A stretch of 64,000 nucleotides of DNA from positions 128,001 to 192,000 of the forward strand of contig CAWEXU010000031.1 of the NCBI GenBank assembly GCA_963813075.1, given 5' to 3'. The DNA is from Methanotrichaceae archaeon. GTDB lineage: Archaea > Halobacteriota > Methanosarcinia > Methanotrichales > Methanotrichaceae. The position numbers and the translations under genes are program-made. Positions 1-64,000 of this stretch are shown piece after piece (positions within the stretch are counted from its first letter, which is position 1; each line of letters begins with the position of its first letter). Below the pieces are notes generated by a model that saw nothing but the letters and a program-made list of their open reading frames with translations, made no database searches and was not told where the DNA came from.

Positions 1-605
1 TTTCAGGAACAGAGTAATTCATATGCCAGCAGAGCACCGTCCAGCCCGATTCCCTGGCTGCGAGGAAAAGCTCTTCTGCCGCTCTCTTATCGCCTGGATA
101 TATGAAAGGAGGATCTATCAGCAGAAGTCCGGGAGAAGAGCTCTTTAAGATTGACCTGGCTCCGGCAAAGCCATCTTTCAGATGAAATGAAATAGTGGAA
201 TCATCAAGATATTCAGTCCAGGCGGCCTGGACTGAGGGGTCGATATCCCAGATCTGCATCCTCAGGTCTGATTTTTTTCTTTTTGCCAGCTTTGCCACCA
301 GTAGAGCAGACCCTGGATAGCATTCTATCTGCAGAAGGAGGGAGCGATTCAGAGGAATTCAATTCCGTAAGGATATCGAAATAAGGAAAGTCTTTTAGGA
401 GAGGCAGAGCCGGCCAGATTCTGCCGATTCCGCTCTCCCAATCACCAGATGGCTTTAAGGCATACTTTGGGCGTCCCACATGGCTCTCTGCATAAACCAG
501 GCTGCTATCGGGGGTGAGGAGGCAATCAGCCGCCTCAAGCAGGAGGAAATGCTTCCAGACGTCACCTGCATTGCCTGCATGCACTCTGTGATCATAAGGG
601 CCCAT
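1..605 (-). CDS. rlmJ: RlmJ-like N6-adenine RNA methyltransferase; frameshifted, runs off the window edge
   Basis: N-terminal YDHRVHAGNAGDVWKH matches the RlmJ H-A-G-N-x-x-D-V-x-K-H signature. Alternative frames continue with YPGSALL and LLIDPPF (DPPY-type catalytic motif). ATG at 605 overlaps the upstream TGA (TGATG). Confidence 0.7.
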
Positions 606-1087
606 CAGGGCCAATTCTGCTCGTTCTGGTACATCTTCTTGGCGATATTGAAGGCCTGGGCAGGAGTTGCCATGGCGATCTTCTGGGAGTCGTCGAAGTT
701 TGCTTTTGAGGCGGCAGCAGTGGCTGCGGCTGTCCGGAGGAGCTTCTTGTCCACCTCATTGGTCAGCCAGCGGGCTCCACCGATTCCCACCAGCAGAGCG
801 CCGGCGATGGAGGAGATGGAGACGGATATCTCCTCTGCTCCAATTCCGGAGGCAGTCCCAAATAGAACGGCATCGGCAAAGGCTCCATAGAGGCCCCAGG
901 AAATGAAGGCGGCAACCGCTCCCAGGAGGATATTGCCGGCAAATCCGGGACGGATGATTGTAACCCTTCCTGCGCTCTCCTCGCTGGGCTTGACAAAGCC
1001 ATTATCGCTGACAAGCGCATTCACGATTCCTCCTACAGCACCGCTCAACATTATAACTCCAATTGGTATCAGCATCGTAATCGGCAT
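605..1087 (-). CDS. Small three-TM membrane protein, function unknown
   Basis: Three Gly-rich hydrophobic segments (GAVGGIVNAL, NILLGAVAAFISWGLYG, IAGALLVGIGG); translationally coupled to the rlmJ-like gene. Confidence 0.7.
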   Translation of the reverse strand: MPITMLIPIGVIMLSGAVGGIVNALVSDNGFVKPSEESAGRVTIIRPGFAGNILLGAVAAFISWGLYGAFADAVLFGTASGIGAEEISVSISSIAGALLVGIGGARWLTNEVDKKLLRTAAATAAASKANFDDSQKIAMATPAQAFNIAKKMYQNEQNWP

Positions 1088-1389
1088 TGTGTCCTCCCAC
1101 TTTTCATCTCAGATTCTTCCCAGAGAGCATCCATTTCCTCGTGCATCCAAACACCAGGATGGCCCCTGATACATAGGTATCTCTTAATAATTTTTTTAAG
1201 AATGATAAGGAGTCATGCTATTTGAACATTACGCCAAGATAAAATCCGGAGAATAGCTAAAAAAAGTCGCAGATGAATCTTAGAAATCGGGCGTTGCCCG
1301 ATAATTGGAGTTCGGATAAACTAAGTTTTTATAATAGCGGTTATCTGGTGGTAGAAGAGATGCAAATGAATTAACAGGAGCAATAGATC

Positions 1390-3090
1390 TTGAAGATCCT
1401 CCTGATGGGCAATCCCAATGTGGGAAAGAGCGTGATCTTTTCCCGGCTTACAGGAATCGAGGTAGTCTCAGCAAACTACCCAGGCACTACGATCGAGTAT
1501 ACGGAAGGGAGAATGAAGCTAGGGGATAGGATGGCGACGCTCATAGACCCGCCTGGCGTCTATTCTCTTGATCCCACCTCCAAGGTGGAGGAGGTGACCG
1601 GCCAGATCCTGGCCCAGGGTGCAGATGTGGTGGTGAATGTAATCGACTCCACCAATCTGGAGAGAAATCTAAACCTAACCTTACAGCTCCTGGAGAGGGG
1701 TCTAGCCACCGTGGTGGCTCTCAATCTCTGGGACGTGGCAACGCGCAAGGGAATCGAGATCGATACCATCACCCTGGCAGAGGAGCTGGGGGTGGATGTG
1801 GTTCCCACGGTGGCAGTGAGCGGCCAGGGGATCTACGATCTGGTCGAGGCCATAGGAAAGGCGAAAACCCCTAAGCCTGTGCATTTTGAATCATCTGACC
1901 AGCGCTGGGCGCGGATAGGGGAGATAGCGGAGAAGAGCCAGAAGGTCCTGCACCGGCATCCATCCTTTTTTGACCGGCTGGAGGACATCTCACTCAAACC
2001 CCTGACAGGGATTCCCATTGCCGTGCTTATTTTATATCTATCCTTCAGCCTGATAATCGAGATAGGCGAGACGCTGCAGCTGAGGGTCACCGACCCCATT
2101 TTCATCGCCTACTCCAATTTCATTACCGATTTGGTGCAGAGCCATATCAGCTCGGAACTATTAAAGGAGATATTGATCGGCAGCAGTCCGGAGCTCTTAA
2201 AGTCCTTTGGAATTCTGACCACCGGCCTCTATATTCCTCTGGGAGTAGTCCTGCCGTTTTTGATTCCCTTCTATTTGCTCCTGGGAATCCTGGAGGATAT
2301 AGGCTACCTTCCCAGGCTGAGCGTCATCCTGGATGCCTTCATGCACAGGATCGGCCTGCACGGAGCGGCTATCCTCCCCTGCGTATTGGGAATGGGCTGC
2401 AGCGTTCCTGCCGTCCTCTCGGTCCGAATACTGGAATCGGCCAAGCAGAGGTATCTGGCTGCCACCCTGATGACTATGGCTATTCCCTGCGCCTCCCAGA
2501 GCGCCATGATATTCGGCATTCTCGCTCCCTATGGCCTCAGATATATCTTCACAGTCTATGCCACCCTGTTCTTCTCTTTCGTCGTCACAGGCTATCTGCT
2601 CCACAAGTTCATTGGCGGTGAGTCGCCGGAGATCTTCCTGGAGATCCCTCCCTACAGGATGCCCAATCCAAAAGCCCTATTGAAGAAGACCTTCATCAGG
2701 GTGCGGGAGTTCCTGAAAGAGGCCGTGCCTTATATCGGCCTGGGGATGATCATAATGAACTTCTTCTATCTGACCGGACTGATGCACCTGATCGGCGAGG
2801 AGTTGAAGCCGGTTGTATCCGGGCTGCTCGGGCTTCCCAGCGATGCGGCCACGGCATTGATCATCGGCTTTCTCCGCAAGGACGTTGGGATAGGCATGTT
2901 CGCTCCCCTGGATATGAACCCGGTGCAGTATGTCATTGCGGCCGTGGTATTGGCCATGTATATGCCCTGCGTTGCCACATTCATGGTGATGCTCAAGGAG
3001 CTTGGCGTCTCGGGAACGGCAAAATCAGTAGCTTTAAGGCTTGTAGCTGCTCTTGTTGTGGGATCTGCTCTGAACTTTATTCTCAGCTAG
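1390..3090 (+). CDS. feoB: Ferrous iron transporter FeoB
   Basis: GNPNVGKS P-loop, NYPGTT, DPPG, followed by a polytopic membrane domain with GYLPR, GMGCSVPA and YMPC motifs. Confidence 0.95.
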   Translation: MKILLMGNPNVGKSVIFSRLTGIEVVSANYPGTTIEYTEGRMKLGDRMATLIDPPGVYSLDPTSKVEEVTGQILAQGADVVVNVIDSTNLERNLNLTLQLLERGLATVVALNLWDVATRKGIEIDTITLAEELGVDVVPTVAVSGQGIYDLVEAIGKAKTPKPVHFESSDQRWARIGEIAEKSQKVLHRHPSFFDRLEDISLKPLTGIPIAVLILYLSFSLIIEIGETLQLRVTDPIFIAYSNFITDLVQSHISSELLKEILIGSSPELLKSFGILTTGLYIPLGVVLPFLIPFYLLLGILEDIGYLPRLSVILDAFMHRIGLHGAAILPCVLGMGCSVPAVLSVRILESAKQRYLAATLMTMAIPCASQSAMIFGILAPYGLRYIFTVYATLFFSFVVTGYLLHKFIGGESPEIFLEIPPYRMPNPKALLKKTFIRVREFLKEAVPYIGLGMIIMNFFYLTGLMHLIGEELKPVVSGLLGLPSDAATALIIGFLRKDVGIGMFAPLDMNPVQYVIAAVVLAMYMPCVATFMVMLKELGVSGTAKSVALRLVAALVVGSALNFILS

Positions 3091-4387
3091 ATCTGTTTAA
3101 GGATTAGTCTGGCCCTCTCTTTTTGGGCATCCAATCCCATATAGACCGGACCCTGTTGGGGGCTGCAATATACTCCATCAAAATCCATCACTCTTCAATA
3201 CGCTCAGGCTGCTTAGATCCCTGATCTCGATTTTTACTTCTTCCTCTCCTATTTTTCTTCTCACCTGTTTTTCCTTTTCTTCTTCACCTGTTTTTCCTTT
3301 TTATCCTCCTCCTATGATCGTCTTTCTCTCATTAAATCTCAGCCTTTCTTAACTCTAACTTTTTACCCCAAAATCATGACTCTAATATGAAAAATTTAAT
3401 AAAATTCTATTTTCAGAAAAATTAAACAATAAATTATTTCTGAGATAATTAATAGAATAAAGTGTTTATTTTGTTTTTTGATTTTATGATAATTTTAAAA
3501 CATAATCAATTCATCATAATCATAAATAAATAACTTTAATAAAAACTGATTTAACTTGCCAAATCTCTTGTTAATATAGTTATAAATTTTATAAATAAAA
3601 CTGATTGATGATAAAAGGTTTTAAATCGTTTATTTTTATAAATATTTACTTGGGGCAGAAAGTATAGCAGAATGAACCTAGTTAATATTCTATAAAATTT
3701 TATGTATTAATTTTTTCGAAGCCCTGTAATCTTATAGTATATACGAATGAATGGGACAGCAAAACCAATTTGATTTGCAGGACTATTTCCATCTCGTAAA
3801 TAATGAGTATATGCGCCAGGGAGGGTATATTCATGTAGTGTATGGAATGATCCAGTTGGCAAAAGAGAAAATTTCCCCTGGGGCGAAGATGCGATACACA
3901 TAGTTTATGGAATAAAGCATAATCACATGGTATTTCATCTGGCATTTCATCAGTCACCTTAAGTCTTCTCAAAATCTACTTGATTTGAAATAAAATTATA
4001 AAATTTTTAATTTTAATATATCATTATAGTAGTAATCAGATTATTGACAACTTTTATTCTAGTACATAATTTAATATATAATAATTTCAGTACAATATTA
4101 AATAATAAAATTAAAGTTTAAAAAACATAATAATTTTACAACTAATTTAAATAAAATATATAAAGCTCATTTCAAACATTTTTTATTTAAAATATTATAT
4201 TTTCAAACATCCTGAATTCAAGCTTGTAAAGTGAGAGTTACGAGGGAATGAGATGTTCCCCGTCTGCCTGAAGTGAGACCAAATTATTATAAAATTTCTA
4301 TATCCAGGACCTCATCTGCGAACGGATGGAAGGGATAAAATAGGAATTCGATTGCTCTATTAGCGTTCAAGTAAGAGGTCGGGAAAG

Positions 4388-7300
4388 ATGCCCAAGCGAG
4401 AAGATATAAACAAGATCATGATCATCGGGTCTGGCCCGATCGTTATCGGTCAGGCCTGCGAATTCGATTACTCCGGCACCCAGGCCTGCAAGGCGCTAAA
4501 GGCCCTGGGATACAAAATAGTCCTGGTCAACTCCAATCCAGCTACCATTATGACCGATCCGGGGATGGCTGATGCCACCTATATTGAGCCGCTTAATGTG
4601 GAGAGGCTGGCTCAGATCATCGAAAAGGAGAGGCCGGATGCACTGCTGCCAAACCTGGGGGGGCAAAACGGCCTCAACCTGAGCCTTGAGCTCTCCCGCG
4701 CAGGCATTCTGGATAAGTTCAATGTTATGGTTATAGGGGTGAAGCTGGATGCCATCGAGCGGGGTGAGGACAGGATCATCTTCAAAGATACCATGAACTC
4801 CCTGGGGATCGAGGTTCCCAAGAGCACTGCGATCTATACGGTTGAGGATGCGGAAAAGGTGGCCCTGGAACTCGGTTACCCGGTTGTCGTCCGGCCGGCC
4901 TACACCATGGGAGGAACAGGAGGCGGTCTGGTCTATAACGCTGAAGAGCTGAGGACGGTGGTCAGCCGGGGAATTGCCGCCAGCCTGATCGGCCAGGTGC
5001 TGATCGAGGAGTCGGTCGCCGGTTGGGAGGAGCTGGAGCTGGAGGTGGTCAGGGACGCCAAGAATCATATGATCACCGTCTGCTTCATAGAGAATGTGGA
5101 TGCCATGGGCGTACATACAGGCGACTCCTTTTGCACTGCCCCCATGCTCACCATATCCCAGGAGCTGCAGGATAGGCTGCAGGACTTCTCATACCGGATC
5201 GTTGAGGCCATCAAGGTCATCGGCGGGACAAACATCCAGTTCGCTCACGATCCGAAGACCGGAAGGGTGGTGGTGATAGAAATCAACCCCCGCACCTCCC
5301 GCTCATCCGCCCTCGCCTCCAAGGCCACCGGATTTCCCATCGCCCTGATCTCGGCGAAGCTCGCCGCCGGCCTGAACCTGGATGAGATACCCTACTGGAA
5401 GGAGGGAACCCTGGAGAGGTATAAGCCCTCAGGAGATTACGTTGTGGTCAAGTTCCCCCGCTGGGCCTTCGAGAAGTTCCGGGGCTCAAAGGACGTCCTC
5501 GGCACCCAGATGAAGGCGGTGGGTGAGGCAATGAGCATCGGCAAGACCTACAAGGAGGCCTTCCAGAAGGCCATACGCTCACTGGAGAACGGCAGGTATG
5601 GCCTGGGTTTTGCCCGGGACTATAATAGCAGATCTTCTGAAGAGCTCATGATGCTTCTCAAGGAGCCCTCAAGCGAGCGGCAGTTCATTCTCTACGAGGC
5701 GATCCGAAAGGGTGCCGACATCCAAAAGCTCTATCATTTGACCCATATCAAGCCCTGGTTCCTCCAGCAGATGAAGGAATTGGTGCAGCTGGAAGAGGAG
5801 ATTTTGGCCTACAAGGGCAAGTCACTGGCCGATCTGCCAGACGAGCTTCTGGGCCGGGCCAAGAGGGATGGCTTTGCAGACCGATACCTCTCGAAGCTCC
5901 TGGCTGTCCCGGAGGCTGAGATCCGGGCGCGGCGCAAGTCCCTGGGAATTGTGCAGGGCTGGGAGCCGGTGCCCGTGAGCGGGGTGGAGAATGCCTTCTA
6001 CTATTACTCCACATACAATGCTCCCGATAACCCCACCAGCGATAAGATCCCAGCAGCAGCCGGCGAAAGGTCATGGTCTTAGGAGGAGGGCCCAACCGCA
6101 TCGGCCAGGGAATTGAGTTCGACTACTGCTGCGTTCATGCCGCTTTTGCCCTTAAGGATATGGGCATTGAGACCATCATGGTCAACTGCAATCCAGAGAC
6201 GGTCTCGACCGATTATGACACCTCGGATAAGCTGTACTTCGAGCCACTGACGGTGGAGGATGTGCTCAGCATCTATGAGAAGGAGAAGCCTGAAGGGGTG
6301 ATAGTCCAGTTCGGCGGCCAGACGCCCCTGAACATCTCCCGGGAGCTGGAGGAGGCAGGGGTGAAGATCCTGGGGACCTCGGTGGATGCCATAGATCTGG
6401 CTGAGGACAGAGACCGATTCAGGATGATGATGGAGGAGCTGGAGATACCCATGCCGGAATCGGGAATGGCAAGCAACCTCGACCAGGCGCTGGAGGTAGC
6501 GGCAAGGATCGGCTATCCCCTCATGGTCCGGCCCTCATATGTCCTGGGCGGACGGGGGATGGAGGTGATATACGACGAGGAGATGCTCGAAAGGTACGTC
6601 GCTGCGGCGGTCGACGTCACCCCGGAGCGGCCCATTCTCATCGATCGCTTCTTAGAGAACGCCCTGGAGACGGAGGCCGATGCCCTATCCGATGGCCATG
6701 AGGCCTTTGTGCCCGCAGTGATGGAGCATATCGAGCAGGCGGGCATTCATTCCGGCGATTCGGCATGCGTTATCCCTCCGGTGAGCATCTCTGCTGAGCA
6801 CCTCCGAATCATAGAAGAGTACACCCGCAAGATCGCCCAGAAGCTGCATGTGGTGGGCCTGATGAATATGCAGTATGCCATCAGTCACGATGTGGTCTAT
6901 GTGCTGGAGGCCAATCCCCGCGCCTCCCGGACGGTGCCGCTGGTATCCAAAGTGTGCAATGTATCCATGGCCAGGATAGCCACTCAGATGATGATGAATA
7001 AGAGAATGGACGAGCTGGATCTAAAGAAGAGGACTATCCCTCATTTTGGGGTGAAGGAGTCGGTCTTCCCCTTCAATATGTTCCCGGAGGTCGACCCCCT
7101 TTTGGGCCCGGAGATGCGTTCTACTGGAGAGGTCCTGGGGCTGGCCGACTCATTCGGCATGGCCTTCTACAAAGCGGAAGAAGCGGCCAAGCCCTCCCTT
7201 CCCGAAGAGGGGACGGTCATGATCACCGTGGCCGCCAAGGACCGATCGGCGAAGCTGGTGGAGGTTGCGCGGGAGTTCCAGAAGCTGGGCTTTCGCCATC

Positions 7301-7615
7301 AAGGCCACCAGCGGGACCCGAGCGGTCCTGGCAGAGAATGGCATCCAGTCGGAGATCATCAAGAAGATCTACCAGGGCCGGCCCAATATCGATGACGCCA
7401 TCAAGAACAAGGAGATTCAGCTGGTGATTAACACCCCCATCGGCAAGGCCAGCCAGTATGATGACTCTTATATCCGAAAGGCAGCAATCAAATACAAGGT
7501 GCCTTATATCACCACCATTGCTGCTGCCTCGGCGGCGGCGAAGGGGATTAGTGCCTCAAGGGCCGGCCATTCGGGAGTGAAGTCGCTGCAGGAGTATCAC
7601 CGGGATATCAAGTAG
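4388..7615 (+). CDS. carB: Carbamoyl-phosphate synthase large subunit (frameshifts near 6060 and 7290, probably sequencing indels)
   Basis: MPKREDINKIMIIGSGPIVIGQACEFDYSG start; second ATP-grasp half VLGGGPNRIGQGIEFDYCC; C-terminal MGS domain. Spread over ORFs 4388-6082, 6073-7395 and 7265-7615. Confidence 0.95.
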
Positions 7616-7617
7616 AA

Positions 7618-7664
7618 TTGAGAAAGGATCTGGAATTACATCCCTTTCTCAAGCTTTTCTTTTT
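7618..7664 (+). terminator. Hairpin plus T-tract after carB
   Basis: TTGAGAAAGG...CCTTTCTCAA inverted repeat followed by TTTTCTTTTT. Confidence 0.6.
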
Positions 7665-7685
7665 CACAGGCAGTATCTTCTTTCC

Positions 7686-9300
7686 CTATGCCACCGATGC
7701 GCTATAGTAAGGAGATGGCAATGTGGGATAAGCCCAAAAGACATGTCTGAATACATCTTCTGCCCTTTGTGCTACATCAGCTTCTGAATACAGGCCAACA
7801 GGAAGGCCTATATCTTCATTCCATAAAAAGTTATGAATAGTCACTCGAACAGCATCACGAGTTGCTTCCTTATCGCGCCATTGATCAACCCGGAGCTTTT
7901 CCTCCTTCAGCGTTTTCAACAATTCAACGGCCACTTTCTTGATGCGCTTAATATCAGCGCCCCTCTGATCTGGCTTTTTCAGCAGGTCGAAGATGGCCAA
8001 TGATTCTTCATCAAGTCCCTCTCGTACTGCTCTGCTTTCTTCTTCGTTGAGTCCTTGGACGAGCTTGAGCAATGCCTCAAAGGTCTGTTGAATTGTTGCC
8101 CAATCCTTCTCACGGTTGTATTCGGCAACGATCTTCTCGTAGTGTTGCTGGAAGTCTGTGCGCAAGGGATTTTGCTGTAGCAGTCTCTGCAATCGGATCT
8201 CCACTGCCTGACGCAAGTTCTGAACCACTGTGTTCTTGTTCTTGTATCTCTCGAACTCTTGTTTGAGCCGGACGAAGTCGATTTTGCTGATATCGTACGG
8301 CTCCCCAGGCTTAGTCACCGCTTCGGACCGGACATCGATTGCTTCATCCACTAGCTGTTGGAGTTGTCTCATGATGTTTGTGATGTCAGCCTTTTCTCGA
8401 TCCTGCTGGAGGCTCTTGTAAACGATGTTGACCGCATCCCGATCATCACGATAGGCGTTTATGTCCTGGAGGGTGATGCAAGCTCGGAATTTTTTGAAGA
8501 CCTCCCGGCACATGATTTCAAAGCGCTTGCGCGTCTCATCATTTTCGTTGGCCGCCTCTTTACAGGCCGCGATAGCTGCATTGCGCTCAAAGCCTGTCTT
8601 TTGGATTATGTCATCCAAAGGAGCATTCCGCTCATCGAGGAAGGCCCGCACAAAGCTGATCGCCTCGGCCAGATCGGACAGTAGCTCCTCCTCTGGCCTG
8701 GCCGGATCGATCTCACCGCCCGGTTCACCATCTATCTGGGCGGGGACCAGCAAAGGTTGCCAGCGCTCGACGCAAGTGCTTTAGGATGCCGCAGTAGTCG
8801 ACGATCAGGCCGTTGTTCTTGCCCTCGTTCACGCGGTTAGCCCGAGCTATGGCCTGCATCAGAGTATGGGCCTTCAGAGGCTTGTCCAGGTAGAGGGTAG
8901 AGAGGCTCGGCACATCAAATCCTGTCAGCCACATGGCGCAGACTATGGCGATGCGAAACGGATGTTCATCGGTTTTGAAGGCGTCGTCCAGACTAATCCG
9001 CTGCATGTTATGAAACTGGGATTTGCTGCGCATTGACTCAGACAGGTCGATGCCTTCCTTGATGAGTCTGCGATGGGGCGTTATGTCCAGGCCGCTCTTG
9101 CGGAACTTATCGACCTCGCCCTGCTCTTCACTAACCACTACAGCCGCCCGAGTCTCTCGCATCCATTCTATCTGACGCTTAAGATAGATCTCCTCGGTAT
9201 CGTATGAGGTAGAAGAGAGTCCTGCCTCCAGCTCAGCTATCCGTTCTTCCCAGTGACCGTTGATCAGGTTGTACATCCGCACACAGGTTATCTTCTTGAT
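7686..9300 (-). pseudogene. hsdR: C-terminal fragment of a type I restriction endonuclease subunit R (helicase C-lobe plus DUF3387-like tail)
   Basis: IVCAMWLTGFDVPSLSTLYLDKPLKAHTLMQAIARANRV and GLIVDYCGI motifs; nuclease and Walker A/B half missing; frameshift near 8750. Confidence 0.85.
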
Positions 9301-9369
9301 CTTCGAAGCTGGTCGCACTCCCCCTGGATTGTTCTCTTCCATGAGGTCAGGCCCCTTCATTTTCATCCC

Positions 9370-9769
9370 AGGTCAGTTCAAGCCTCGATCTCGGCCACGC
9401 TTGGCAGTCTGCTCTGCAGCTCTTCAGGCAGAGTCTTCACAAGCTTTGTCTCCCAGCCTGCAACACCCATCGGCTTTTGGATTCCACGCAGGGCGTATTC
9501 GACCTCGATGAAATAGATTTCAATTCAACCACTACGTAGGAGCGCAACTTCAGATGATAAAATAATAGGTCAAGGTAATAGTCCTTAGTTGCGAATTCGA
9601 GGTGAACCTGTCTTCCCACAAAGGCAAATCCTTCTCCAAGCTCCAGGAGGAAGCGCTGGATGTGGTCTATCAGCCCTTTTTCCACTTCTCGCTCCCGGCG
9701 TGGATCGGCAGTTCCAAGGAAGTCAAACAGATATGGATCTTTGAATATGCTATCTCGTTTAGTCTTCAT
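9370..9769 (-). pseudogene. DUF1016/YhcG PD-(D/E)xK nuclease fragment
   Basis: KDPYLFDFL, FLLELGEGFAFVGRQ and DLLFYHLKLRSYVVVELK, then in another frame VEYALRGIQKPMGV...LPSVAEIEA. The N-terminus and an internal segment are deleted. Confidence 0.85.
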
Positions 9770-10000
9770 CCCTGGCCAGTGAGGAGCATTATCCCATCGT
9801 CTGACCAGCTTATCATTTTTTGGAGATGATACGAGTAGCTTCTAAAGCTCTTTCCAAGAGCCTCAGTCACGTGCAGCAAAAACCATTCTTCAGGGAGGCT
9901 CTGGCACGCAACGCTTGCTTTCCCGGCTCCTCGACGAGTACGATGACATCCACCTTCAGGATGATATCGCTGCAAGATAAGGTGTCCAATATATCCTTAA
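9766..10000 (-). pseudogene. TumE/DUF6516-like toxin-family gene fragment, truncated by fusion to the DUF1016 remnant
   Basis: Joined frames read DTLSCSDIILKVDVIVLVEEPGKQALRARASLKNG...SYSYHLQK..KLVRRWDNAPHW; YSYH and RWDNAPH are the family hallmarks. Confidence 0.65.
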
Positions 10001-11136
10001 TCTGAGGATTTCGAATATCGTTGCATTAGCATCTCTGAAAAGGACTACGTTAATATTTTCAATTTAAACTCTCATTTCTTTGTGTAATCCTCCATTATTC
10101 GACATCTTTTTCCTATTTTGTCATCATTTCTTGATACTTTTCGCGTTTTTCTCCATAGCTTCCGCTAGGCAGCCTTTTTGGCGACCTTGCCAAGAAGGTT
10201 GAACAAGTTATAACCGATAGCATTGAACGTCATTTTGACTGCAGCTCTTTCAACTGTTGTTACCATAACATGACCTGATTTGAATACTATTTTTATGACA
10301 CTAAAGCATCTTTCCACAGGAGATCGAATACTGCTGATTCTTTTGTTTCGCAATTCATCAAAAATGCTAAGCGGATGCCCCCTTGCTGCTCTTTTCATGG
10401 CTGCATCGTATCCCTTGGTTTCTGCGCCATGATAGCCTTTATCGCCGTATCGAACCTCGCCCTCGTTTGCTAAATCCACCCGGCTGTCATGGATATTGGC
10501 GACGGTTGTCTCAACCTCCCAGATGAAGTGGTTCTCTGTATCCACTTTCGCATGTCCCTTGTATCCGAAATATGATTTGTTTCCTTTCTTCGCCCATTCA
10601 CCATCTTTGCTTCTTCTGGTCTTGGCTTCCTTCCCTCGTGGGACATCGCTCTTAGCATGACCTGGATCAGATGTTATAAAAGTGGCATCTTGAATGACCC
10701 CCTTCTTCACCTCATATCCTTTAGCCTTGAGCTGATTTGTGAATTCTTCCCAGATGGCATCAAGCTTACCGTTTTTTATCAATCTTTCGCGAAACAGCCA
10801 CACGGTAGTATAATCAGGGATAACTTCTGTTGTCCCTAAAAAAACGCGAAACGATATTCTATCTGCGACCTGAAGCTCTAATTGGGGATCTGATAGACCA
10901 TACAGTTGTTGGAGTATGAGGAGCTTAATCATTATAATAATGCTAATATTTGGCCTACCGCCTCGTTCAGTTCTATTTTTATATAGATCGTCTTCGAATC
11001 GCAGAAACGCATCCCAGTCAACTAATTTTGCCAAGGATTTCAGCTTATCGCCACGCGGTTGAACTTTTTCATTATATTCTTGCAAGATAGAAAAGTCTAT
11101 GAGGGTCCTCATAATATGTAATATGGTCATTCTGAG
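10001..11136 (-). mobile_element. IS5-family insertion sequence
   Basis: Contains a DDE transposase; bounded by direct repeat TCTGAG at 10001-10006 and 11131-11136. Terminal inverted repeats are only weakly complementary, so the ends are approximate. Confidence 0.8.
10165..11112 (-). CDS. IS5-family transposase
   Basis: GGRP, LSDPQLE..DRISFRVFLG, PDYTTVWLFRERL, IQDAT, YFGYKGH, YGDKGY and RSPVERCF motifs. Confidence 0.95.
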   Translation of the reverse strand: MRTLIDFSILQEYNEKVQPRGDKLKSLAKLVDWDAFLRFEDDLYKNRTERGGRPNISIIIMIKLLILQQLYGLSDPQLELQVADRISFRVFLGTTEVIPDYTTVWLFRERLIKNGKLDAIWEEFTNQLKAKGYEVKKGVIQDATFITSDPGHAKSDVPRGKEAKTRRSKDGEWAKKGNKSYFGYKGHAKVDTENHFIWEVETTVANIHDSRVDLANEGEVRYGDKGYHGAETKGYDAAMKRAARGHPLSIFDELRNKRISSIRSPVERCFSVIKIVFKSGHVMVTTVERAAVKMTFNAIGYNLFNLLGKVAKKAA

Positions 11137-11452
11137 TTCCCGATAATTTACCTTCCACTTTCAGCCAGTAGCTTTTGGCTGACTCGTAGGCATCCCAGAT
11201 GATGAAGTCATCCCACTCTTCAAAGACCTCCTCTTCCCTCCTTGCTTCTATACGGCGTTTGAAGTCCTCATAGCTCATATTGTATTTCGACCTCATCTCC
11301 AGGATCATGGAATCGAAGTAATGGATCTTTGCTTTAGCCTGATCCAGGACTAGATTCTTCAGAGCCTCCTTTTCATCTTTAAAGAGGCCAATCTTAACCA
11401 GATCGGTTATGGGCTCGAAGACATCCCTGGAGACCTCAATGGTATCGCTCAT
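11137..11452 (-). CDS. TumA-like putative antitoxin; 3' end interrupted by IS5
   Basis: Acidic ~105 aa protein with KYNMSYEDF...EEWDDFIIW pattern, directly upstream of the TumE-like gene once the IS is removed. Confidence 0.55.
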
Positions 11453-11887
11453 TCTTTCCTCACTTAGTAATACATTTATGAAGATATAAATATGATGTGG
11501 TTATTCCTAAACCTCGCCCTGAAACCACTTCGATCAGGGAGAGGCAGATTGCAGAAACGCAAATGCAGGCTGAAAGGAATCCGGTCCTAGCTAGGAAGAC
11601 AATGGCATGGGTGCTAAACCGTTCCATCCCCGCCCGCCTGGAGCATATTTATTAAATTATAAAATTTAAAGCCTTCCCGTCTTCACACTCGCGCCGCGGG
11701 CGTGACGCGCGCATAGCCAGCCAGCACCTGCCAAATCTGCTCGCGCCCGCAAAGAGAGTATTTCACTGCCCGCTATGCATGCTGGATTTTGAATATACGT
11801 CTTCCGCCGGCATATAGCAACAACCGTAATCATGATCACAGAAAAAAAGGGATCCGGCGATGGAGCGCAGTCAATAGACTCCCAGCT

Positions 11888-12496
11888 CTACCTCGTCCAG
11901 ACCGAACCGCTAAATCCTCCTGTCTTGGAGAGGGCCACCAATTTATTATCGGACTCGATCTGGAGGGCCAGATTGCCGTACTGCATAACGCTTCCCTTGG
12001 GAACGTCAGTCCATTCGGCGTCGATCATATTGCCGCTGATAGTGCCGCGCATGACATTGGACCAGCTCGGCATATTGGGATCCAGCTCGCCATACCACCA
12101 GACGTTTGTTCCTAGCTGGCGAATATAGTACTTGCCGCCGTCATCACAGTTCCAGACCCCGGTTAAGTCCATCGAAGCGATGGAGCCTTTGACACCGGAG
12201 ACGCAGCAGTCGCTGGGATTGGCTGCAGGAATGTCGTTTTTCAGCCAGCATCGAGCGTTGGCCCCCTGAACTCCAGGTTTGACATAGGTGAAAGCCCGGC
12301 AGTTGGGATCAGCATTGCAGGCTTGCTCGCACAGAGTCGGGTTGGCAGCAGCGAGGTCGAAACTATTGTAGTCCATTCCAGGACGGTCCGTATTCATTTC
12401 CAGGGCCATGGATTCAAAAACGCCGGTCAAGACAAAGAACAGAACAGCGATAGATACCATGGCAACCATTTCTTCCTTAGGTCTTTCCTTTATCAT
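11888..12496 (-). CDS. Secreted PAN/apple-domain protein with a C-terminal beta domain
   Basis: Signal peptide; NTDRPGMDY...CEQACNADPNCRAFTYVKPG..ARCWLK PAN motif; GGAGG RBS before ATG 12496. Confidence 0.85.
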   Translation of the reverse strand: MIKERPKEEMVAMVSIAVLFFVLTGVFESMALEMNTDRPGMDYNSFDLAAANPTLCEQACNADPNCRAFTYVKPGVQGANARCWLKNDIPAANPSDCCVSGVKGSIASMDLTGVWNCDDGGKYYIRQLGTNVWWYGELDPNMPSWSNVMRGTISGNMIDAEWTDVPKGSVMQYGNLALQIESDNKLVALSKTGGFSGSVWTR

Positions 12497-12869
12497 TTTG
12501 TAATTCCTCCAGATCATGTGAAATTAATTAATCTAAAATTGTGCCTTAAATCGGTCCGCATTTTAGGCAATTCGGAAATCCTTAGTCCTGCCAGTACCAG
12601 TGGCTCCAATTCTCTTGCTGGGCTGCTCCATAACAGAGGTCGTCATCATCTCCTCTTTTTTAGATAAGATACACTCAACTTTTAACTATTTAAAATATGT
12701 GCTAGCATGTGTCAGGATACGAGATAAAAAAAATTTGCGAAAAAATTCATCCGAGAGCTGAATCCTGAAGACCTCAGACAAGATCTCTGGCGGCATCCAG
12801 CTCCATATTGAATAATGTTAAAGACAGGGAAACGTCCAAATAGAAGCGAAACCATACCCGAAAGCTAAA

Positions 12870-13562
12870 ATGAAGCTCAAAATCTTAATCACCGGAGCCA
12901 GAGTGCATGATGTGGGATACAGGGTATTCCTTCTAAAACATGCCATGAACCTGGCTATTCCTGGGCTTTCCGTTTATAACTGGGATAAAGACGGCCAGCA
13001 ACAGGTAATAGCCCTTGTGGAAGCTGATGAAGGCAGAATAGCCACCTTCAAACAGGTAGCCACAGAGAAGAGACCTGAACTTGCCGAAGTATCCGAAGTA
13101 GCCTTTGAACCTTACGATGAAGATATAGGGCGAGCTAGTGAGTTAGCGATGTTTTGCTCTTTTGTTCAGTTAGACAAGGCAATCCCTCTTATGCTAAAGA
13201 TGAATGAAAGGTCTAGCTCATCAGATAATAAATTAGGTTCAATAGATGATAAATTAGGCTCGATGAATGAAAAAATGGACTCGTTAGCTGAAAATATGGG
13301 CTCGATGAATGAAAAAGTGGGCTCGATGAATGAAAAAGTGGGCTCGATGAATGAAAAAATGGACTCGTTGGCTGAAAATATGGGCTCAATGGCTGAAAAA
13401 ATGGGCTCAATGGCTGAAAACATGGGCTCAATGGCGGAAAACCAAAAGGAAACACTTGAGGAGATTAGGGGCCTTCGCGAGGATCTTGTTGGCAGCCGGG
13501 AATGGCAACGTAGAATTGAACGTGATATCTCAGTGATTAAGAGCAAAGTCGGAATCCGTTAG
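12870..13562 (+). CDS. Acylphosphatase-domain protein with a heptad-repeat coiled-coil tail
   Basis: ITGARVHDVGYR acylphosphatase-like motif; C-terminal GSM(N/A)EK(M/V) heptads. Confidence 0.85.
   Translation: MKLKILITGARVHDVGYRVFLLKHAMNLAIPGLSVYNWDKDGQQQVIALVEADEGRIATFKQVATEKRPELAEVSEVAFEPYDEDIGRASELAMFCSFVQLDKAIPLMLKMNERSSSSDNKLGSIDDKLGSMNEKMDSLAENMGSMNEKVGSMNEKVGSMNEKMDSLAENMGSMAEKMGSMAENMGSMAENQKETLEEIRGLREDLVGSREWQRRIERDISVIKSKVGIR
13236..13441 (+). repeat. In-frame 21-bp tandem repeat, about 10 degenerate units (GGCTCGATGAATGAAAAAGTG)
   Basis: Read directly in the sequence; encodes 7-aa repeats. Confidence 0.9.
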
Positions 13563-14141
13563 AATAGCGTATCAAACGCAATATCTAGGAAATCCCGCTG
13601 ATCTCCTGGTCTAGTGTGGCCTCAAAGGAAGCCATTTTTATGAATATCGCCCTTACGTTCTCCAGCAAAAGAAAGGAGCAACCACTGCAATGCCCGCCGC
13701 TGTGGAGATGAGAGACGCACCCAAAATTATGTTGAAGGCATCCCTTCTGGATGGCCTCCTTTTCATCCCCCCATCGGCAATGTACAAGAGCAAGCTCCCG
13801 TATAATTTCGTCCTCTTCTCCTCTTTTATGTTCCTGAGGATGGTATCATCAAGCTGCTCTTTTATTAGAGGTATAAGCGCTGCTTGCTTCCTTTATAGAC
13901 CACCCAGGGAATAAGGCAGTCAATGAGAAGAAGAAAAGCCTTCCCAAAGCTTTCCACCTAAGGAATGCAGCAGTGCCCCATCATAGCCAAGCGCCTCCAG
14001 CCTGAAGACCACCATCATCCGGTGCCAGATGATTCCAACCAGAATGATATCAATCACCCATTCCCAAAACTGGTCCTCTCAGCTCGCCAGGTCTAAACTT
14101 CTCATTAATTCATTAGCTTCCCCTGCGCTCATCTTTCAGGT

Positions 14142-15436
14142 TTAACTTCCTTTCCCATGGCATTTCTTATACTTCAGTCCGCTCCCGCAGGGGCAGGGAT
14201 CGTTTCTACCGGGCTTATAGATCACCTGGGGAACCTGGCCGTTCCGGGTGTACTTCATAATCTCTGCCGCATCCCGGCCTGAGCGCAGCTCGTGGGCCAT
14301 AAAGCGCATGGGTCCGTCGATGTGCCTGAAAAACTCCCTGTAGCCGGCGCAGAGATAATTGAGCCCCGATTCTCCATCGGGCGTCTTGATGAAGCGGTTC
14401 TTGGGGCACTCGCCGTTGCAGACGAATCTCACCTCGCAGCGGAGGCAGTATTCGGGCAGAGTATCCAGCTTATCCCGGCCGAACTTTCTGCTGCTTTTTA
14501 GAGCTGGCTATCTGGGCCATGCTCCTCTCATTGATATTGCCCAGGTAGTATTTCGGCTCCACAAAGTGATCGCATGAGTACATGTCCCCGTTGTGCTCCA
14601 AGGCCATGGCCGTGCCGCATCTCTCGGAGAAGGCGCAGATTCCGGGAGGCATTCCCATCCAGGCGGCCAGGGCCACATCGAAGATCTGCACGAACATCCG
14701 CCCCACATCCCGTCGCACCCATTCATCGAAAACCGAGATCAGAAAGCGGCCGTACTGACGAGCCTCGACTGAGCGATCGGTGACATGATCTCCTTCCTGG
14801 AATCCGGTCTCGTTGTCCCTCTCCACAATGGGTATGAACTGGATGAAGTTGGCCCGGACCTCATCTCTGATAAAGCGGTAGACCTCCAGGGGATGCTCGC
14901 CATTGGCGGCATGGACGGTGGTCAGGATGTTGTAGTCCACCTTGTGCCGGCGAAGGAGCCGGGCGGCGTTCATCACTCTATCGAAGGTGGGCCCTCCCGA
15001 TTTGTCCACCCGGTAGGCATCATGAAGCTCTCTTGGCCCGTCTAAAGATAAGCCGATTAAGAAGTTGTTCTCCCGGAAGAACCGACACCATTCGTCGTCC
15101 AGGAGAGTGCCGTTGGTCTGCATGGTGTTCTGGATGAGCATATTCGGGTACATGCGCATGTACTTCTTTTCACACTCAATCGAGCGCCTGGAAGAAGTCC
15201 AGGCCCATCAGAGTGGGCTCGCCCCCCTGCCAGGCAATGGTGGCCAGAGGGCATTGTTGGGCTTCGATGTACTGGCGGATGTAGTTCTCCAAAAGCTCGT
15301 CGGACATCCTGAAACTGCTGCCTGGGTAAAGGCTCTTTTTGGACAGGAAAAAGCAGTATTTGCAGCCTAAATTGCATGACGCTCCTGTGGGCTTGGCCAG
15401 GAGATGAAAGCCAGGCAGTGTGCTGGTTTTGCTCAT
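14142..15436 (-). CDS. Anaerobic sulfatase-maturase-type radical SAM/SPASM enzyme with C-terminal SEC-C motif (two frameshifts)
   Basis: [54 protein letters not shown] and [19 protein letters not shown]. Confidence 0.9.
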
Positions 15437-15488
15437 GTGATAGCAGATATCTCTTTTTAATTGATATTTTTATCTGATAAGCATTAAC

Positions 15489-15506
15489 TTTAAATAGCTT
15501 AAGCTT
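15489..15506 (+). promoter_or_regulatory. Conserved TATA box plus AGCTTAAGCT palindrome (copy 1)
   Basis: TTTAAATAGCTTAAGCTT, identical at 27581 and nearly identical at 25414, each upstream of a paralogous surface-protein gene. Confidence 0.65.
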
Positions 15507-15601
15507 TATAAATATTAAAGAAATCCTTCTAAATAATATCAGATTAGGCGGGATTACTCGATAAAAAAATAGCTGAAATTCCCATGTGGTGGTGTATCTT
15601 A

Positions 15602-16997
15602 ATGAAACGGACAAATTGGATATTGCTGGTCGCCTTTTTGGGGCTGGTTTTTGGCCAGATGGGCTCCGCCCTGAAATATGAGGAGCATTGTTTTATGTTC
15701 GAAAATAGTATCCCTTCTATCCAAATCGCATCATTTCCCCAGTTCGATCCGAACCTGGGTACTTTGACAAGGGTTAAAGTGACTGTGGATGCTTCGGCTT
15801 GTCAATCCTTTGCCATTGATGCCGAAGACTTTTGGTCCGCCCATACAATTGTTCATCTTGACACGACAGTATCGGCTGGAGAGCAATTTGCCCTGGTCCC
15901 ATTGGAAATATGGCGCAATGAATTTGATTCATACAATGACTTTGTATGCGGTAATGATAGCGATGAATTTATCTACGACGATCCTGCTGCTCTCGCCGAC
16001 TGGACTGGCTCAGGCAATGTGGACTTTATAACCCAGGCAGTCGATGACACAATAATAGATGCATCCGGTTCCGTCGATGCCAGAATTAGCAGCGATGCCG
16101 GTGAGACTATCTGCGTCGCCTATGAATACATTCCATTGCTTTGCATCAATGGCTCGAAGATAAATGACTGCACTGGAGAGGGAATTCCTGGCTGGGAGGT
16201 CTGCCTGATCAAACCTGATGGCGAAATGGTCTGCACCACGACCGATGAGAGCGGCGATTACTCGTTCTGCGAACTGGGGTCTGGAGACTATACAGTCTGC
16301 GAAGAAACCAGAGATGGCTGGTTGCCAAAGGGTCCGATCTGCATAGATGTGACCCTTGTGGATGAGAGTGCGGAAGGGGTCGAATTCCTTAACGAGCCGC
16401 TATTTTGCATAAGTGGCCACAAATATAACAGCAAGACCGATGCTGGCGTCTCTGGCTGGCTGATTACCCTCAAGGACGATAGTGGTGCCGTGCTCGATCA
16501 AAAACAGACCGGTACAGGGGGCTACTATGAGTTTTGCGGACTGGAGAGCGGTGACTATACTGTCTGCGAAGAGCTTAAATCCGGCTGGAAGCGGGTCGGA
16601 CCGGAATGCATAGATGTGACACTGGAATGCGCGAACTCTGAGGACAACGACTTCGAGAATAAGCCCGGCCCCAATCCCCCCTGCAGAAATGGGTGCCCGT
16701 GGTTCATCAAAAATGAGCTGTACACCGCCAGTTGCCAGGAGGTTAAGGAGGTCGATGCTAAGCAAAGGAATCCTGGCAAATGACCCGGCAGGCTCAATAG
16801 TAGCTGATCCTGAGTCGATAACCATCGACCCCAAGTACGGCACTATTGAGGTCCATGAGGATGGATCTTTTGTATACGACCCGGCTGGAGCTGCAGGATT
16901 AAATCCAGGTGCTTATGTGGTATTCAAGTACAACGCTAACAACGGAAGATGTGATGCAAAGTATCCTGGTATTGCTAAGATCCAGATCAGATGTTGA
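15602..16997 (+). CDS. Secreted surface protein paralog 1: choice-of-anchor-E-like domain, 2 SdrD-B-like domains and conserved C-terminal Ig-like domain (frameshift near 16765)
   Basis: Signal peptide MKRTNWILLVAFLGLVFGQ; FDPNLGTLTRV; TTDESGDYSFCELGSGDYTVCEE repeats; ends GIAKIQIRC. Confidence 0.85.
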
Positions 16998-17074
16998 GAT
17001 TAACTAATATTTTTTAGATTAAATACTTAAATTGACCATCAGCCCAGGGTTTCTTGAAAGCGATTCTTCGAAGG

Positions 17075-17155
17075 AATTCCCTATCAAGCGGCCAAAGCCA
17101 CTTCGAAGATCTGCGCGAACATTCGGATCACATCGCTTCGCATCCATTCATCCAG
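17075..17155 (-). pseudogene. Short degenerate remnant homologous to the sulfatase-maturase gene
   Basis: Reads DEWMRSDV/RMFAQIFEVALAA** versus [23 protein letters not shown] at about 14655-14730, with visible nucleotide similarity. Confidence 0.65.
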
Positions 17156-18336
17156 GCCCCATAAGGCGTGCGTACCTGTCTGTCAGGTGATGAGTCAAGA
17201 GGGCCACGCCAGTCATCGATGCACTAGGACATGATGTTCTCTGAAGAAGTTAATCTTATGTTGAACGCCTCTCAGGCCGGATGATATTCGGGTCATCGGG
17301 GAAAGGCTGACTGGCAGAAAGTTTCTCATTGCGGCTGAGAGTCAATGGCCTGATATAAGGCAGAAAATTCACAGATAACATAGCATACAACCGATGGATG
17401 TGAATTCTCAGGTGATTCATCCTTTAGACTGATCATCTCCATTACCTCCAGAGAATATGCTAATATAAAAACACTAAATTAACTAATATTAGGAACAGAT
17501 TGCTCATAACTTTGCAGACGTGGTTAATTATTAGATGTTAATATTAAAAGATAATTCAAGAAAATGTCAAGAGTTTTCAGTATTTTATTTATAAATAAGT
17601 GTAAATTCTTTTTCTTATTTTAAAATTGTGTCAATTACTTATTTAATATATGTTCTATAGATAATTAGGCTTAATATTAGCAGGATAATTGGATTATTCG
17701 AATTAGGCTTGAAAATAGTAATAAAAATTTGATAGTATACAATAAAGTAAATTATAAATATCGGCAATCTCAACGTCAATTGACTACAATATTAATTAAA
17801 AAATTAGATAATTTAATATATTAAAAAGAAATTTCAAATTTGCATTTGCCATATCTGATATTAATATCATAATTAGGTTAACTAATTATCCCTGCACGAT
17901 GCCGTAGTAATAACAGAGATTTAATATTATTTTTTATAATTAGAATACTGTGAAAGGGAAACACATACTAATATAAAAAATTCTTTATGTGTCGATAAAA
18001 TATACCTTTTATACGGCAAAGCTTAAATATTACCGTCTTTAATGTCAATTGGTTGCGAATTTAATCCTAGATATTGGAGGGAGTGAATCAGGAAGCAAAA
18101 GTATTTGCAGGCATAAATTTGAGATTCAAATAGGTACTAATAATAAGGTAGTAAATTACTTATAATAGATACGTACATTAATACTACCAAGAAATGCCGA
18201 GTCGAATAATCGGTTAATGAGAATTGCAGGTTAGTCTTAGCTATAAAAATTAGAAGGTGTTAATACAATAAGTTTTATATATGATTAAAAAAAGATGGCA
18301 ATTCTCGACAATAGTCGATAAGAATCCAAATTTGTA

Positions 18337-21300
18337 TTGGATGGTGAGAATTTGAAAGGAAAAGTTGTTACGTGTTTGGTGTCTCTTGCTTTATTATTCA
18401 TAACCGCTTCATTTTCGCAGGCGGACACCTTCGATCTAGCCAAAATGAATAGCCCTCCGACAGAACCATCTGTTCCTTCAGGTCCAACATCTGGCTCATC
18501 GGGAACATACTACGGCTATACCACCAAATCAATCGATCCTGATGGAAACCAGATCAGGTACACCATTGACTGGGGTGATGGAACTGTTTCCACTACCTGC
18601 TTGGTCAACCAAGGCTTAACAATAAGAGTTTTCCATAAATGGAGTGTCTCTTCTGGAACAACTGATACCTTCGACGTAAGAGTGAAGGCTACCGATCGTT
18701 ACGGGCTGGCCTCAGACTGGTCAAGTTCGTTACCTGTCACCATAACTGGTTCATCTACCACAAGCATTAATAATCCTCCATCAACACCCTCTACTCCTTC
18801 AGGTTCAACATCTGGCTCCTCAGGGATATCTTATAGCTACACTACCAGAGCAAATGATCCCGATGGAGATAAGGTTAAATATTCATTTGATTGGGGAGAC
18901 GGAACCATATCTGCCACATCTCTGGTCAGCTCAGGCACAGCAGCTAGCGCACCTCATACCTGGACGGTTGCTTCTGGATCGACCAAGACATTCAGCGTGC
19001 GCTCCAAAGCCACAGATGAGAACGGGAAGGCGTCAGCCTGGTCAAGTCCATTGTCAGTTACCATAAAAGGTTCTGCCATCTCCAGCGATAACAATCCACC
19101 ATCAACACCGTCTATTCCTTCAGGCTCAACATCTGGCTCCTCAGGGATGCTATATCGCTACTCAACCAAAGCGATTGATCCTGATGGTGACAGAGTAAAA
19201 TACATCTTCGATTGGGGTGATGGAACTGTATCCACCACATCTCTGCTCAGCTCAGGCGCATCAGCAAGTGGATCTCATATCTGGAATGTTGATATTGGAT
19301 CGACAAAGACCTTCAGCGTGCGCTCCAAAGCCACAGATGAGAAGGGAATGGAGTCAGTCTGGTCAAGTCCACTGTCAGTTACCATAAAAGGTTCTTCCGC
19401 TTCCATTGAGAACTATCCTCCATCAATTCCATCAATTCCCTCAGGTCCTGCAACAGGCTCCTCAGGAATATCCTACGGCTTCACTACCAAGTCGTCAGAT
19501 CCTGATAAGGATCAGATAAGATATATATTTGACTGGGGTGATGGAACTGCATCTTCCACCTGCCTGGTCAGTCCAGACATCACGATAAGAGTATTTCATA
19601 AATGGGCTGTCGCTTCTGGATCAAAGACCTTTGATATTCGGGTAAAGTCCATGGACGAGCACGGGATGACCTCTAGCTATTCCAGTCCATCATCCATTAC
19701 CATAACCAATGAGGCTCTCCCAAGCATTAATAGCCCGCCGGCAGCTCCATCAGTTCCTTCTGGCTCCACATCGGGCAGCTCAGGGACCGCTTACAGCTAC
19801 TCTGCCAAAGCATCTGATCCCGATGGTGATCGGGTGAAGTACACCTTCGATTGGGGAGATGGAACCACATCTGCCACATCTCTGGTCGCCTCGGGCACAG
19901 CAGCGAGCGCACCTCATACCTGGACGGTTGCTGCTGGAACAACAAAGACATTCAGTGTGAAAGCAAAGACCACAGATGAGAAGGGTCTGGAGTCAGGCTG
20001 GTCAAGCGCATTATCGGTTACCATAACCGGTCCGGCTGCGGTGAACAATCCTCCAGATAGCTCCATCAATTCCCTCAGGTTCCACATCGGGCAGCTCAGG
20101 GTCGTCCTACAGCTACTCTGCCAAGACAACCGATCCCGATGGAGATAGGGTGAAATACACCTTCGATTGGGGAGATGGAACCATATCGACTACATCCCTG
20201 GTCAGCTCGGGCACAGCATCGAGCGCATCCCATAGCTGGACGGTTGCCTCTGGGTCGACAAAGACCTTCAGCGTGCGCGCTAAGGCCACAGATGAGAAGG
20301 GTTTGGATTCGGGCTGGTCAAGTGCATTATCAGTTACCATAAAGGGTCCGGCTCCGGTGAACAATCCTCCAGTAGCTCCATCAATTCCCTCAGGTCCCAC
20401 ATCGGGCAGCTCAGGGTCGTCTTACAGCTACTCTGCCAAGGCAACTGATCCCGATGGAGATCGGGTGAAATACACCTTCGATTGGGGAGACGGAACCACA
20501 TCTGCTACATCCCTGGTCAGCTCGGGCACAGCAGCGAGCGCATCCCATAGCTGGACGGTTGCTTCTGGATCGACCAAGACATTCAGTGTGAAAGCAAAGA
20601 CCACAGATGAGAAGGGGATTGGAGTCAGGCTGGTCAAGTGCATTATCGGTTAGCATAACCGGTCCGGCCGGTGAACAATCCACCAATAGCTCCATCAACT
20701 CCCTCAGGTTCCACATCGGGCAGCTCAGGGATCATCTTACAGCTATTCTGCTAAGGCAACTGATCCCGATGGAGATCGGGTGAAATACACCTTCGACTGG
20801 GGAGACGGAACCATATCTGCTACATCCCTGGTATCTTCGGGCACAGCAGCGAGCGCATCCCATAGCTGGACGGTTGCTTCTGGGACGACAAAGACCTTCA
20901 GCGTGAAAGCAAAGGCCACAGATGAGGAGGGACTGGAGTCAAGCTGGTCAAGCCCGCTTTCGGTTACGATAAAGGGGCCGGCGACCACGGATACTACCAA
21001 TAGTCCCCCAAGAGCTCCAAGAGCTCCAATCGGCAAATTGATGGGCGATACACGATACTCCTACACCTACGAAACCGTGGGACATGATCCAGAAGGGGAC
21101 GCGATAAAATACACGTTTGACTGGGGAGATGGTACTACTTCCACCACGGGATATGTAGCATCTGGTACATATGCTAGTGCAACGCATAAATGGTCAGGCA
21201 TAGCACCAGGAGACGGCAAAGCATTTACTCTCAAAGCGATGGCTACAGACAGCCATGGAACACAGTCGGTATGGTCACAGACTGTGAATGTGATTATGTG

Positions 21301-22147
21301 TGAACCATATGTAAACTATCCCCCAGCTAATCCGGTGCTCTCTGGGCCAGCAGAAGTCGAATCTGGAGTGCCTGCCAGGTTCACAGTTGTATCCACCGAC
21401 CCGAACGAAGTAGACAAGATACGATATGTAATCCATTGGGGCGACGCTACCAATACCGAGACTGATTTTTATCCATCCGGACAGAAAGTGACCGTATATC
21501 ATACCTGGAATGTTCCGGCAGGTATAACATTGAAACCCTATATAACTGCGATAGCGGTTGATCAGAGAAATCAGGCGTCTGATTATTTCTCAAATGCGTT
21601 GAAATATAGTATAACTGGTCTTGCATCAGAGACAAGTCCTTTAATCTATACTCAAAAATCTGGATTAGAATCTGAAGCATATGATTCAATGTATATGCAG
21701 ACTGAAGGGGCTGGCTCTGATATGCAGGCCAACGAATCAGACTCCGATGAAGTGCCAATTGAAGAGGCTGTTCCCTTGGATGAGCTGTTTATTGAATCAG
21801 AGTCAGTAGATGTGCCTATCGAAGAAGAACTCCCATTTGTAATGGATGATGAATATTCCATGGCATCTAATGGTAGTGTTCTGGAGATCAGCAATCCTAC
21901 AGTGTTAGAAAACGATCAATACTGGGGAGATAAATCTTTATCTGTAACAAGCTACACTCAGCCAGCACACGCCGCGGATTTCTTCATGAATCCAGATGGT
22001 TCCTTCGCATATACTCGCACCAAGGATTATTGTGGAGAAGACAGCTTCACCTATAGGGTAACAGATGGAGATTGGGAATCCAACATGGCTACAGTCACTA
22101 TCTACATAGACTGCGATATTAGAAGTGAAGAGGAGATGACGTATTAA
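18337..22147 (+). CDS. Large secreted PKD-repeat protein (10 repeats), acidic linker and C-terminal Big_9/cadherin-like domain (frameshifts between 20050 and 20740)
   Basis: Signal peptide; repeated N.PP..PS.PSG...DPDGD.VKYTFDWGDG...H.W units; C-terminal NPDGSFAYT..DYCGEDSFTYRVTDG..SNMATVTI. Confidence 0.9.
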
Positions 22148-22530
22148 AAGCAGCTATACTCGTTAACAAGTGCATGGCTAAATTTAATCATTTTCATATT
22201 TTTTATTATTTTAAACGGGCATTATTACTATTCGTCCAAATGTCCCCTACATTAAAGTATCTATGCCTACAAATTCGAGCATTGGTGGGACAGATGGTGC
22301 AAGTAGATGAGCCAGATCTGGTTTACAAGGGCCCCTGGGTCAGAAGCGCTCAACAAAGGTTGTTCTAAACGCTTGAAACCGACTATGCTTTCCGAGGGCT
22401 ACTTGTCGATCTCTGGTGAATCTTATCTGGGATTTTCTCAATGAGACTTTCAGTGAGAAGCTTCATGAAGGTCAGATTGCTTTCCATGCAGCATCTGCCC
22501 TCCGAGCCTCCTGGAAAAAGACTTTCGCAG

Positions 22531-23117
22531 GTCAAACAGCGCACCCCGCTGCAAGCAGCGGGGCATGTTCGCGCCGTTTGCCTTCATTCGAAATCTAGCA
22601 AATTCATTTGCTTATAGGCTTCCTTTTCTTCAGGCGTTCCTTGTGTTTCAACATAATTCCGTATGGTGTCAGCCATAACACCATCACCTACAGTTCCAAC
22701 ATAACCCCCATCGCTCCAAAATTCTCCTCCCCAAAGCTGTTTTTTTACTTCAGGATACTTTTTAAAAAATTCTCTTGCGGTTATACTCTTTACAATTTGC
22801 ACAATCCTTGAAGGCGAATATCTTGGCGCAGCGCCAACAAAGATGTGAACATGATCGCCATCAGTACCAATTGCATCGAAATCGAAATGATATCGTTCAC
22901 CAATCTCACTGCATATAAATTTAATATAATTAATACGATCGATATCTTGGAGTAACTTTCTTCTATATTTTATACTAAATACCATATGATATCGAATTTT
23001 ATAGGCACAATGACTTGCCTTTTTAACCTCAATCATTTGGCATCGAATATGCCGCTTTCCTTAAGTCGGTTTCCTGACCATCCCAGCCGCAGCAAGCTGC
23101 GGGGTATTCATTTAAAA
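22531..23117 (-). mobile_element. IS200-type (IS200/IS605 family, tnpA only) element
   Basis: Subterminal hairpins CCCCGCTGCAAGCAGCGGGG (~22544) and CCGCAGCAAGCTGCGG (~23087); TTAT target next to the left end on the minus strand; no target duplication. Confidence 0.9.
22584..23036 (-). CDS. tnpA: IS200/IS605 Y1 transposase TnpA
   Basis: YHMVFSIKYRR, DHVH (HUH), LWGGEFWSDGGY and IRNYVETQ (catalytic Tyr). Confidence 0.95.
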   Translation of the reverse strand: MIEVKKASHCAYKIRYHMVFSIKYRRKLLQDIDRINYIKFICSEIGERYHFDFDAIGTDGDHVHIFVGAAPRYSPSRIVQIVKSITAREFFKKYPEVKKQLWGGEFWSDGGYVGTVGDGVMADTIRNYVETQGTPEEKEAYKQMNLLDFE

Positions 23118-23429
23118 ATAAAATCTGTCCCTGTCCATCTAACGGTTCATGATCAAAACGATATGGATATCCTAGCCAAAGAAGGCACCTCTGTTCTCAG
23201 AAAGCACAAAATTCTTCGCATGACCAGCGAGGCTCTTGATCAAGACGGTCTCCTGGCTCAAGAGGACCTTGTTGTCCTGCTTTGCAGTTCCCGCAGAATA
23301 ATCCGTCGCGATATCAAGGATTGCAAAGATGTTTTTGAAGGTTACGAGTACACTGACATCGAACGTAAAACGGGTCATTCTGGCTTTTTAACCCAGATAT
23401 CTCTCAGGATTTTTAAAATCGATCAGACT

Positions 23430-23743
23430 CTACCTTCGCGAGAGGGCTGAATGATCTTTCGGTTTTTGGGAATGATCTCCTCCGCCAATCCTTCTTGCAC
23501 ATCTTTGACCTGGTGAAGATACTTTTTCACAGTGTTCCGGGATATGTTCAGTTCGCGGGCTACTTTTTTGTAGGATTTATGGAGTTCGTACAGGTCTACG
23601 ATTCTACGTACATCTGCCATCGTTTTCACCTTACCGCCCACCTCTCAGAGTACTTGGAGAGGGAAGGCTTTCCTTCTTGGGGGGGTCAAAAACGAATTGG
23701 CGTTTCCTTAAATAGAGGGGTCAAAATTGAGTCGGCGAAAACA
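23430..23743 (-). mobile_element. IS21-family remnant (left end plus istA N-terminal HTH)
   Basis: End reads TGTTTTCGCCGACTCAATTTTGACCCC on the minus strand, with a second repeat CGCCAATTCGTTTTTGACCCC; ORF with KVARELNISRNTVKKYL. Confidence 0.75.
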
Positions 23744-24245
23744 TCCTGGGCGCAATAAGACCATCGAGAACACCAAAATGCTTCCGGTCATATTATCCAT
23801 AGCGAGTCAGGATGATTTAAAGCTTAGACTCGATGGTTACTCTGCTAAGGAGATCCGGAAGTGCAAGGTAGCCAGGATACTCCGGGAGGCATATGAGCAG
23901 AATGGCGTTTTGAATCAAGCAGATGTGAGCCTCTTGATGGGGATTAGCGCCGGAACCATTGGCAAGGATATCAGAGAATTCCAATTGGAACATGGAGTTA
24001 TCCTGCCTTATCGCGGGACGGTTCACGATATCGGACCAACATTGACTCACAAAAAGGTTATCATTCAGCAATTTGTTCGGAACATACCAACTCCTGAGAT
24101 CGCACGGAGGACCTCTCATAGCGAAGAAGCTTGTGATAGGTACATCAAGGGATTTAAGAAAGTCCTATAGCTTCATGGCGATGGAATTCCTGCGGAGAAC
24201 ATTGCTTCGGAACTGGAGATGAGCAAATCCCTGGTCCGAGAGATT
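23744..24245 (+). pseudogene. DUF1670-family gene 2; 5' truncated, in-frame TAG at 24168
   Basis: EAYEQNGVLNQADVSLL, LPYRGTVHDIG, HSEEACDRYIKGF; the frame continues past the TAG into an HTH-like segment. Confidence 0.75.
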
Positions 24246-24568
24246 TGCTACTATTTTGAGTACCGAATTCTTTTTTGAAATTCAACTATTGAAAAAATTT
24301 ATATACTTGTAGTACTTATCTATAATTAGTATCATAAGTAGGAGGTATTGCTGTTGAATTAAAATTGTAAAGGAATTCTTTGCTACAAAGAGTGGCCTGG
24401 GATTTCAGTCGGCTGCAATACATAAGATCGGCCAAACGTTGGTACTGAAGTATCTGTGCAGCAAAAAAGGATATGAGAGCTGTAGCTGATAGATCATATG
24501 CTACCAAATGTAGAATTGCTCTCAGTAATGAAGATAGAACATATTAGGGAATTGGAGGGCGATTAAAA

Positions 24569-25159
24569 ATGAGAAATATACTATCAATATTAGCGTTGAC
24601 ATTTATTATTTCAGTAATTGTAGCATCGGCGAGTGAATTTAGCATAACATCACCAGAATCTGATAAGAAGTATTATGTTTGGGATGAGATACCAGTCATT
24701 TATGGGGATGAAGGTGTGCATGATTATAGCACATACGCCAAGTTGCTTCCGGACGGTACTGAAACCCTTGTTGATGGTGATGTCCTTAAACCAGATATAG
24801 GCGGAGAGTATCTGATAACCGTTCGTTGTGACGACTGTGATGATGAGGATAGTGTGACTATCAACGTTAGAGACAGCCCACGGCCCACCAATACGCGAAT
24901 AGTCATCAAGTCACCCGATAAATATACGAATTATATAGTCGGCGAACCAGTCCCAATCATCTTTGAATCCTTACTTCCAACAATCAGGCCGGACGTTAAA
25001 ATCACATCCTATGTTACCGCCCCAAATAGCAGAGAACGAATAGAGACAGATACATGGGTACCGACGGTGGCAAATGAATATTACGTCATTGAAGTCAAAG
25101 CTGAGGTCGACGGATTTACCTTCATTGCTTCGAATGGGTTCAAAGCTGCAGCTTCGTAA
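24569..25159 (+). CDS. Secreted protein with two internal beta-rich repeats
   Basis: Signal peptide; GGAGG RBS; duplicated I.SP....Y.V...P.I...(G/N)EY.I.V pattern. Confidence 0.8.
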   Translation: MRNILSILALTFIISVIVASASEFSITSPESDKKYYVWDEIPVIYGDEGVHDYSTYAKLLPDGTETLVDGDVLKPDIGGEYLITVRCDDCDDEDSVTINVRDSPRPTNTRIVIKSPDKYTNYIVGEPVPIIFESLLPTIRPDVKITSYVTAPNSRERIETDTWVPTVANEYYVIEVKAEVDGFTFIASNGFKAAAS

Positions 25160-25413
25160 TAGGAACCTATCACATCAATACCAAGAGGGTTATAAACTCT
25201 TCAGCCTTAAGACCGGTTGAAGTGGACCTTTTCTTTTCTTTTGTATAAATTGATTGGCTGATTTTTAGTAGCCCGTGATTTCGTAATTTACTTAAGCTTA
25301 AAATGTACTAATAATTAAAATATAAATATTTTTTGTTAAATTTACATTATCCTAAATTCTTAGATGTAAGTAATAATTTTTAAGAACTAAAATAAGAATG
25401 AAAAATACAATGA

Positions 25414-25432
25414 TTATAAATAGCTTTAGCTT
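25414..25432 (+). promoter_or_regulatory. Conserved TATA element (copy 2)
   Basis: TTATAAATAGCTTTAGCTT, followed ~30 nt later by TCCTTC as in the other copies. Confidence 0.6.
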
Positions 25433-25461
25433 AGATGTATATAAAGTGTCCTTCCTCGGAA

Positions 25462-25680
25462 TGGACGGGTGGAGCAGGCTCAATCAAACTGGTCATTTGT
25501 ATTGAGCATTCACTGGCTGTAGTAGAAATTGCAATGAGGGCCTTAAATTAATGCAAAAGATTGGCATACATCCAATAAAAGGAGGGCTAAAATTCCCCGA
25601 TCCCCAGGCATATCACCTAGCCCCTCGTCCAGTTTTAAGGCCTCCATTGCATTCTGGCCAGACGCCATCTATTTGATGGT
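25462..25680 (+). ncRNA. Candidate structured cis-regulatory leader RNA, copy A (not recognised as a known family)
   Basis: Homologous to 27631-27855, with multiple stems supported by compensatory changes; see findings. Confidence 0.7.
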
Positions 25681-25844
25681 TGATTGAAATGAAAAAAAGA
25701 TAGGCTCAATGAAAAGGAAGATAATAAAGAAGCATGCTGGAGGATATATGGATATTCCTAATGTTTCGGCTTTAGCATATAGGTGTTCTTCGAATCCGGG
25801 ATGTGCATCAGATTCATACAAGAGCCTAGCCTTTACCAGATGAG

Positions 25845-27417
25845 GTGATTAATTTGAAAATAAGAATATTATTGGCGGCTGTTGTTCTAATAGGTCTACT
25901 TTTTAGCCTACCTGCATCAGCCCAGAATGCGCTGTGCGTATGTGATGACCCTCAACCAACCCCTGCAAAAGAGTACAAGATACCCATGGCGAGAAATATA
26001 GATACCCTAATCGGTGTTGAGAAATTCAATTCAAGCCTGGGATGTCTTCAAGAAGTTAGATTGACGGCAAAATCTTGCGGTTATATATGGGCTGAAGTTG
26101 ACAACGAAGATAATTTATCCCAAGAGTGGGAATACGTTGCAACATCAGGAATCAGTGTTGTTCTGCCAGAGAGCCTGGGAGAAACACATTGTCAATTTGG
26201 AACAGTCGATGGTCCTGAAACAATACCTACAGGAGCAGATGATCCTTCTGAGCTGCCACCAGGAGATGTATATAATCCAGATTATGAAGGTCCAGATTAC
26301 AGCAGAACTGATTACGGCACTAGAACAAACCCCACCTGTTGTGAACCTGAAGAAGGAAATGGTATTTTCATATTAGATTCATCAGCAGCTCTGGAACTAT
26401 TCAGTGGCACTGGCCTTCCGGGAGATACGGTTAATGTTTTAGTTCAAACAAGTGGTTCATCTGGGTTGACTCCAGGACAGAGTGCAAATGTAGGGTACCA
26501 GAGCTTTTCCGAAATGGACGCAACGATTACTGTCGAGTATGTATACTGCCCACCATCGCTTGCATGCATCAATGGCTCCAAGGTAGGCTGCGATAACGAA
26601 CCTCTTTCTGGCTGGACGATTACCCTGACCAAGCCTGATGGTTCCACAGCCACCGACGTGACCGATGACAACGGCGAATACTCATTCTGCGACCTCCCTG
26701 CAGGCAGCTATAAAGTCTGCGAAGAGACCAGACCTGGATGGTATCCCGTCGGACAGACCTAGCTATGACATAATCTTGGATGACGTTGATAAAGTCGAGG
26801 TGCCTCCCTTCAAGAACACGCAGCACTTCTGCATCAGCGGCTACAAGTACAACGTAACTAACAACGCCGAAGAACCACTTGAAGGCTGGACGATTACCCT
26901 TACCAAGCCTGATGGTTCCACAGTCATCGATACCACAGATGCCAACGGCTACTATGAGTTCTGCGATCTGGCCAATGGTCAGTATAAGGTCTCTGAAGAG
27001 CTGAAGCCAGAATGGATAGCTAAATCTCCAGCCTCCGTTAATGTTGTGCTGTATTGCGAAGATGAATCCGTTGACTTCAGAAATGCGAAACAGCCTAATC
27101 TGGTCTGCGTATGTCCGTTCTTCATCAGGAACGAGCTGTATGGCGCCAGCATGCAAAGAGGTAAAAGTGGTCGATGCCAGCAAAGGAGTCATTTCCAATG
27201 ATCCCCAGGCTCTGTGGTGCTCAATCCGGAATCAATAACCATTGATCCAAAATACGGCACACTCTTCGTCGAAGAGGATGGATCCTTTGTCTATGATCCA
27301 ACAGTTGCCACTGGACGCCTTTATTCTGGCATGTATGTGATGTTCAAGTACAACGCCAACAACGGGCTCTGTGATTCCGTATATCCAGGAATCGCCAAGA
27401 TCCAGCTCAGATGCTGA
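25845..27417 (+). CDS. Secreted surface protein paralog 2 (choice-of-anchor-E-like, 2 SdrD-B-like, conserved C-terminal domain; several frameshifts)
   Basis: Signal peptide; FNSSLGCLQEVRLTA; TDDNGEYSFCDLPAGSYKVCEE; ends GIAKIQLRC. Confidence 0.85.
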
Positions 27418-27580
27418 GACGGATCGAACATCAAATTTTTATTTTTTTAATTTTTAATTATTTTTACAGGTTAAGCTCTTCTACTCCCAGATTCTTCAAT
27501 CGACATGTGAAAGAAAAGAACATAAGAGGCCCTTTCGCTGACGTTTTTGCCGCAAAATAAGCGAGCAGAAAGCCAATGAC

Positions 27581-27598
27581 TTTAAATAGCTTAAGCTT
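27581..27598 (+). promoter_or_regulatory. Conserved TATA box plus AGCTTAAGCT palindrome (copy 3)
   Basis: TTTAAATAGCTTAAGCTT, identical to 15489-15506. Confidence 0.65.
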
Positions 27599-27630
27599 AA
27601 TACATATTATAAGGGCATCCTTCTCTGAAA

Positions 27631-27855
27631 CCGGACGGGTGTGAAGCAAGCTCAATCAAACTGGTCATTTGCATTGAGCGTTCCCTGGCTATGGCAAATT
27701 GTGATGAGGATCTTAAATGAAATCAGATTATCGGCAAAGTGATTCGATAAAAGGATGGCCGGACTTCCCCAATCCTCGGTTTTCATCATTTGGTCCCTCG
27801 CCCGGATTTAAGGTCCGCATCGCATTCAAGCCAGGAACCATCCAAAATGGTGGTG
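27631..27855 (+). ncRNA. Candidate structured cis-regulatory leader RNA, copy B
   Basis: Fills the space between the TATA box and the GGTGGTG RBS of paralog 3; covaries with copy A. Confidence 0.7.
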
Positions 27856-27863
27856 TTCTTGAA

Positions 27864-29060
27864 ATGAAACCGATAAAATGGATATTACTGGTTGCCTTTT
27901 TAGGGCTGGTTTTTGGCCAGATGGCCTCAGCCCTGGAAACTGAGCAGTATTGTGCTGTGTTCGATAACAAGAGTACTGATTGGGTCCAAACTAAAACAGT
28001 TCCCCAATTCGATCCCAGTCTGGGAACTCTGACCGAGGTCAGATTGACGGCAAACGCTTGCGGCTATCAGCTATTTCAACTGGATAGCGAAGATACCGCA
28101 GCGCAGTGTTGGACAGTCAGAACCTCCGGTGTGCTTACCACGCCTATGCCCAATGGAGATGTATTAACCCTCAACCTCCCGCCAGATCAACCAGAGAGAG
28201 TCCGCGAATTCTGTCTGGATGCTGACTCCGATGATGAGACAGACTTTATTGGAGACGACTCATACAGAGACTTTATTTCGGATTGCACTGATGACGAGAT
28301 GCAATTCTTCGGTGCCGACCTGGCAGATTGGATTGGCCCGGGCACTGTGAGCTTTACGACGACTGCAGACGCCACTACAATCGTAGATGGACCGGGCAGC
28401 TTCGATCAGAGCGTCCGCACCAATGCCGAGGAGACAATCTGCGTAGTCTATGTATATGAGCCGACAAAGCTGTGTATCGATGGCTACAAGTTCAACGGCT
28501 CAACCGATGAGGGTCTTGAAGGCTGGACAATTCAGCTGAAGGATGCATCCGGAGCGGTTATTAAAGAAGCGACGACCGATATAGACGGCTACTATAAGTT
28601 CTGTGATCTGGCCCCAGGCACCTACACAGTATGCGAGGTCACAAAGCCCAACTGGACACCCATTACGCCTACCTGCGTTCCTGTGGAGCTTATCGACCAG
28701 GATGAGACTGTAAACTTCAGAAATATAATTAAGCAAAAACCGCCATGCGGAACTGGATGCCCGTTCTTTATCAAGAATGAGCTGTACACCGCCAGCTGCA
28801 ATGAGGTAAAAGTGGTCGATGCCAGCAAAGGAATCCTGGCCAATGATCTTAAAGGTTCAATAGTGCTTGATCCCGAGTCAATAACCATCGATCCCAAGTA
28901 CGGATCTATTGAGGTCTATGAGGATGGAGCCTTCGTCTATGATCCGACGGGAGCTACGGGGCTTTATTCCGGCGTCTATGTGATATTCAAGTACAACGCT
29001 AACAACGGATTCTGTGATGCCAAGTATTTGGGTATTGCCAAGATCCAGATCAGATGCTGA
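27864..29060 (+). CDS. Secreted surface protein paralog 3 (choice-of-anchor-E-like, 1 SdrD-B-like, conserved C-terminal domain)
   Basis: Start chosen by the RBS and by the signal peptide MKPIKWILLVAFLGLVFGQ matching paralog 1; FDPSLGTLTEV; ends GIAKIQIRC; frame intact. Confidence 0.9.
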   Translation: MKPIKWILLVAFLGLVFGQMASALETEQYCAVFDNKSTDWVQTKTVPQFDPSLGTLTEVRLTANACGYQLFQLDSEDTAAQCWTVRTSGVLTTPMPNGDVLTLNLPPDQPERVREFCLDADSDDETDFIGDDSYRDFISDCTDDEMQFFGADLADWIGPGTVSFTTTADATTIVDGPGSFDQSVRTNAEETICVVYVYEPTKLCIDGYKFNGSTDEGLEGWTIQLKDASGAVIKEATTDIDGYYKFCDLAPGTYTVCEVTKPNWTPITPTCVPVELIDQDETVNFRNIIKQKPPCGTGCPFFIKNELYTASCNEVKVVDASKGILANDLKGSIVLDPESITIDPKYGSIEVYEDGAFVYDPTGATGLYSGVYVIFKYNANNGFCDAKYLGIAKIQIRC

Positions 29061-29164
29061 GTCCAAGTAAATAAATTTTTAATTTTTTAAAATCTATTTT
29101 TTAATTAATTATTTTCTCGGGTTAAGCTTTTCTCCTTCCAGATCCATGCTTCGACTGGCTAGAA

Positions 29165-30544
29165 TTGAGCGATTGCCAGAGATCGGGATGCGGGCTATAT
29201 CCATGCAACACAAAGGCGAACATCGAAGAAAGTCGAGAAGAAATAGAGCAGAAAAAGTCTCCTGCCAGTTGCCCCATCAATAGCTTTGACCTGATCGTCA
29301 TAGGCGCGGGCCCGGCGGGTCTGTTTTGCGCCATAAGCTCCTGCCCGGGCGCAGGCGACAAGAGACGTATTCTTATTCTGGAGAAGAATGCCTCCCCAGG
29401 AAGAAAGCTCCTTATATCCGGCTCCGGCCAGTGCAATATCACCCATGCCGGAGACATCCGCTCTTTCCTTGACCACTATGGAGATCAGGGCAGATACCTG
29501 CGGCCGGCCATCCTCGGCTTCACCAACCAGGACCTCATATCCTACTTTGAGGCAAGAGGCCTGGGAATGTTCATTGAACCAGAAGGCAAGGTATTTCCCC
29601 TCACCCGGAAGGCCAGGGATGTCCTGGATATACTGCTGGAAGACTGCCGCAGGTGTGACATCGAAATCCATTGCCAGAGGGAGGTGATGGAAGTCGGCAG
29701 GACAGAAGAAGAGGGATTTCGTATTTCTTGTGTTGGCTGCGAGTACAGATCCCCAATCCTGGTCATTGCCACTGGAGGGTGCTCTTATCCAGCCACTGGA
29801 TCGACAGGAGACGGCTACCGATTCGCCCGCTCCCTGGGCCATAGCATAACCGAGATTGGGCCGGCCCTGACCCCCCTTTTGATAAAGGATTACCCCTTTA
29901 CCGACCTGGCAGGCATCTCATTTGAAAATATTAAAATATCTCTATACCACCAGGGGAAGAGGAGAGAAAGGCAGGGCGACGTCCTGTTCACCCATGAGGG
30001 GCTCTCCGGCCCTGGCGTTCTCGACCTGTCCCGCTATATCCGCTCGGGCGATGTCCTGGAGCTCTCTTTTGTGCCAAAGGAGAAGCGCCAGGAGCTGGAT
30101 CGATGGATGGTGGAATCAACTGGACAGGAGGGCAGTCGAACGGTAAAATCCAGGCTTTCAGTTCTCCCTCACTCCGTCCCCCTTCCCTCAAGGCTTATCC
30201 GCAGAATTATTGAGATATCGGGAATCGATCCCGATCTGAACCTCTCTCAGTTGAGACGAGAGGAGAGAATGCTACTCGTCGAAAACCTGGTCGGCCTGCC
30301 GCTTGTCGTCTCCAAGCCCGCGGGCTTTGCCGCCGCCATGGTCACCAGGGGTGGAGTAGAGTGGACTGAAGTAAATCCCAAGACGATGCAATCAAGGCTT
30401 GTCAGGGGGCTCTATCTGGCAGGTGAGGTGCTCGATATTGACGGCGATACAGGAGGCTACAACCTGCAGTCCTGCTTTTCAACCGGCTATCTGGCTGGAA
30501 GAAGCATTAAGAAGATCTGGGAAGAGGAAGATCGGTTAATATGA
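29165..30544 (+). CDS. HI0933/BaiN-family flavoprotein oxidoreductase (start uncertain)
   Basis: GAGPAG, GRKLLISGSGQCNITH, ATGG.SYP.TGSTGDGY, LFTH.GLSGP and GE.LDIDGDTGGYNLQ. Confidence 0.92.
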   Translation: MSDCQRSGCGLYPCNTKANIEESREEIEQKKSPASCPINSFDLIVIGAGPAGLFCAISSCPGAGDKRRILILEKNASPGRKLLISGSGQCNITHAGDIRSFLDHYGDQGRYLRPAILGFTNQDLISYFEARGLGMFIEPEGKVFPLTRKARDVLDILLEDCRRCDIEIHCQREVMEVGRTEEEGFRISCVGCEYRSPILVIATGGCSYPATGSTGDGYRFARSLGHSITEIGPALTPLLIKDYPFTDLAGISFENIKISLYHQGKRRERQGDVLFTHEGLSGPGVLDLSRYIRSGDVLELSFVPKEKRQELDRWMVESTGQEGSRTVKSRLSVLPHSVPLPSRLIRRIIEISGIDPDLNLSQLRREERMLLVENLVGLPLVVSKPAGFAAAMVTRGGVEWTEVNPKTMQSRLVRGLYLAGEVLDIDGDTGGYNLQSCFSTGYLAGRSIKKIWEEEDRLI

Positions 30545-31726
30545 GCCCCACAGGAAAATCCCTCTCTTGCCCTCTCTTCACCTCATTTCTCAGGCTGGGC
30601 ATGAGCGCCTTCGGAGGGCCGGCGATGATCGCCTATATCCGCAGGATGGCGGTCGAGCGGAAGGGCTGGCTTGATGAAGAGACATTCCGGGCCGGGGTAG
30701 CCCTATGCCAGTTCATCCCCGGAGCCTCGGCCATGCAGATGGCAGCCTATGTCGGCCTGAAGGCGCGTGGGGTCGCAGGAGCTGCCACCTGCTTTATCGC
30801 TTTTGGCCTTCCCGCATTCCTGATGATCGTCATTCTCTCTGCACTGTACCAGAGAACACATGAGCTCCCCATTACAGCATCATTATTCAGCGGCCTGGAG
30901 GCAATAATCGTTGCTATCGTCGCCTATGCCGCCTTCATATTTGCCCGAAATTACTTCAGCCGCTGGAGGGATTTAGCCGTGGCTGTAACTGCCGCGGCAT
31001 TATTGATCCTTGGATTCAGCCCCTTTCTGGTGATCCTGGTTGCTGCATTTGCCGGGCTCATAATCTACCGGGACCTGCAGCCAAAAGAGAATGCAAAAGA
31101 GAATGGATCACAGGAGAGTGCACCACGTTCGAAGGAAACACCCAAAACCTCAGTGCCCTTAGTCCTCATATCTTCCGCCGCAGTACTCGGATTTGTACTC
31201 CTTTATATTTTCCAGCAGGACCTTTTCTCGCTTGCGGCATCGATGTTCTGGGTAGACCTTTTCGCATTTGGCGGCGGATTTGCCTCTCTTCCCCTGATGC
31301 TGAACGAGGTGGTAGCGGTACGATCCTGGATGGACTACCAGACCTTCATGAACGGAATAGCTCTCGGGCAGATCACCCCCGGACCGATTGTGATTACAGC
31401 GACGTTCGTCGGCTATATGGTTCAGGGTGTGGAGGGAAGCATTGTGGCCACGTTGGGAATCTTCCTGCCCTCTTTCCTTATTCTTATAGGAACGGTACCC
31501 TACTACGACCAGCTGAAGCGATCTGCTTCAATTCAACCGGGCAGTAAATGCCATACTATGCTCCTTTGTGGGATTGCTGGGACAGGTCGCCTTCCACTTC
31601 GCTATCAACATGGAAATCGACGCCGCTCATATTCTGATGGCAGCAGCAGCTTTCATTTTATTGTTCAAAATGGATATACTCTGGGTTATTCTGGGGGGAG
31701 CCCTGATCTCAGTGATCTTTCTCTAA
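30541..31726 (+). CDS. chrA: Chromate-ion transporter, long-chain CHR family (frameshift near 31530)
   Basis: Duplicated FGG motifs (AFGGP, AFGGGF), QFIPG and QITPGP; the hydrophobic C-terminus continues in another frame to TAA at 31726. Confidence 0.9.
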
Positions 31727-31751
31727 GAAGGCCAGGCTCAGAGGATTAAAG

Positions 31752-31820
31752 GAATCAGAAAAATAAATCAGAAAAAATGAATCAGAAAAAATGAATCAGA
31801 ACAAATGAATCATGATAAAA
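31752..31820. repeat. ~14-bp tandem repeat GAATCAGAAAAAAT, about 5 units, between convergent genes
   Basis: Read directly in the sequence. Confidence 0.8.
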
Positions 31821-31849
31821 TAAAAGGAATGTGACGGGGACCGGCCCCA

Positions 31850-32323
31850 TCACATCATTATCTCATAGCTGTCCTTATGCGGATTTATGAGCAGCTTCTC
31901 TGCAATCTCCTGGGCAGTGATCTGTGCCTCGGGTTTCAGCAGCCTGAAGTACAGCTTCCAGACGGTGGCTTTCTTTACATCCACCACATTACGGTAGCCC
32001 AGCCTCTTTCTCAGCCGGTCCCGGATGGCAATAGCCTCGCCGTCCTCGATATGCAGGGCAACCTTAACCGGCACATAGCCCTCCTCGAACTCCAGCCGGT
32101 CAATCAGAACCTTATGGCTCTCCTTGTTCTCATTAACCAGCTCCCGGGCAAAGGCCCTGGCCAGCTCATCGGGATCGCCGGAATCGACCTGGATGGAGAA
32201 GAGCCTCTCCTTTTTCACATCCTCCAGGACCTTTCCATAGCCCAGCCGCCGGACCAGGGTATTCTTCACCGTGGCCGCTTCTGCATCCGGTATCTTCAGC
32301 CAGACGCGCAGATTGATTAGCAT
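31850..32323 (-). CDS. purS: FGAM synthase subunit PurS, tandem two-domain form
   Basis: Two PurS-like halves (D.EA..(V/I)...L..RLGY..V..DVKK; LLINP); last gene after purL-purQ. Confidence 0.85.
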   Translation of the reverse strand: MLINLRVWLKIPDAEAATVKNTLVRRLGYGKVLEDVKKERLFSIQVDSGDPDELARAFARELVNENKESHKVLIDRLEFEEGYVPVKVALHIEDGEAIAIRDRLRKRLGYRNVVDVKKATVWKLYFRLLKPEAQITAQEIAEKLLINPHKDSYEIMM

Positions 32324-33126
32324 GACTCCACCTCGATGTAGCGCTTCATCGACTCGAATATCCGCCTTCCTGGACCGGGCTCATCGGGCCGGTGCTTTCT
32401 CGGATCGAAGGAAGGAAGCTGCCAGGCAAAGAACGCCCTCTCCGGATGGGGCATCATTCCCAGGACGTTTCCTTCCGGATTGCAGATGGCGGCAATGCTC
32501 TCTGTGCTGCCGTTCACATTCACCGGGAACTCGTTTATCACCCGGCCGTTGCGATCGCAGTAGCGAAAGACCACCTGCTCCTGATCATTGAGCTTTTTGA
32601 TCAGGCCGGGCGATGCCGTGACCAGGTTTCCTTCCCCATGAGCGATCGGTATCTTCAGGAGGGCGCCCATCTCAATCTGGTACGAGCCGCTGCACCTCCT
32701 GGATGAGGCATCGTGCCGCAGGTACACCCAGTCGCAATAGTAGCCCCGGCGGACGATCTCTCCTTTGGATACCATCACGTTCTGGGCCAGGGCCATCTCC
32801 ACCTTTCCTGCCCCCGGCACCAGACCCGGCAACAGGCCGGTCTCGACCAGGATCTGAAAGCCATTGCAGATTCCTAAGATCGGCTTATTCTTTGCCGCTT
32901 CCTCTTTCAGGGCCTTTAAGACCGGCTCCTTGGAGGCAACGGCTCCTGCCCTGACCCGGTCCTGATAGGAGAACCCTCCCGGAATGATAAAGCCGTCAAA
33001 ACCGGACAGCTCTCCTTCAGGCCGGTTCCAGCGGAAGATCTCGCCCTCCATGCCCACCTCTTTGACCGCCACCAGGGTCTCAAACTCGCAGTTCGTCCCG
33101 GGGAACTGCATCACTGCGATCTTCAT
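32317..33126 (-). CDS. purQ: FGAM synthase glutaminase subunit PurQ
   Basis: FPGTNCE, PGGFSYQD, LGICNGFQIL, PIAHGEG and GMMPHPER. Confidence 0.95.
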   Translation of the reverse strand: MKIAVMQFPGTNCEFETLVAVKEVGMEGEIFRWNRPEGELSGFDGFIIPGGFSYQDRVRAGAVASKEPVLKALKEEAAKNKPILGICNGFQILVETGLLPGLVPGAGKVEMALAQNVMVSKGEIVRRGYYCDWVYLRHDASSRRCSGSYQIEMGALLKIPIAHGEGNLVTASPGLIKKLNDQEQVVFRYCDRNGRVINEFPVNVNGSTESIAAICNPEGNVLGMMPHPERAFFAWQLPSFDPRKHRPDEPGPGRRIFESMKRYIEVESC

Positions 33127-35456
33127 CTCATCGCCTCCGCGAGGCCACTGGTCCATGCATTCCTCGCCTCATCCAGGTCCAGGTCGGCCACAGTCTCTCC
33201 TAATCGGCTGATTTTTATCCTTCTAATCCCCGTCACCCTGCCGATCTTCGCCGGCACGAGATCATAGCTTTTCAATAATTCCTCCAGCCTCTCCTCCTTT
33301 CCAGCTTTCGCCTCCAGGAGGAAGCCCGAGGACTCCGAGAAGAGAAGCTTATCCGTTCTCAGATCCATTTCGCCGCTCACCACCCCATCCAGATCCAGCT
33401 CGATGCCGAACCTGGCCGGCCTGGTTACGGCCATCTCCATTGCCGTCGCCGCCAGCCCGCCATTGGATATGTCGTGGGCTGCTGCAAGCAATCCCTCCTC
33501 TATGGCATCGATGACCGCATAGATCATGCTCCTCTCCAGGTCGAACCGAACCCGAGGAACATTGGCTCCCATGACTCCGAAGATGGTCTTGTAGTATTCC
33601 GACCCGCCCAGCTCATCAAACCGGGGCCCGATCAGATAGAGGTTATCTTTTGCCGCCTTCAGATCCATGGTGATTGCTTTGTCGAAATCCCTGATGATTC
33701 CCACACAGGCGATCACAGGCGAGGGGTCAACTGAACCCTTTGGAGACTCGTTATAAAAGCTCACATTTCCTGAGACTATGGGCACGGGAATTCTCTCATC
33801 CTTATAGTCCTTCAGCCAGAGGTTCTTGCAGGACTCGGCCAGGCCCTTCACCCCTTCCCGGAACTCCCAGAAGGCCTCGGGCTTCTCCGGGTTGCCATAG
33901 TTCAGGCAGTCGGTGAGAGTGGCTGGCGTCGCCCCTATGGCCGCCACATTTCTCATCGCCTCGGCCACTGCGGTCGCTCCTCCCCAGTAGGGGCTGATCC
34001 GGCCGTAAAAGGGATTGGAGTCCACAGCCAGGGCCACGCCGAACCTCTCCCCCCGGACAGGGGCGATAAGTCCCGCGTCCGCCTCTCCCGGACGGATCAC
34101 TGCGTTGCCCATGACCTCGGTATCATAGTATCTATAAATGTGTTCCCGGGAGGCGATGTTCGGTGACCTCAGGATCTTGAGCAGGACCTGATTATAGTCC
34201 TCTGGCTCGCTGTTTTCGGGCTCAGGTTCGCTATAGATCCTCTCGGATTCCGTTCTCTGGTAGCGGATGCCTGCGGTCAGGTGCTGGATGAGCACATCGC
34301 ACACCGTCTCGCCCTTATGCCGGGCAACAAACCTGTCACCGGTATTGATCTTGCCCACAACGCTCGCCCTTGCCCCCTCGTAGACATTGGGCAGATCCCA
34401 GTCCTCGTTATAGATCTTCAGGATCTTCTCTCTCAATTCCTCCGGGGCGATGATCAGGAAACGCTCCTGGGTCTCGGCTATGCTCAGCACCTCGGGAGGA
34501 AGGTCTGCCGCTTTGTGCATCTCGTCCAGGTCGATCTCCATTCCGAAGCCTCCTGCCGCCCCCATCTCCGAAGTGGCGCAGGTGAAGCCCCCGCCTCCCA
34601 GGTCCTTGAACCCGATCTCGATTCCCGACTCCCGCGCCAGGCGGAATAAGTCGCTGTTCGCCTTGAAGAGGACGTTCTTCAGGAAGGGATCTGGGATCTG
34701 CACTGCTCCCCGGTTGGTCTCCTCGTCCTCCTCTCGCAGGGCTTCAGAGGCAAATGTGACCCCGCCGAGGCCGCTTGCGTCCGTGGGCTTGCCAACCAGG
34801 ATAACGTCGTAGCCCTTCTCCCCCGCCAGCGGCGGAGCACGGGAGCGGATGATCTGGTCGCGGCGGACTATTCCCAGGGATACCACGTTAACCAGGCAGT
34901 TGTCGTCGAAACTCTCATTAAAGACCACATCGCCGGCCATGTTCGGCACGCCCAGGGCATTGCCGTACTGCCAGATTCCATCCACCACCCCTTCTGCCAC
35001 CCAGCGAACCTTGCTGGCCTTGGGGCCGAAGGGATCTCCGAAGCGCAGCGGGTCCGCGGTGGCAATCACCGTTGCTCCCATGCAGTTCACATCGCGGACG
35101 ATTCCCCCGATACCCGTCGCTGCTCCCTCATTTGGCAGGATCTGGCTGGGGTGGTTGTGGCTCTCATGGGATATGACCACGCACCAATTGTCATCGATGG
35201 CCACTATTCCCGAGTCCTCGACCGGCCCCATTACCACATTGGGAGCATCTGAGGGCAGGAATTCCTTTAAGGTGGCGCGGGAGCTCTTGTAAGAGCAGTG
35301 CTCGGACCACATGGCATCATAGCAGAATAGCTCGGTGAGGGTGGGATCGCGGCCCAGGACCTCGGCGATGGAACGCGCTTCATCGACGGACATGCCTATG
35401 CCCGCCCCGCGGAGACTTGATTCTACTTCAGGATCGGCAAAACCGATTATCTTCAA
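33123..35456 (-). CDS. purL: FGAM synthase subunit PurL
   Basis: WSEHCSYKSS, ESHNHPS, GAATGIGGIVRD, DCLNYGNP and SGNVSFYN. Confidence 0.96.
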   Translation of the reverse strand: MKIIGFADPEVESSLRGAGIGMSVDEARSIAEVLGRDPTLTELFCYDAMWSEHCSYKSSRATLKEFLPSDAPNVVMGPVEDSGIVAIDDNWCVVISHESHNHPSQILPNEGAATGIGGIVRDVNCMGATVIATADPLRFGDPFGPKASKVRWVAEGVVDGIWQYGNALGVPNMAGDVVFNESFDDNCLVNVVSLGIVRRDQIIRSRAPPLAGEKGYDVILVGKPTDASGLGGVTFASEALREEDEETNRGAVQIPDPFLKNVLFKANSDLFRLARESGIEIGFKDLGGGGFTCATSEMGAAGGFGMEIDLDEMHKAADLPPEVLSIAETQERFLIIAPEELREKILKIYNEDWDLPNVYEGARASVVGKINTGDRFVARHKGETVCDVLIQHLTAGIRYQRTESERIYSEPEPENSEPEDYNQVLLKILRSPNIASREHIYRYYDTEVMGNAVIRPGEADAGLIAPVRGERFGVALAVDSNPFYGRISPYWGGATAVAEAMRNVAAIGATPATLTDCLNYGNPEKPEAFWEFREGVKGLAESCKNLWLKDYKDERIPVPIVSGNVSFYNESPKGSVDPSPVIACVGIIRDFDKAITMDLKAAKDNLYLIGPRFDELGGSEYYKTIFGVMGANVPRVRFDLERSMIYAVIDAIEEGLLAAAHDISNGGLAATAMEMAVTRPARFGIELDLDGVVSGEMDLRTDKLLFSESSGFLLEAKAGKEERLEELLKSYDLVPAKIGRVTGIRRIKISRLGETVADLDLDEARNAWTSGLAEAMR

Positions 35457-35556
35457 TTGGGTACACCTCTGGTAGCTAAGCTTATGCATACGAGGAACGT
35501 TATGAATTTATCGATCCTTTTCTTTCCAGAAAAAAATTGCATCCCGCGCTCATCAG

Positions 35557-36504
35557 TTAGCTTAAAGCCCCCTCCTCTACTGTTGCCAGAACCTGCAGGT
35601 TAGACCCATCTTGACTTTTATGCGCTCCGCCAATAGCATAGATCTTGTCATGAGGAACAGCAGCGGCAGCAGAAGCCAGGAACCATCTGGAGGCGAGCAT
35701 GGGCGATTTGACCGTCCAGGTGTTGTTGACGGGATCGTACTCTTCAGCGATGTTGCTCGGACGGCAACCATAAAGCCCTCCAATGGCATACACCATGTCA
35801 TTGCTCGCTCCAACCGCGGCCAGGCAATATCTGCCTGTTGAAATTGGAGCGCAAGAGGTCCATGTATCGGTCTTCGGATCGTACTCCTCGACGATGTCCA
35901 ATGGGATTCCCTCTTTGCCTATCCCTCCAATCGCATAGATCTTTCCGTTGGTCGCAGCAGCAACGGCAAGCTCGCCTCTTGGAGTAGGCATGGGCTTGAG
36001 GGACTTCCAGACATCATTCAAAGGATCGTAGCAATCGACCGCATCCAGCACCCATCCTTGATTTTTTGTCCCCCATCCGCCAATGCAATAGATCTTCCCA
36101 TCCTTTGCTCCCAGGGCGGATCCAAAAAGAGATCGAGCTGTGGGCATCGGTGCCCTGGTGGTCCAGAGATCTCTCATTGGATCATATTCCTCAACGATGT
36201 CAAGCGGCATTTGGCTATATCCGCCTAAAGCATAAATCTTGCCGGTGATTGCGGAAGTCAAAGATAGATCAGATCTCGGGGTTGGCATCGGGCTTCTGGT
36301 TACCCAACTGTTGGATAAAGGCATGAATTCTTCCATTGTCCCGACGGGATTGCTGAGTGTATCCTGATCCGGTCCAGATTGGACTGCTGAATCTCCACCG
36401 CAAGCATATACCCGTCCCATGCTGATCGCTGCTCCCAAGCATGATCGAGGTTGATTCATATCAGCTCTTGTTTTCCAGGTTATATTCATGATCTCACCTT
36501 TCAA
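35557..36504 (-). CDS. Kelch-repeat beta-propeller protein (six blades)
   Basis: Repeated MPT.R...KIYAIGG...VEEYDP..D.W units. Confidence 0.92.
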   Translation of the reverse strand: MKGEIMNITWKTRADMNQPRSCLGAAISMGRVYACGGDSAVQSGPDQDTLSNPVGTMEEFMPLSNSWVTRSPMPTPRSDLSLTSAITGKIYALGGYSQMPLDIVEEYDPMRDLWTTRAPMPTARSLFGSALGAKDGKIYCIGGWGTKNQGWVLDAVDCYDPLNDVWKSLKPMPTPRGELAVAAATNGKIYAIGGIGKEGIPLDIVEEYDPKTDTWTSCAPISTGRYCLAAVGASNDMVYAIGGLYGCRPSNIAEEYDPVNNTWTVKSPMLASRWFLASAAAAVPHDKIYAIGGAHKSQDGSNLQVLATVEEGALS

Positions 36505-38663
36505 TTATTCAGCAGGTCTTTGGTATACGACTTTCCGTCACTGGTTTGTGCCATAACATTGCGCTGGCCAATATTGTTATCAAAACGAACTAGACGGTCA
36601 GTAGGCGTTGGGCCATTTGCACAGGACAATGTAGATGCCGGGTCTGCATTGCTCAGGTCCCCATCAGCGCTAACATACATCAAGAAACTCTCCTGGCCTG
36701 ATTTTGGTATCCATTTAAATGGACCGACTATCACCTCATCACCCGGATTCAGGGTCTTTCCTGGAGGACTCAGCTCTGGGGTAATCATGGGATTCCAGCT
36801 ATCTGGCCAAATAAGGCTAGCAGATTGTCTGCTATTATAGCCTCTCACCACTACATTTTGTGCTATTTCGCTTCCTCGATTTTTAATCTTTACGTAGACG
36901 TGATTTAAGATGTTCTGGCATGGCGTCTCATGTTCTGTGCCGGCATCCGGGTGATGACGATTCCATATATCCTGATTCTCCCAGAAGACCTCCTGATACT
37001 CATATCCACCGTTCTGGCCACCGTCAATATAGACGTCAACATTGCCCTGCATGGTGAACTCTGACCAGAATCCTCGCAGCCGGAAGGCATCCCACATCAC
37101 CTTATGGCCAACTCCGCCGTATTCCGGCAGGGCGATATTCTCGTCGACCATGGCCATAGCAGCATCCATCATATTAGGATTGGTGGTCAGATTGAAGTAA
37201 ACCAGGATCATGGTTCTGAGCAGCTCGTCACGGGAGGCCATCTGAGTGGCAGTGCTCGCTGAATCTCCTCCTATATTGCAGTAGATATTCCACAGCGCTG
37301 CTGCCCAGATCTCGCCATCATCATGCTCCTCGTCCGCCCAGTCGTCAGGATAGATCTTACCGCCGTCCACCCGGCGCAGCCCCCCGGGGGCGAAGACCCA
37401 GTCCTCAAACACTTCCCTTTGAAATGGATGCTCCGGAGAGTAGTAGACACAGGCAAGGATATCGCTGAAGCCTTCGCCGAGGGCGCGGGATTCCAAGCGC
37501 CCGGTCACGGGATTAGGAATCCCAGATGGTCCATAGCCGGGCTTCATATTGTCCATAATGGCATGATTATATTCATGATAGATACAATCCGCGTCCTCTG
37601 CTCTATTTGGTCGGCAGTTGCCAGAATCACCGAAATGCAGGCCCTTATCTCCCGGCGAGTAGAATCCGCCTCCCCCATTTCCATTATCATGGGCATCGGC
37701 TTCAATTTGCCTGTTGTTTGCATTGTTGATGCCGAGGGTATTTTGGATGTATCTCTGCATGGTGTCTACATGATAGTATACCATAACCGCTTCAAATCCA
37801 TCGTTATTGCTCAGGTAGTTGAATGCGGGTTCTGTTTCCTCCGGGGGAGCGATATTAGGGGCACCGAAATCTCTGAGCTTGACGAAAGGACCTTCAAGCT
37901 TATACTTTCCTCCTGACAGAGTAATGCTGTTAAGAGTCCGGGAAACCCTCTGTCCATCGATGGTAGCTTGAGGAGTGCCGTCGAATCCGCAGGTGGCTAT
38001 CGTTGCCGATGGATCGCGAAAGGTATTATCAATTGCGGTGACAACAGGATTTGGATCAAATACCATTCCTGTGCCATCATCCTCCCAGATTTCATCTTCC
38101 TTTAACAATATCTCGCCGCTATAGGCATCGACAATAATCCTCCAGTCGTGAGCCGGATCTTTAGTGAGAACCATCACCTCATATGCCAGCTGCAGGCCAT
38201 CTGGTGTGGGGAAGTATACCTGTTTTGGAGCGCTTATCTCTTTTCGCAATATATGCTCTCCAATCGAATCGAGTGCTGCATTGATTGCCGATTCAGGGCT
38301 CAATGCTTCCCTTTTTCCTTTAATCGCCGGCGCGACCCTGATAGACGGAGCTGGCATCAGGTCGATTTGCTGAACCCTTTGAGATCGATCGAGCCTTACC
38401 TGAATCTCGCTATTCAAGATAGGAATTCCGTTCTTCGTTTGTATATATCGGACGACCCTCCCGGTTGGCGTTTCCACGTCCTGTACTTTCATCAGGTCGT
38501 CTGCCTGCATATTCAGCTCCAGCTCATCAATATTGGCAAATAGAAAAGATTTGACTCCATCTTTAGAAGTCTCAGCAACTGGCAGTTCAAAGTTTCCTCG
38601 AACTTTTAGAACACGGCCAGTTTGACGGTCTCTAGTGAATTGGCTGCCAGTGAGTTTAGTCAT
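36501..38663 (-). CDS. M36 (fungalysin-like) zinc metallopeptidase with FTP/PepSY propeptide and C-terminal beta domain
   Basis: HEYNH zinc motif, ALGEGFSD and EHDDGEIW; propeptide VRYIQTKNGIPI...IIVDAYSGEIL. Confidence 0.88.
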   Translation of the reverse strand: MTKLTGSQFTRDRQTGRVLKVRGNFELPVAETSKDGVKSFLFANIDELELNMQADDLMKVQDVETPTGRVVRYIQTKNGIPILNSEIQVRLDRSQRVQQIDLMPAPSIRVAPAIKGKREALSPESAINAALDSIGEHILRKEISAPKQVYFPTPDGLQLAYEVMVLTKDPAHDWRIIVDAYSGEILLKEDEIWEDDGTGMVFDPNPVVTAIDNTFRDPSATIATCGFDGTPQATIDGQRVSRTLNSITLSGGKYKLEGPFVKLRDFGAPNIAPPEETEPAFNYLSNNDGFEAVMVYYHVDTMQRYIQNTLGINNANNRQIEADAHDNGNGGGGFYSPGDKGLHFGDSGNCRPNRAEDADCIYHEYNHAIMDNMKPGYGPSGIPNPVTGRLESRALGEGFSDILACVYYSPEHPFQREVFEDWVFAPGGLRRVDGGKIYPDDWADEEHDDGEIWAAALWNIYCNIGGDSASTATQMASRDELLRTMILVYFNLTTNPNMMDAAMAMVDENIALPEYGGVGHKVMWDAFRLRGFWSEFTMQGNVDVYIDGGQNGGYEYQEVFWENQDIWNRHHPDAGTEHETPCQNILNHVYVKIKNRGSEIAQNVVVRGYNSRQSASLIWPDSWNPMITPELSPPGKTLNPGDEVIVGPFKWIPKSGQESFLMYVSADGDLSNADPASTLSCANGPTPTDRLVRFDNNIGQRNVMAQTSDGKSYTKDLLNN

Positions 38664-38871
38664 ATCCTTGATCCTCCATTATCTAACACAAAATATATCA
38701 TTTATATGAGCGGTACCAAGATATATAGATTCCGTTCTAATTATCCGGTAATGATGAATTCGATAAACAGTTTGCTTTCAGGCTAATAATGAAGCGTGCA
38801 AAATATATATAAAATAATTAAAAAATTTTGAGTGTCATTTAGGTTTATCTGATCATGGGCTCAACCATTCT

Positions 38872-39153
38872 CTATCTGATCTTGGCCTCCACCATATCTT
38901 CTCTGAGCCGGCACAGGTTTTCAGCCCCCCGGATGTAGAACCAGTAGTGCACAATCACCAGAATACCCCATCCGACTGGCGAGTACCACATTGCCAGGGC
39001 AGGATCTATCTTGATATAGCCCATCATGTTCAATAGCAGCCAAATTATGTTCACTACCAGATATATAGCGATGTGAATCTTGAACAGCTTCATCTGGTCG
39101 GCAACAGTGGCTTCTCGGAAAAGCTTCTTGTACTCATCAATTTTTCCCGCCAT
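38872..39153 (-). CDS. 2TM-domain membrane protein
   Basis: FKIHIAIYLVVNIIWLLLN...WYSPVGWGILVIVH pattern. Confidence 0.8.
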   Translation of the reverse strand: MAGKIDEYKKLFREATVADQMKLFKIHIAIYLVVNIIWLLLNMMGYIKIDPALAMWYSPVGWGILVIVHYWFYIRGAENLCRLREDMVEAKIR

Positions 39154-39275
39154 TTTTTCACCTACCCTAGATTTTAGTAGCATCTACATTGCACATATGA
39201 TTATTTAAAGATATTGAATATGATTGTTAACATGAAAAAAACTATGGCCGTCAGGATCTCTCCAGACGCTCAATC

Positions 39276-39935
39276 CTATTTTTCTATGCTTTTGCATCCC
39301 TTCCATCTTTTTGCAGGGATGGGTATCATTCTTCGGACCTCTTTTTGGTAATCAATATACTCCTGCCCGAACTGTTTGATGAGCCTCTTCTCCCAGTGAA
39401 GGGAGCCCATGAAAAGATAAACCGTAGTCAGAAGATATACCAGCAATAGGTTCTCAGTCATGAAGGGGGTGAGCCAAATGAGCAGAAAGCCAGAGAGCAG
39501 AAATGGATCGCGAATCCAGCAGTATATCCCCCGAGCACCCAGGGCGAATGCACCCGGGCTGTGCCCTTCGCCAAGCTGTGCCCGGATGAGGAAACGGTGA
39601 GGAGCATCCAGAAATGCCCTTAAGGAAGCCAGTCCAACCACCAGCTGGGCGGCAAATGCCAGCCAGATCCACGGGCTGGGCAGGATATAGAGCAGCCGGC
39701 CGGGATAGAAGAATAAAATGACCACCAGTGGGAGAAAGGTGACAGCCGCCACCGCAGAGAAGAAGACCGGATACCAGGGGTCAACCCTGGAGCCGAAATG
39801 ATCCTTTGCCATCCTCTTGGCAGGCAGGCTGGCAAGAAAGCTATGCAATGCTGCAAAGCCGATGAGATAAATAACCGGATAAAGCGATGTGCTATCGATA
39901 GGATGACCCCCGAGTGCGTCGAATATTGTACCCAT
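39276..39935 (-). CDS. Isoprenylcysteine carboxyl methyltransferase/NnrU-like membrane protein
   Basis: FAALHSFLAS, GIYCWIRDP (variant of G.Y..IRHP) and EKRLIKQFGQEYIDY..V.RMIP. Confidence 0.75.
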   Translation of the reverse strand: MGTIFDALGGHPIDSTSLYPVIYLIGFAALHSFLASLPAKRMAKDHFGSRVDPWYPVFFSAVAAVTFLPLVVILFFYPGRLLYILPSPWIWLAFAAQLVVGLASLRAFLDAPHRFLIRAQLGEGHSPGAFALGARGIYCWIRDPFLLSGFLLIWLTPFMTENLLLVYLLTTVYLFMGSLHWEKRLIKQFGQEYIDYQKEVRRMIPIPAKRWKGCKSIEK

Positions 39936-40004
39936 ATCCTGGGCTCTGGTGGTTAATTGCTCTGTCGGTCTTTGCGGTTGAGGCAGGGATTTATATCTTG
40001 ATAA

Positions 40005-40514
40005 ATGATAAAGAAGCTCTCTATGGTTTTCAAATTGCCCTCGATGAAAAAGCAGGAGTACGACCGGCTGATAGAAGAGGAGTACATCTGCCGGATAGCC
40101 TTTAAGGGAGAGAGCCACCCTCATGTGGCCCCGTTTCTTTACATATTCGATGGCAAGTTCATGTATTTCCTGTCCACAAAATATGGAAAAAAGGTCATTC
40201 ACTTCAGGCAGAATCCCGCTGTTACCGTGGAGGTTGAAAGATACAGCCCGGACCTCTCCAGCTTCTCGTTCGTCTCTCTGCCTGGAAGGCTGGAGGAGGA
40301 AATGGACCCCAAGATCAAGTGCTTTGTGAGAGAGGCTTTTGTGGAGCTGATCCGGAAGAAAAACCTCTCATCCAATGTGCTCAGCGCTCTCGGGCACTCT
40401 CCGGACGAGCCGGTGGAGGCATTGCTCACCGAGGGGCGCAACAGCGTCTGGAAGCTGGTGGGTGTGAAAGTGGGAAAAATCTCCGGTCTGAAGCATTCGG
40501 ATGGATCAAAATGA
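40005..40514 (+). CDS. Pyridoxamine 5'-phosphate oxidase-like flavin-binding protein
   Basis: ICRIAF..PHVAPFLY..YFLS..GKK....NPAVTVEV split-barrel pattern. Confidence 0.85.
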   Translation: MIKKLSMVFKLPSMKKQEYDRLIEEEYICRIAFKGESHPHVAPFLYIFDGKFMYFLSTKYGKKVIHFRQNPAVTVEVERYSPDLSSFSFVSLPGRLEEEMDPKIKCFVREAFVELIRKKNLSSNVLSALGHSPDEPVEALLTEGRNSVWKLVGVKVGKISGLKHSDGSK

Positions 40515-41844
40515 ATTGATCTTCTCGATGTAGCCCTTAATGCTGAACTTGGTTTTCGCTCCGTTGTAGCTCATATAGCGCACCTTGCCGAATATCGGCC
40601 TCTCCTTCCAGGCACGGTCGTGCACTCCTCCAATAGACCAGGCGATCCCTGTATAGCCGTTGGGATCCCTGCCATCCAGCTCATATCGGTCGTTAAGGTA
40701 TATCGCTGCCTTGAGGGCCTCTGCTGGACTTCTCGTCCACTCCAGGATCTTCTTCGCCCAGTACATCCTCATATATCCGTGCATCTTTCCCCGAAGGAGC
40801 ATCTCCATCTGGGCGGCATTCCACAGGTCGTCATGGGTTTTCGCCTCTTCCAGCTCCTTGATGCTATACAGGTATTCGCGCGGATCATTCTCATGCTGCT
40901 TTAGGGTCTCCTGTGCCCAGTTGGGAAAGCCCTGCACCGAGTCGTATTGAGGATTATAGCAGCAGAAGTTGTCTGCCAGCTCCCGCCGCACTACCAGTTC
41001 CTCTAAGAAAGCGCTCGAATCGGTCAAGCTGGACAGTGCCGCGAGGGCTACCCTTTGGGCGGATATCTGGCCGAAATGAAGGTAAATTGAGAGGCCGGAC
41101 TGGCCGTTTTTCACTGGATTGTTCCGGTCAATGTCATAGCGAATAAGCCCCTGATCGATGAACTTATCGAGGTGCTTTTTCGCCGCCCTCTCCCCAGGCA
41201 GGGCCCAATTCACGTCGGGTGTATGGTCCACTCTTATCGTCCTCTCCGCGGTCTGCCAGTCGTTGTCTACCACCTCCGGCCAGGGGAAGGGATGCTTCTT
41301 TGTGAGGGGGAAGTCCACCAGGTACTCGTCCAGCAGACGGTGAATCTTCGGCCGGATGCTGTAGGCCGCCCATTCCTGCTTTATTGAAGCCTGCCAGCAG
41401 GGGATGATGTTGTGGCCGTCAACCTCATAAAAGGGTATATTCACCTCGCTGGCTATTGACCTTTGCCAGTGCATCTTGATTCGCAATGGAGAGAAGTCCG
41501 AGACCAGGGCTCCTGCCTCATGAGAGCGGAGAAACTGGGGGATTTTTTCCGCTGGATCTCCAAAGAGCAGGAAAAAGGGGATATCAAATTCAGCAAGACC
41601 TGCCTCCACCTCTTTTAATCCTTTCAGCATGAAATTATACTGAGAGCTTGTGGCCCCCAGGAACTGAGGTGATATGCAAAAGAGCACCGCCAGAGGAGAC
41701 TTCTCTTTCATGGCCAGCTCCTGGGCGAAACAATAATGGCCAATTATCAGCCACTCGCTGCTCCCGGCTCATCCAGTAGAATACTGCACCCTTTTTCTCT
41801 TTGGCCTCGACCAGGAGTCTGGTTCTCTTAGGATTCACAGGCAT
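40506..41844 (-). CDS. phr: Class II CPD DNA photolyase (frameshift near 41725)
   Basis: YWMSREQRVADNW, VDGHNIIP, LS.YLHFGQIS, GKMHGYMRMYWAKKILEW and DGRDPNGY. Confidence 0.95.
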
Positions 41845-41889
41845 TGTAGCATATAACAACCTCGCAATCTAATTTAAACCCGGCCGTCC

Positions 41890-42050
41890 ATATTTCGAGG
41901 CATATTTCAATACATATTTGTGAATCGTATTTATGAATCGTATTTATGAATCGTATTTATGAATCTTATTTATAAATAGTATTTGAAAATAGTATTTACA
42001 AATCATATTTTTAAATCGTATTTAAGAATTGTATTTGCGATCCGTATTTG
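41890..42050. repeat. 13-bp degenerate tandem repeat (ATTTATGAATCGT), about 12 units
   Basis: Read directly in the divergent intergenic region between phr and the Acg gene. Confidence 0.9.
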
Positions 42051-42120
42051 ACAAAAAGGCTCAGAAAATATATATTCATAAGAGCGATATGGGTTAGGAA
42101 AAGACGAGGAGATGGCTTAA

Positions 42121-43140
42121 GTGACCGATAGATTAGCAGCCTGGAACGTTCGGGAAGAGGATTTCCCAGTCAATGGCAACCAGTACGATCAGATTAAAGG
42201 CCTGCTCAGGTATGCTGTTTTAGCTCCCTCCGGGCCCAATACTCAGCCCTGGAAGCTTTCGATTAACGGGGACGAGGTCTCACTGATTGCAGACTTTGAC
42301 CGTGCTTTGCCCAATGTCGACCCATCCAACAGGACTCTTTATCTCAGCCACGGCTGTCTTCTGGCCAATATCCTCCTGGCTGCGGAGCACTTTGGCTTTG
42401 GATATGATGTTTCATACCTGCCCGATGGCCCTTCCGGCGAGAGGACCGCGGCCATAAAGCTTACAAAACCTGCTGACTCGAAAAAGCTCCCGGATCTATT
42501 CAATCAGATAACCAGACGCCACACAAACCGGAAGGAATTTGAAGAGAGGGCAATAGAGGAGGCAAGGCTTAAAGAATTGAGGGCCTGCGTACAGAAAGAT
42601 GGGGTTGATCTGAATATCCTGACCGATGAGGCCGGCAAGTCTGCGATGTCCGATATCCTCGCCCGCGCTCATAAGATCCAGCTGGGGAATAAGACCTTCA
42701 GAAAGGAGCTGGCCAGTTGGGTGAGGCCCAATACCGGGGACGAAAAGGACGGCCTGCCAGGCTATTCATTCGGCTATTCTGATTTTGAATCCTACTTCGG
42801 CTCATTCATCTTCGGGACCTTTGATATGTCCTCATCCCGGGCGAGGATTGAGACCGCCTATATGAAGGCCTCGCCAGCGGTAGGAGTCCTATCCACCGAT
42901 CAGGATGACATGACGACCTGGCTGAAGGCGGGCTTCCTTTTCCAGATTCTATTTCTCAAGGCGACGGAGATGGATGTCAGGTTTGATCTCTTCAGTCAAC
43001 CCGTAGCTATTCCTGAGTTGAGGGAGGATATGGCGAGGATATTGAAGGTAAAATATCCCCAATTGCTCATCCGCATGGGTTATGCAGAACCGAGCAAACA
43101 TACACCCAGAAGGCCGCTGGAAGAGGTGCTGGTATCCTGA
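42121..43140 (+). CDS. Acg-family FMN-binding nitroreductase-like protein
   Basis: LAPSGPNTQPW, RRHTNR, PQLLIRMGY and TPRRPLEEV. Confidence 0.9.
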   Translation: MTDRLAAWNVREEDFPVNGNQYDQIKGLLRYAVLAPSGPNTQPWKLSINGDEVSLIADFDRALPNVDPSNRTLYLSHGCLLANILLAAEHFGFGYDVSYLPDGPSGERTAAIKLTKPADSKKLPDLFNQITRRHTNRKEFEERAIEEARLKELRACVQKDGVDLNILTDEAGKSAMSDILARAHKIQLGNKTFRKELASWVRPNTGDEKDGLPGYSFGYSDFESYFGSFIFGTFDMSSSRARIETAYMKASPAVGVLSTDQDDMTTWLKAGFLFQILFLKATEMDVRFDLFSQPVAIPELREDMARILKVKYPQLLIRMGYAEPSKHTPRRPLEEVLVS

Positions 43141-43489
43141 TCGGGATTGGGGTACATTTAGAAGGAAGATACAGAAAAAGAAATCTATCCTTAATTAACT
43201 TTTTCTATCAACTATTTTTCCTAAAGATATGAATTGTAGAAGGTCTATTTATTATAATGTTAGAAAAAATTATATAATACTACAATATTTCACCGAAATA
43301 TTTATATATGATAGTCCAAAGCTAAAATTACTTCTTAAAAAAATAAATAATTTTAGCACAGATCTACAAAATATTTCTACTATAGAAGTTATGTTATTTA
43401 AATTCATAATAATTTTTTTAATAATGTATTTCAATTTACGTAATCTTTAAATATTTCTAAAGCTAAGAATTTAGGTATACGGAGGTTAT

Positions 43490-44382
43490 ATGTTAAGAAT
43501 TGAGGTAGACATGTATTCTGGGCGACCTAATCCGTCCTGGACTGTAGATGAGAAGGATGCTAAAAAATTCTGGATAAAATATGCTAAAAGTGCACAAGCT
43601 GTCGCAGATATAGAAGCAGGACAAAGAGACCTGGGCTATCGGGGCCTCATCATTGAGCCCTTATCAGAGGAGCTCATGTACGAATATGATACTCCTGCGT
43701 CCTTCAGGATCGCCAGCAGAGAATCAAAAGATTTGGCAGGAGGAATCGATCTAGCTACAGAAATAATTAAGAAAATGCCTTTAGAAAAAAAACGGTAGAT
43801 GCAGATGCCACACCACTTGAAGCAAATCTGCGGGATACCATCCTAAATGAACTAAATGTCTTTTCAAAGAGGACCGCCATCTTCAGTGAAAAAGACGGAG
43901 CCAAGGAGGTCTTGCCACCTGTGGATGTCGCCTGCAATTACGAGAGGACCCAGTTCAATCCAGGATTTTGGAACGATTCCGCCCACATCTCAAAGAATAA
44001 CTGCTACAACTATGCGATAAATAGAAGAACCGATAGTTTTGCCCAACCAGGAAGGGCATGTGGCCAACAAGCTTCAACATGGGCTTGTGATGCGGTAACC
44101 AATGCTGCTCTGTGTGACGGTGCTCATAGGCGATACAACTGTTTCCCAGATACAGAAAAAAATCGCAATCTGTGTAGCCCTGGTCATTTGGCCGGGTCAA
44201 GGATTATCATTGGTATCGTCTGCACTCAGAGGGATTCTGGGGCCATAAACCTGGAAGGACGGCGGCAAGAAAACACAGACAACTGCAACCAGGTGATCAA
44301 AAATCCACAGACCTGCTGTCGCGGTCCTTACACACAGTTCTGTGGATACTTCTATACTTGCAAGAGTATGAGGATAAGGTGA
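43490..44382 (+). CDS. Two-domain protein: D.YSGRPNP N-domain plus a Cys-rich papain-fold-like catalytic domain (several frameshifts)
   Basis: Joined frames give NNCYNYA, FAQPG, VALVIWPG, DYHWYR, WGHKPG and FCGYF. The fold assignment is inferred from the Cys/His pattern. Confidence 0.7.
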
Positions 44383-44477
44383 TTCGAAGGACATAGACTT
44401 TATTATTAGGTATTGATATTCACAACATATTAAGAAATGCCAGATTGAGAAAAAAGAATCCTTGTTGAGGTAATAAA

Positions 44478-46671
44478 ATGAGAGAATTTGTTTCGCTAAA
44501 TCCAAAAAATATGTCGAGAGACTTCGATGCAACAATTCAGGGAGAGGAACCGATAGTCAGACTTGAGGAGACTGCAGGCAAAATAACGATATCATATACT
44601 TTCCCTGGTTTTTACCTGGTAGAAGACAGTCGCGACATCGACATGAGGAGATTGGCTTCAAGCTGATCACCATCGCAGCAGTCGGTTCTTTGGGTGTGAG
44701 CGGTCGACCACAGCTCCCCTCATTTGGCCGTTATGTGCAGATCCCTCAGAACGCAAGCTACAAGATCACCGTGGAAAAGAGCAAACCAACCGTCTTCGAT
44801 AATGTAATCGTTTCCCCATTTCAGCAGATGCAGACTGACAGCCCTGGCGGGAAGACCGCATTTGAGTATGACAGCGATTTCTATAATCAAGACATCCTTT
44901 ATCCGGAAGAAATCGTTAATGTCACCGGTCCCTTCAACATCGACCAGTACAACGCTCTCCTGGTCCACGTGACTCCTTTCCAGTACAATCCGGCTGAAAA
45001 AAAGGCTAACTGGATATGGGAATGTAACGGTTGAAATTGAGATTAAACGAAGGCCGGAGGCAATGGCGAGCAGAGAGATAAGACCCTCTACTGCATCACC
45101 CGAGATAGGGGCTTTTGGAAATCTGCTGCTCAATCCCGGAAGCCGTATAGATGCCAGGCTCAACCTGCCCGAAATAGTCCTGCACCAGACGCTGCAATAA
45201 ATGAAGCCGGCAAGCCGTTGATACTCCTACGGCCGCGGTTTCTGATCATCTATGCCGGGGCGGTTGAAGCTGCTGCCAGGAAGCTGGCCAACTGGAAGAT
45301 CCGGCGAGGGCTTCTCACTAAAAATAATTTCTATTGATTCTATTGGCTTAGATGTTGCCAAAGATGTTGCAAAAATCAAGAAATATGTCCGGAAAGAAAA
45401 GGCGAATAACCCCGATCTGAATTATGTCCTTTTATTCGGAGATGTGGATTCAATTCTCAACGGAGACAATTCATGGCGGCGCATTTGAAGAATATGGAGA
45501 TAATATAACCGATTACTACTACTCAACAAAAACCGATCCCACTGGGCCAAACAGCCTTGTCTTTCCCTGGCTGTCTATTGGGCGCATTCCTGCAAGCAAA
45601 GATGGCGATGCTATGAACATAGTGGATCAGATAATCGCCTATGAAACGGAGCCATCTTCTGATCCCAAGATACTATACGAGGATGACCTTTGCCGCCTAC
45701 TTCCAGGATGAAGATATGGATGACCGGGATGACCGGGAATTCCTTAAGACCATGGAGGATATCCGCACCAGCATTCAGCCCCTGGGATACAGCATAAAGC
45801 GAATTTATGTCACCAACAACAAGGACATGAAATTCCACATGGACGGAACGCCTATCCCAGAGGATGTTAAGGAAGCGATAGTAAATCCCAAAGTAGCCAC
45901 GAAGATGATGATCGATGCAGTTAACGAAGGTCAGCTCTTTATCGGCCATAGAGATCATGGTGATTGGGATGGATGGGGTCAACCTCCCTTCAAGATCGGT
46001 GACCTGAACAAGGTGACAGGAAAAACCACATCCATATTCTACAGCATCAACTGCCTTACAGGAAAATTCGATGTCAATTCTGCAGAATCGTTTGCTGAGA
46101 AGAATCTGAGGATGGAAGGGGCTGCTCCGTCACTCATTGCCGCTTCCCAGGTATCAAGTAGCTCGCTGAACAATAGCCTTGAGAAAGCGCTCTTTGATGC
46201 CACATTTGGCGGTGTCATTCCCACGTTCCCCAGCGGCACGGCCAGCTACCCGCTCACCTTCAACCGTTTGGGAGATGTGCTAAACTACAGCAAATCCTAT
46301 CTTCCCATAAGCTTAAGCGGCACTCCGATGTACATAAAAGATCATTTTGAGATTTACCACGTGATCGGAGACCCCACCATCGAGCTATGGACGGCAGCGC
46401 CGAGATTGGTCTCGGTTAAAGCCAAACTAAGGACCATTTTAAGAGAAAGGTGCTGGACATAATTCTCTCCGAGTGTCCTAAAGGCTGCACGCTCACTATA
46501 TGGGCTGATGATCAGATGATGCGCAGACTTGAACCCTCTTCCACCCATATAGCGATCTCCTTAAATGACCTCAAATTGACTATTGGTGAGAGCCTGGTTA
46601 AGGACTTACATGTATGCTTCCATGCACCAGGATGCCGATACAGCGAGGTGGTTGTAAAGACCGGTAAATGA
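44478..46671 (+). CDS. Gingipain-like C25 cysteine peptidase with propeptide (several frameshifts)
   Basis: Propeptide G.PQLP...YP.EIV...V.PFQYNP; YVLLFGD, TDYYY, IGRIP, HRDHG (catalytic His), SINCLTG (catalytic Cys) and GDPT. Confidence 0.88.
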
Positions 46672-46836
46672 TCTATTGTGATTGATCAATTAATGGTAGC
46701 AAATACATAAAATTTTTATATTTCACAATTTTTGCATATTTTTTTTTATAATTTTAACTTTGTGACCGGGGATTGGAGTCCATAACTCATGGGAAAACTC
46801 ATATATCAAGACAGCCTTAATAATAAAGGCGATTAA

Positions 46837-47294
46837 ATGAATTTCAAATTCTCTTTGAAATTAATGCTTTTAGTAATTATGTTTTTTGCTGAGGCAGGTG
46901 ACGCGACCAACTTGACCGGAGTTGATAATATTCTCAGGATTGAGATGGACATATTCAGCGGAAGAGAAAATCCTTTCTGGAATTTGAACATAAATGAGTC
47001 GAATTTTTCATAGAGAAAATCCTATCTCTTCCAGAAGGTAATAAGAACGAATCGATTGATGCAGGATTGGGATATCGGGGATTAATCATCACAGGTGACC
47101 TGCTAAAGGATAAATGTATTGACGAGATCAGGATTTTCAGTGGGGTGGCGAACGTTATGGCTATGGATAATGTATCAAATCTTTCTGATCCGGGGCGTGA
47201 TCTGGAGCTATGGCTGATCGAGACGTCAAGGACGCACATTGATAGCGAACTCTATGATTCAGTGCATAAAGAGGTCACGAATGCGACTAGCTGA
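46837..47294 (+). CDS. Secreted stand-alone paralog of the N-domain of 43490-44382 (one frameshift near 47005)
   Basis: Signal peptide MNFKFSLKLMLLVIMFFAEAG; LRIEMDIFSGRENPFW and LGYRGLII match LRIEVDMYSGRPNPSW and LGYRGLII. Confidence 0.75.
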
Positions 47295-47622
47295 GGTATT
47301 TCCAATTTGGGATTCAAAGGCAGTAGGGAAAAATGGATTGCGGGAATCAAATCTGAAAAGGTGGTGGCAAGGCGAGAATTGATCCTTGCTCATCCCACTC
47401 TTATGAGCCTCTGCGCCAGGTTTTACAGGATCAGATCCCGCCTGCGATTATTCTTCAGGATGATTCGCTTCAAATCGATTTAAGCTGCTCATCTATTCTC
47501 TTGATTTTATTAGCGCATTCCGCCAGCTTCACCAGCAGGAAGTGGCGCTCGGCCATCAGCTTATTTTTATGAAACAGCAGAGCGGCCGAAGATTTTTTCC
47601 TGCTATCCGATTCCATTTTTAC

Positions 47623-48008
47623 CTACCATCCGGCACTGAGCATAACTGCCGTGAGGCCTATGCCGATGAATGCTCCCAGGCTGAGGAATATCTCCACTAT
47701 TGGGGCATTTTTCGATCTATAATTCTGGTTGACCAGGGTCTCATAAAGGGCCTTATAGTATCTCTTCATGGTAAAGCCCCCATTCTGGCCATGAGGTCCA
47801 TTGAGAATACTGATCCGAATATCAGTACGGTCAGGGCCAGTGCGAATAAGATCTCATCTGTATGCCGGATGCTGTCTGCCTGAGCTCTCAGGTAGCCTGC
47901 TTTAGGGCCAAACAGCCTGGCCCCAATTCCAGAGAGCTCATAATGCTCATATTGCTCATAAGGCTCATTAGGCCTATATGGTTCGCTTATTTCATTTCTT
48001 CCGATCAT
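47623..48008 (-). CDS. Hypothetical two-TM membrane protein (frameshift near 47780)
   Basis: Hydrophobic ILFALALTVLIFGSVF and, after the shift, IFLSLGAFIGIGLTAVML; short EPY repeats. Confidence 0.5.
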
Positions 48009-48305
48009 TTTCAACTTCCTGGGGCCAATATCATTAAGAGACCGGCAATCTCTTATGCGGCCCGTCCTTCCAATTAGTTTTTTTATAAGTCTATTCCGAT
48101 TCGATAACGCTATGCAGCGGTCGAACATTCAATACCCAATCCAGATCGAACCAGATTGGGTGTTACAATCCCGGTTTTCTTATAGATGCATCTAAGGACG
48201 CACCAATGTCGTGCTCTCGACTGAAAATGGAACTGCTGAGCTTCGACATGCTATTCTGGTTTCAGCACAACCTATATAAATTTTACTGTCGAACCCCAGG
48301 ATTGT

Positions 48306-48776
48306 ATGCTTAAATCATTTCAAAGAGCTTTATTCAGATTGTTCAATAGGTATATAGTGGTGCCCGCTTTTCAAAAGAACCTCGGCAAATACATTTCAAA
48401 TCCCATCATAGGCAATATCATGGTCATTAAAACGAGAGGCAGGAAGACCGGAAAGACGCGCTATACCCCGGTGTATCACGCTCTTGTCGGCGAGAACATT
48501 TACTGCTACCAGGGCAAGCATCTAAAGGGCCAGTGGTATCTGAATGTATTGGCTAACCCCAATGTGGAAGTCCTCCTGCCCGGCGGCACTCTGACCGGAG
48601 TCGCAGAAGAGGTGAGCGATCCAAAGGAGGCAGCTTATGCCATCCGCCAGATCCTGAAGGGCAGTGGAGTCTGGGCATTTCTGTATGGATTCAATCCATT
48701 TACCATCGAGGATGGATCCCTGGAAAAGAAGGTGCAGCAAATTCCGGTGATCAGGATCAAGAGGGCAGCAAAATGA
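48306..48776 (+). CDS. Deazaflavin (F420)-dependent nitroreductase-family (Ddn-like) protein
   Basis: TRGRKTGKTRYTPV and WYLNVLANPNVEV. Confidence 0.88.
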   Translation: MLKSFQRALFRLFNRYIVVPAFQKNLGKYISNPIIGNIMVIKTRGRKTGKTRYTPVYHALVGENIYCYQGKHLKGQWYLNVLANPNVEVLLPGGTLTGVAEEVSDPKEAAYAIRQILKGSGVWAFLYGFNPFTIEDGSLEKKVQQIPVIRIKRAAK

Positions 48777-48894
48777 TCTGCAGTGACCATTGCCGCTTCT
48801 CTTATTCCCAGGCGTTATGCCTGCGTTTTTCGCATGCCGATTCCAGCCAAACTTTTTATAAGATTGACATCATTTATTGCGAGGTGTTCTTGAT

Positions 48895-49293
48895 ATGTCC
48901 AATATTGATAAGATATCGATAGATACGAACCGAGTTGTGCCGCCATTCCTGACCCCAGCGGTCAAGGGTCTCGCTCTAGTCCTGCTGCTTCTCATGCTGT
49001 CAGTTCCGGTCCTCGCTCATTCTCCATCCCAGGTACTCCTCGCTTATGACAATCCGAATCAGACATTGAATGTGACCATAAGCCATAGCTCGTCAAATCC
49101 AGGCCACTTTATCCGGGAGGTGGCAGTGCAGAAGAATGGCGAAGACGTCCTGAGAAAAGAATACACTAACCAGACTGATGCCAACACCTTCAGCTATTAT
49201 TATCAGATTAATGCCACCGCAGGAGACATCCTGAAGGCCGGGGCCTACTGCAGCATCTCCGGCAGCAGATCAGCCCAGACCAAAGTGCAGTGA
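48895..49293 (+). CDS. Small secreted protein, desulfoferrodoxin/SoxZ-like Ig fold suspected
   Basis: Signal peptide ending VLA-HSP; H....GHFI..V and GD.LKA.AYCSISG pattern. Confidence 0.6.
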   Translation: MSNIDKISIDTNRVVPPFLTPAVKGLALVLLLLMLSVPVLAHSPSQVLLAYDNPNQTLNVTISHSSSNPGHFIREVAVQKNGEDVLRKEYTNQTDANTFSYYYQINATAGDILKAGAYCSISGSRSAQTKVQ

Positions 49294-49352
49294 GATTTTT
49301 GGGCGAGGAGACTGTAAGCCAGGAAAAGGGGAAAAAATGGGCAGGATGAAAA

Positions 49353-49805
49353 TCAATGCTCTGCCGCTTTCCTGGCCTGGACAGCCAGCCCCCTTTTGAT
49401 CTGCATCATCTCCTCAGGCGCGAGGACGGCAGTGCCCGTGGCCAGCAGCCGATCCTCTGAGTCGACGACCAGAACCTCCTCACCGGCTCGAATCTCCGGG
49501 TCCACCGCAAGGACGTGCCTGGCAAATAGATTGCCTCCTTTGGCGATGAATGGCGCAGCATCATCTGTGGCTACCACCCTGAGCTTAGGGCTGCAGAACA
49601 GATCGTGCAGCCTCATGGCGCCGATCATGCTCAGGGTCAGGAGGTTATCCCTTGCTCGGACTGTGGCAATCCTCTCCTTTTCCCGGTAAAGATACCTCAG
49701 CCGGCGGGTCTTGGATAGGCTGTATTTCGTGCCATCGGGAAATAGAGCACTGCCCGCGCCCCTGCCAAACTGATAGTCGGCGATAGTCCTCGCTCGCTTA
49801 AGCAT
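49353..49805 (-). CDS. PUA-domain protein (archaeosine TGT C-terminal-like)
   Basis: IADYQFGRGAG, G.NLFARHV..DPEIRAGEEVLVVD..LLATG. Confidence 0.88.
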   Translation of the reverse strand: MLKRARTIADYQFGRGAGSALFPDGTKYSLSKTRRLRYLYREKERIATVRARDNLLTLSMIGAMRLHDLFCSPKLRVVATDDAAPFIAKGGNLFARHVLAVDPEIRAGEEVLVVDSEDRLLATGTAVLAPEEMMQIKRGLAVQARKAAEH

Positions 49806-49993
49806 CCAGATTTCCTTTGCCGGAGGAAATAAAAGAGTTATGGTGCTGGTGCCAGAACGTAATGGTTGGTGCCATTGCCAGTGGCGTCATCATGTCCAGT
49901 GCAGAGCATCATATCTCGGGCTCATACCATAATCTATTTTGCCCTCCTCAGTAAACCACCACCCATCTCGCTAATTAGCACCGGTGATTCGAT

Positions 49994-51238
49994 TTGAAAT
50001 CCCTAGATGTTGTAGATCCCGAAATCGCAGCCGCGATCCAGTCTGAGCTGGAGAGGCAGCGAAATAATATCATCCTGATTGCATCAGAGAACTTCACCAG
50101 TAGAGCGGTCATGGAGGCGCAGTGCTCTGTCATGACCAATAAGTATGCGGAAGGCTATCCTGGCAAACGCTACTATCGCGGCACGGGCTGCGTTGACCTG
50201 GCAGAGAACCTGGCAATAGAGCGCTGCAAGAAGCTCTTTGGCGCAGAGCATGTGAACGTCCAGCCCCACAGCGGCACTCAGGCCAACATGGCGGCCTACT
50301 TCGCCGTCCTCAAGATCGGCGATACCATCATGGGCATGAACCTCGCTCACGGCGGCCACCTCTCCCATGGCAGCCCGGTCAACTTCTCAGGCAAGATGTA
50401 CAAGATCGTGCCCTATAACGTATCCAGAGAGACGGAGATGCTCGACTACTCCGAGATGGCGGACATAGCTCGAAAGTCCCGGCCCCAGCTTATTGTGGTG
50501 GGCGCATCCAGCTACCCCCGGACCATCGACTTCAAGGCGGTGCGGGAGATCGCCGATGATGTAGGGGCTAAGGTTATGGCGGACATCGCCCATATCGCCG
50601 GCATGTGTGCAGTGGGCGCTCATCCATCTCCCGTGCCCTATGCGGATATCGTTACCACCACCACTCATAAGACCCTGCGGGGGCCGAGGGGCGCTCTGAT
50701 CCTGTGCAAAGAGGAGCTGGCCTCAGCCATTGACCGCTCAGTTTTCCCTGGCACCCAGGGGGGGCCGTTCATGAACTCCATCGCGGCGAAGGCGGTGGCA
50801 TTCAAGGAGGCCTTAACCCCGGAGTTCAAGGAGTATCAGTTCCAGGTTGTAAGGAATGCCCGCGCTCTGGCTGATCAGCTGCTGAAGAACGACTTCGACC
50901 TGGTCAGCGGGGGCACAGACAATCACCTGCTCTTGGTCAAGCTGCTGAAAGAGAACATCACCGGAAAGGTGGCTGACGAGACTTTAGAGAGGGCGGGAAT
51001 CACTCTGAACAAGAACATGATTCCGTTCGACCCGGCCACGCCCTTCGTCACCAGCGGAATTCGCATGGGCACTCCGGCCATGACCACCAGAGGCATGCAG
51101 GAAAAGCAGATGGTCCAGATCGCTGATTTGATCACCAGGGTGCTCCGCGACATCAGCAATGAGAAGACTATAACCGCGGTTCGCTCTGAGGCAAAAGCCC
51201 TGTGCGACCAGTTCCCCCTGTATCCCGATATGGCGTGA
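49994..51238 (+). CDS. glyA: Serine hydroxymethyltransferase
   Basis: [26 protein letters not shown] and [12 protein letters not shown]. Confidence 0.97.
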
Positions 51239-52098
51239 TCGAACTGACGACGATAATTGATGGAAAGGCCCTGGCCGGTGAGGTGGAGGCGGAGACTCTT
51301 CAGAGGGCGAAAAAGCTGGCCGAGAAGGGTATCGTCCCGGGCCTTGCCACGGTTCTGGTGGGAGAGAACCCGGCATCGCAGATGTACATCCGGCTCAAGC
51401 ACTCCGCCTGCTCCCGAGCGGGGATAAGATCCGAGAACGTACTCCTGCCGGAAAACAGCACAGAAGAGGAGATCATCGCCAAAATTCAGCAGCTCAATCA
51501 AAGAGAGGATATCAACGGCATTCTCCTGCAGCTGCCCCTGCCCGGCGGACTTAACCCTCAGAAGGCGATGATGAGCATTCTGCCGGAGAAGGATGTGGAT
51601 GGATTTCATCCCCGGAATATGGGAGCACTACTGCTGGGAGCAGAGAGGCTGGTGCCCTGCACGCCTCTGGGGATCATCTATGCCCTGGAGAGGCTGAACA
51701 AGAAGCTGGAGGGGGCAGAGGTGGTCATCGTCGGCCACAGCAATGTGGTGGGCAAGCCCCTGGCGGCCATGATGCTCAACCGCAATGCTACAGTGCAAAT
51801 ATGCCATGTCTTCACCAGAGACCTGGCCGAGCATACCCGCGATGCGGAGATACTGGTGGTGGCAGCCGGGGTCCCGGGCCTGATCAAAAAGGAGATGGTC
51901 CGGCCGGGAGCTTATGTCTTTGATGTGGGCATAAACCGGGTAGGAGATAAGACCGTAGGCGACGTGGACTACCAGGCGGTATCCGGGATCGCGGGAGCGA
52001 TAACCCCGGTTCCAGGCGGAGTGGGGCCTCTCACCGTGGCCATGCTCCTCCGACAGACCCTGAACGCCACTGAAAAGCAGACAGAAGCCCGCCAGTAA
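51235..52098 (+). CDS. folD: Bifunctional methylene-THF dehydrogenase/cyclohydrolase
   Basis: [28 protein letters not shown] and [12 protein letters not shown] overlaps the glyA stop. Confidence 0.97.
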
Positions 52099-52141
52099 AG
52101 GAATCAAATCAAAGAGAAATGGCAAAGGAAAGGATCAGAAT

Positions 52142-52738
52142 ATGTCCCTGGTAATTGCCCTGGCTAAGAAGAAGGAAGCGGTGATAGGAGGCGACAGGCG
52201 CTCTATCACCTTCCTGGGCAGCTGGCCAGAGCTGGAACAGGAGCTATATAGCGGCCTGATATCGGACGATGAGGCTCTACTAGCCCGAGCAAAGGAGATG
52301 GGGGCCACCCTGCAGGTAACAGATGGCAGAGACAAGGTCTGGAGGCGGGGCGACATCCTGGTGGGAGAGGTAACGGAGATCACTCCCCAGCTGGAGAGGC
52401 GCAGGAGGATATACGCTGCCCCTGGAGGTCAGCTGCAGGTCGACATCTCCGGGAAGGAGGCTCGAATAAGAGATCAGGGAAGATCGGGATGCATCATTTA
52501 TGGAAACCGATTCACCCAGCAGATTGCGGTATCAATTGTGGTTCAGGCCGATGGCCGGGTGGATGAGACTCTGATCCGGAAGATCTTCCAGGAAGTAGCA
52601 AATAAGACGGCCTCTGTAAGCCAGGAGCATGTGATCTTGAGGAGCGAGAAGGAGTTTTCCGATACCCAGAAGGCTTTAGAGGAAGCCCTGGTGGAGGACT
52701 GCCAGGAGAACGGCTGGAGGCTATGCGCTCCGCTGTGA
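52142..52738 (+). CDS. Connectase (DUF2121/MJ0548-family proteasome-beta-like protein ligase)
   Basis: N-terminal M-S-LVIA (Ser1 nucleophile), GD.R.ITF, LE.ELYSG.I..DE, LVGEV, RRRIYA, GN.FT.Q and KTASVS. Confidence 0.85.
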   Translation: MSLVIALAKKKEAVIGGDRRSITFLGSWPELEQELYSGLISDDEALLARAKEMGATLQVTDGRDKVWRRGDILVGEVTEITPQLERRRRIYAAPGGQLQVDISGKEARIRDQGRSGCIIYGNRFTQQIAVSIVVQADGRVDETLIRKIFQEVANKTASVSQEHVILRSEKEFSDTQKALEEALVEDCQENGWRLCAPL

Positions 52739-53421
52739 TCCTGGCAGGGGGAAACAGCCATCGCCTGGGTCTGGAGAAGGCGCTCTTAGAGTTTGATGGA
52801 AGGCCGCTCATCTGCTGGACGGCAAAGGTCCTTCTCCTGGCCGCTGACGAGGTGGTGGTGGTGGCTAAAGATCGGGATCATGCGAGAAGGCTGGCCCAGA
52901 TCTTATTAGATAAAACATTTTTGGATGAAACAATTTCAGATAGTCCACACTCAGGTCGAAGACACTCAGATCAAAACCGGATTCGCTTCACCTGGGACAG
53001 CATCAGTGGTTTCGGGCCGGTGGCGGGCCTTGAGGCGGGATTGAGGATGGCCAGGGGCAGGTTCGCCTTTGCCACAGCATGCGATCTTCCTTTTTTGAAC
53101 AGGATGGTTATTGACAAGCTCTTTGAGCTGGCGGACAATGATTTGCGCTATGAGGCGGCAGTTCCTGTGCAGCCCAATGGGTACTTCGAGCCTCTCCATT
53201 CGGTCTATGAGAGGGCAAAGATGCAGCAGGCATGCCAGAGGGCTTTGGAGAGAGGGGAGAGGAGGATTCACGTCCCCCTGCAGGAGCTGGTAGTCAATCG
53301 GGTCCCAAAAGAGCAGTTCCTGCCGATGGACCCCGAGCAGCTTTCCTTTTTCAACCTCAATACCAGGGAGGACCTGAAAAGGGCCCAAGCTCTCTGGCCG
53401 GAAAAACGAAAAAGAAGCTGA
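52723..53421 (+). CDS. mobA: Molybdenum cofactor guanylyltransferase
   Basis: ILAGG.S.RLG.EKALL, GPVAGL, ACDLPF, EPLH.VY and FFNLNT.EDL. Confidence 0.92.
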   Translation: MRSAVILAGGNSHRLGLEKALLEFDGRPLICWTAKVLLLAADEVVVVAKDRDHARRLAQILLDKTFLDETISDSPHSGRRHSDQNRIRFTWDSISGFGPVAGLEAGLRMARGRFAFATACDLPFLNRMVIDKLFELADNDLRYEAAVPVQPNGYFEPLHSVYERAKMQQACQRALERGERRIHVPLQELVVNRVPKEQFLPMDPEQLSFFNLNTREDLKRAQALWPEKRKRS

Positions 53422-53428
53422 TCGCCTT

Positions 53429-53575
53429 TCAGACATATTGCTTCAAAGCGTAATAGATTAGATAGACTATCGCTATGAATAGAGCTAATTTTGCCAGAGA
53501 CCAGAAGCTATTCCAGAGGATCAGGGCCACTATGACGGCCAGCAGTATCAGCACCAGATTCTTCTCCCGGCTCAT
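53429..53575 (-). CDS. Small two-TM membrane protein
   Basis: MSREKNLVLILLAVIVALILW...FIAIVYLIYY. Confidence 0.6.
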   Translation of the reverse strand: MSREKNLVLILLAVIVALILWNSFWSLAKLALFIAIVYLIYYALKQYV

Positions 53576-53722
53576 CGTTGGCTGCTGCAGTTTATATATC
53601 CGCCTTGGCATAACAGGTCATCGTTGGAATTAGTATTAATCTCTTTTCCATCAATCTCTTTTCCATCGGAACCAAAAGCATTATACATTCCTTATTCCTT
53701 TTCCTGGGCTGGTGAATCTGAT

Positions 53723-54682
53723 TTGGACAAGCTTGAGCTGGCGATGAGAAATACCGAAGAGATCGTGACTGTAGATGAACTTAAGGGTCTCCTGGAGAAG
53801 CCCAGCCGCCCGCGGGCTTATGTGGGCTATGAGACCAGCGGCAAGGTTCATTTGGGCCATATGCTGACCGCAAATAAGCTTCTTGACCTGCAGAAGGCGG
53901 GCTTTGATGTGGTGGTCCTGCTGGCCGATCTGCATGCATTTCTCAATGAGAAGGGAACTCTTGAGGAGGTGCGCCAGATCGCCGACTACAACCGGGACTG
54001 CTTCATGGCCCTGGGCCTTGACCCGGAGAGAACGGAGTTCGTCTATGGCACAGACTATCAGCTCAAGCCGGATTTCATGCTGAAGATCCTGCAGATGGCC
54101 AGGAATACCTCTCTGAACCGGGCCAGGCGCAGCATGGATGAGGTCAGCCGCAATGCAGAGAACCCCATGGTCTCCCAGATGATCTATCCCCTGATGCAGG
54201 CGGTCGACATCGCCGACCTGAAGATCGATCTGGCGGTGGGAGGCATAGACCAGAGGAAGATCCACATGCTGGCCAGAGAGGAGCTGCCCCGGCTGGGACT
54301 GCCCGCACCGGTGTGTCTGCATACCCCCCTGATTCCTGGATTGAACGGGGAGAAGATGTCCTCATCCAAGGGGAATAACATCGCCGTGGACGAGCCGGCA
54401 CAAGACGTGGAAAAGAAGATCAAAAGCGCCTTCTGCCCGGCCAAGGTGGTGGAGAACAATCCAGTGCTGGCGATATGCAAGTATCACGTCTTCCCCCGGA
54501 TAGATGAGGGGATGACAATCAGGAGGCCGGAGAAGTTCGGCGGCGATGTGCACTATGACAGCTACGAGCAGCTGGAGGCGGACTTCGTCAGCGGGGCCAT
54601 GCATCCCATGGACCTGAAAAAGGCCTGCGCAGAGTGCATGATCGAGATTCTGGCACCGGTGAGGGAGAAGATGAAGGTGTGA
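53723..54682 (+). CDS. tyrS: Tyrosyl-tRNA synthetase, archaeal type
   Basis: YVGYETSGKVHLGH, YPLMQAVD, GGIDQRKIHMLARE, KMSSS and HPMDLK. Confidence 0.97.
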   Translation: MDKLELAMRNTEEIVTVDELKGLLEKPSRPRAYVGYETSGKVHLGHMLTANKLLDLQKAGFDVVVLLADLHAFLNEKGTLEEVRQIADYNRDCFMALGLDPERTEFVYGTDYQLKPDFMLKILQMARNTSLNRARRSMDEVSRNAENPMVSQMIYPLMQAVDIADLKIDLAVGGIDQRKIHMLAREELPRLGLPAPVCLHTPLIPGLNGEKMSSSKGNNIAVDEPAQDVEKKIKSAFCPAKVVENNPVLAICKYHVFPRIDEGMTIRRPEKFGGDVHYDSYEQLEADFVSGAMHPMDLKKACAECMIEILAPVREKMKV

Positions 54683-54782
54683 ACAACAATTTATTTTATT
54701 TTCTTTTAAGACTAATATTTTCGACTTTATCCAGGACAGCGAAAAGGTAATCTTCTTTTAATTTCTATTCAAGAATGGCACC

Positions 54783-55811
54783 TTGCCGGGAGGAATTATC
54801 ATAGAGCATAAAATTAGGATCAGTCTGGCTGTGGCAATGGCATTCGTCTTTGCTTTATGCATTCTGGGCACATGCAACACGACCATCGAGTTAGATGAAT
54901 TAGGTTTACCGATAGTTGATTACGGTTTTGTATCTCCGGAGGGAGTGTCCTCTGAGACCGAGATAGAGGGATGGACCAATGTGGGCAAACAGAGAAATCC
55001 TCTAACCATCGCCGCTCAGGGACTGATTTATTATGATCAATATCTGTTGGGAAATGAGAGTTCTAAAGACCTGCTTATTAACTGCGCAGACTGGCTGGTC
55101 GATAACGCTGTGGCCCGAAATGATACCCTGGTCTGGGAGTACAATTATGGTTGGCCGACCTATAACATCACACCCAACTTCATTTCAGGCATGTCTCAGT
55201 CTGGAGCAATCAGGGTACTGGCCATAGCCCATAACCTCACCGGCGAGGAGAAATACATTCAGGGAGCGAGGAAGGGACTGGATGTATTTTATCTCGAAGT
55301 AGATCAGGGAGGGGTCACGTACAAGGATGCAGATGGCTGGTGGTATGAAGAGTATGCTCAGCCAGGTTTGGATATAGAGCCGCGAGTCTTAAATGGCCAT
55401 ATGGCCGTCCTGATCGATCTATATGAGTACTACAATTTAACTGACGACAGCAGTGCAAAAGAGCTCTTCGATCTCGGTTTGAGCGACCTGAAGGCAAATC
55501 TTGATAGCTACGATACAGGCAGCTGGAGCAGATATGATCTTGTCGGAAATAATGCCGTAAAAAAATATCACGAATTCCACATTAGCCAGCTCCAGGCGCT
55601 CTACAATATAACGGGAGACGCTCTCTTTAAGACCTACCGGGATAGCTGGTTGTACTATGAGCTGGCCTATCTCCACGAATATATGGCGGAAATTGAGAAA
55701 GATATCGTCAAGCTCAGGTCATATCAGTCTGGATTGGTCAAGGAAATATCGGATATAGAGACCAGGCTTTCGGATGGAGTCTCAAATAGCGAAGCTATAG
55801 ATCGAAATTAG
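54783..55811 (+). CDS. Exported D-glucuronyl C5-epimerase-family protein
   Basis: N-terminal TM; NP.TIA.QGL, SGMSQ, WYEEY, VLNGH, YDTG.WS.YDL and YH.FHI.QL. Confidence 0.85.
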   Translation: MPGGIIIEHKIRISLAVAMAFVFALCILGTCNTTIELDELGLPIVDYGFVSPEGVSSETEIEGWTNVGKQRNPLTIAAQGLIYYDQYLLGNESSKDLLINCADWLVDNAVARNDTLVWEYNYGWPTYNITPNFISGMSQSGAIRVLAIAHNLTGEEKYIQGARKGLDVFYLEVDQGGVTYKDADGWWYEEYAQPGLDIEPRVLNGHMAVLIDLYEYYNLTDDSSAKELFDLGLSDLKANLDSYDTGSWSRYDLVGNNAVKKYHEFHISQLQALYNITGDALFKTYRDSWLYYELAYLHEYMAEIEKDIVKLRSYQSGLVKEISDIETRLSDGVSNSEAIDRN

Positions 55812-55973
55812 ATCGAACTTGATCGAACTTAGATTGAACCTTCCCTCAACCTGCAGGAACACAGCCGCGAAGCGTATCGATGCCCAGACTCGCGGCCCTG
55901 CCCCTAACAATCGTTTACCATCGTTCTTTTAACGCTTAACAATCACAGATAATGTTAAGGAAGGCGGATCTAC

Positions 55974-57575
55974 ATGATTGAATCCCATCGCAGCAGTTAC
56001 GGTCTTGAGAATCACGGTTTTCGGAACCTGGATGAGGAGCACTGGAACTTGAATGCCCCTGCCCTATACGAGCAGGCCATCAGGCGCCATGAAGGTGTTC
56101 TGGCCTATCCGGGAGCATTAGTGGTTCGCACCGGCGACTATACCGGTCGTTCTCCAGACGACAAGTTCACCGTTTGCGAACCATCCACGAAAAAAGAGAT
56201 ATGGTGGGGGACGATTAACCGGGAAACCACCCAGGCTGAGTTCGACAAGATGCACCGGCGGATATCAGGCTACTTTGAAAACCGCGACGCTTTCGTGCAG
56301 GACTGCTATGCTGGAAGGGACCCGAAATACCGCCTCCCGATCCGCATCATCACCGAGCATGCCTGGCAGAGCCTTTTTGCCAGAAACATGTTTGTGACCA
56401 TTACCGATCCACAAATCCTGAACCGCCATGTCCCCGAGTTCACCGTCATCTCTGCCCCGGGGGTGACTGCCGTTCCCGGCCTGGACCCGACCAGCTCGGG
56501 AGCCTTCATTCTGGTCAACCTGGCCAGGAGGATGGTCCTCATCGGCGGCACTCTGTACGCCGGAGAAATCAAGAAATCCATCTTCACCGTCATGAATTAC
56601 CTCATGCCCAAGCGCGGGGTTATGGCCATGCACTGCTCAGCCAACTATGGACGGGATCACGATGATGTCGCCATCTTCTTTGGACTGAGCGGAACGGGCA
56701 AGACCACCCTCTCCAATGATGCCAAACGCACCCTTATCGGTGACGATGAACATGGCTGGTCAGATGATGGCATCTTCAATTTTGAAGGGGGCTGTTATGC
56801 CAAGGTGATCCGGCTATCCGAGGAGAGCGAGCCCGAAATCTACCGGGCGACCCGCAAGTTCGGCACGGTCATTGAGAACGTCAAGCTCGACGCCCACAGC
56901 CGGCGCATAGACTTTGACGATGATGACTTCACTGAAAACACCCGCGCTGCATATCCCCTCACCCATGTGGAAAATGCAGATAACGATGGAATCTGTGGCC
57001 ATCCCAGGCACATCATATTCCTGACTGCCGATGCTTTCGGCGTCATTCCACCAGTTTCCAGCCTGACCCCCGCCCATGCCCAGTACCACTTTCTGGCCGG
57101 CTACACCGCCAAGGTTGCAGGGACGGAAGAAGGGGTCAGCGAGCCTATTGCCACCTTCAGCACCTGCTTTGGAGCGCCCTTTATGCCTCTGCATCCCACA
57201 GTCTATGCAAATTTGCTTGCGGAAAAGATCAAGATGCACAATGTGAAGATATGGATGGTGAATACCGGCTGGACCGGAGGGCCCTATGGCAAGGGAGAGC
57301 GCATAAAATTGGCCTTCACCCGGGCGATGGTTCGCGCTGCCCTGGAAGGCAAACTGGACGACGTCAAAACAGTGATCGATCCGGTATTCGGCTTCAAGGT
57401 GCCCACCGAGGTTCCAGCAGTGCCTGCCCAGGTGCTGGTCCCGCGCAACACCTGGGATGATCCCGGCGATTATGATGCCATGGCCAGGGATCTTGCCGCC
57501 CGCTTCCGGGATTATATGATTCAGTTCGAGGATAAGATGACCCAGGAGGTCAAGGCAGCAGCGCCAAAGGCTTGA
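55974..57575 (+). CDS. pckA: ATP-dependent phosphoenolpyruvate carboxykinase
   Basis: TGRSP.DK, YAGEIKK, FFGLSGTGKTTLS, LIGDDEHGW and NFEGGCYAK. Confidence 0.97.
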   Translation: MIESHRSSYGLENHGFRNLDEEHWNLNAPALYEQAIRRHEGVLAYPGALVVRTGDYTGRSPDDKFTVCEPSTKKEIWWGTINRETTQAEFDKMHRRISGYFENRDAFVQDCYAGRDPKYRLPIRIITEHAWQSLFARNMFVTITDPQILNRHVPEFTVISAPGVTAVPGLDPTSSGAFILVNLARRMVLIGGTLYAGEIKKSIFTVMNYLMPKRGVMAMHCSANYGRDHDDVAIFFGLSGTGKTTLSNDAKRTLIGDDEHGWSDDGIFNFEGGCYAKVIRLSEESEPEIYRATRKFGTVIENVKLDAHSRRIDFDDDDFTENTRAAYPLTHVENADNDGICGHPRHIIFLTADAFGVIPPVSSLTPAHAQYHFLAGYTAKVAGTEEGVSEPIATFSTCFGAPFMPLHPTVYANLLAEKIKMHNVKIWMVNTGWTGGPYGKGERIKLAFTRAMVRAALEGKLDDVKTVIDPVFGFKVPTEVPAVPAQVLVPRNTWDDPGDYDAMARDLAARFRDYMIQFEDKMTQEVKAAAPKA

Positions 57576-57709
57576 AAAGAAGAAGCGCAAAAAATCAGGG
57601 TGAGCATAGCCCGCCCTTGCGGCATGCTGACTGCAAACCCGCGGCCCAGCTACCCGAAATCAGATTTAACTGCTTTCTGGCACAATCTGCCTAAATGATT
57701 TTTTTCCAG

Positions 57710-58048
57710 CTATTTGCCTTTCTTAGCGGGCTTTTTCTTCTCTTCGGATGGCTTTTTCCCTGCCATCTCGTTTACCTCTTCTGCTCCCTGTGCCAGCAGC
57801 TCATCCTCGTCCCCGGTGAGGATCTGGAGCAGCCGGGAGAACTCTCCCGCATGAACCCTCTCCTCATTGGCGATATCTATCAGCACCTCCTTGACCAGAG
57901 GGTTATCGGTAGCCTCGGCATGAGCCATGTAAAGATGCACTGCCTCGTGCTCCGCAGCCAGGTCAAGGCGTATTGCCCGAATCAATTCTTCTTTGGTCAG
58001 TTTACGGTCAGGCACTTTTCCGCTGAACGGATTGACAAACTCGGCCAT
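57710..58048 (-). CDS. Short ferritin-like (Flp/rubrerythrin-like) protein with Lys-rich tail
   Basis: E.EAVHLY...DIANEERVHAGEF di-iron motifs. Confidence 0.85.
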   Translation of the reverse strand: MAEFVNPFSGKVPDRKLTKEELIRAIRLDLAAEHEAVHLYMAHAEATDNPLVKEVLIDIANEERVHAGEFSRLLQILTGDEDELLAQGAEEVNEMAGKKPSEEKKKPAKKGK

Positions 58049-58182
58049 TATATATTCCTCCTTTCGGTTTGGTTAGTATATTATTCAAGGATTGCAGGAA
58101 TGTCTGCCTGTCCCATTTTCTTTTTAAAGCAAATAAGCCTTTTGGGCTGAAATGCAAATTTGATATTAAAATAAAAATGCGA

Positions 58183-58638
58183 TCAAAACTGCCGGTTGCA
58201 CCTCTTGATCCTCGAGCAGCATTCCCTGGAATAGAAGGGGCCGAAAATCTGATTACCACTCCCACCAAGGCCGCCCTCCTCTACCTCATGGTACCTCCAG
58301 GCGATCATGGTGTCCCTGCAGATCGGTATCGCATCCGGAGTCTTCATGGGTAGCCTCCATCCGCATTCGCCCTCATCTCTCAAATAGTACAGCCAATAGT
58401 GGAAGAGGTCATTTTTCAATCCATCAATGCCCGTGATCACAGATCCCATGTGGCCGGTAGCGCTCTCATCCTGAGTGTACTGAATGTCTGAGACCAGCTG
58501 GAGAATTTCCAGAACGCTCGCGCCGGAATGGACAGAGACCTTTGACTTTTTTATACTGTTATTTTTATAGCTACTGCCATAGTTTATGTATACCTCTGCC
58601 TTCACCTTGCTATCTTTGGATCTTCTTTTGAAGAGCAA
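58183..58638 (-). CDS. DUF4430-like beta-grasp protein
   Basis: SVLEIL...G.VITGIDG..N...YWLYY...D.I.WRY pattern. Confidence 0.65.
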   Translation of the reverse strand: MLFKRRSKDSKVKAEVYINYGSSYKNNSIKKSKVSVHSGASVLEILQLVSDIQYTQDESATGHMGSVITGIDGLKNDLFHYWLYYLRDEGECGWRLPMKTPDAIPICRDTMIAWRYHEVEEGGLGGSGNQIFGPFYSRECCSRIKRCNRQF

Positions 58639-58814
58639 TCTGCCACCTGTGGGCTAATTATAATTCTGAGATATTTAAGCCATTGGTCTAAAAGCTCCCC
58701 AGCAGTTCAATTCGCAATTCAGATTGACATTCCAGAAAATTGTCTTTGATCTGCCTGGATTTCCTGAGATCCTGGCTGAAAAATTATATCAATTATCGAT
58801 TCCAATCGAGGCCC

Positions 58815-59672
58815 ATGGACTCAAAAGGTTCCTCCTCCTCAAAAGAGTCAACGACCGCAAAGGACTGGGCTGATTTGGGAAACGATCTTTTCAGTCAGGG
58901 CCTATTTGCCGAATCGGTGGAAGCATATGAGAAGGCTTTGGAGATAAATCCTCGGGATATGGAATCGTGGAACAGCAGAGGACTCGCCCTCTGCCGGCTG
59001 AGGATGTCCGAGCTAGCTGCCGAATCATTCCAAAGGGCGATAGAGATAGATCGTGAGTTCCTGGATGCTCATAATAATATCGGCGTGGTCCACTACAGGA
59101 ATAAGAGGTATCAAAGGGCTCTGGAGATTTTTGACCTGATTATAAAAAAGGATTCCCGATACATCAAAGCCTGGTACAACCGGGGAGTGGTCCAGGAAAA
59201 ACAGGGCAAGCTTGTCGAGTCCATAGAAAGCTACGATAAAGCAATTGAAATCGACTCAGAGAAACCGAAGATCTGGAACAACCGGGGAGCGGCCCTGGGC
59301 AAGATGGGAAGGTACGAGGAGGCATTGAGCTCTATCGACCGGTCGCTTGCCCTAAAACCTGACAATGCCGAGGCCTGGAACAATAGGGGCTCAGCCCTGT
59401 GCATGCTGGGCAGATATGATGAGGCCCTCGAGGATTTTAGCCGGGCATTAAAGATCGATCCGAAACACTGCGAGGCCTGGTGCAATAAGGGCGAGGCCCT
59501 TCGACAGCTGGGCGACTACGCCCAATCGCTGCAGTGCTTTGATGCCGCCATTGAGCTGGACCCATCATCAGAGAGCGCGCAGAGGGAGAATCCTCGTCCT
59601 GGGAGAGCTGGAGACGGAGAAGACAAAAGATATCTAGCGGGTGCCAAGCCCTCTTTGCTTTTCTTAATTTAA
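58815..59672 (+). CDS. TPR-repeat protein (C-terminus probably frameshifted)
   Basis: About 7 repeats of W.NRG.AL..LGRY.EA...D.AL.I.P. Confidence 0.92.
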   Translation: MDSKGSSSSKESTTAKDWADLGNDLFSQGLFAESVEAYEKALEINPRDMESWNSRGLALCRLRMSELAAESFQRAIEIDREFLDAHNNIGVVHYRNKRYQRALEIFDLIIKKDSRYIKAWYNRGVVQEKQGKLVESIESYDKAIEIDSEKPKIWNNRGAALGKMGRYEEALSSIDRSLALKPDNAEAWNNRGSALCMLGRYDEALEDFSRALKIDPKHCEAWCNKGEALRQLGDYAQSLQCFDAAIELDPSSESAQRENPRPGRAGDGEDKRYLAGAKPSLLFLI

Positions 59673-59799
59673 AAACTGAAAAATTTAAATGGAGCTTTGA
59701 AGTAGAGTAGAAAGCTATAAGTACTTACAAGTTTAAAGTTATAAAGATCTATTTTTAGATTGAAAAAGCTAGAAAATAAGAAATGGTGGGTGTTCGAAT

Positions 59800-60318
59800 A
59801 TGGGATATGGAAGGATCAATATCTGGGTCAGGGAACCGGATGACTGCACAGTTGCCGAAATGAACGGCTATGCCTGGGCCAGACCTTGTTGCTCTAGAAA
59901 CCAGGATCTGATCTATGAAACTACTCTCAAGATGGGTCATGCAGAGATCGAGGTGCCTCCCGGATGCTATGTGGTTGATGCTGCCTGGAAGCCTGGCTGC
60001 TGCGGCACGGCAAAAGAGACCATTGCGATAGTGAATTGCGGTGATACTGCTTGTGTCAACCTGATAAGAGAATGGGGTGGAGATCCATCGGGCATTCGTC
60101 TCGCAGCCATGATGAACCATGCTAAAGAGGCAGAGATACCCGAGGCCGACCTGAATACGGTCATGGATGTGTTCAGGAAACTATCAAAATCTCTGCCGGA
60201 AGGAAAGATCAGGCGCCTCTCGGAAAAAGAGCTTGAGCTCAAGCGCAGCGTCTCTGATGATGCGCACAAGAAGATATTGGATGAACTTGAGCCCATGATC
60301 AAGAAGGCCAAAAAATAG
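59800..60318 (+). CDS. Hypothetical protein with Cys-rich beta N-domain and helical C-domain
   Basis: GGTG RBS, upstream TATA-like tract, poly-T after the stop; GHAEIEVPPGCYVV motif. Confidence 0.7.
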   Translation: MGYGRINIWVREPDDCTVAEMNGYAWARPCCSRNQDLIYETTLKMGHAEIEVPPGCYVVDAAWKPGCCGTAKETIAIVNCGDTACVNLIREWGGDPSGIRLAAMMNHAKEAEIPEADLNTVMDVFRKLSKSLPEGKIRRLSEKELELKRSVSDDAHKKILDELEPMIKKAKK

Positions 60319-60362
60319 CCTGGATATCATTCGGCCAACTTCTTAAGGCTCTTATATTTTTT

Positions 60363-61295
60363 TCAGTCGCTCTCCTCCTCCATCTCCCAGCCCAGCCGCT
60401 CCCGGATGATCAGATAGCTCATCTCCGGCGATATGGCTCCTGCCTCGGTGCAGATCAGGTCGATATACTGATGGGGAGTGACATCGAATGCCGGGTTGCG
60501 CACCCGGACGTGCTTGTATTTGGAGATGTCCGCCAGAACCTCTGTGGCCTCGCGCTCCTCAATGGTCACCAGCTCTCCTAAAATCGTCTTCGGGCTGAAC
60601 TTATAGGTCTCGGCAGCCACCATGAAGCTGGTTCTGGCCTCGCGGGCGCACAGGGCGATCTGGGCGGTGCCGATCTTGTTCACCAGGGTGCCATTGGCGG
60701 TGATCACATCTGCGCCCACCACCACCAGGTCCACATCGTTCATCACTGTCCTCACCGCCGAGTCCACGATCAGCTCCGTCTCTATGCCCATCTGGTCGAG
60801 CATGCCGATGGTGGTTATTCCCTGGAACCTGGGGCGGGATTCGGTGGCGATCACTTTGATATTCTTACCGGATTTGTGAGCGGCACTGATCACGGAGATG
60901 GCGGCAAATGAATTGCAGTGGGTGAGGACGGTATCGCCGTCTCTGATTCTGCGGCTGCCGATCTGGCCGATCTTCTCCACTGCCTTCTGGGAGTTCTCGA
61001 TGAAGCGATCGGCATTGGAGGCTATGGCCTGGCGGGCGCCATCGATGTCCTCCGCCTTATACTTCATCACCATTCTTATGGCATTGGAGAGGGAGACTGC
61101 GGTGGGCCTGGTCTTGAGGAGAATGTCTGCTGCCTCTGCAGTCTTCTGGTTGAAGTCCTCGAAGCTCTCCGCCTGGACGGCCAGAGCGTAGTCCTTCAGA
61201 GAGGCGGCTGCGGCAGTGGCAATCCTTCCTGCTCCTCTGATCTCCATGCTGCTGATCTTTCCTGCAGTCTCGGTAACCTGATCTATTGGCTTCAT
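60363..61295 (-). CDS. Ribose-1,5-bisphosphate isomerase (eIF-2B-like family)
   Basis: MEIRGAGRIA, TRPTAVSL.NA, THCNS, ESRP, NKIGT and NPAFDVTP. Confidence 0.92.
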   Translation of the reverse strand: MKPIDQVTETAGKISSMEIRGAGRIATAAAASLKDYALAVQAESFEDFNQKTAEAADILLKTRPTAVSLSNAIRMVMKYKAEDIDGARQAIASNADRFIENSQKAVEKIGQIGSRRIRDGDTVLTHCNSFAAISVISAAHKSGKNIKVIATESRPRFQGITTIGMLDQMGIETELIVDSAVRTVMNDVDLVVVGADVITANGTLVNKIGTAQIALCAREARTSFMVAAETYKFSPKTILGELVTIEEREATEVLADISKYKHVRVRNPAFDVTPHQYIDLICTEAGAISPEMSYLIIRERLGWEMEEESD

Positions 61296-61410
61296 TCAAG
61301 AGTTGTTTTGGCCGGCAAGAGTTATATCTATTTCCTATATCAAGCGAAAGTCTCTTTAACTGTATCCAATATGCTCTAATAGCAGCGGATATGGAGAAAG
61401 GGACCCTAAA

Positions 61411-63994
61411 ATGGAAACTGATAAAAAAAGAGAGTTTTATAGTGAATACGACCTCAATGTTGCTCGTAAAGGTTACTTGAAAGAACCTGCTGGCCATCAG
61501 AGATTGGCTATCGATGAATTGATTAAGTGGTATAGGGCAAAGAAAGACGGATATGCAGGAGGAATTCTTGTCTTGCCCACTGGCGGAGGCAAGACGTTCA
61601 CTGCAATTAGATTCCTTTGCTTGACCGCAATATCCGATGGCTATAAGGTTCTCTGGCTAGCTCATACCCATCATCTCCTCGAACAAGCTTACAGCAGTAT
61701 TGGTGAGCATGTGGGCAAAATTGCTGAACCCAAGTCTATTTTAAGAGTTAGGGTTGTTTCTGGGACCATAGGGCATTTCCATATTGCGGATATTCAGCCA
61801 GAGGATGACGTCGTCATTGCAACCTTGCAGACCGTGACGAAGGCATATAGTGATGATCACTTCGCACTCAAATCATTTATCGATTCGGCCAAGGGTAAAC
61901 TCCTCGTCATTTTCGACGAAGCGCACCATGCGCCAGCACCAAGCTATCGCAAGCTGCTAACAAGTCTCAGAGACCGCTGCAAAGATATGCTTTTATTGGG
62001 TATGACTGCGACCCCTGTATACTCTGATGAAAAACTTCAAGGGTGGCTCAATAAGCTATTCCCTCAGGGTATCCTATATCAGGTCACTCCACAGTATTTG
62101 ATGGCGCAAGGCATATTGGCGAAACCAATCCCTGAGCAGCAAAAAACCAATTTCACCCCTAACTTTGACTTGAGAGAATATCAAAAATGGGTTGGTACAT
62201 TTAGAGATATTCCTGAAGATATTATCACTCAACTCGCCGAGAATAACGAAAGAAATATGTTTATTGCAGATCATTATGCCAGAAATAAGGAAAAATATGG
62301 AAAGACCCTTATCTTTGCAGATCGATGGTTCCAATGCGAGGCGATAAGCAAACCTCTGGAAAAGAGAGGAATACGTGCTGGAACTGTCTATTCACATGTT
62401 GAGGGTGGACCGAGAACCTCAGATGAACGCAATAAGCGAAAATCCGATGAGAATACTGAGGTGCTTGATGCTTTTCGCAGAAATGAATCTAGATGTTGTC
62501 CTTAATGTCCGCATGCTTACAGAGGGAACGGATATACCTGATGTAAAGACATGTTTTATAACGCGCCAGACCACCAGCAAAATACTATTAACACAAATGG
62601 TTGGCAGAGCTTTGCGTGGTCCAAAATTCGGAGGGACTTCGGAAGCACATCTTGTCTTTTTCACAGATAACTGGGAGCAGCTTATCAACTGGGCAGATTA
62701 TGAGTTGGTTGACGGAGGTACCGATCAACATGAAAAAGAATATGGAAAGAGACCCCCTCTAAGGTATATCTCAATCGAGCTTGTCCGAAGGCTCTCCGCC
62801 CAAATGGATAGTGGGATCAATATCAATCCCGGTCCATTCATGGAGCTTCTCCCAGTAGGTTGGTATAGAGTCGAATATACTGCCAAAGAATCGGATACTG
62901 AAGAGATTGAACATGTCCAACGTCTCGTAATGGTATTCGAACATGAATCGATAGGATACGAACAGCTTATAAAGGGATTGCTGTCAAAAGTTGATAGCAG
63001 CTTTTATGATGAAGGTGTCCAGTTGCAGGATGTATCCTTGGAAATATCCGAATTGCAGAGAGACTGCTTTCCAGGAAATAATGGGCATTTTGGCTCAAAT
63101 CTTTTGCAGGATATCTTTAGCATCGCTAGACATATTGCTCAGACTGGAACTGCACCCAGATTTTTTAATTTTGAAGAGAGAACGCTGCATGACTTGGATC
63201 TGGTTTCAGCAGAATTGATCGATAAAGATCTATCAAGAAGACAAGAAGATGATGCAGTGCGTCTTGAATTCAACAGACAAGATCGATATTGGCAGGTATT
63301 ATATATCACATATGAGCTTTTCAAAAGCCAGTACAACGCTTGTGCAGAGAGATTGCTCCATATCCGTCGTCATGGTGCGGATTCAAATGGCCATATAGTG
63401 ATAGCAAAGACTATGTCGCCACCCGATCAAGAACCATCCGAAGAGCTGAAAATACAGGTTTTAGAAAGAGATGGAGGATGCCTTTGCTGTGGATCTACCA
63501 ATGCACGTTACCTGGAAGTTGACCATATTATCCCCAAATATTTTGGTGGCAATAATATCCTTGATAACCTTCAAACACTTTGCAGTAAGTGTAACCAGCT
63601 TAAGGGTACTGAGCATATCAACTTTAGAGACTGTCAGACCGATTTGACTATGCCAGCGGATAATCTTCCTGAGTTTGAGGTACCGACAGGCGCTAAAGCA
63701 GGAAATCCTGATTCTTGGGGGGAATTCGTGAACAGAGTCTTTAATTTCTTTTATCGATGCAGTGCAGTTCATGCATTGTGGATTGGAAAAAAGGGTGATT
63801 CCTTCTACAATTGGCATTTTGAACTAAAGGCTGGCAATGATCCAAGATGGCTGGAACCGCATCTGCCAAAGCTATTAACTCGAATTGCTGAGGCAAAAGA
63901 GATAGAAGGATATGGATCTCCGACATCTATCACGGTATCTGCGCCGGACCTCCCTGATGTTAAATGCAGGCGTAAAAAGCGATCCACTCGATAG
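61411..63994 (+). CDS. SF2 (ResIII/DEAH-like) helicase fused to an HNH endonuclease (frameshift near 62485)
   Basis: LPTGGGKT, DEAHH, TAT, LTEGTDIP and QMVGRALR; then RDGGCLCCG...EVDHIIP...GG.N..DNLQTLC..CN..KG. Confidence 0.9.
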
Positions 63995-64000
63995 ACAATG

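What the first reader, a model, noticed from the sequence alone, without database searches (positions are those of the whole stretch)
25462..27855. Candidate undescribed structured leader RNA with compensatory covariation in front of paralogous surface-protein genes
Seen: two diverged ~210-nt copies (A 25462-25680, B 27631-27855), each just downstream of a conserved TATA box. Paired segments are kept through substitutions. (1) GCTCAAT-CAAA/TTTG-ATTGAGC hairpin in both. (2) CTGGCT/GGCCAG in A versus CTGGCT/AGCCAG in B. (3) TGCAATG/CATTGCA versus TGTGATG/CATCGCA. (4) GGGCCTTAAA/TTTAAGGCCT versus GGATCTTAAAT/ATTTAAGGTCC. (5) ATTGG/CCAAT versus TTATCGG/TCGATAA. (6) A further stem enclosing a conserved TTCCCC(G/A)ATCC loop. 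Non-Watson-Crick pairs are mostly G-U on the + strand, so the mRNA strand is the folding one. Knowledge: I cannot match it to TPP, cobalamin, FMN, SAM, fluoride, T-box or group II intron consensus, and few riboswitches are known in archaea. Inference: a new multi-stem cis-regulatory RNA controlling cell-surface proteins.
Basis: partly seen in the sequence, partly recalled or inferred. Interest (0 to 1): 0.9.

Follow-up and report, generated by a model that had tools for sequence, protein, structure and literature searches.

The report
Conserved leader RNA before surface-protein genes
A transcribed stretch of about 240 bases in front of a few related cell-surface protein genes of the methanogen Methanothrix is conserved, carries one perfectly invariant hairpin and a long stem, and matches no known RNA family, so it is a plausible but unproven new regulatory RNA.

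Summary
The two copies are real: A at 25447-25695 and B at 27617-27869, about 73% identical. Each starts about 25 nt after a conserved archaeal TATA box and ends at an ATG. No Rfam family matches. A covariance model and a metagenome scan found 18 distinct copies, all in Methanothrix (5 of 105 family genomes) or in sludge-type metagenomes. In 17 of 18 a choice-of-anchor-E/SdrD-like surface-protein gene follows on the same strand, so the element is not MITE-like. Metatranscriptome contigs from 4 studies cover both leaders.

A 30-nt hairpin (P1) is invariant in 15 of 15 subfamily-1 copies. A long irregular helix (P2-P4) recurs in all of them. Support for pairing is mixed:
- Consensus fold against column shuffles: z -5.8 to -8.3.
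- Cognate arms pair better than swapped arms: p 0.027.
- Substitutions keep pairs more often than expected: z 2.3.
- Pair-shuffle control: not significant.
- Double changes: about p 0.06.
- Single-sequence folds: not unusual.
- Inner stems P5-P7: unsupported.

Outside P1 the leader is only slightly more conserved than the neighbouring uORF segment. Paralogues exist that lack P1 and both arms.

Verdict: a genuine, undescribed, narrowly distributed 5' leader. It is probably a structured cis-acting RNA (about 45%). A riboswitch is not shown.

The parts
25414..25422 (+). TATA box of copy A (TTATAAATA). The expected TSS is near 25444-25447.
   Evidence: Read. The same box at the same distance is present in 13 of 13 copies with upstream sequence. 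The TSS is inferred from the usual archaeal spacing and has not been mapped.
25447..25695 (+). Leader copy A, from the 5' hairpin to the ATG at 25689.
   Evidence: CM R1 213 bits, full model. RNA contigs cover 25463-25657, 25478-25623 and 25496-25692 in 3 runs of 3 studies.
25448..25466 (+). P0, the 5'-terminal hairpin GTCC...GGAC.
   Evidence: By reading the printed sequences I find a TCC/GGA-type hairpin at the 5' end of copies with that end and of the short form. It hardly varies and the alignment is poor here (68% of cells paired), so there is no covariation evidence.
25478..25507 (+). P1 of copy A: an 11-bp hairpin with a one-base bulge and loop CTGGTCA.
   Evidence: Invariant except for the bulged base in 15 of 15 subfamily-1 copies. 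It occurs nowhere else in the genome at up to 3 mismatches.
25513..25547 (+). 5' arm of the long helix in A: P2 CTGGCT, P3 TGCAATG, P4 GGGCCTTAAA.
25560..25623 (+). Interior of A. It holds P5 (ATTGG/CCAAT), the conserved ATAAAAGGAGGG and TTCCCCGATCC blocks, and stem 6 (GGGCTA/TAGCCC).
   Evidence: The conserved blocks are seen. The stems are not supported by the other copies (z 0.83 once P5-P7 are added). Different copies fold the interior differently.
25634..25661 (+). 3' arm of the long helix in A: TTTAAGGCCT, CATTGCA, GGCCAG.
25664..25680 (+). P7 hairpin of A (GCCATC/GATGGT). Its 3' side is the Shine-Dalgarno-like GGTGGTG of the other copies.
   Evidence: In 15 copies the stem carries uncompensated mismatches: the closing pair is paired in only 7 of 15 and two other pairs are broken in 2 to 3 copies each.
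25689..25853 (+). Segment 2, the uORF region between leader A and the main start. In A the first ORF stops after 4 codons; a second ATG at 25709 opens a 44-codon ORF that ends at 25843, inside the SD.
25854..26762 (+). Surface-protein gene A: TTG start after GAGGTGAT, then signal peptide, choice-of-anchor E domain and SdrD_B/SpaA domain. The gene is broken further downstream.
27582..27589 (+). TATA box of copy B (TTTAAATA). The expected TSS is near 27612.
   Evidence: The TSS is inferred.
27617..27869 (+). Leader copy B.
   Evidence: CM R1 218 bits. RNA contigs cover 27620-27779 and 27661-27976; the second bridges into the coding sequence.
27650..27679 (+). P1 of copy B.
27685..27718 (+). 5' arm of the long helix in B: CTGGCT, TGTGATG, GGATCTTAAAT.
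27806..27834 (+). 3' arm of the long helix in B: ATTTAAGGTCC, CATCGCA, AGCCAG.
27837..27854 (+). P7 hairpin of B: ACCATC/GGTGGT, with the SD-like sequence in the 3' side.
27864..29060 (+). Surface-protein gene B. It starts at the ATG directly behind the leader: 398 aa with signal peptide, choice-of-anchor E, SdrD_B/SpaA and a C-terminal domain.
15522..15608 (+). Short-form leader of a paralogue. It keeps the promoter, the 5' end, part of the interior and GGTGGTG + ATG. It lacks P1 and both arms.
   Evidence: The same form is found in G062.

Best explanation
The element is the 5' untranslated leader of the mRNAs of a small clade of paralogous Methanothrix surface-protein genes (signal peptide, choice-of-anchor E domain, SdrD-B-like domain).

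Transcription starts about 25 nt after a conserved TATA box. The first ~240 nt are proposed to fold into four parts: a 5'-terminal hairpin (P0), an invariant hairpin (P1), a long irregular helix (P2-P4) that closes a ~95-nt interior, and a last hairpin (P7) that holds the Shine-Dalgarno-like GGUGGUG a few bases before the AUG.

I propose that it acts in cis after transcription. It would set mRNA stability and/or initiation at the AUG directly behind it. P1 would be the recognition site for a trans-acting factor (protein or RNA), and the long helix would be the scaffold.

In the long gene form this AUG opens a ~50-codon uORF that ends at or within a base of the main SD/UUG start. Control of the first AUG could then pass to the main gene by translational coupling.

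Shown: the copies, their promoter, their fixed position and orientation, their presence in RNA libraries, the invariance of P1, and the recurring long-range complementarity. Inferred: the TSS, the fold in vivo, every regulatory step, and the factor.
For: Position and orientation. In 17 of 18 copies a homologue of the window's gene B follows on the same strand. A TATA box sits at a fixed distance in 13 of 13 copies with upstream sequence.

Expression. Metatranscriptome contigs of 4 runs from 4 studies cover leader A and/or leader B. One contig (27661-27976) runs from leader B into the coding sequence.

Constraint.
- P1 is invariant over 29 of 30 positions in 15 of 15 subfamily-1 copies, while the rest of the leader is about 63% identical between lineages.
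- The leader is 68-82% identical between lineages, against 58-70% for the first 450 nt of the genes.
- The proteins are only 28-35% identical to B in the long-form copies.

Structure.
- P1 and the long helix appear in the MFE folds of A, B and 5 further subfamily-1 copies.
- Consensus fold -64.6 kcal/mol against -38.6 +/- 4.5 for conservation-preserving column shuffles (z -5.8, 0 of 200 as low). SCI is 1.07.
- Cognate 5' and 3' arms pair better than swapped arms: -32.8 against -30.9 +/- 1.0 kcal/mol, p 0.027 for 9 lineages.
- In P2-P4, 23 of 41 single substitutions keep the pair against 17.0 expected (z 2.3). 10 of 10 changes on an unpaired state restore pairing.
- Series such as C-G / U-G / U-A and A-U / G-U / G-C occur at single positions.
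- By my reading of the alignment and the fold of G047, the divergent subfamily 2 (G047, G087) keeps a long-range helix with a U-A to C-G change in P3.

uORF. The uORF frame has 10 stops against 33 expected over 11 copies (0 of 500 shuffles as few), without codon periodicity.
Against: - The pair-shuffle control is flat: 86.6% of cells paired against 86.4% (207 of 500 shuffles as high), and covariation score 0.125 against 0.123.
- Double changes are only marginal: 37 of 500 and 60 of 1000.
- Single-sequence MFE is not unusual: z -0.9 and -0.6.
- The inner stems P5-P7 get no support: z 0.83 when they are included. P7 has uncompensated mismatches in several copies.
- The reverse strand scores almost as well: SCI 1.01, event test z 3.4. 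A-C mismatches are not rare: 13 cells against 32 G-U.
- Some copies have lost parts of the helix. L027 lost P3; G046b and L026 lost most of P2.
- Without P1 the leader is only slightly more conserved than the adjacent segment 2: 63% against 58%.
- Paralogues with the same promoter carry a short leader without P1 and without both arms.
- 20 other paralogue upstream regions have no leader at all.
- P1 never varies, so it gives no evidence on whether it acts as RNA or as DNA.
- The parsimony-based tests use few, related sequences and a structure chosen on two of them.
Confidence: 0.45

Rival explanations
1. The leader is inherited baggage. It was copied along with the promoter and signal peptide when the genes duplicated. 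It may be partly a fossil of an older upstream choice-of-anchor E gene. Only sequence-level signals are under selection: the promoter, P1 as a DNA operator or RNA sequence tag, and the SD/start. The long helix would be an old inverted repeat that decays slowly and does nothing.
For: - Outside P1 the leader is barely more conserved than segment 2: 63% against 58%.
- The pair-shuffle control is flat.
- Some copies have broken helices.
- Short-form paralogues lack P1 and both arms.
- The 3' end of segment 2 resembles the C-terminus (ICVTYTYEPGG) of a stand-alone choice-of-anchor E protein that sits in front of another paralogue. The match falls at the same place in 10 of 11 long copies, best E 3e-4. 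The 3' arm of the G047 leader gives a weak match, E 0.069.
- The signal peptides are also conserved while the mature proteins diverge. The contrast with the gene may therefore reflect fast-evolving exposed protein parts.
Against: - The arm-swap test (p 0.027), the excess of pair-keeping substitutions (z 2.3) and the 10 of 10 restorations are not expected from neutral decay.
- The consensus fold lies far below the shuffles.
- By my reading, a long-range helix persists in subfamily 2 at 60-67% identity.
- The leader HMM finds no significant similarity in 7 paralogue sequences (best E 0.43).
Confidence: 0.3
2. The element is a metabolite- or ion-sensing riboswitch. The interior, closed by the long helix, would be the aptamer. 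P7 with the SD would be the expression platform.
For: - A multi-stem architecture with conserved unpaired blocks (ATAAAAGGAKGG, TTCCCCRATCC) inside a closing helix.
- An SD-like sequence sits in the last hairpin just before the AUG.
- No known family matches.
Against: - The interior stems are not supported, and copies fold the interior differently.
- P7 mismatches are uncompensated.
- The genes are surface proteins with no link to a metabolite.
- The element is confined to 5 of 105 family genomes.
- Short-form paralogues keep part of the interior but not the closing helix.
Confidence: 0.1
3. The element is a separate small RNA gene with its own promoter. The surface-protein gene would be transcribed independently.
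For: - A TATA box lies right in front of the element.
- Several RNA contigs end inside or at the end of the leader. Contig ends are not transcript ends.
Against: - One RNA contig runs from leader B 112 nt into the gene.
- By reading, I see no second TATA-like box and no oligo-T run between the leader and the ATG. In B the ATG follows within 10 nt of P7.
- The element always sits in the sense orientation directly in front of the same gene family.
Confidence: 0.05
4. The element is a MITE-like mobile repeat with terminal inverted repeats.
For: The two arms form a long inverted repeat.
Against: - Only 2 copies exist in the genome.
- All copies sit in one orientation before one gene family.
- The short form differs from the long form by two separate blocks around a retained interior, not by one insertion (by reading the sequence).
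Confidence: 0.02

Closest known systems
Long stabilising 5' UTRs of S-layer protein mRNAs, e.g. Lactobacillus acidophilus slpA (passages of the review PMC3666127)
   Same: A long structured leader in front of an abundant secreted surface protein, with a hairpin at or near the 5' end. The effect is expected on mRNA life-time and yield rather than on sensing a metabolite.
   Different: There is no sequence or structural homology. This leader is longer, has an invariant internal hairpin and a ~25-bp long-range helix, belongs to an archaeon and serves a paralogous gene family. Stabilisation has not been tested.
Long 5' UTRs of methanogen mRNAs, e.g. Methanolobus psychrophilus and Methanosarcina mazei (abstract and passages of PMC5378194)
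   Same: Leaders over 150 nt are common in related methanogens (24% of mRNAs in M. psychrophilus). They are thought to act post-transcriptionally, and some are reported to stabilise transcripts.
   Different: Those are described genome-wide by length. They are not defined as a conserved sequence/structure family shared by paralogues and species.
Riboswitches and protein-binding mRNA leaders (ribosomal-protein leaders) as catalogued in Rfam
   Same: A cis-acting structured 5' leader with conserved unpaired blocks, and an SD-like sequence in the last hairpin.
   Different: No Rfam model matches. There is no ligand, no metabolic gene context, and covariation is only marginal.
Conserved 5' regions of surface-protein multigene families, e.g. 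Mycoplasma vlp/vsp genes (recalled, not checked in any call)
   Same: Promoter, leader and signal peptide stay alike while the exposed protein part diverges strongly between paralogues.
   Different: Those systems use the conserved region for phase or antigenic variation by recombination or repeat slippage. No sign of that was looked for or seen here, and the copies are only 60-80% alike.

Membership tests
Any Rfam 15 family | A match to a curated covariance model at its gathering score | tested here: not met
   0 matches in the 64-kb window. At E up to 10 in 25300-28000 there were 4 weak snoRNA/sRNA-type hits, none on the element.
Riboswitch | A conserved aptamer whose helices covary significantly | tested here: inconclusive
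   P2-P4: arm swap p 0.027 and event test z 2.3. The pair shuffle is not significant. The inner stems are unsupported.
Riboswitch | Specific binding of a small ligand | not testable with these tools
   This needs in-line probing, SHAPE or ITC.
Riboswitch | An expression platform (terminator, or SD sequestration that alternates with the aptamer) | tested here: inconclusive
   The SD-like GGTGGTG lies in the 3' side of P7 in A and B. The stem has uncompensated mismatches in several copies. By reading, I see no conserved oligo-T run.
Riboswitch | Association with genes of one metabolite's pathway or transport | tested here: not met
   The downstream genes are choice-of-anchor E / SdrD_B surface proteins.
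MITE / mobile repeat | Many copies in unrelated contexts and in both orientations | tested here: not met
   2 copies in the genome. In 17 of 18 copies the same gene family follows on the same strand.
Stabilising 5' UTR of surface-protein mRNAs | A stem-loop at the very 5' end of the transcript | tested here: inconclusive
   The P0 hairpin starts within a few bases of the TSS predicted from the TATA box. The TSS is not mapped. RNA contigs begin at 25463 and 27620.
Stabilising 5' UTR of surface-protein mRNAs | A longer mRNA half-life that depends on the leader | not testable with these tools
   This needs decay measurements with and without the leader.
uORF / translational coupling | An upstream ORF kept open that ends at the main start | tested here: met
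   Frame-0 stops: 10 against 33 expected over 11 copies, with 7 of 11 having none. Most uORFs end in GGTGATTTGATTTGA at or one base before the TTG start. Coupling itself has not been tested.
Independent sRNA gene | Its own 3' end, and a separate promoter for the downstream gene | tested here: not met
   A contig spans 27661-27976 across the leader/gene border. By reading, I see no second TATA-like box.

The most novel reading that the evidence does not exclude
The invariant hairpin P1 and the long helix form a new archaeal sensor leader. It would respond to a protein, an RNA or a small ligand, and it would gate initiation at the AUG directly behind it. In the long gene form it would pass that decision to the surface-protein gene through a sequence-indifferent uORF that ends on the main start. 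This would be a regulatory RNA class made from, or next to, the fossil of an older gene copy.
Probability: 0.15. Interest if true: 0.8.

Novelty: new member of a known kind. Interest (0 to 1): 0.45.

Why it matters
Very few cis-regulatory RNAs are known in archaea. Methanothrix is one of the main acetate-consuming methanogens of digesters and wetlands, and it has no genetic system.

A conserved, transcribed leader with a 30-nt invariant hairpin in front of secreted adhesin-like proteins gives a concrete handle on how these cells control their surface, which bears on filament, sheath and granule formation. It also offers a compact element that can be tested in vitro or in Methanosarcina reporters.

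If only P1 matters, it is still a sharply defined binding site whose partner could be fished out.

Tried and rejected
- **Rfam.** Searched at gathering score and at E up to 10. Nothing fell on the element.
- **Search for more copies.**
  - The own genome has only the 2.
  - BLAST over 105 family genomes hit 3 genomes, G000 included.
  - CM R1 over the same genomes hit 5 genomes.
  - CM R2 over 41 genus genomes added only the short forms, the segment 2 of G062 and 4 weak hits. I read three of these (G083, G042, G052) and judged them unrelated SD+ATG contexts.
  - The degenerate P1 pattern in genome contigs gave 18 loci. Only the 2 Methanotrichaceae ones match the model strongly; the one other locus above threshold is a chance hit at 11-12 bits.
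- **Upstream regions of 20 other choice-of-anchor E paralogues.** No leader; best score 7.3 bits.
- **Coding reading of the leader.** Frame-breaking indels between copies argue against it. The 27717 ATG ORF through leader B is taken as chance.
- **uORF as a conserved small protein.** No homologue was found in the protein collection among proteins of 26-84 aa. There is no codon periodicity: 20, 24 and 27 variable sites of 59, 59 and 58.
- **Segment 2 as a degenerate copy of the leader's 3' half.** Only 1 of 11 copies (G062) reaches significance with the leader HMM. R2 also hits it, at E 0.0017. I keep this as a hint only.
- **Leader as a fossil of a paralogue's coding sequence.** nhmmer against 7 paralogue sequences gave a best E of 0.43.
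- **RNA coverage.** The four runs show no contig over 25300-25400 or over 27421-27521, and next to none over 27522-27622. Leader B has a higher contig depth than the gene in one run. Contigs cannot show absence, ends or levels, so neither point is used as evidence.
- **Earlier findings of this scan.** Nothing was on record.
- **Literature.** Four full-text searches listed no paper on a Methanothrix leader of this kind. Supplements were not opened.
Full report
**What is there**

The window holds two homologous stretches on the + strand, A at 25447-25695 and B at 27617-27869. They are about 73% identical.

Each begins about 25 nt after an archaeal TATA box: TTATAAATA at 25414-25422 and TTTAAATA at 27582-27589. 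Each ends at an ATG, at 25689 and 27864.

B runs straight into a 398-aa protein with a signal peptide, a choice-of-anchor E domain (NF033208, E 9e-22) and an SdrD_B/SpaA prealbumin-like domain.

In A, about 165 nt (segment 2) lie between that ATG and the real start, a TTG at 25854 behind GAGGTGAT. That start opens a paralogous gene which is broken further downstream.

**Known families**

Rfam 15 has no match at gathering score anywhere in the window. It has none on the element at E up to 10. Four full-text searches listed no paper on such a leader. The scan's own notes held nothing.

**Relatives**

- The genome has only these two copies.
- A covariance model built from six copies found matches in 5 of 105 genomes of the family, all in one genus.
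- G046 has three copies in tandem and G062 has one. G047 and G087 each have a divergent copy at 34 bits (subfamily 2).
- Record titles name the organisms as Methanothrix / Methanotrichaceae MAGs.
- A 20-mer of P1 pulled 13 loci from metagenomes.
- In all there are 21 same-strand model matches, 18 of them distinct sequences.
- In 17 of 18 a homologue of protein B follows on the same strand. The 18th is cut by the contig end.
- All 13 copies with upstream sequence have the TATA box at the same distance.

The element is therefore part of a gene unit, not a scattered repeat.

It is not a general feature of the protein family. 57 of 59 genomes of the genus have relatives of protein B, with 24 matches in this genome alone. 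Yet 20 upstream regions of other paralogues have no leader; the best score is 7.3 bits.

One paralogue in the window (leader 15522-15608) and its counterpart in G062 carry a short form. It keeps the promoter, the first ~31 nt, part of the interior and GGTGGTG + ATG. It lacks P1 and both arms of the long helix.

**Expression**

Contigs from four metatranscriptome runs of four studies (sludge, wastewater, bioreactor) lie on the leaders:
- Leader A: 25463-25657, 25478-25623 and 25496-25692.
- Leader B: 27620-27779 and 27661-27976.

The last contig crosses the leader/gene border. Contigs cannot give ends, strand or level, and DNA carry-over cannot be excluded.

**Anatomy**

- P0: a hairpin at the presumed 5' end.
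- P1: GCTCAATCAAA-CTGGTCA-TTTG(N)ATTGAGC.
- P2-P4: a long irregular helix made of P2 CTGGC/GCCAG, P3 TGYRATG/CATYRCA and P4 GRYCTTAAA/TTTAAGGYC. It closes about 95 nt.
- Interior: holds the conserved blocks ATAAAAGGAKGG and TTCCCCRATCC.
- P7: a last hairpin, ACCATC/GGTGGT, whose 3' side looks like a Shine-Dalgarno sequence 7-10 nt before the ATG.

Stem 6 is weaker in B.

**Is it constrained?**

P1 is identical in 15 of 15 subfamily-1 copies except for the bulged base. It occurs nowhere else in the genome. This is the clearest sign of purifying selection.

The leader as a whole is 68-82% identical between lineages, against 58-70% for the first 450 nt of the genes. The proteins are only 28-35% identical to B in the long-form copies.

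Without P1, however, the leader is only a little more conserved than segment 2: 63% against 58%, higher in 39 of 49 pairs. The signal peptides are conserved too. Part of the contrast may therefore come from fast-evolving exposed protein parts.

**Is it structured?**

In favour:
- P1 and the long helix come out of the MFE folds of A, B and five other subfamily-1 copies.
- The consensus fold of 11 copies is -64.6 kcal/mol. Column shuffles that keep conservation classes give -38.6 +/- 4.5 (z -5.8, 0 of 200 as low). Free shuffles give -31.8 +/- 4.0 (z -8.3). SCI is 1.07.
- The 5' arm of a copy pairs better with its own 3' arm than with another copy's. The means are -32.8 and -30.9 +/- 1.0 kcal/mol, p 0.027 with the G046 clade collapsed to one unit, and p 0.0008 uncollapsed.
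- When substitutions are redistributed on the tree among the variable columns, pairing in P2-P4 drops to 0.64 +/- 0.06 against 0.876 observed (0 of 1000). This also reflects plain conservation of those columns.
- Conditional on where substitutions fell, 23 of 41 in P2-P4 kept the pair against 17.0 expected (z 2.3). 10 of 10 changes on unpaired states restored a pair.
- By my reading of the alignment and the G047 fold, subfamily 2 keeps a long-range helix with a U-A to C-G exchange in P3.

Against:
- The shuffle of 3' partners is flat: 86.6% of cells paired against 86.4%. Double-change cells are 12 against 8.5, reached by 37 of 500 shuffles.
- The tree null for double changes is reached in 60 of 1000 runs.
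- Single-sequence z-scores are -0.9 and -0.6.
- Adding P5-P7 lowers the event test to z 0.83.
- P7 carries uncompensated mismatches.
- L027 has lost P3. G046b and L026 have lost most of P2.
- The strand is not settled by these tests. The reverse complement gives SCI 1.01 and event z 3.4. G-U outnumber A-C cells 32 to 13, but A-C are present.

The sense strand is favoured by the promoter and gene orientation.

**The segment behind the leader**

In 11 long-form copies the ATG behind the leader opens a uORF.
- Its frame holds 10 stops against 33 expected (0 of 500 shuffles as few), and 7 of 11 copies have none.
- Indels shift its frame between copies, and there is no codon periodicity.
- No homologue was found among proteins of 26-84 aa.
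- Most uORFs stop in GGTGATTTGATTTGA, at or one base before the TTG start.

The 3' end of segment 2 resembles the C-terminus (ICVTYTYEPGG) of a stand-alone choice-of-anchor E protein that precedes another paralogue on contig C5. The match falls at the same place in 10 of 11 long copies (best E 3e-4). The 3' arm of the G047 leader gives a weak match, E 0.069.

The segment 2 of G062 also matches the leader's own 3' half. The leader HMM finds nothing significant in paralogue genes.

My reading, as inference: these 5' regions were built by tandem duplication and decay of gene copies. What remains is either still used or still decaying.

**Verdict**

- Best explanation (0.45): a structured cis-acting leader that sets mRNA stability and/or initiation at the AUG behind it, with P1 as a factor-binding hairpin and P2-P4 as a scaffold.
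- Main rival (0.3): only sequence-level signals matter (the promoter, P1 as a DNA or RNA site, the SD), and the helix is an inherited inverted repeat.
- A ligand-sensing riboswitch is possible (0.1), but nothing specific supports it.
- Closest analogues: the stabilising long 5' UTRs of S-layer mRNAs (PMC3666127, passages) and the long leaders common in methanogens (PMC5378194, abstract and passages).

Noticed in passing
window 25854-27417: Surface-protein gene A is split into three ORFs: 25854-26762, 26665-27201 and 27214-27417. There is a frame change near 26665-26762 and an in-frame stop at 27199-27201. RNA contigs of 3 runs, which differ from the window at several other bases, lack one base at 27150/27151 and carry an extra T after 27204. 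That would read past the stop. The cause is either strain variation, an assembly error or a pseudogene in this MAG.
   Followed up: partly
window 25689-25853; loci L003-L006, L016-L021, L024, L026, L027: A uORF of about 45-57 codons follows the leader in the long gene form. It is kept open (10 stops against 33 expected) without amino-acid conservation. It ends in a motif (GGTGATTTGATTTGA) that has a TGA in all three frames, right at the main TTG start.
   Followed up: partly
L058 (G000:C5:160800-161700) compared with segment 2 of the long copies: A stand-alone choice-of-anchor E protein of about 215 aa ends ...ICVTYTYEPGGSG* just before another paralogue. The same peptide/nucleotide motif (TATGAGCCAGG) sits at the end of segment 2 and, weakly, in the 3' arm of the G047 leader. 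This suggests the 5' regions are fossils of upstream gene copies.
   Followed up: partly
window 15522-15608 and G062:C182 (L063): A short-form leader with the same promoter in front of a paralogue whose ATG lies at about 15603. P1 and both arms of the long helix are missing together, while part of the interior and the SD/ATG remain.
   Followed up: partly
G046:C2:120898-128004 (L004-L006, L007, L012, L014): Three leader-bearing genes stand in tandem within about 7 kb. By my reading of the alignment they are close to identical (92% for the one pair I measured, G046a against G046c). This points to recent duplication or concerted evolution.
   Followed up: no
window 27717-27863: An ATG at 27717 is in frame with gene B through the whole 3' part of the leader. 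The ORF list therefore gives 447 aa instead of 398. Gene callers may mis-place this start.
   Followed up: partly
window 25494-25499 and 25687-25692; same in B: The most conserved part of P1 across both subfamilies (CATTTG) is complementary to the start-codon region (AAATG). Pairing is possible only if P1 opens. This could not be tested because neither side varies.
   Followed up: no
whole genome G000: Protein B has 24 matching places in this 2.7-Mb genome, and up to 53 in related genomes. Many are repeated SdrD_B-like modules, so this is a large and fast-evolving surface-protein family.
   Followed up: no
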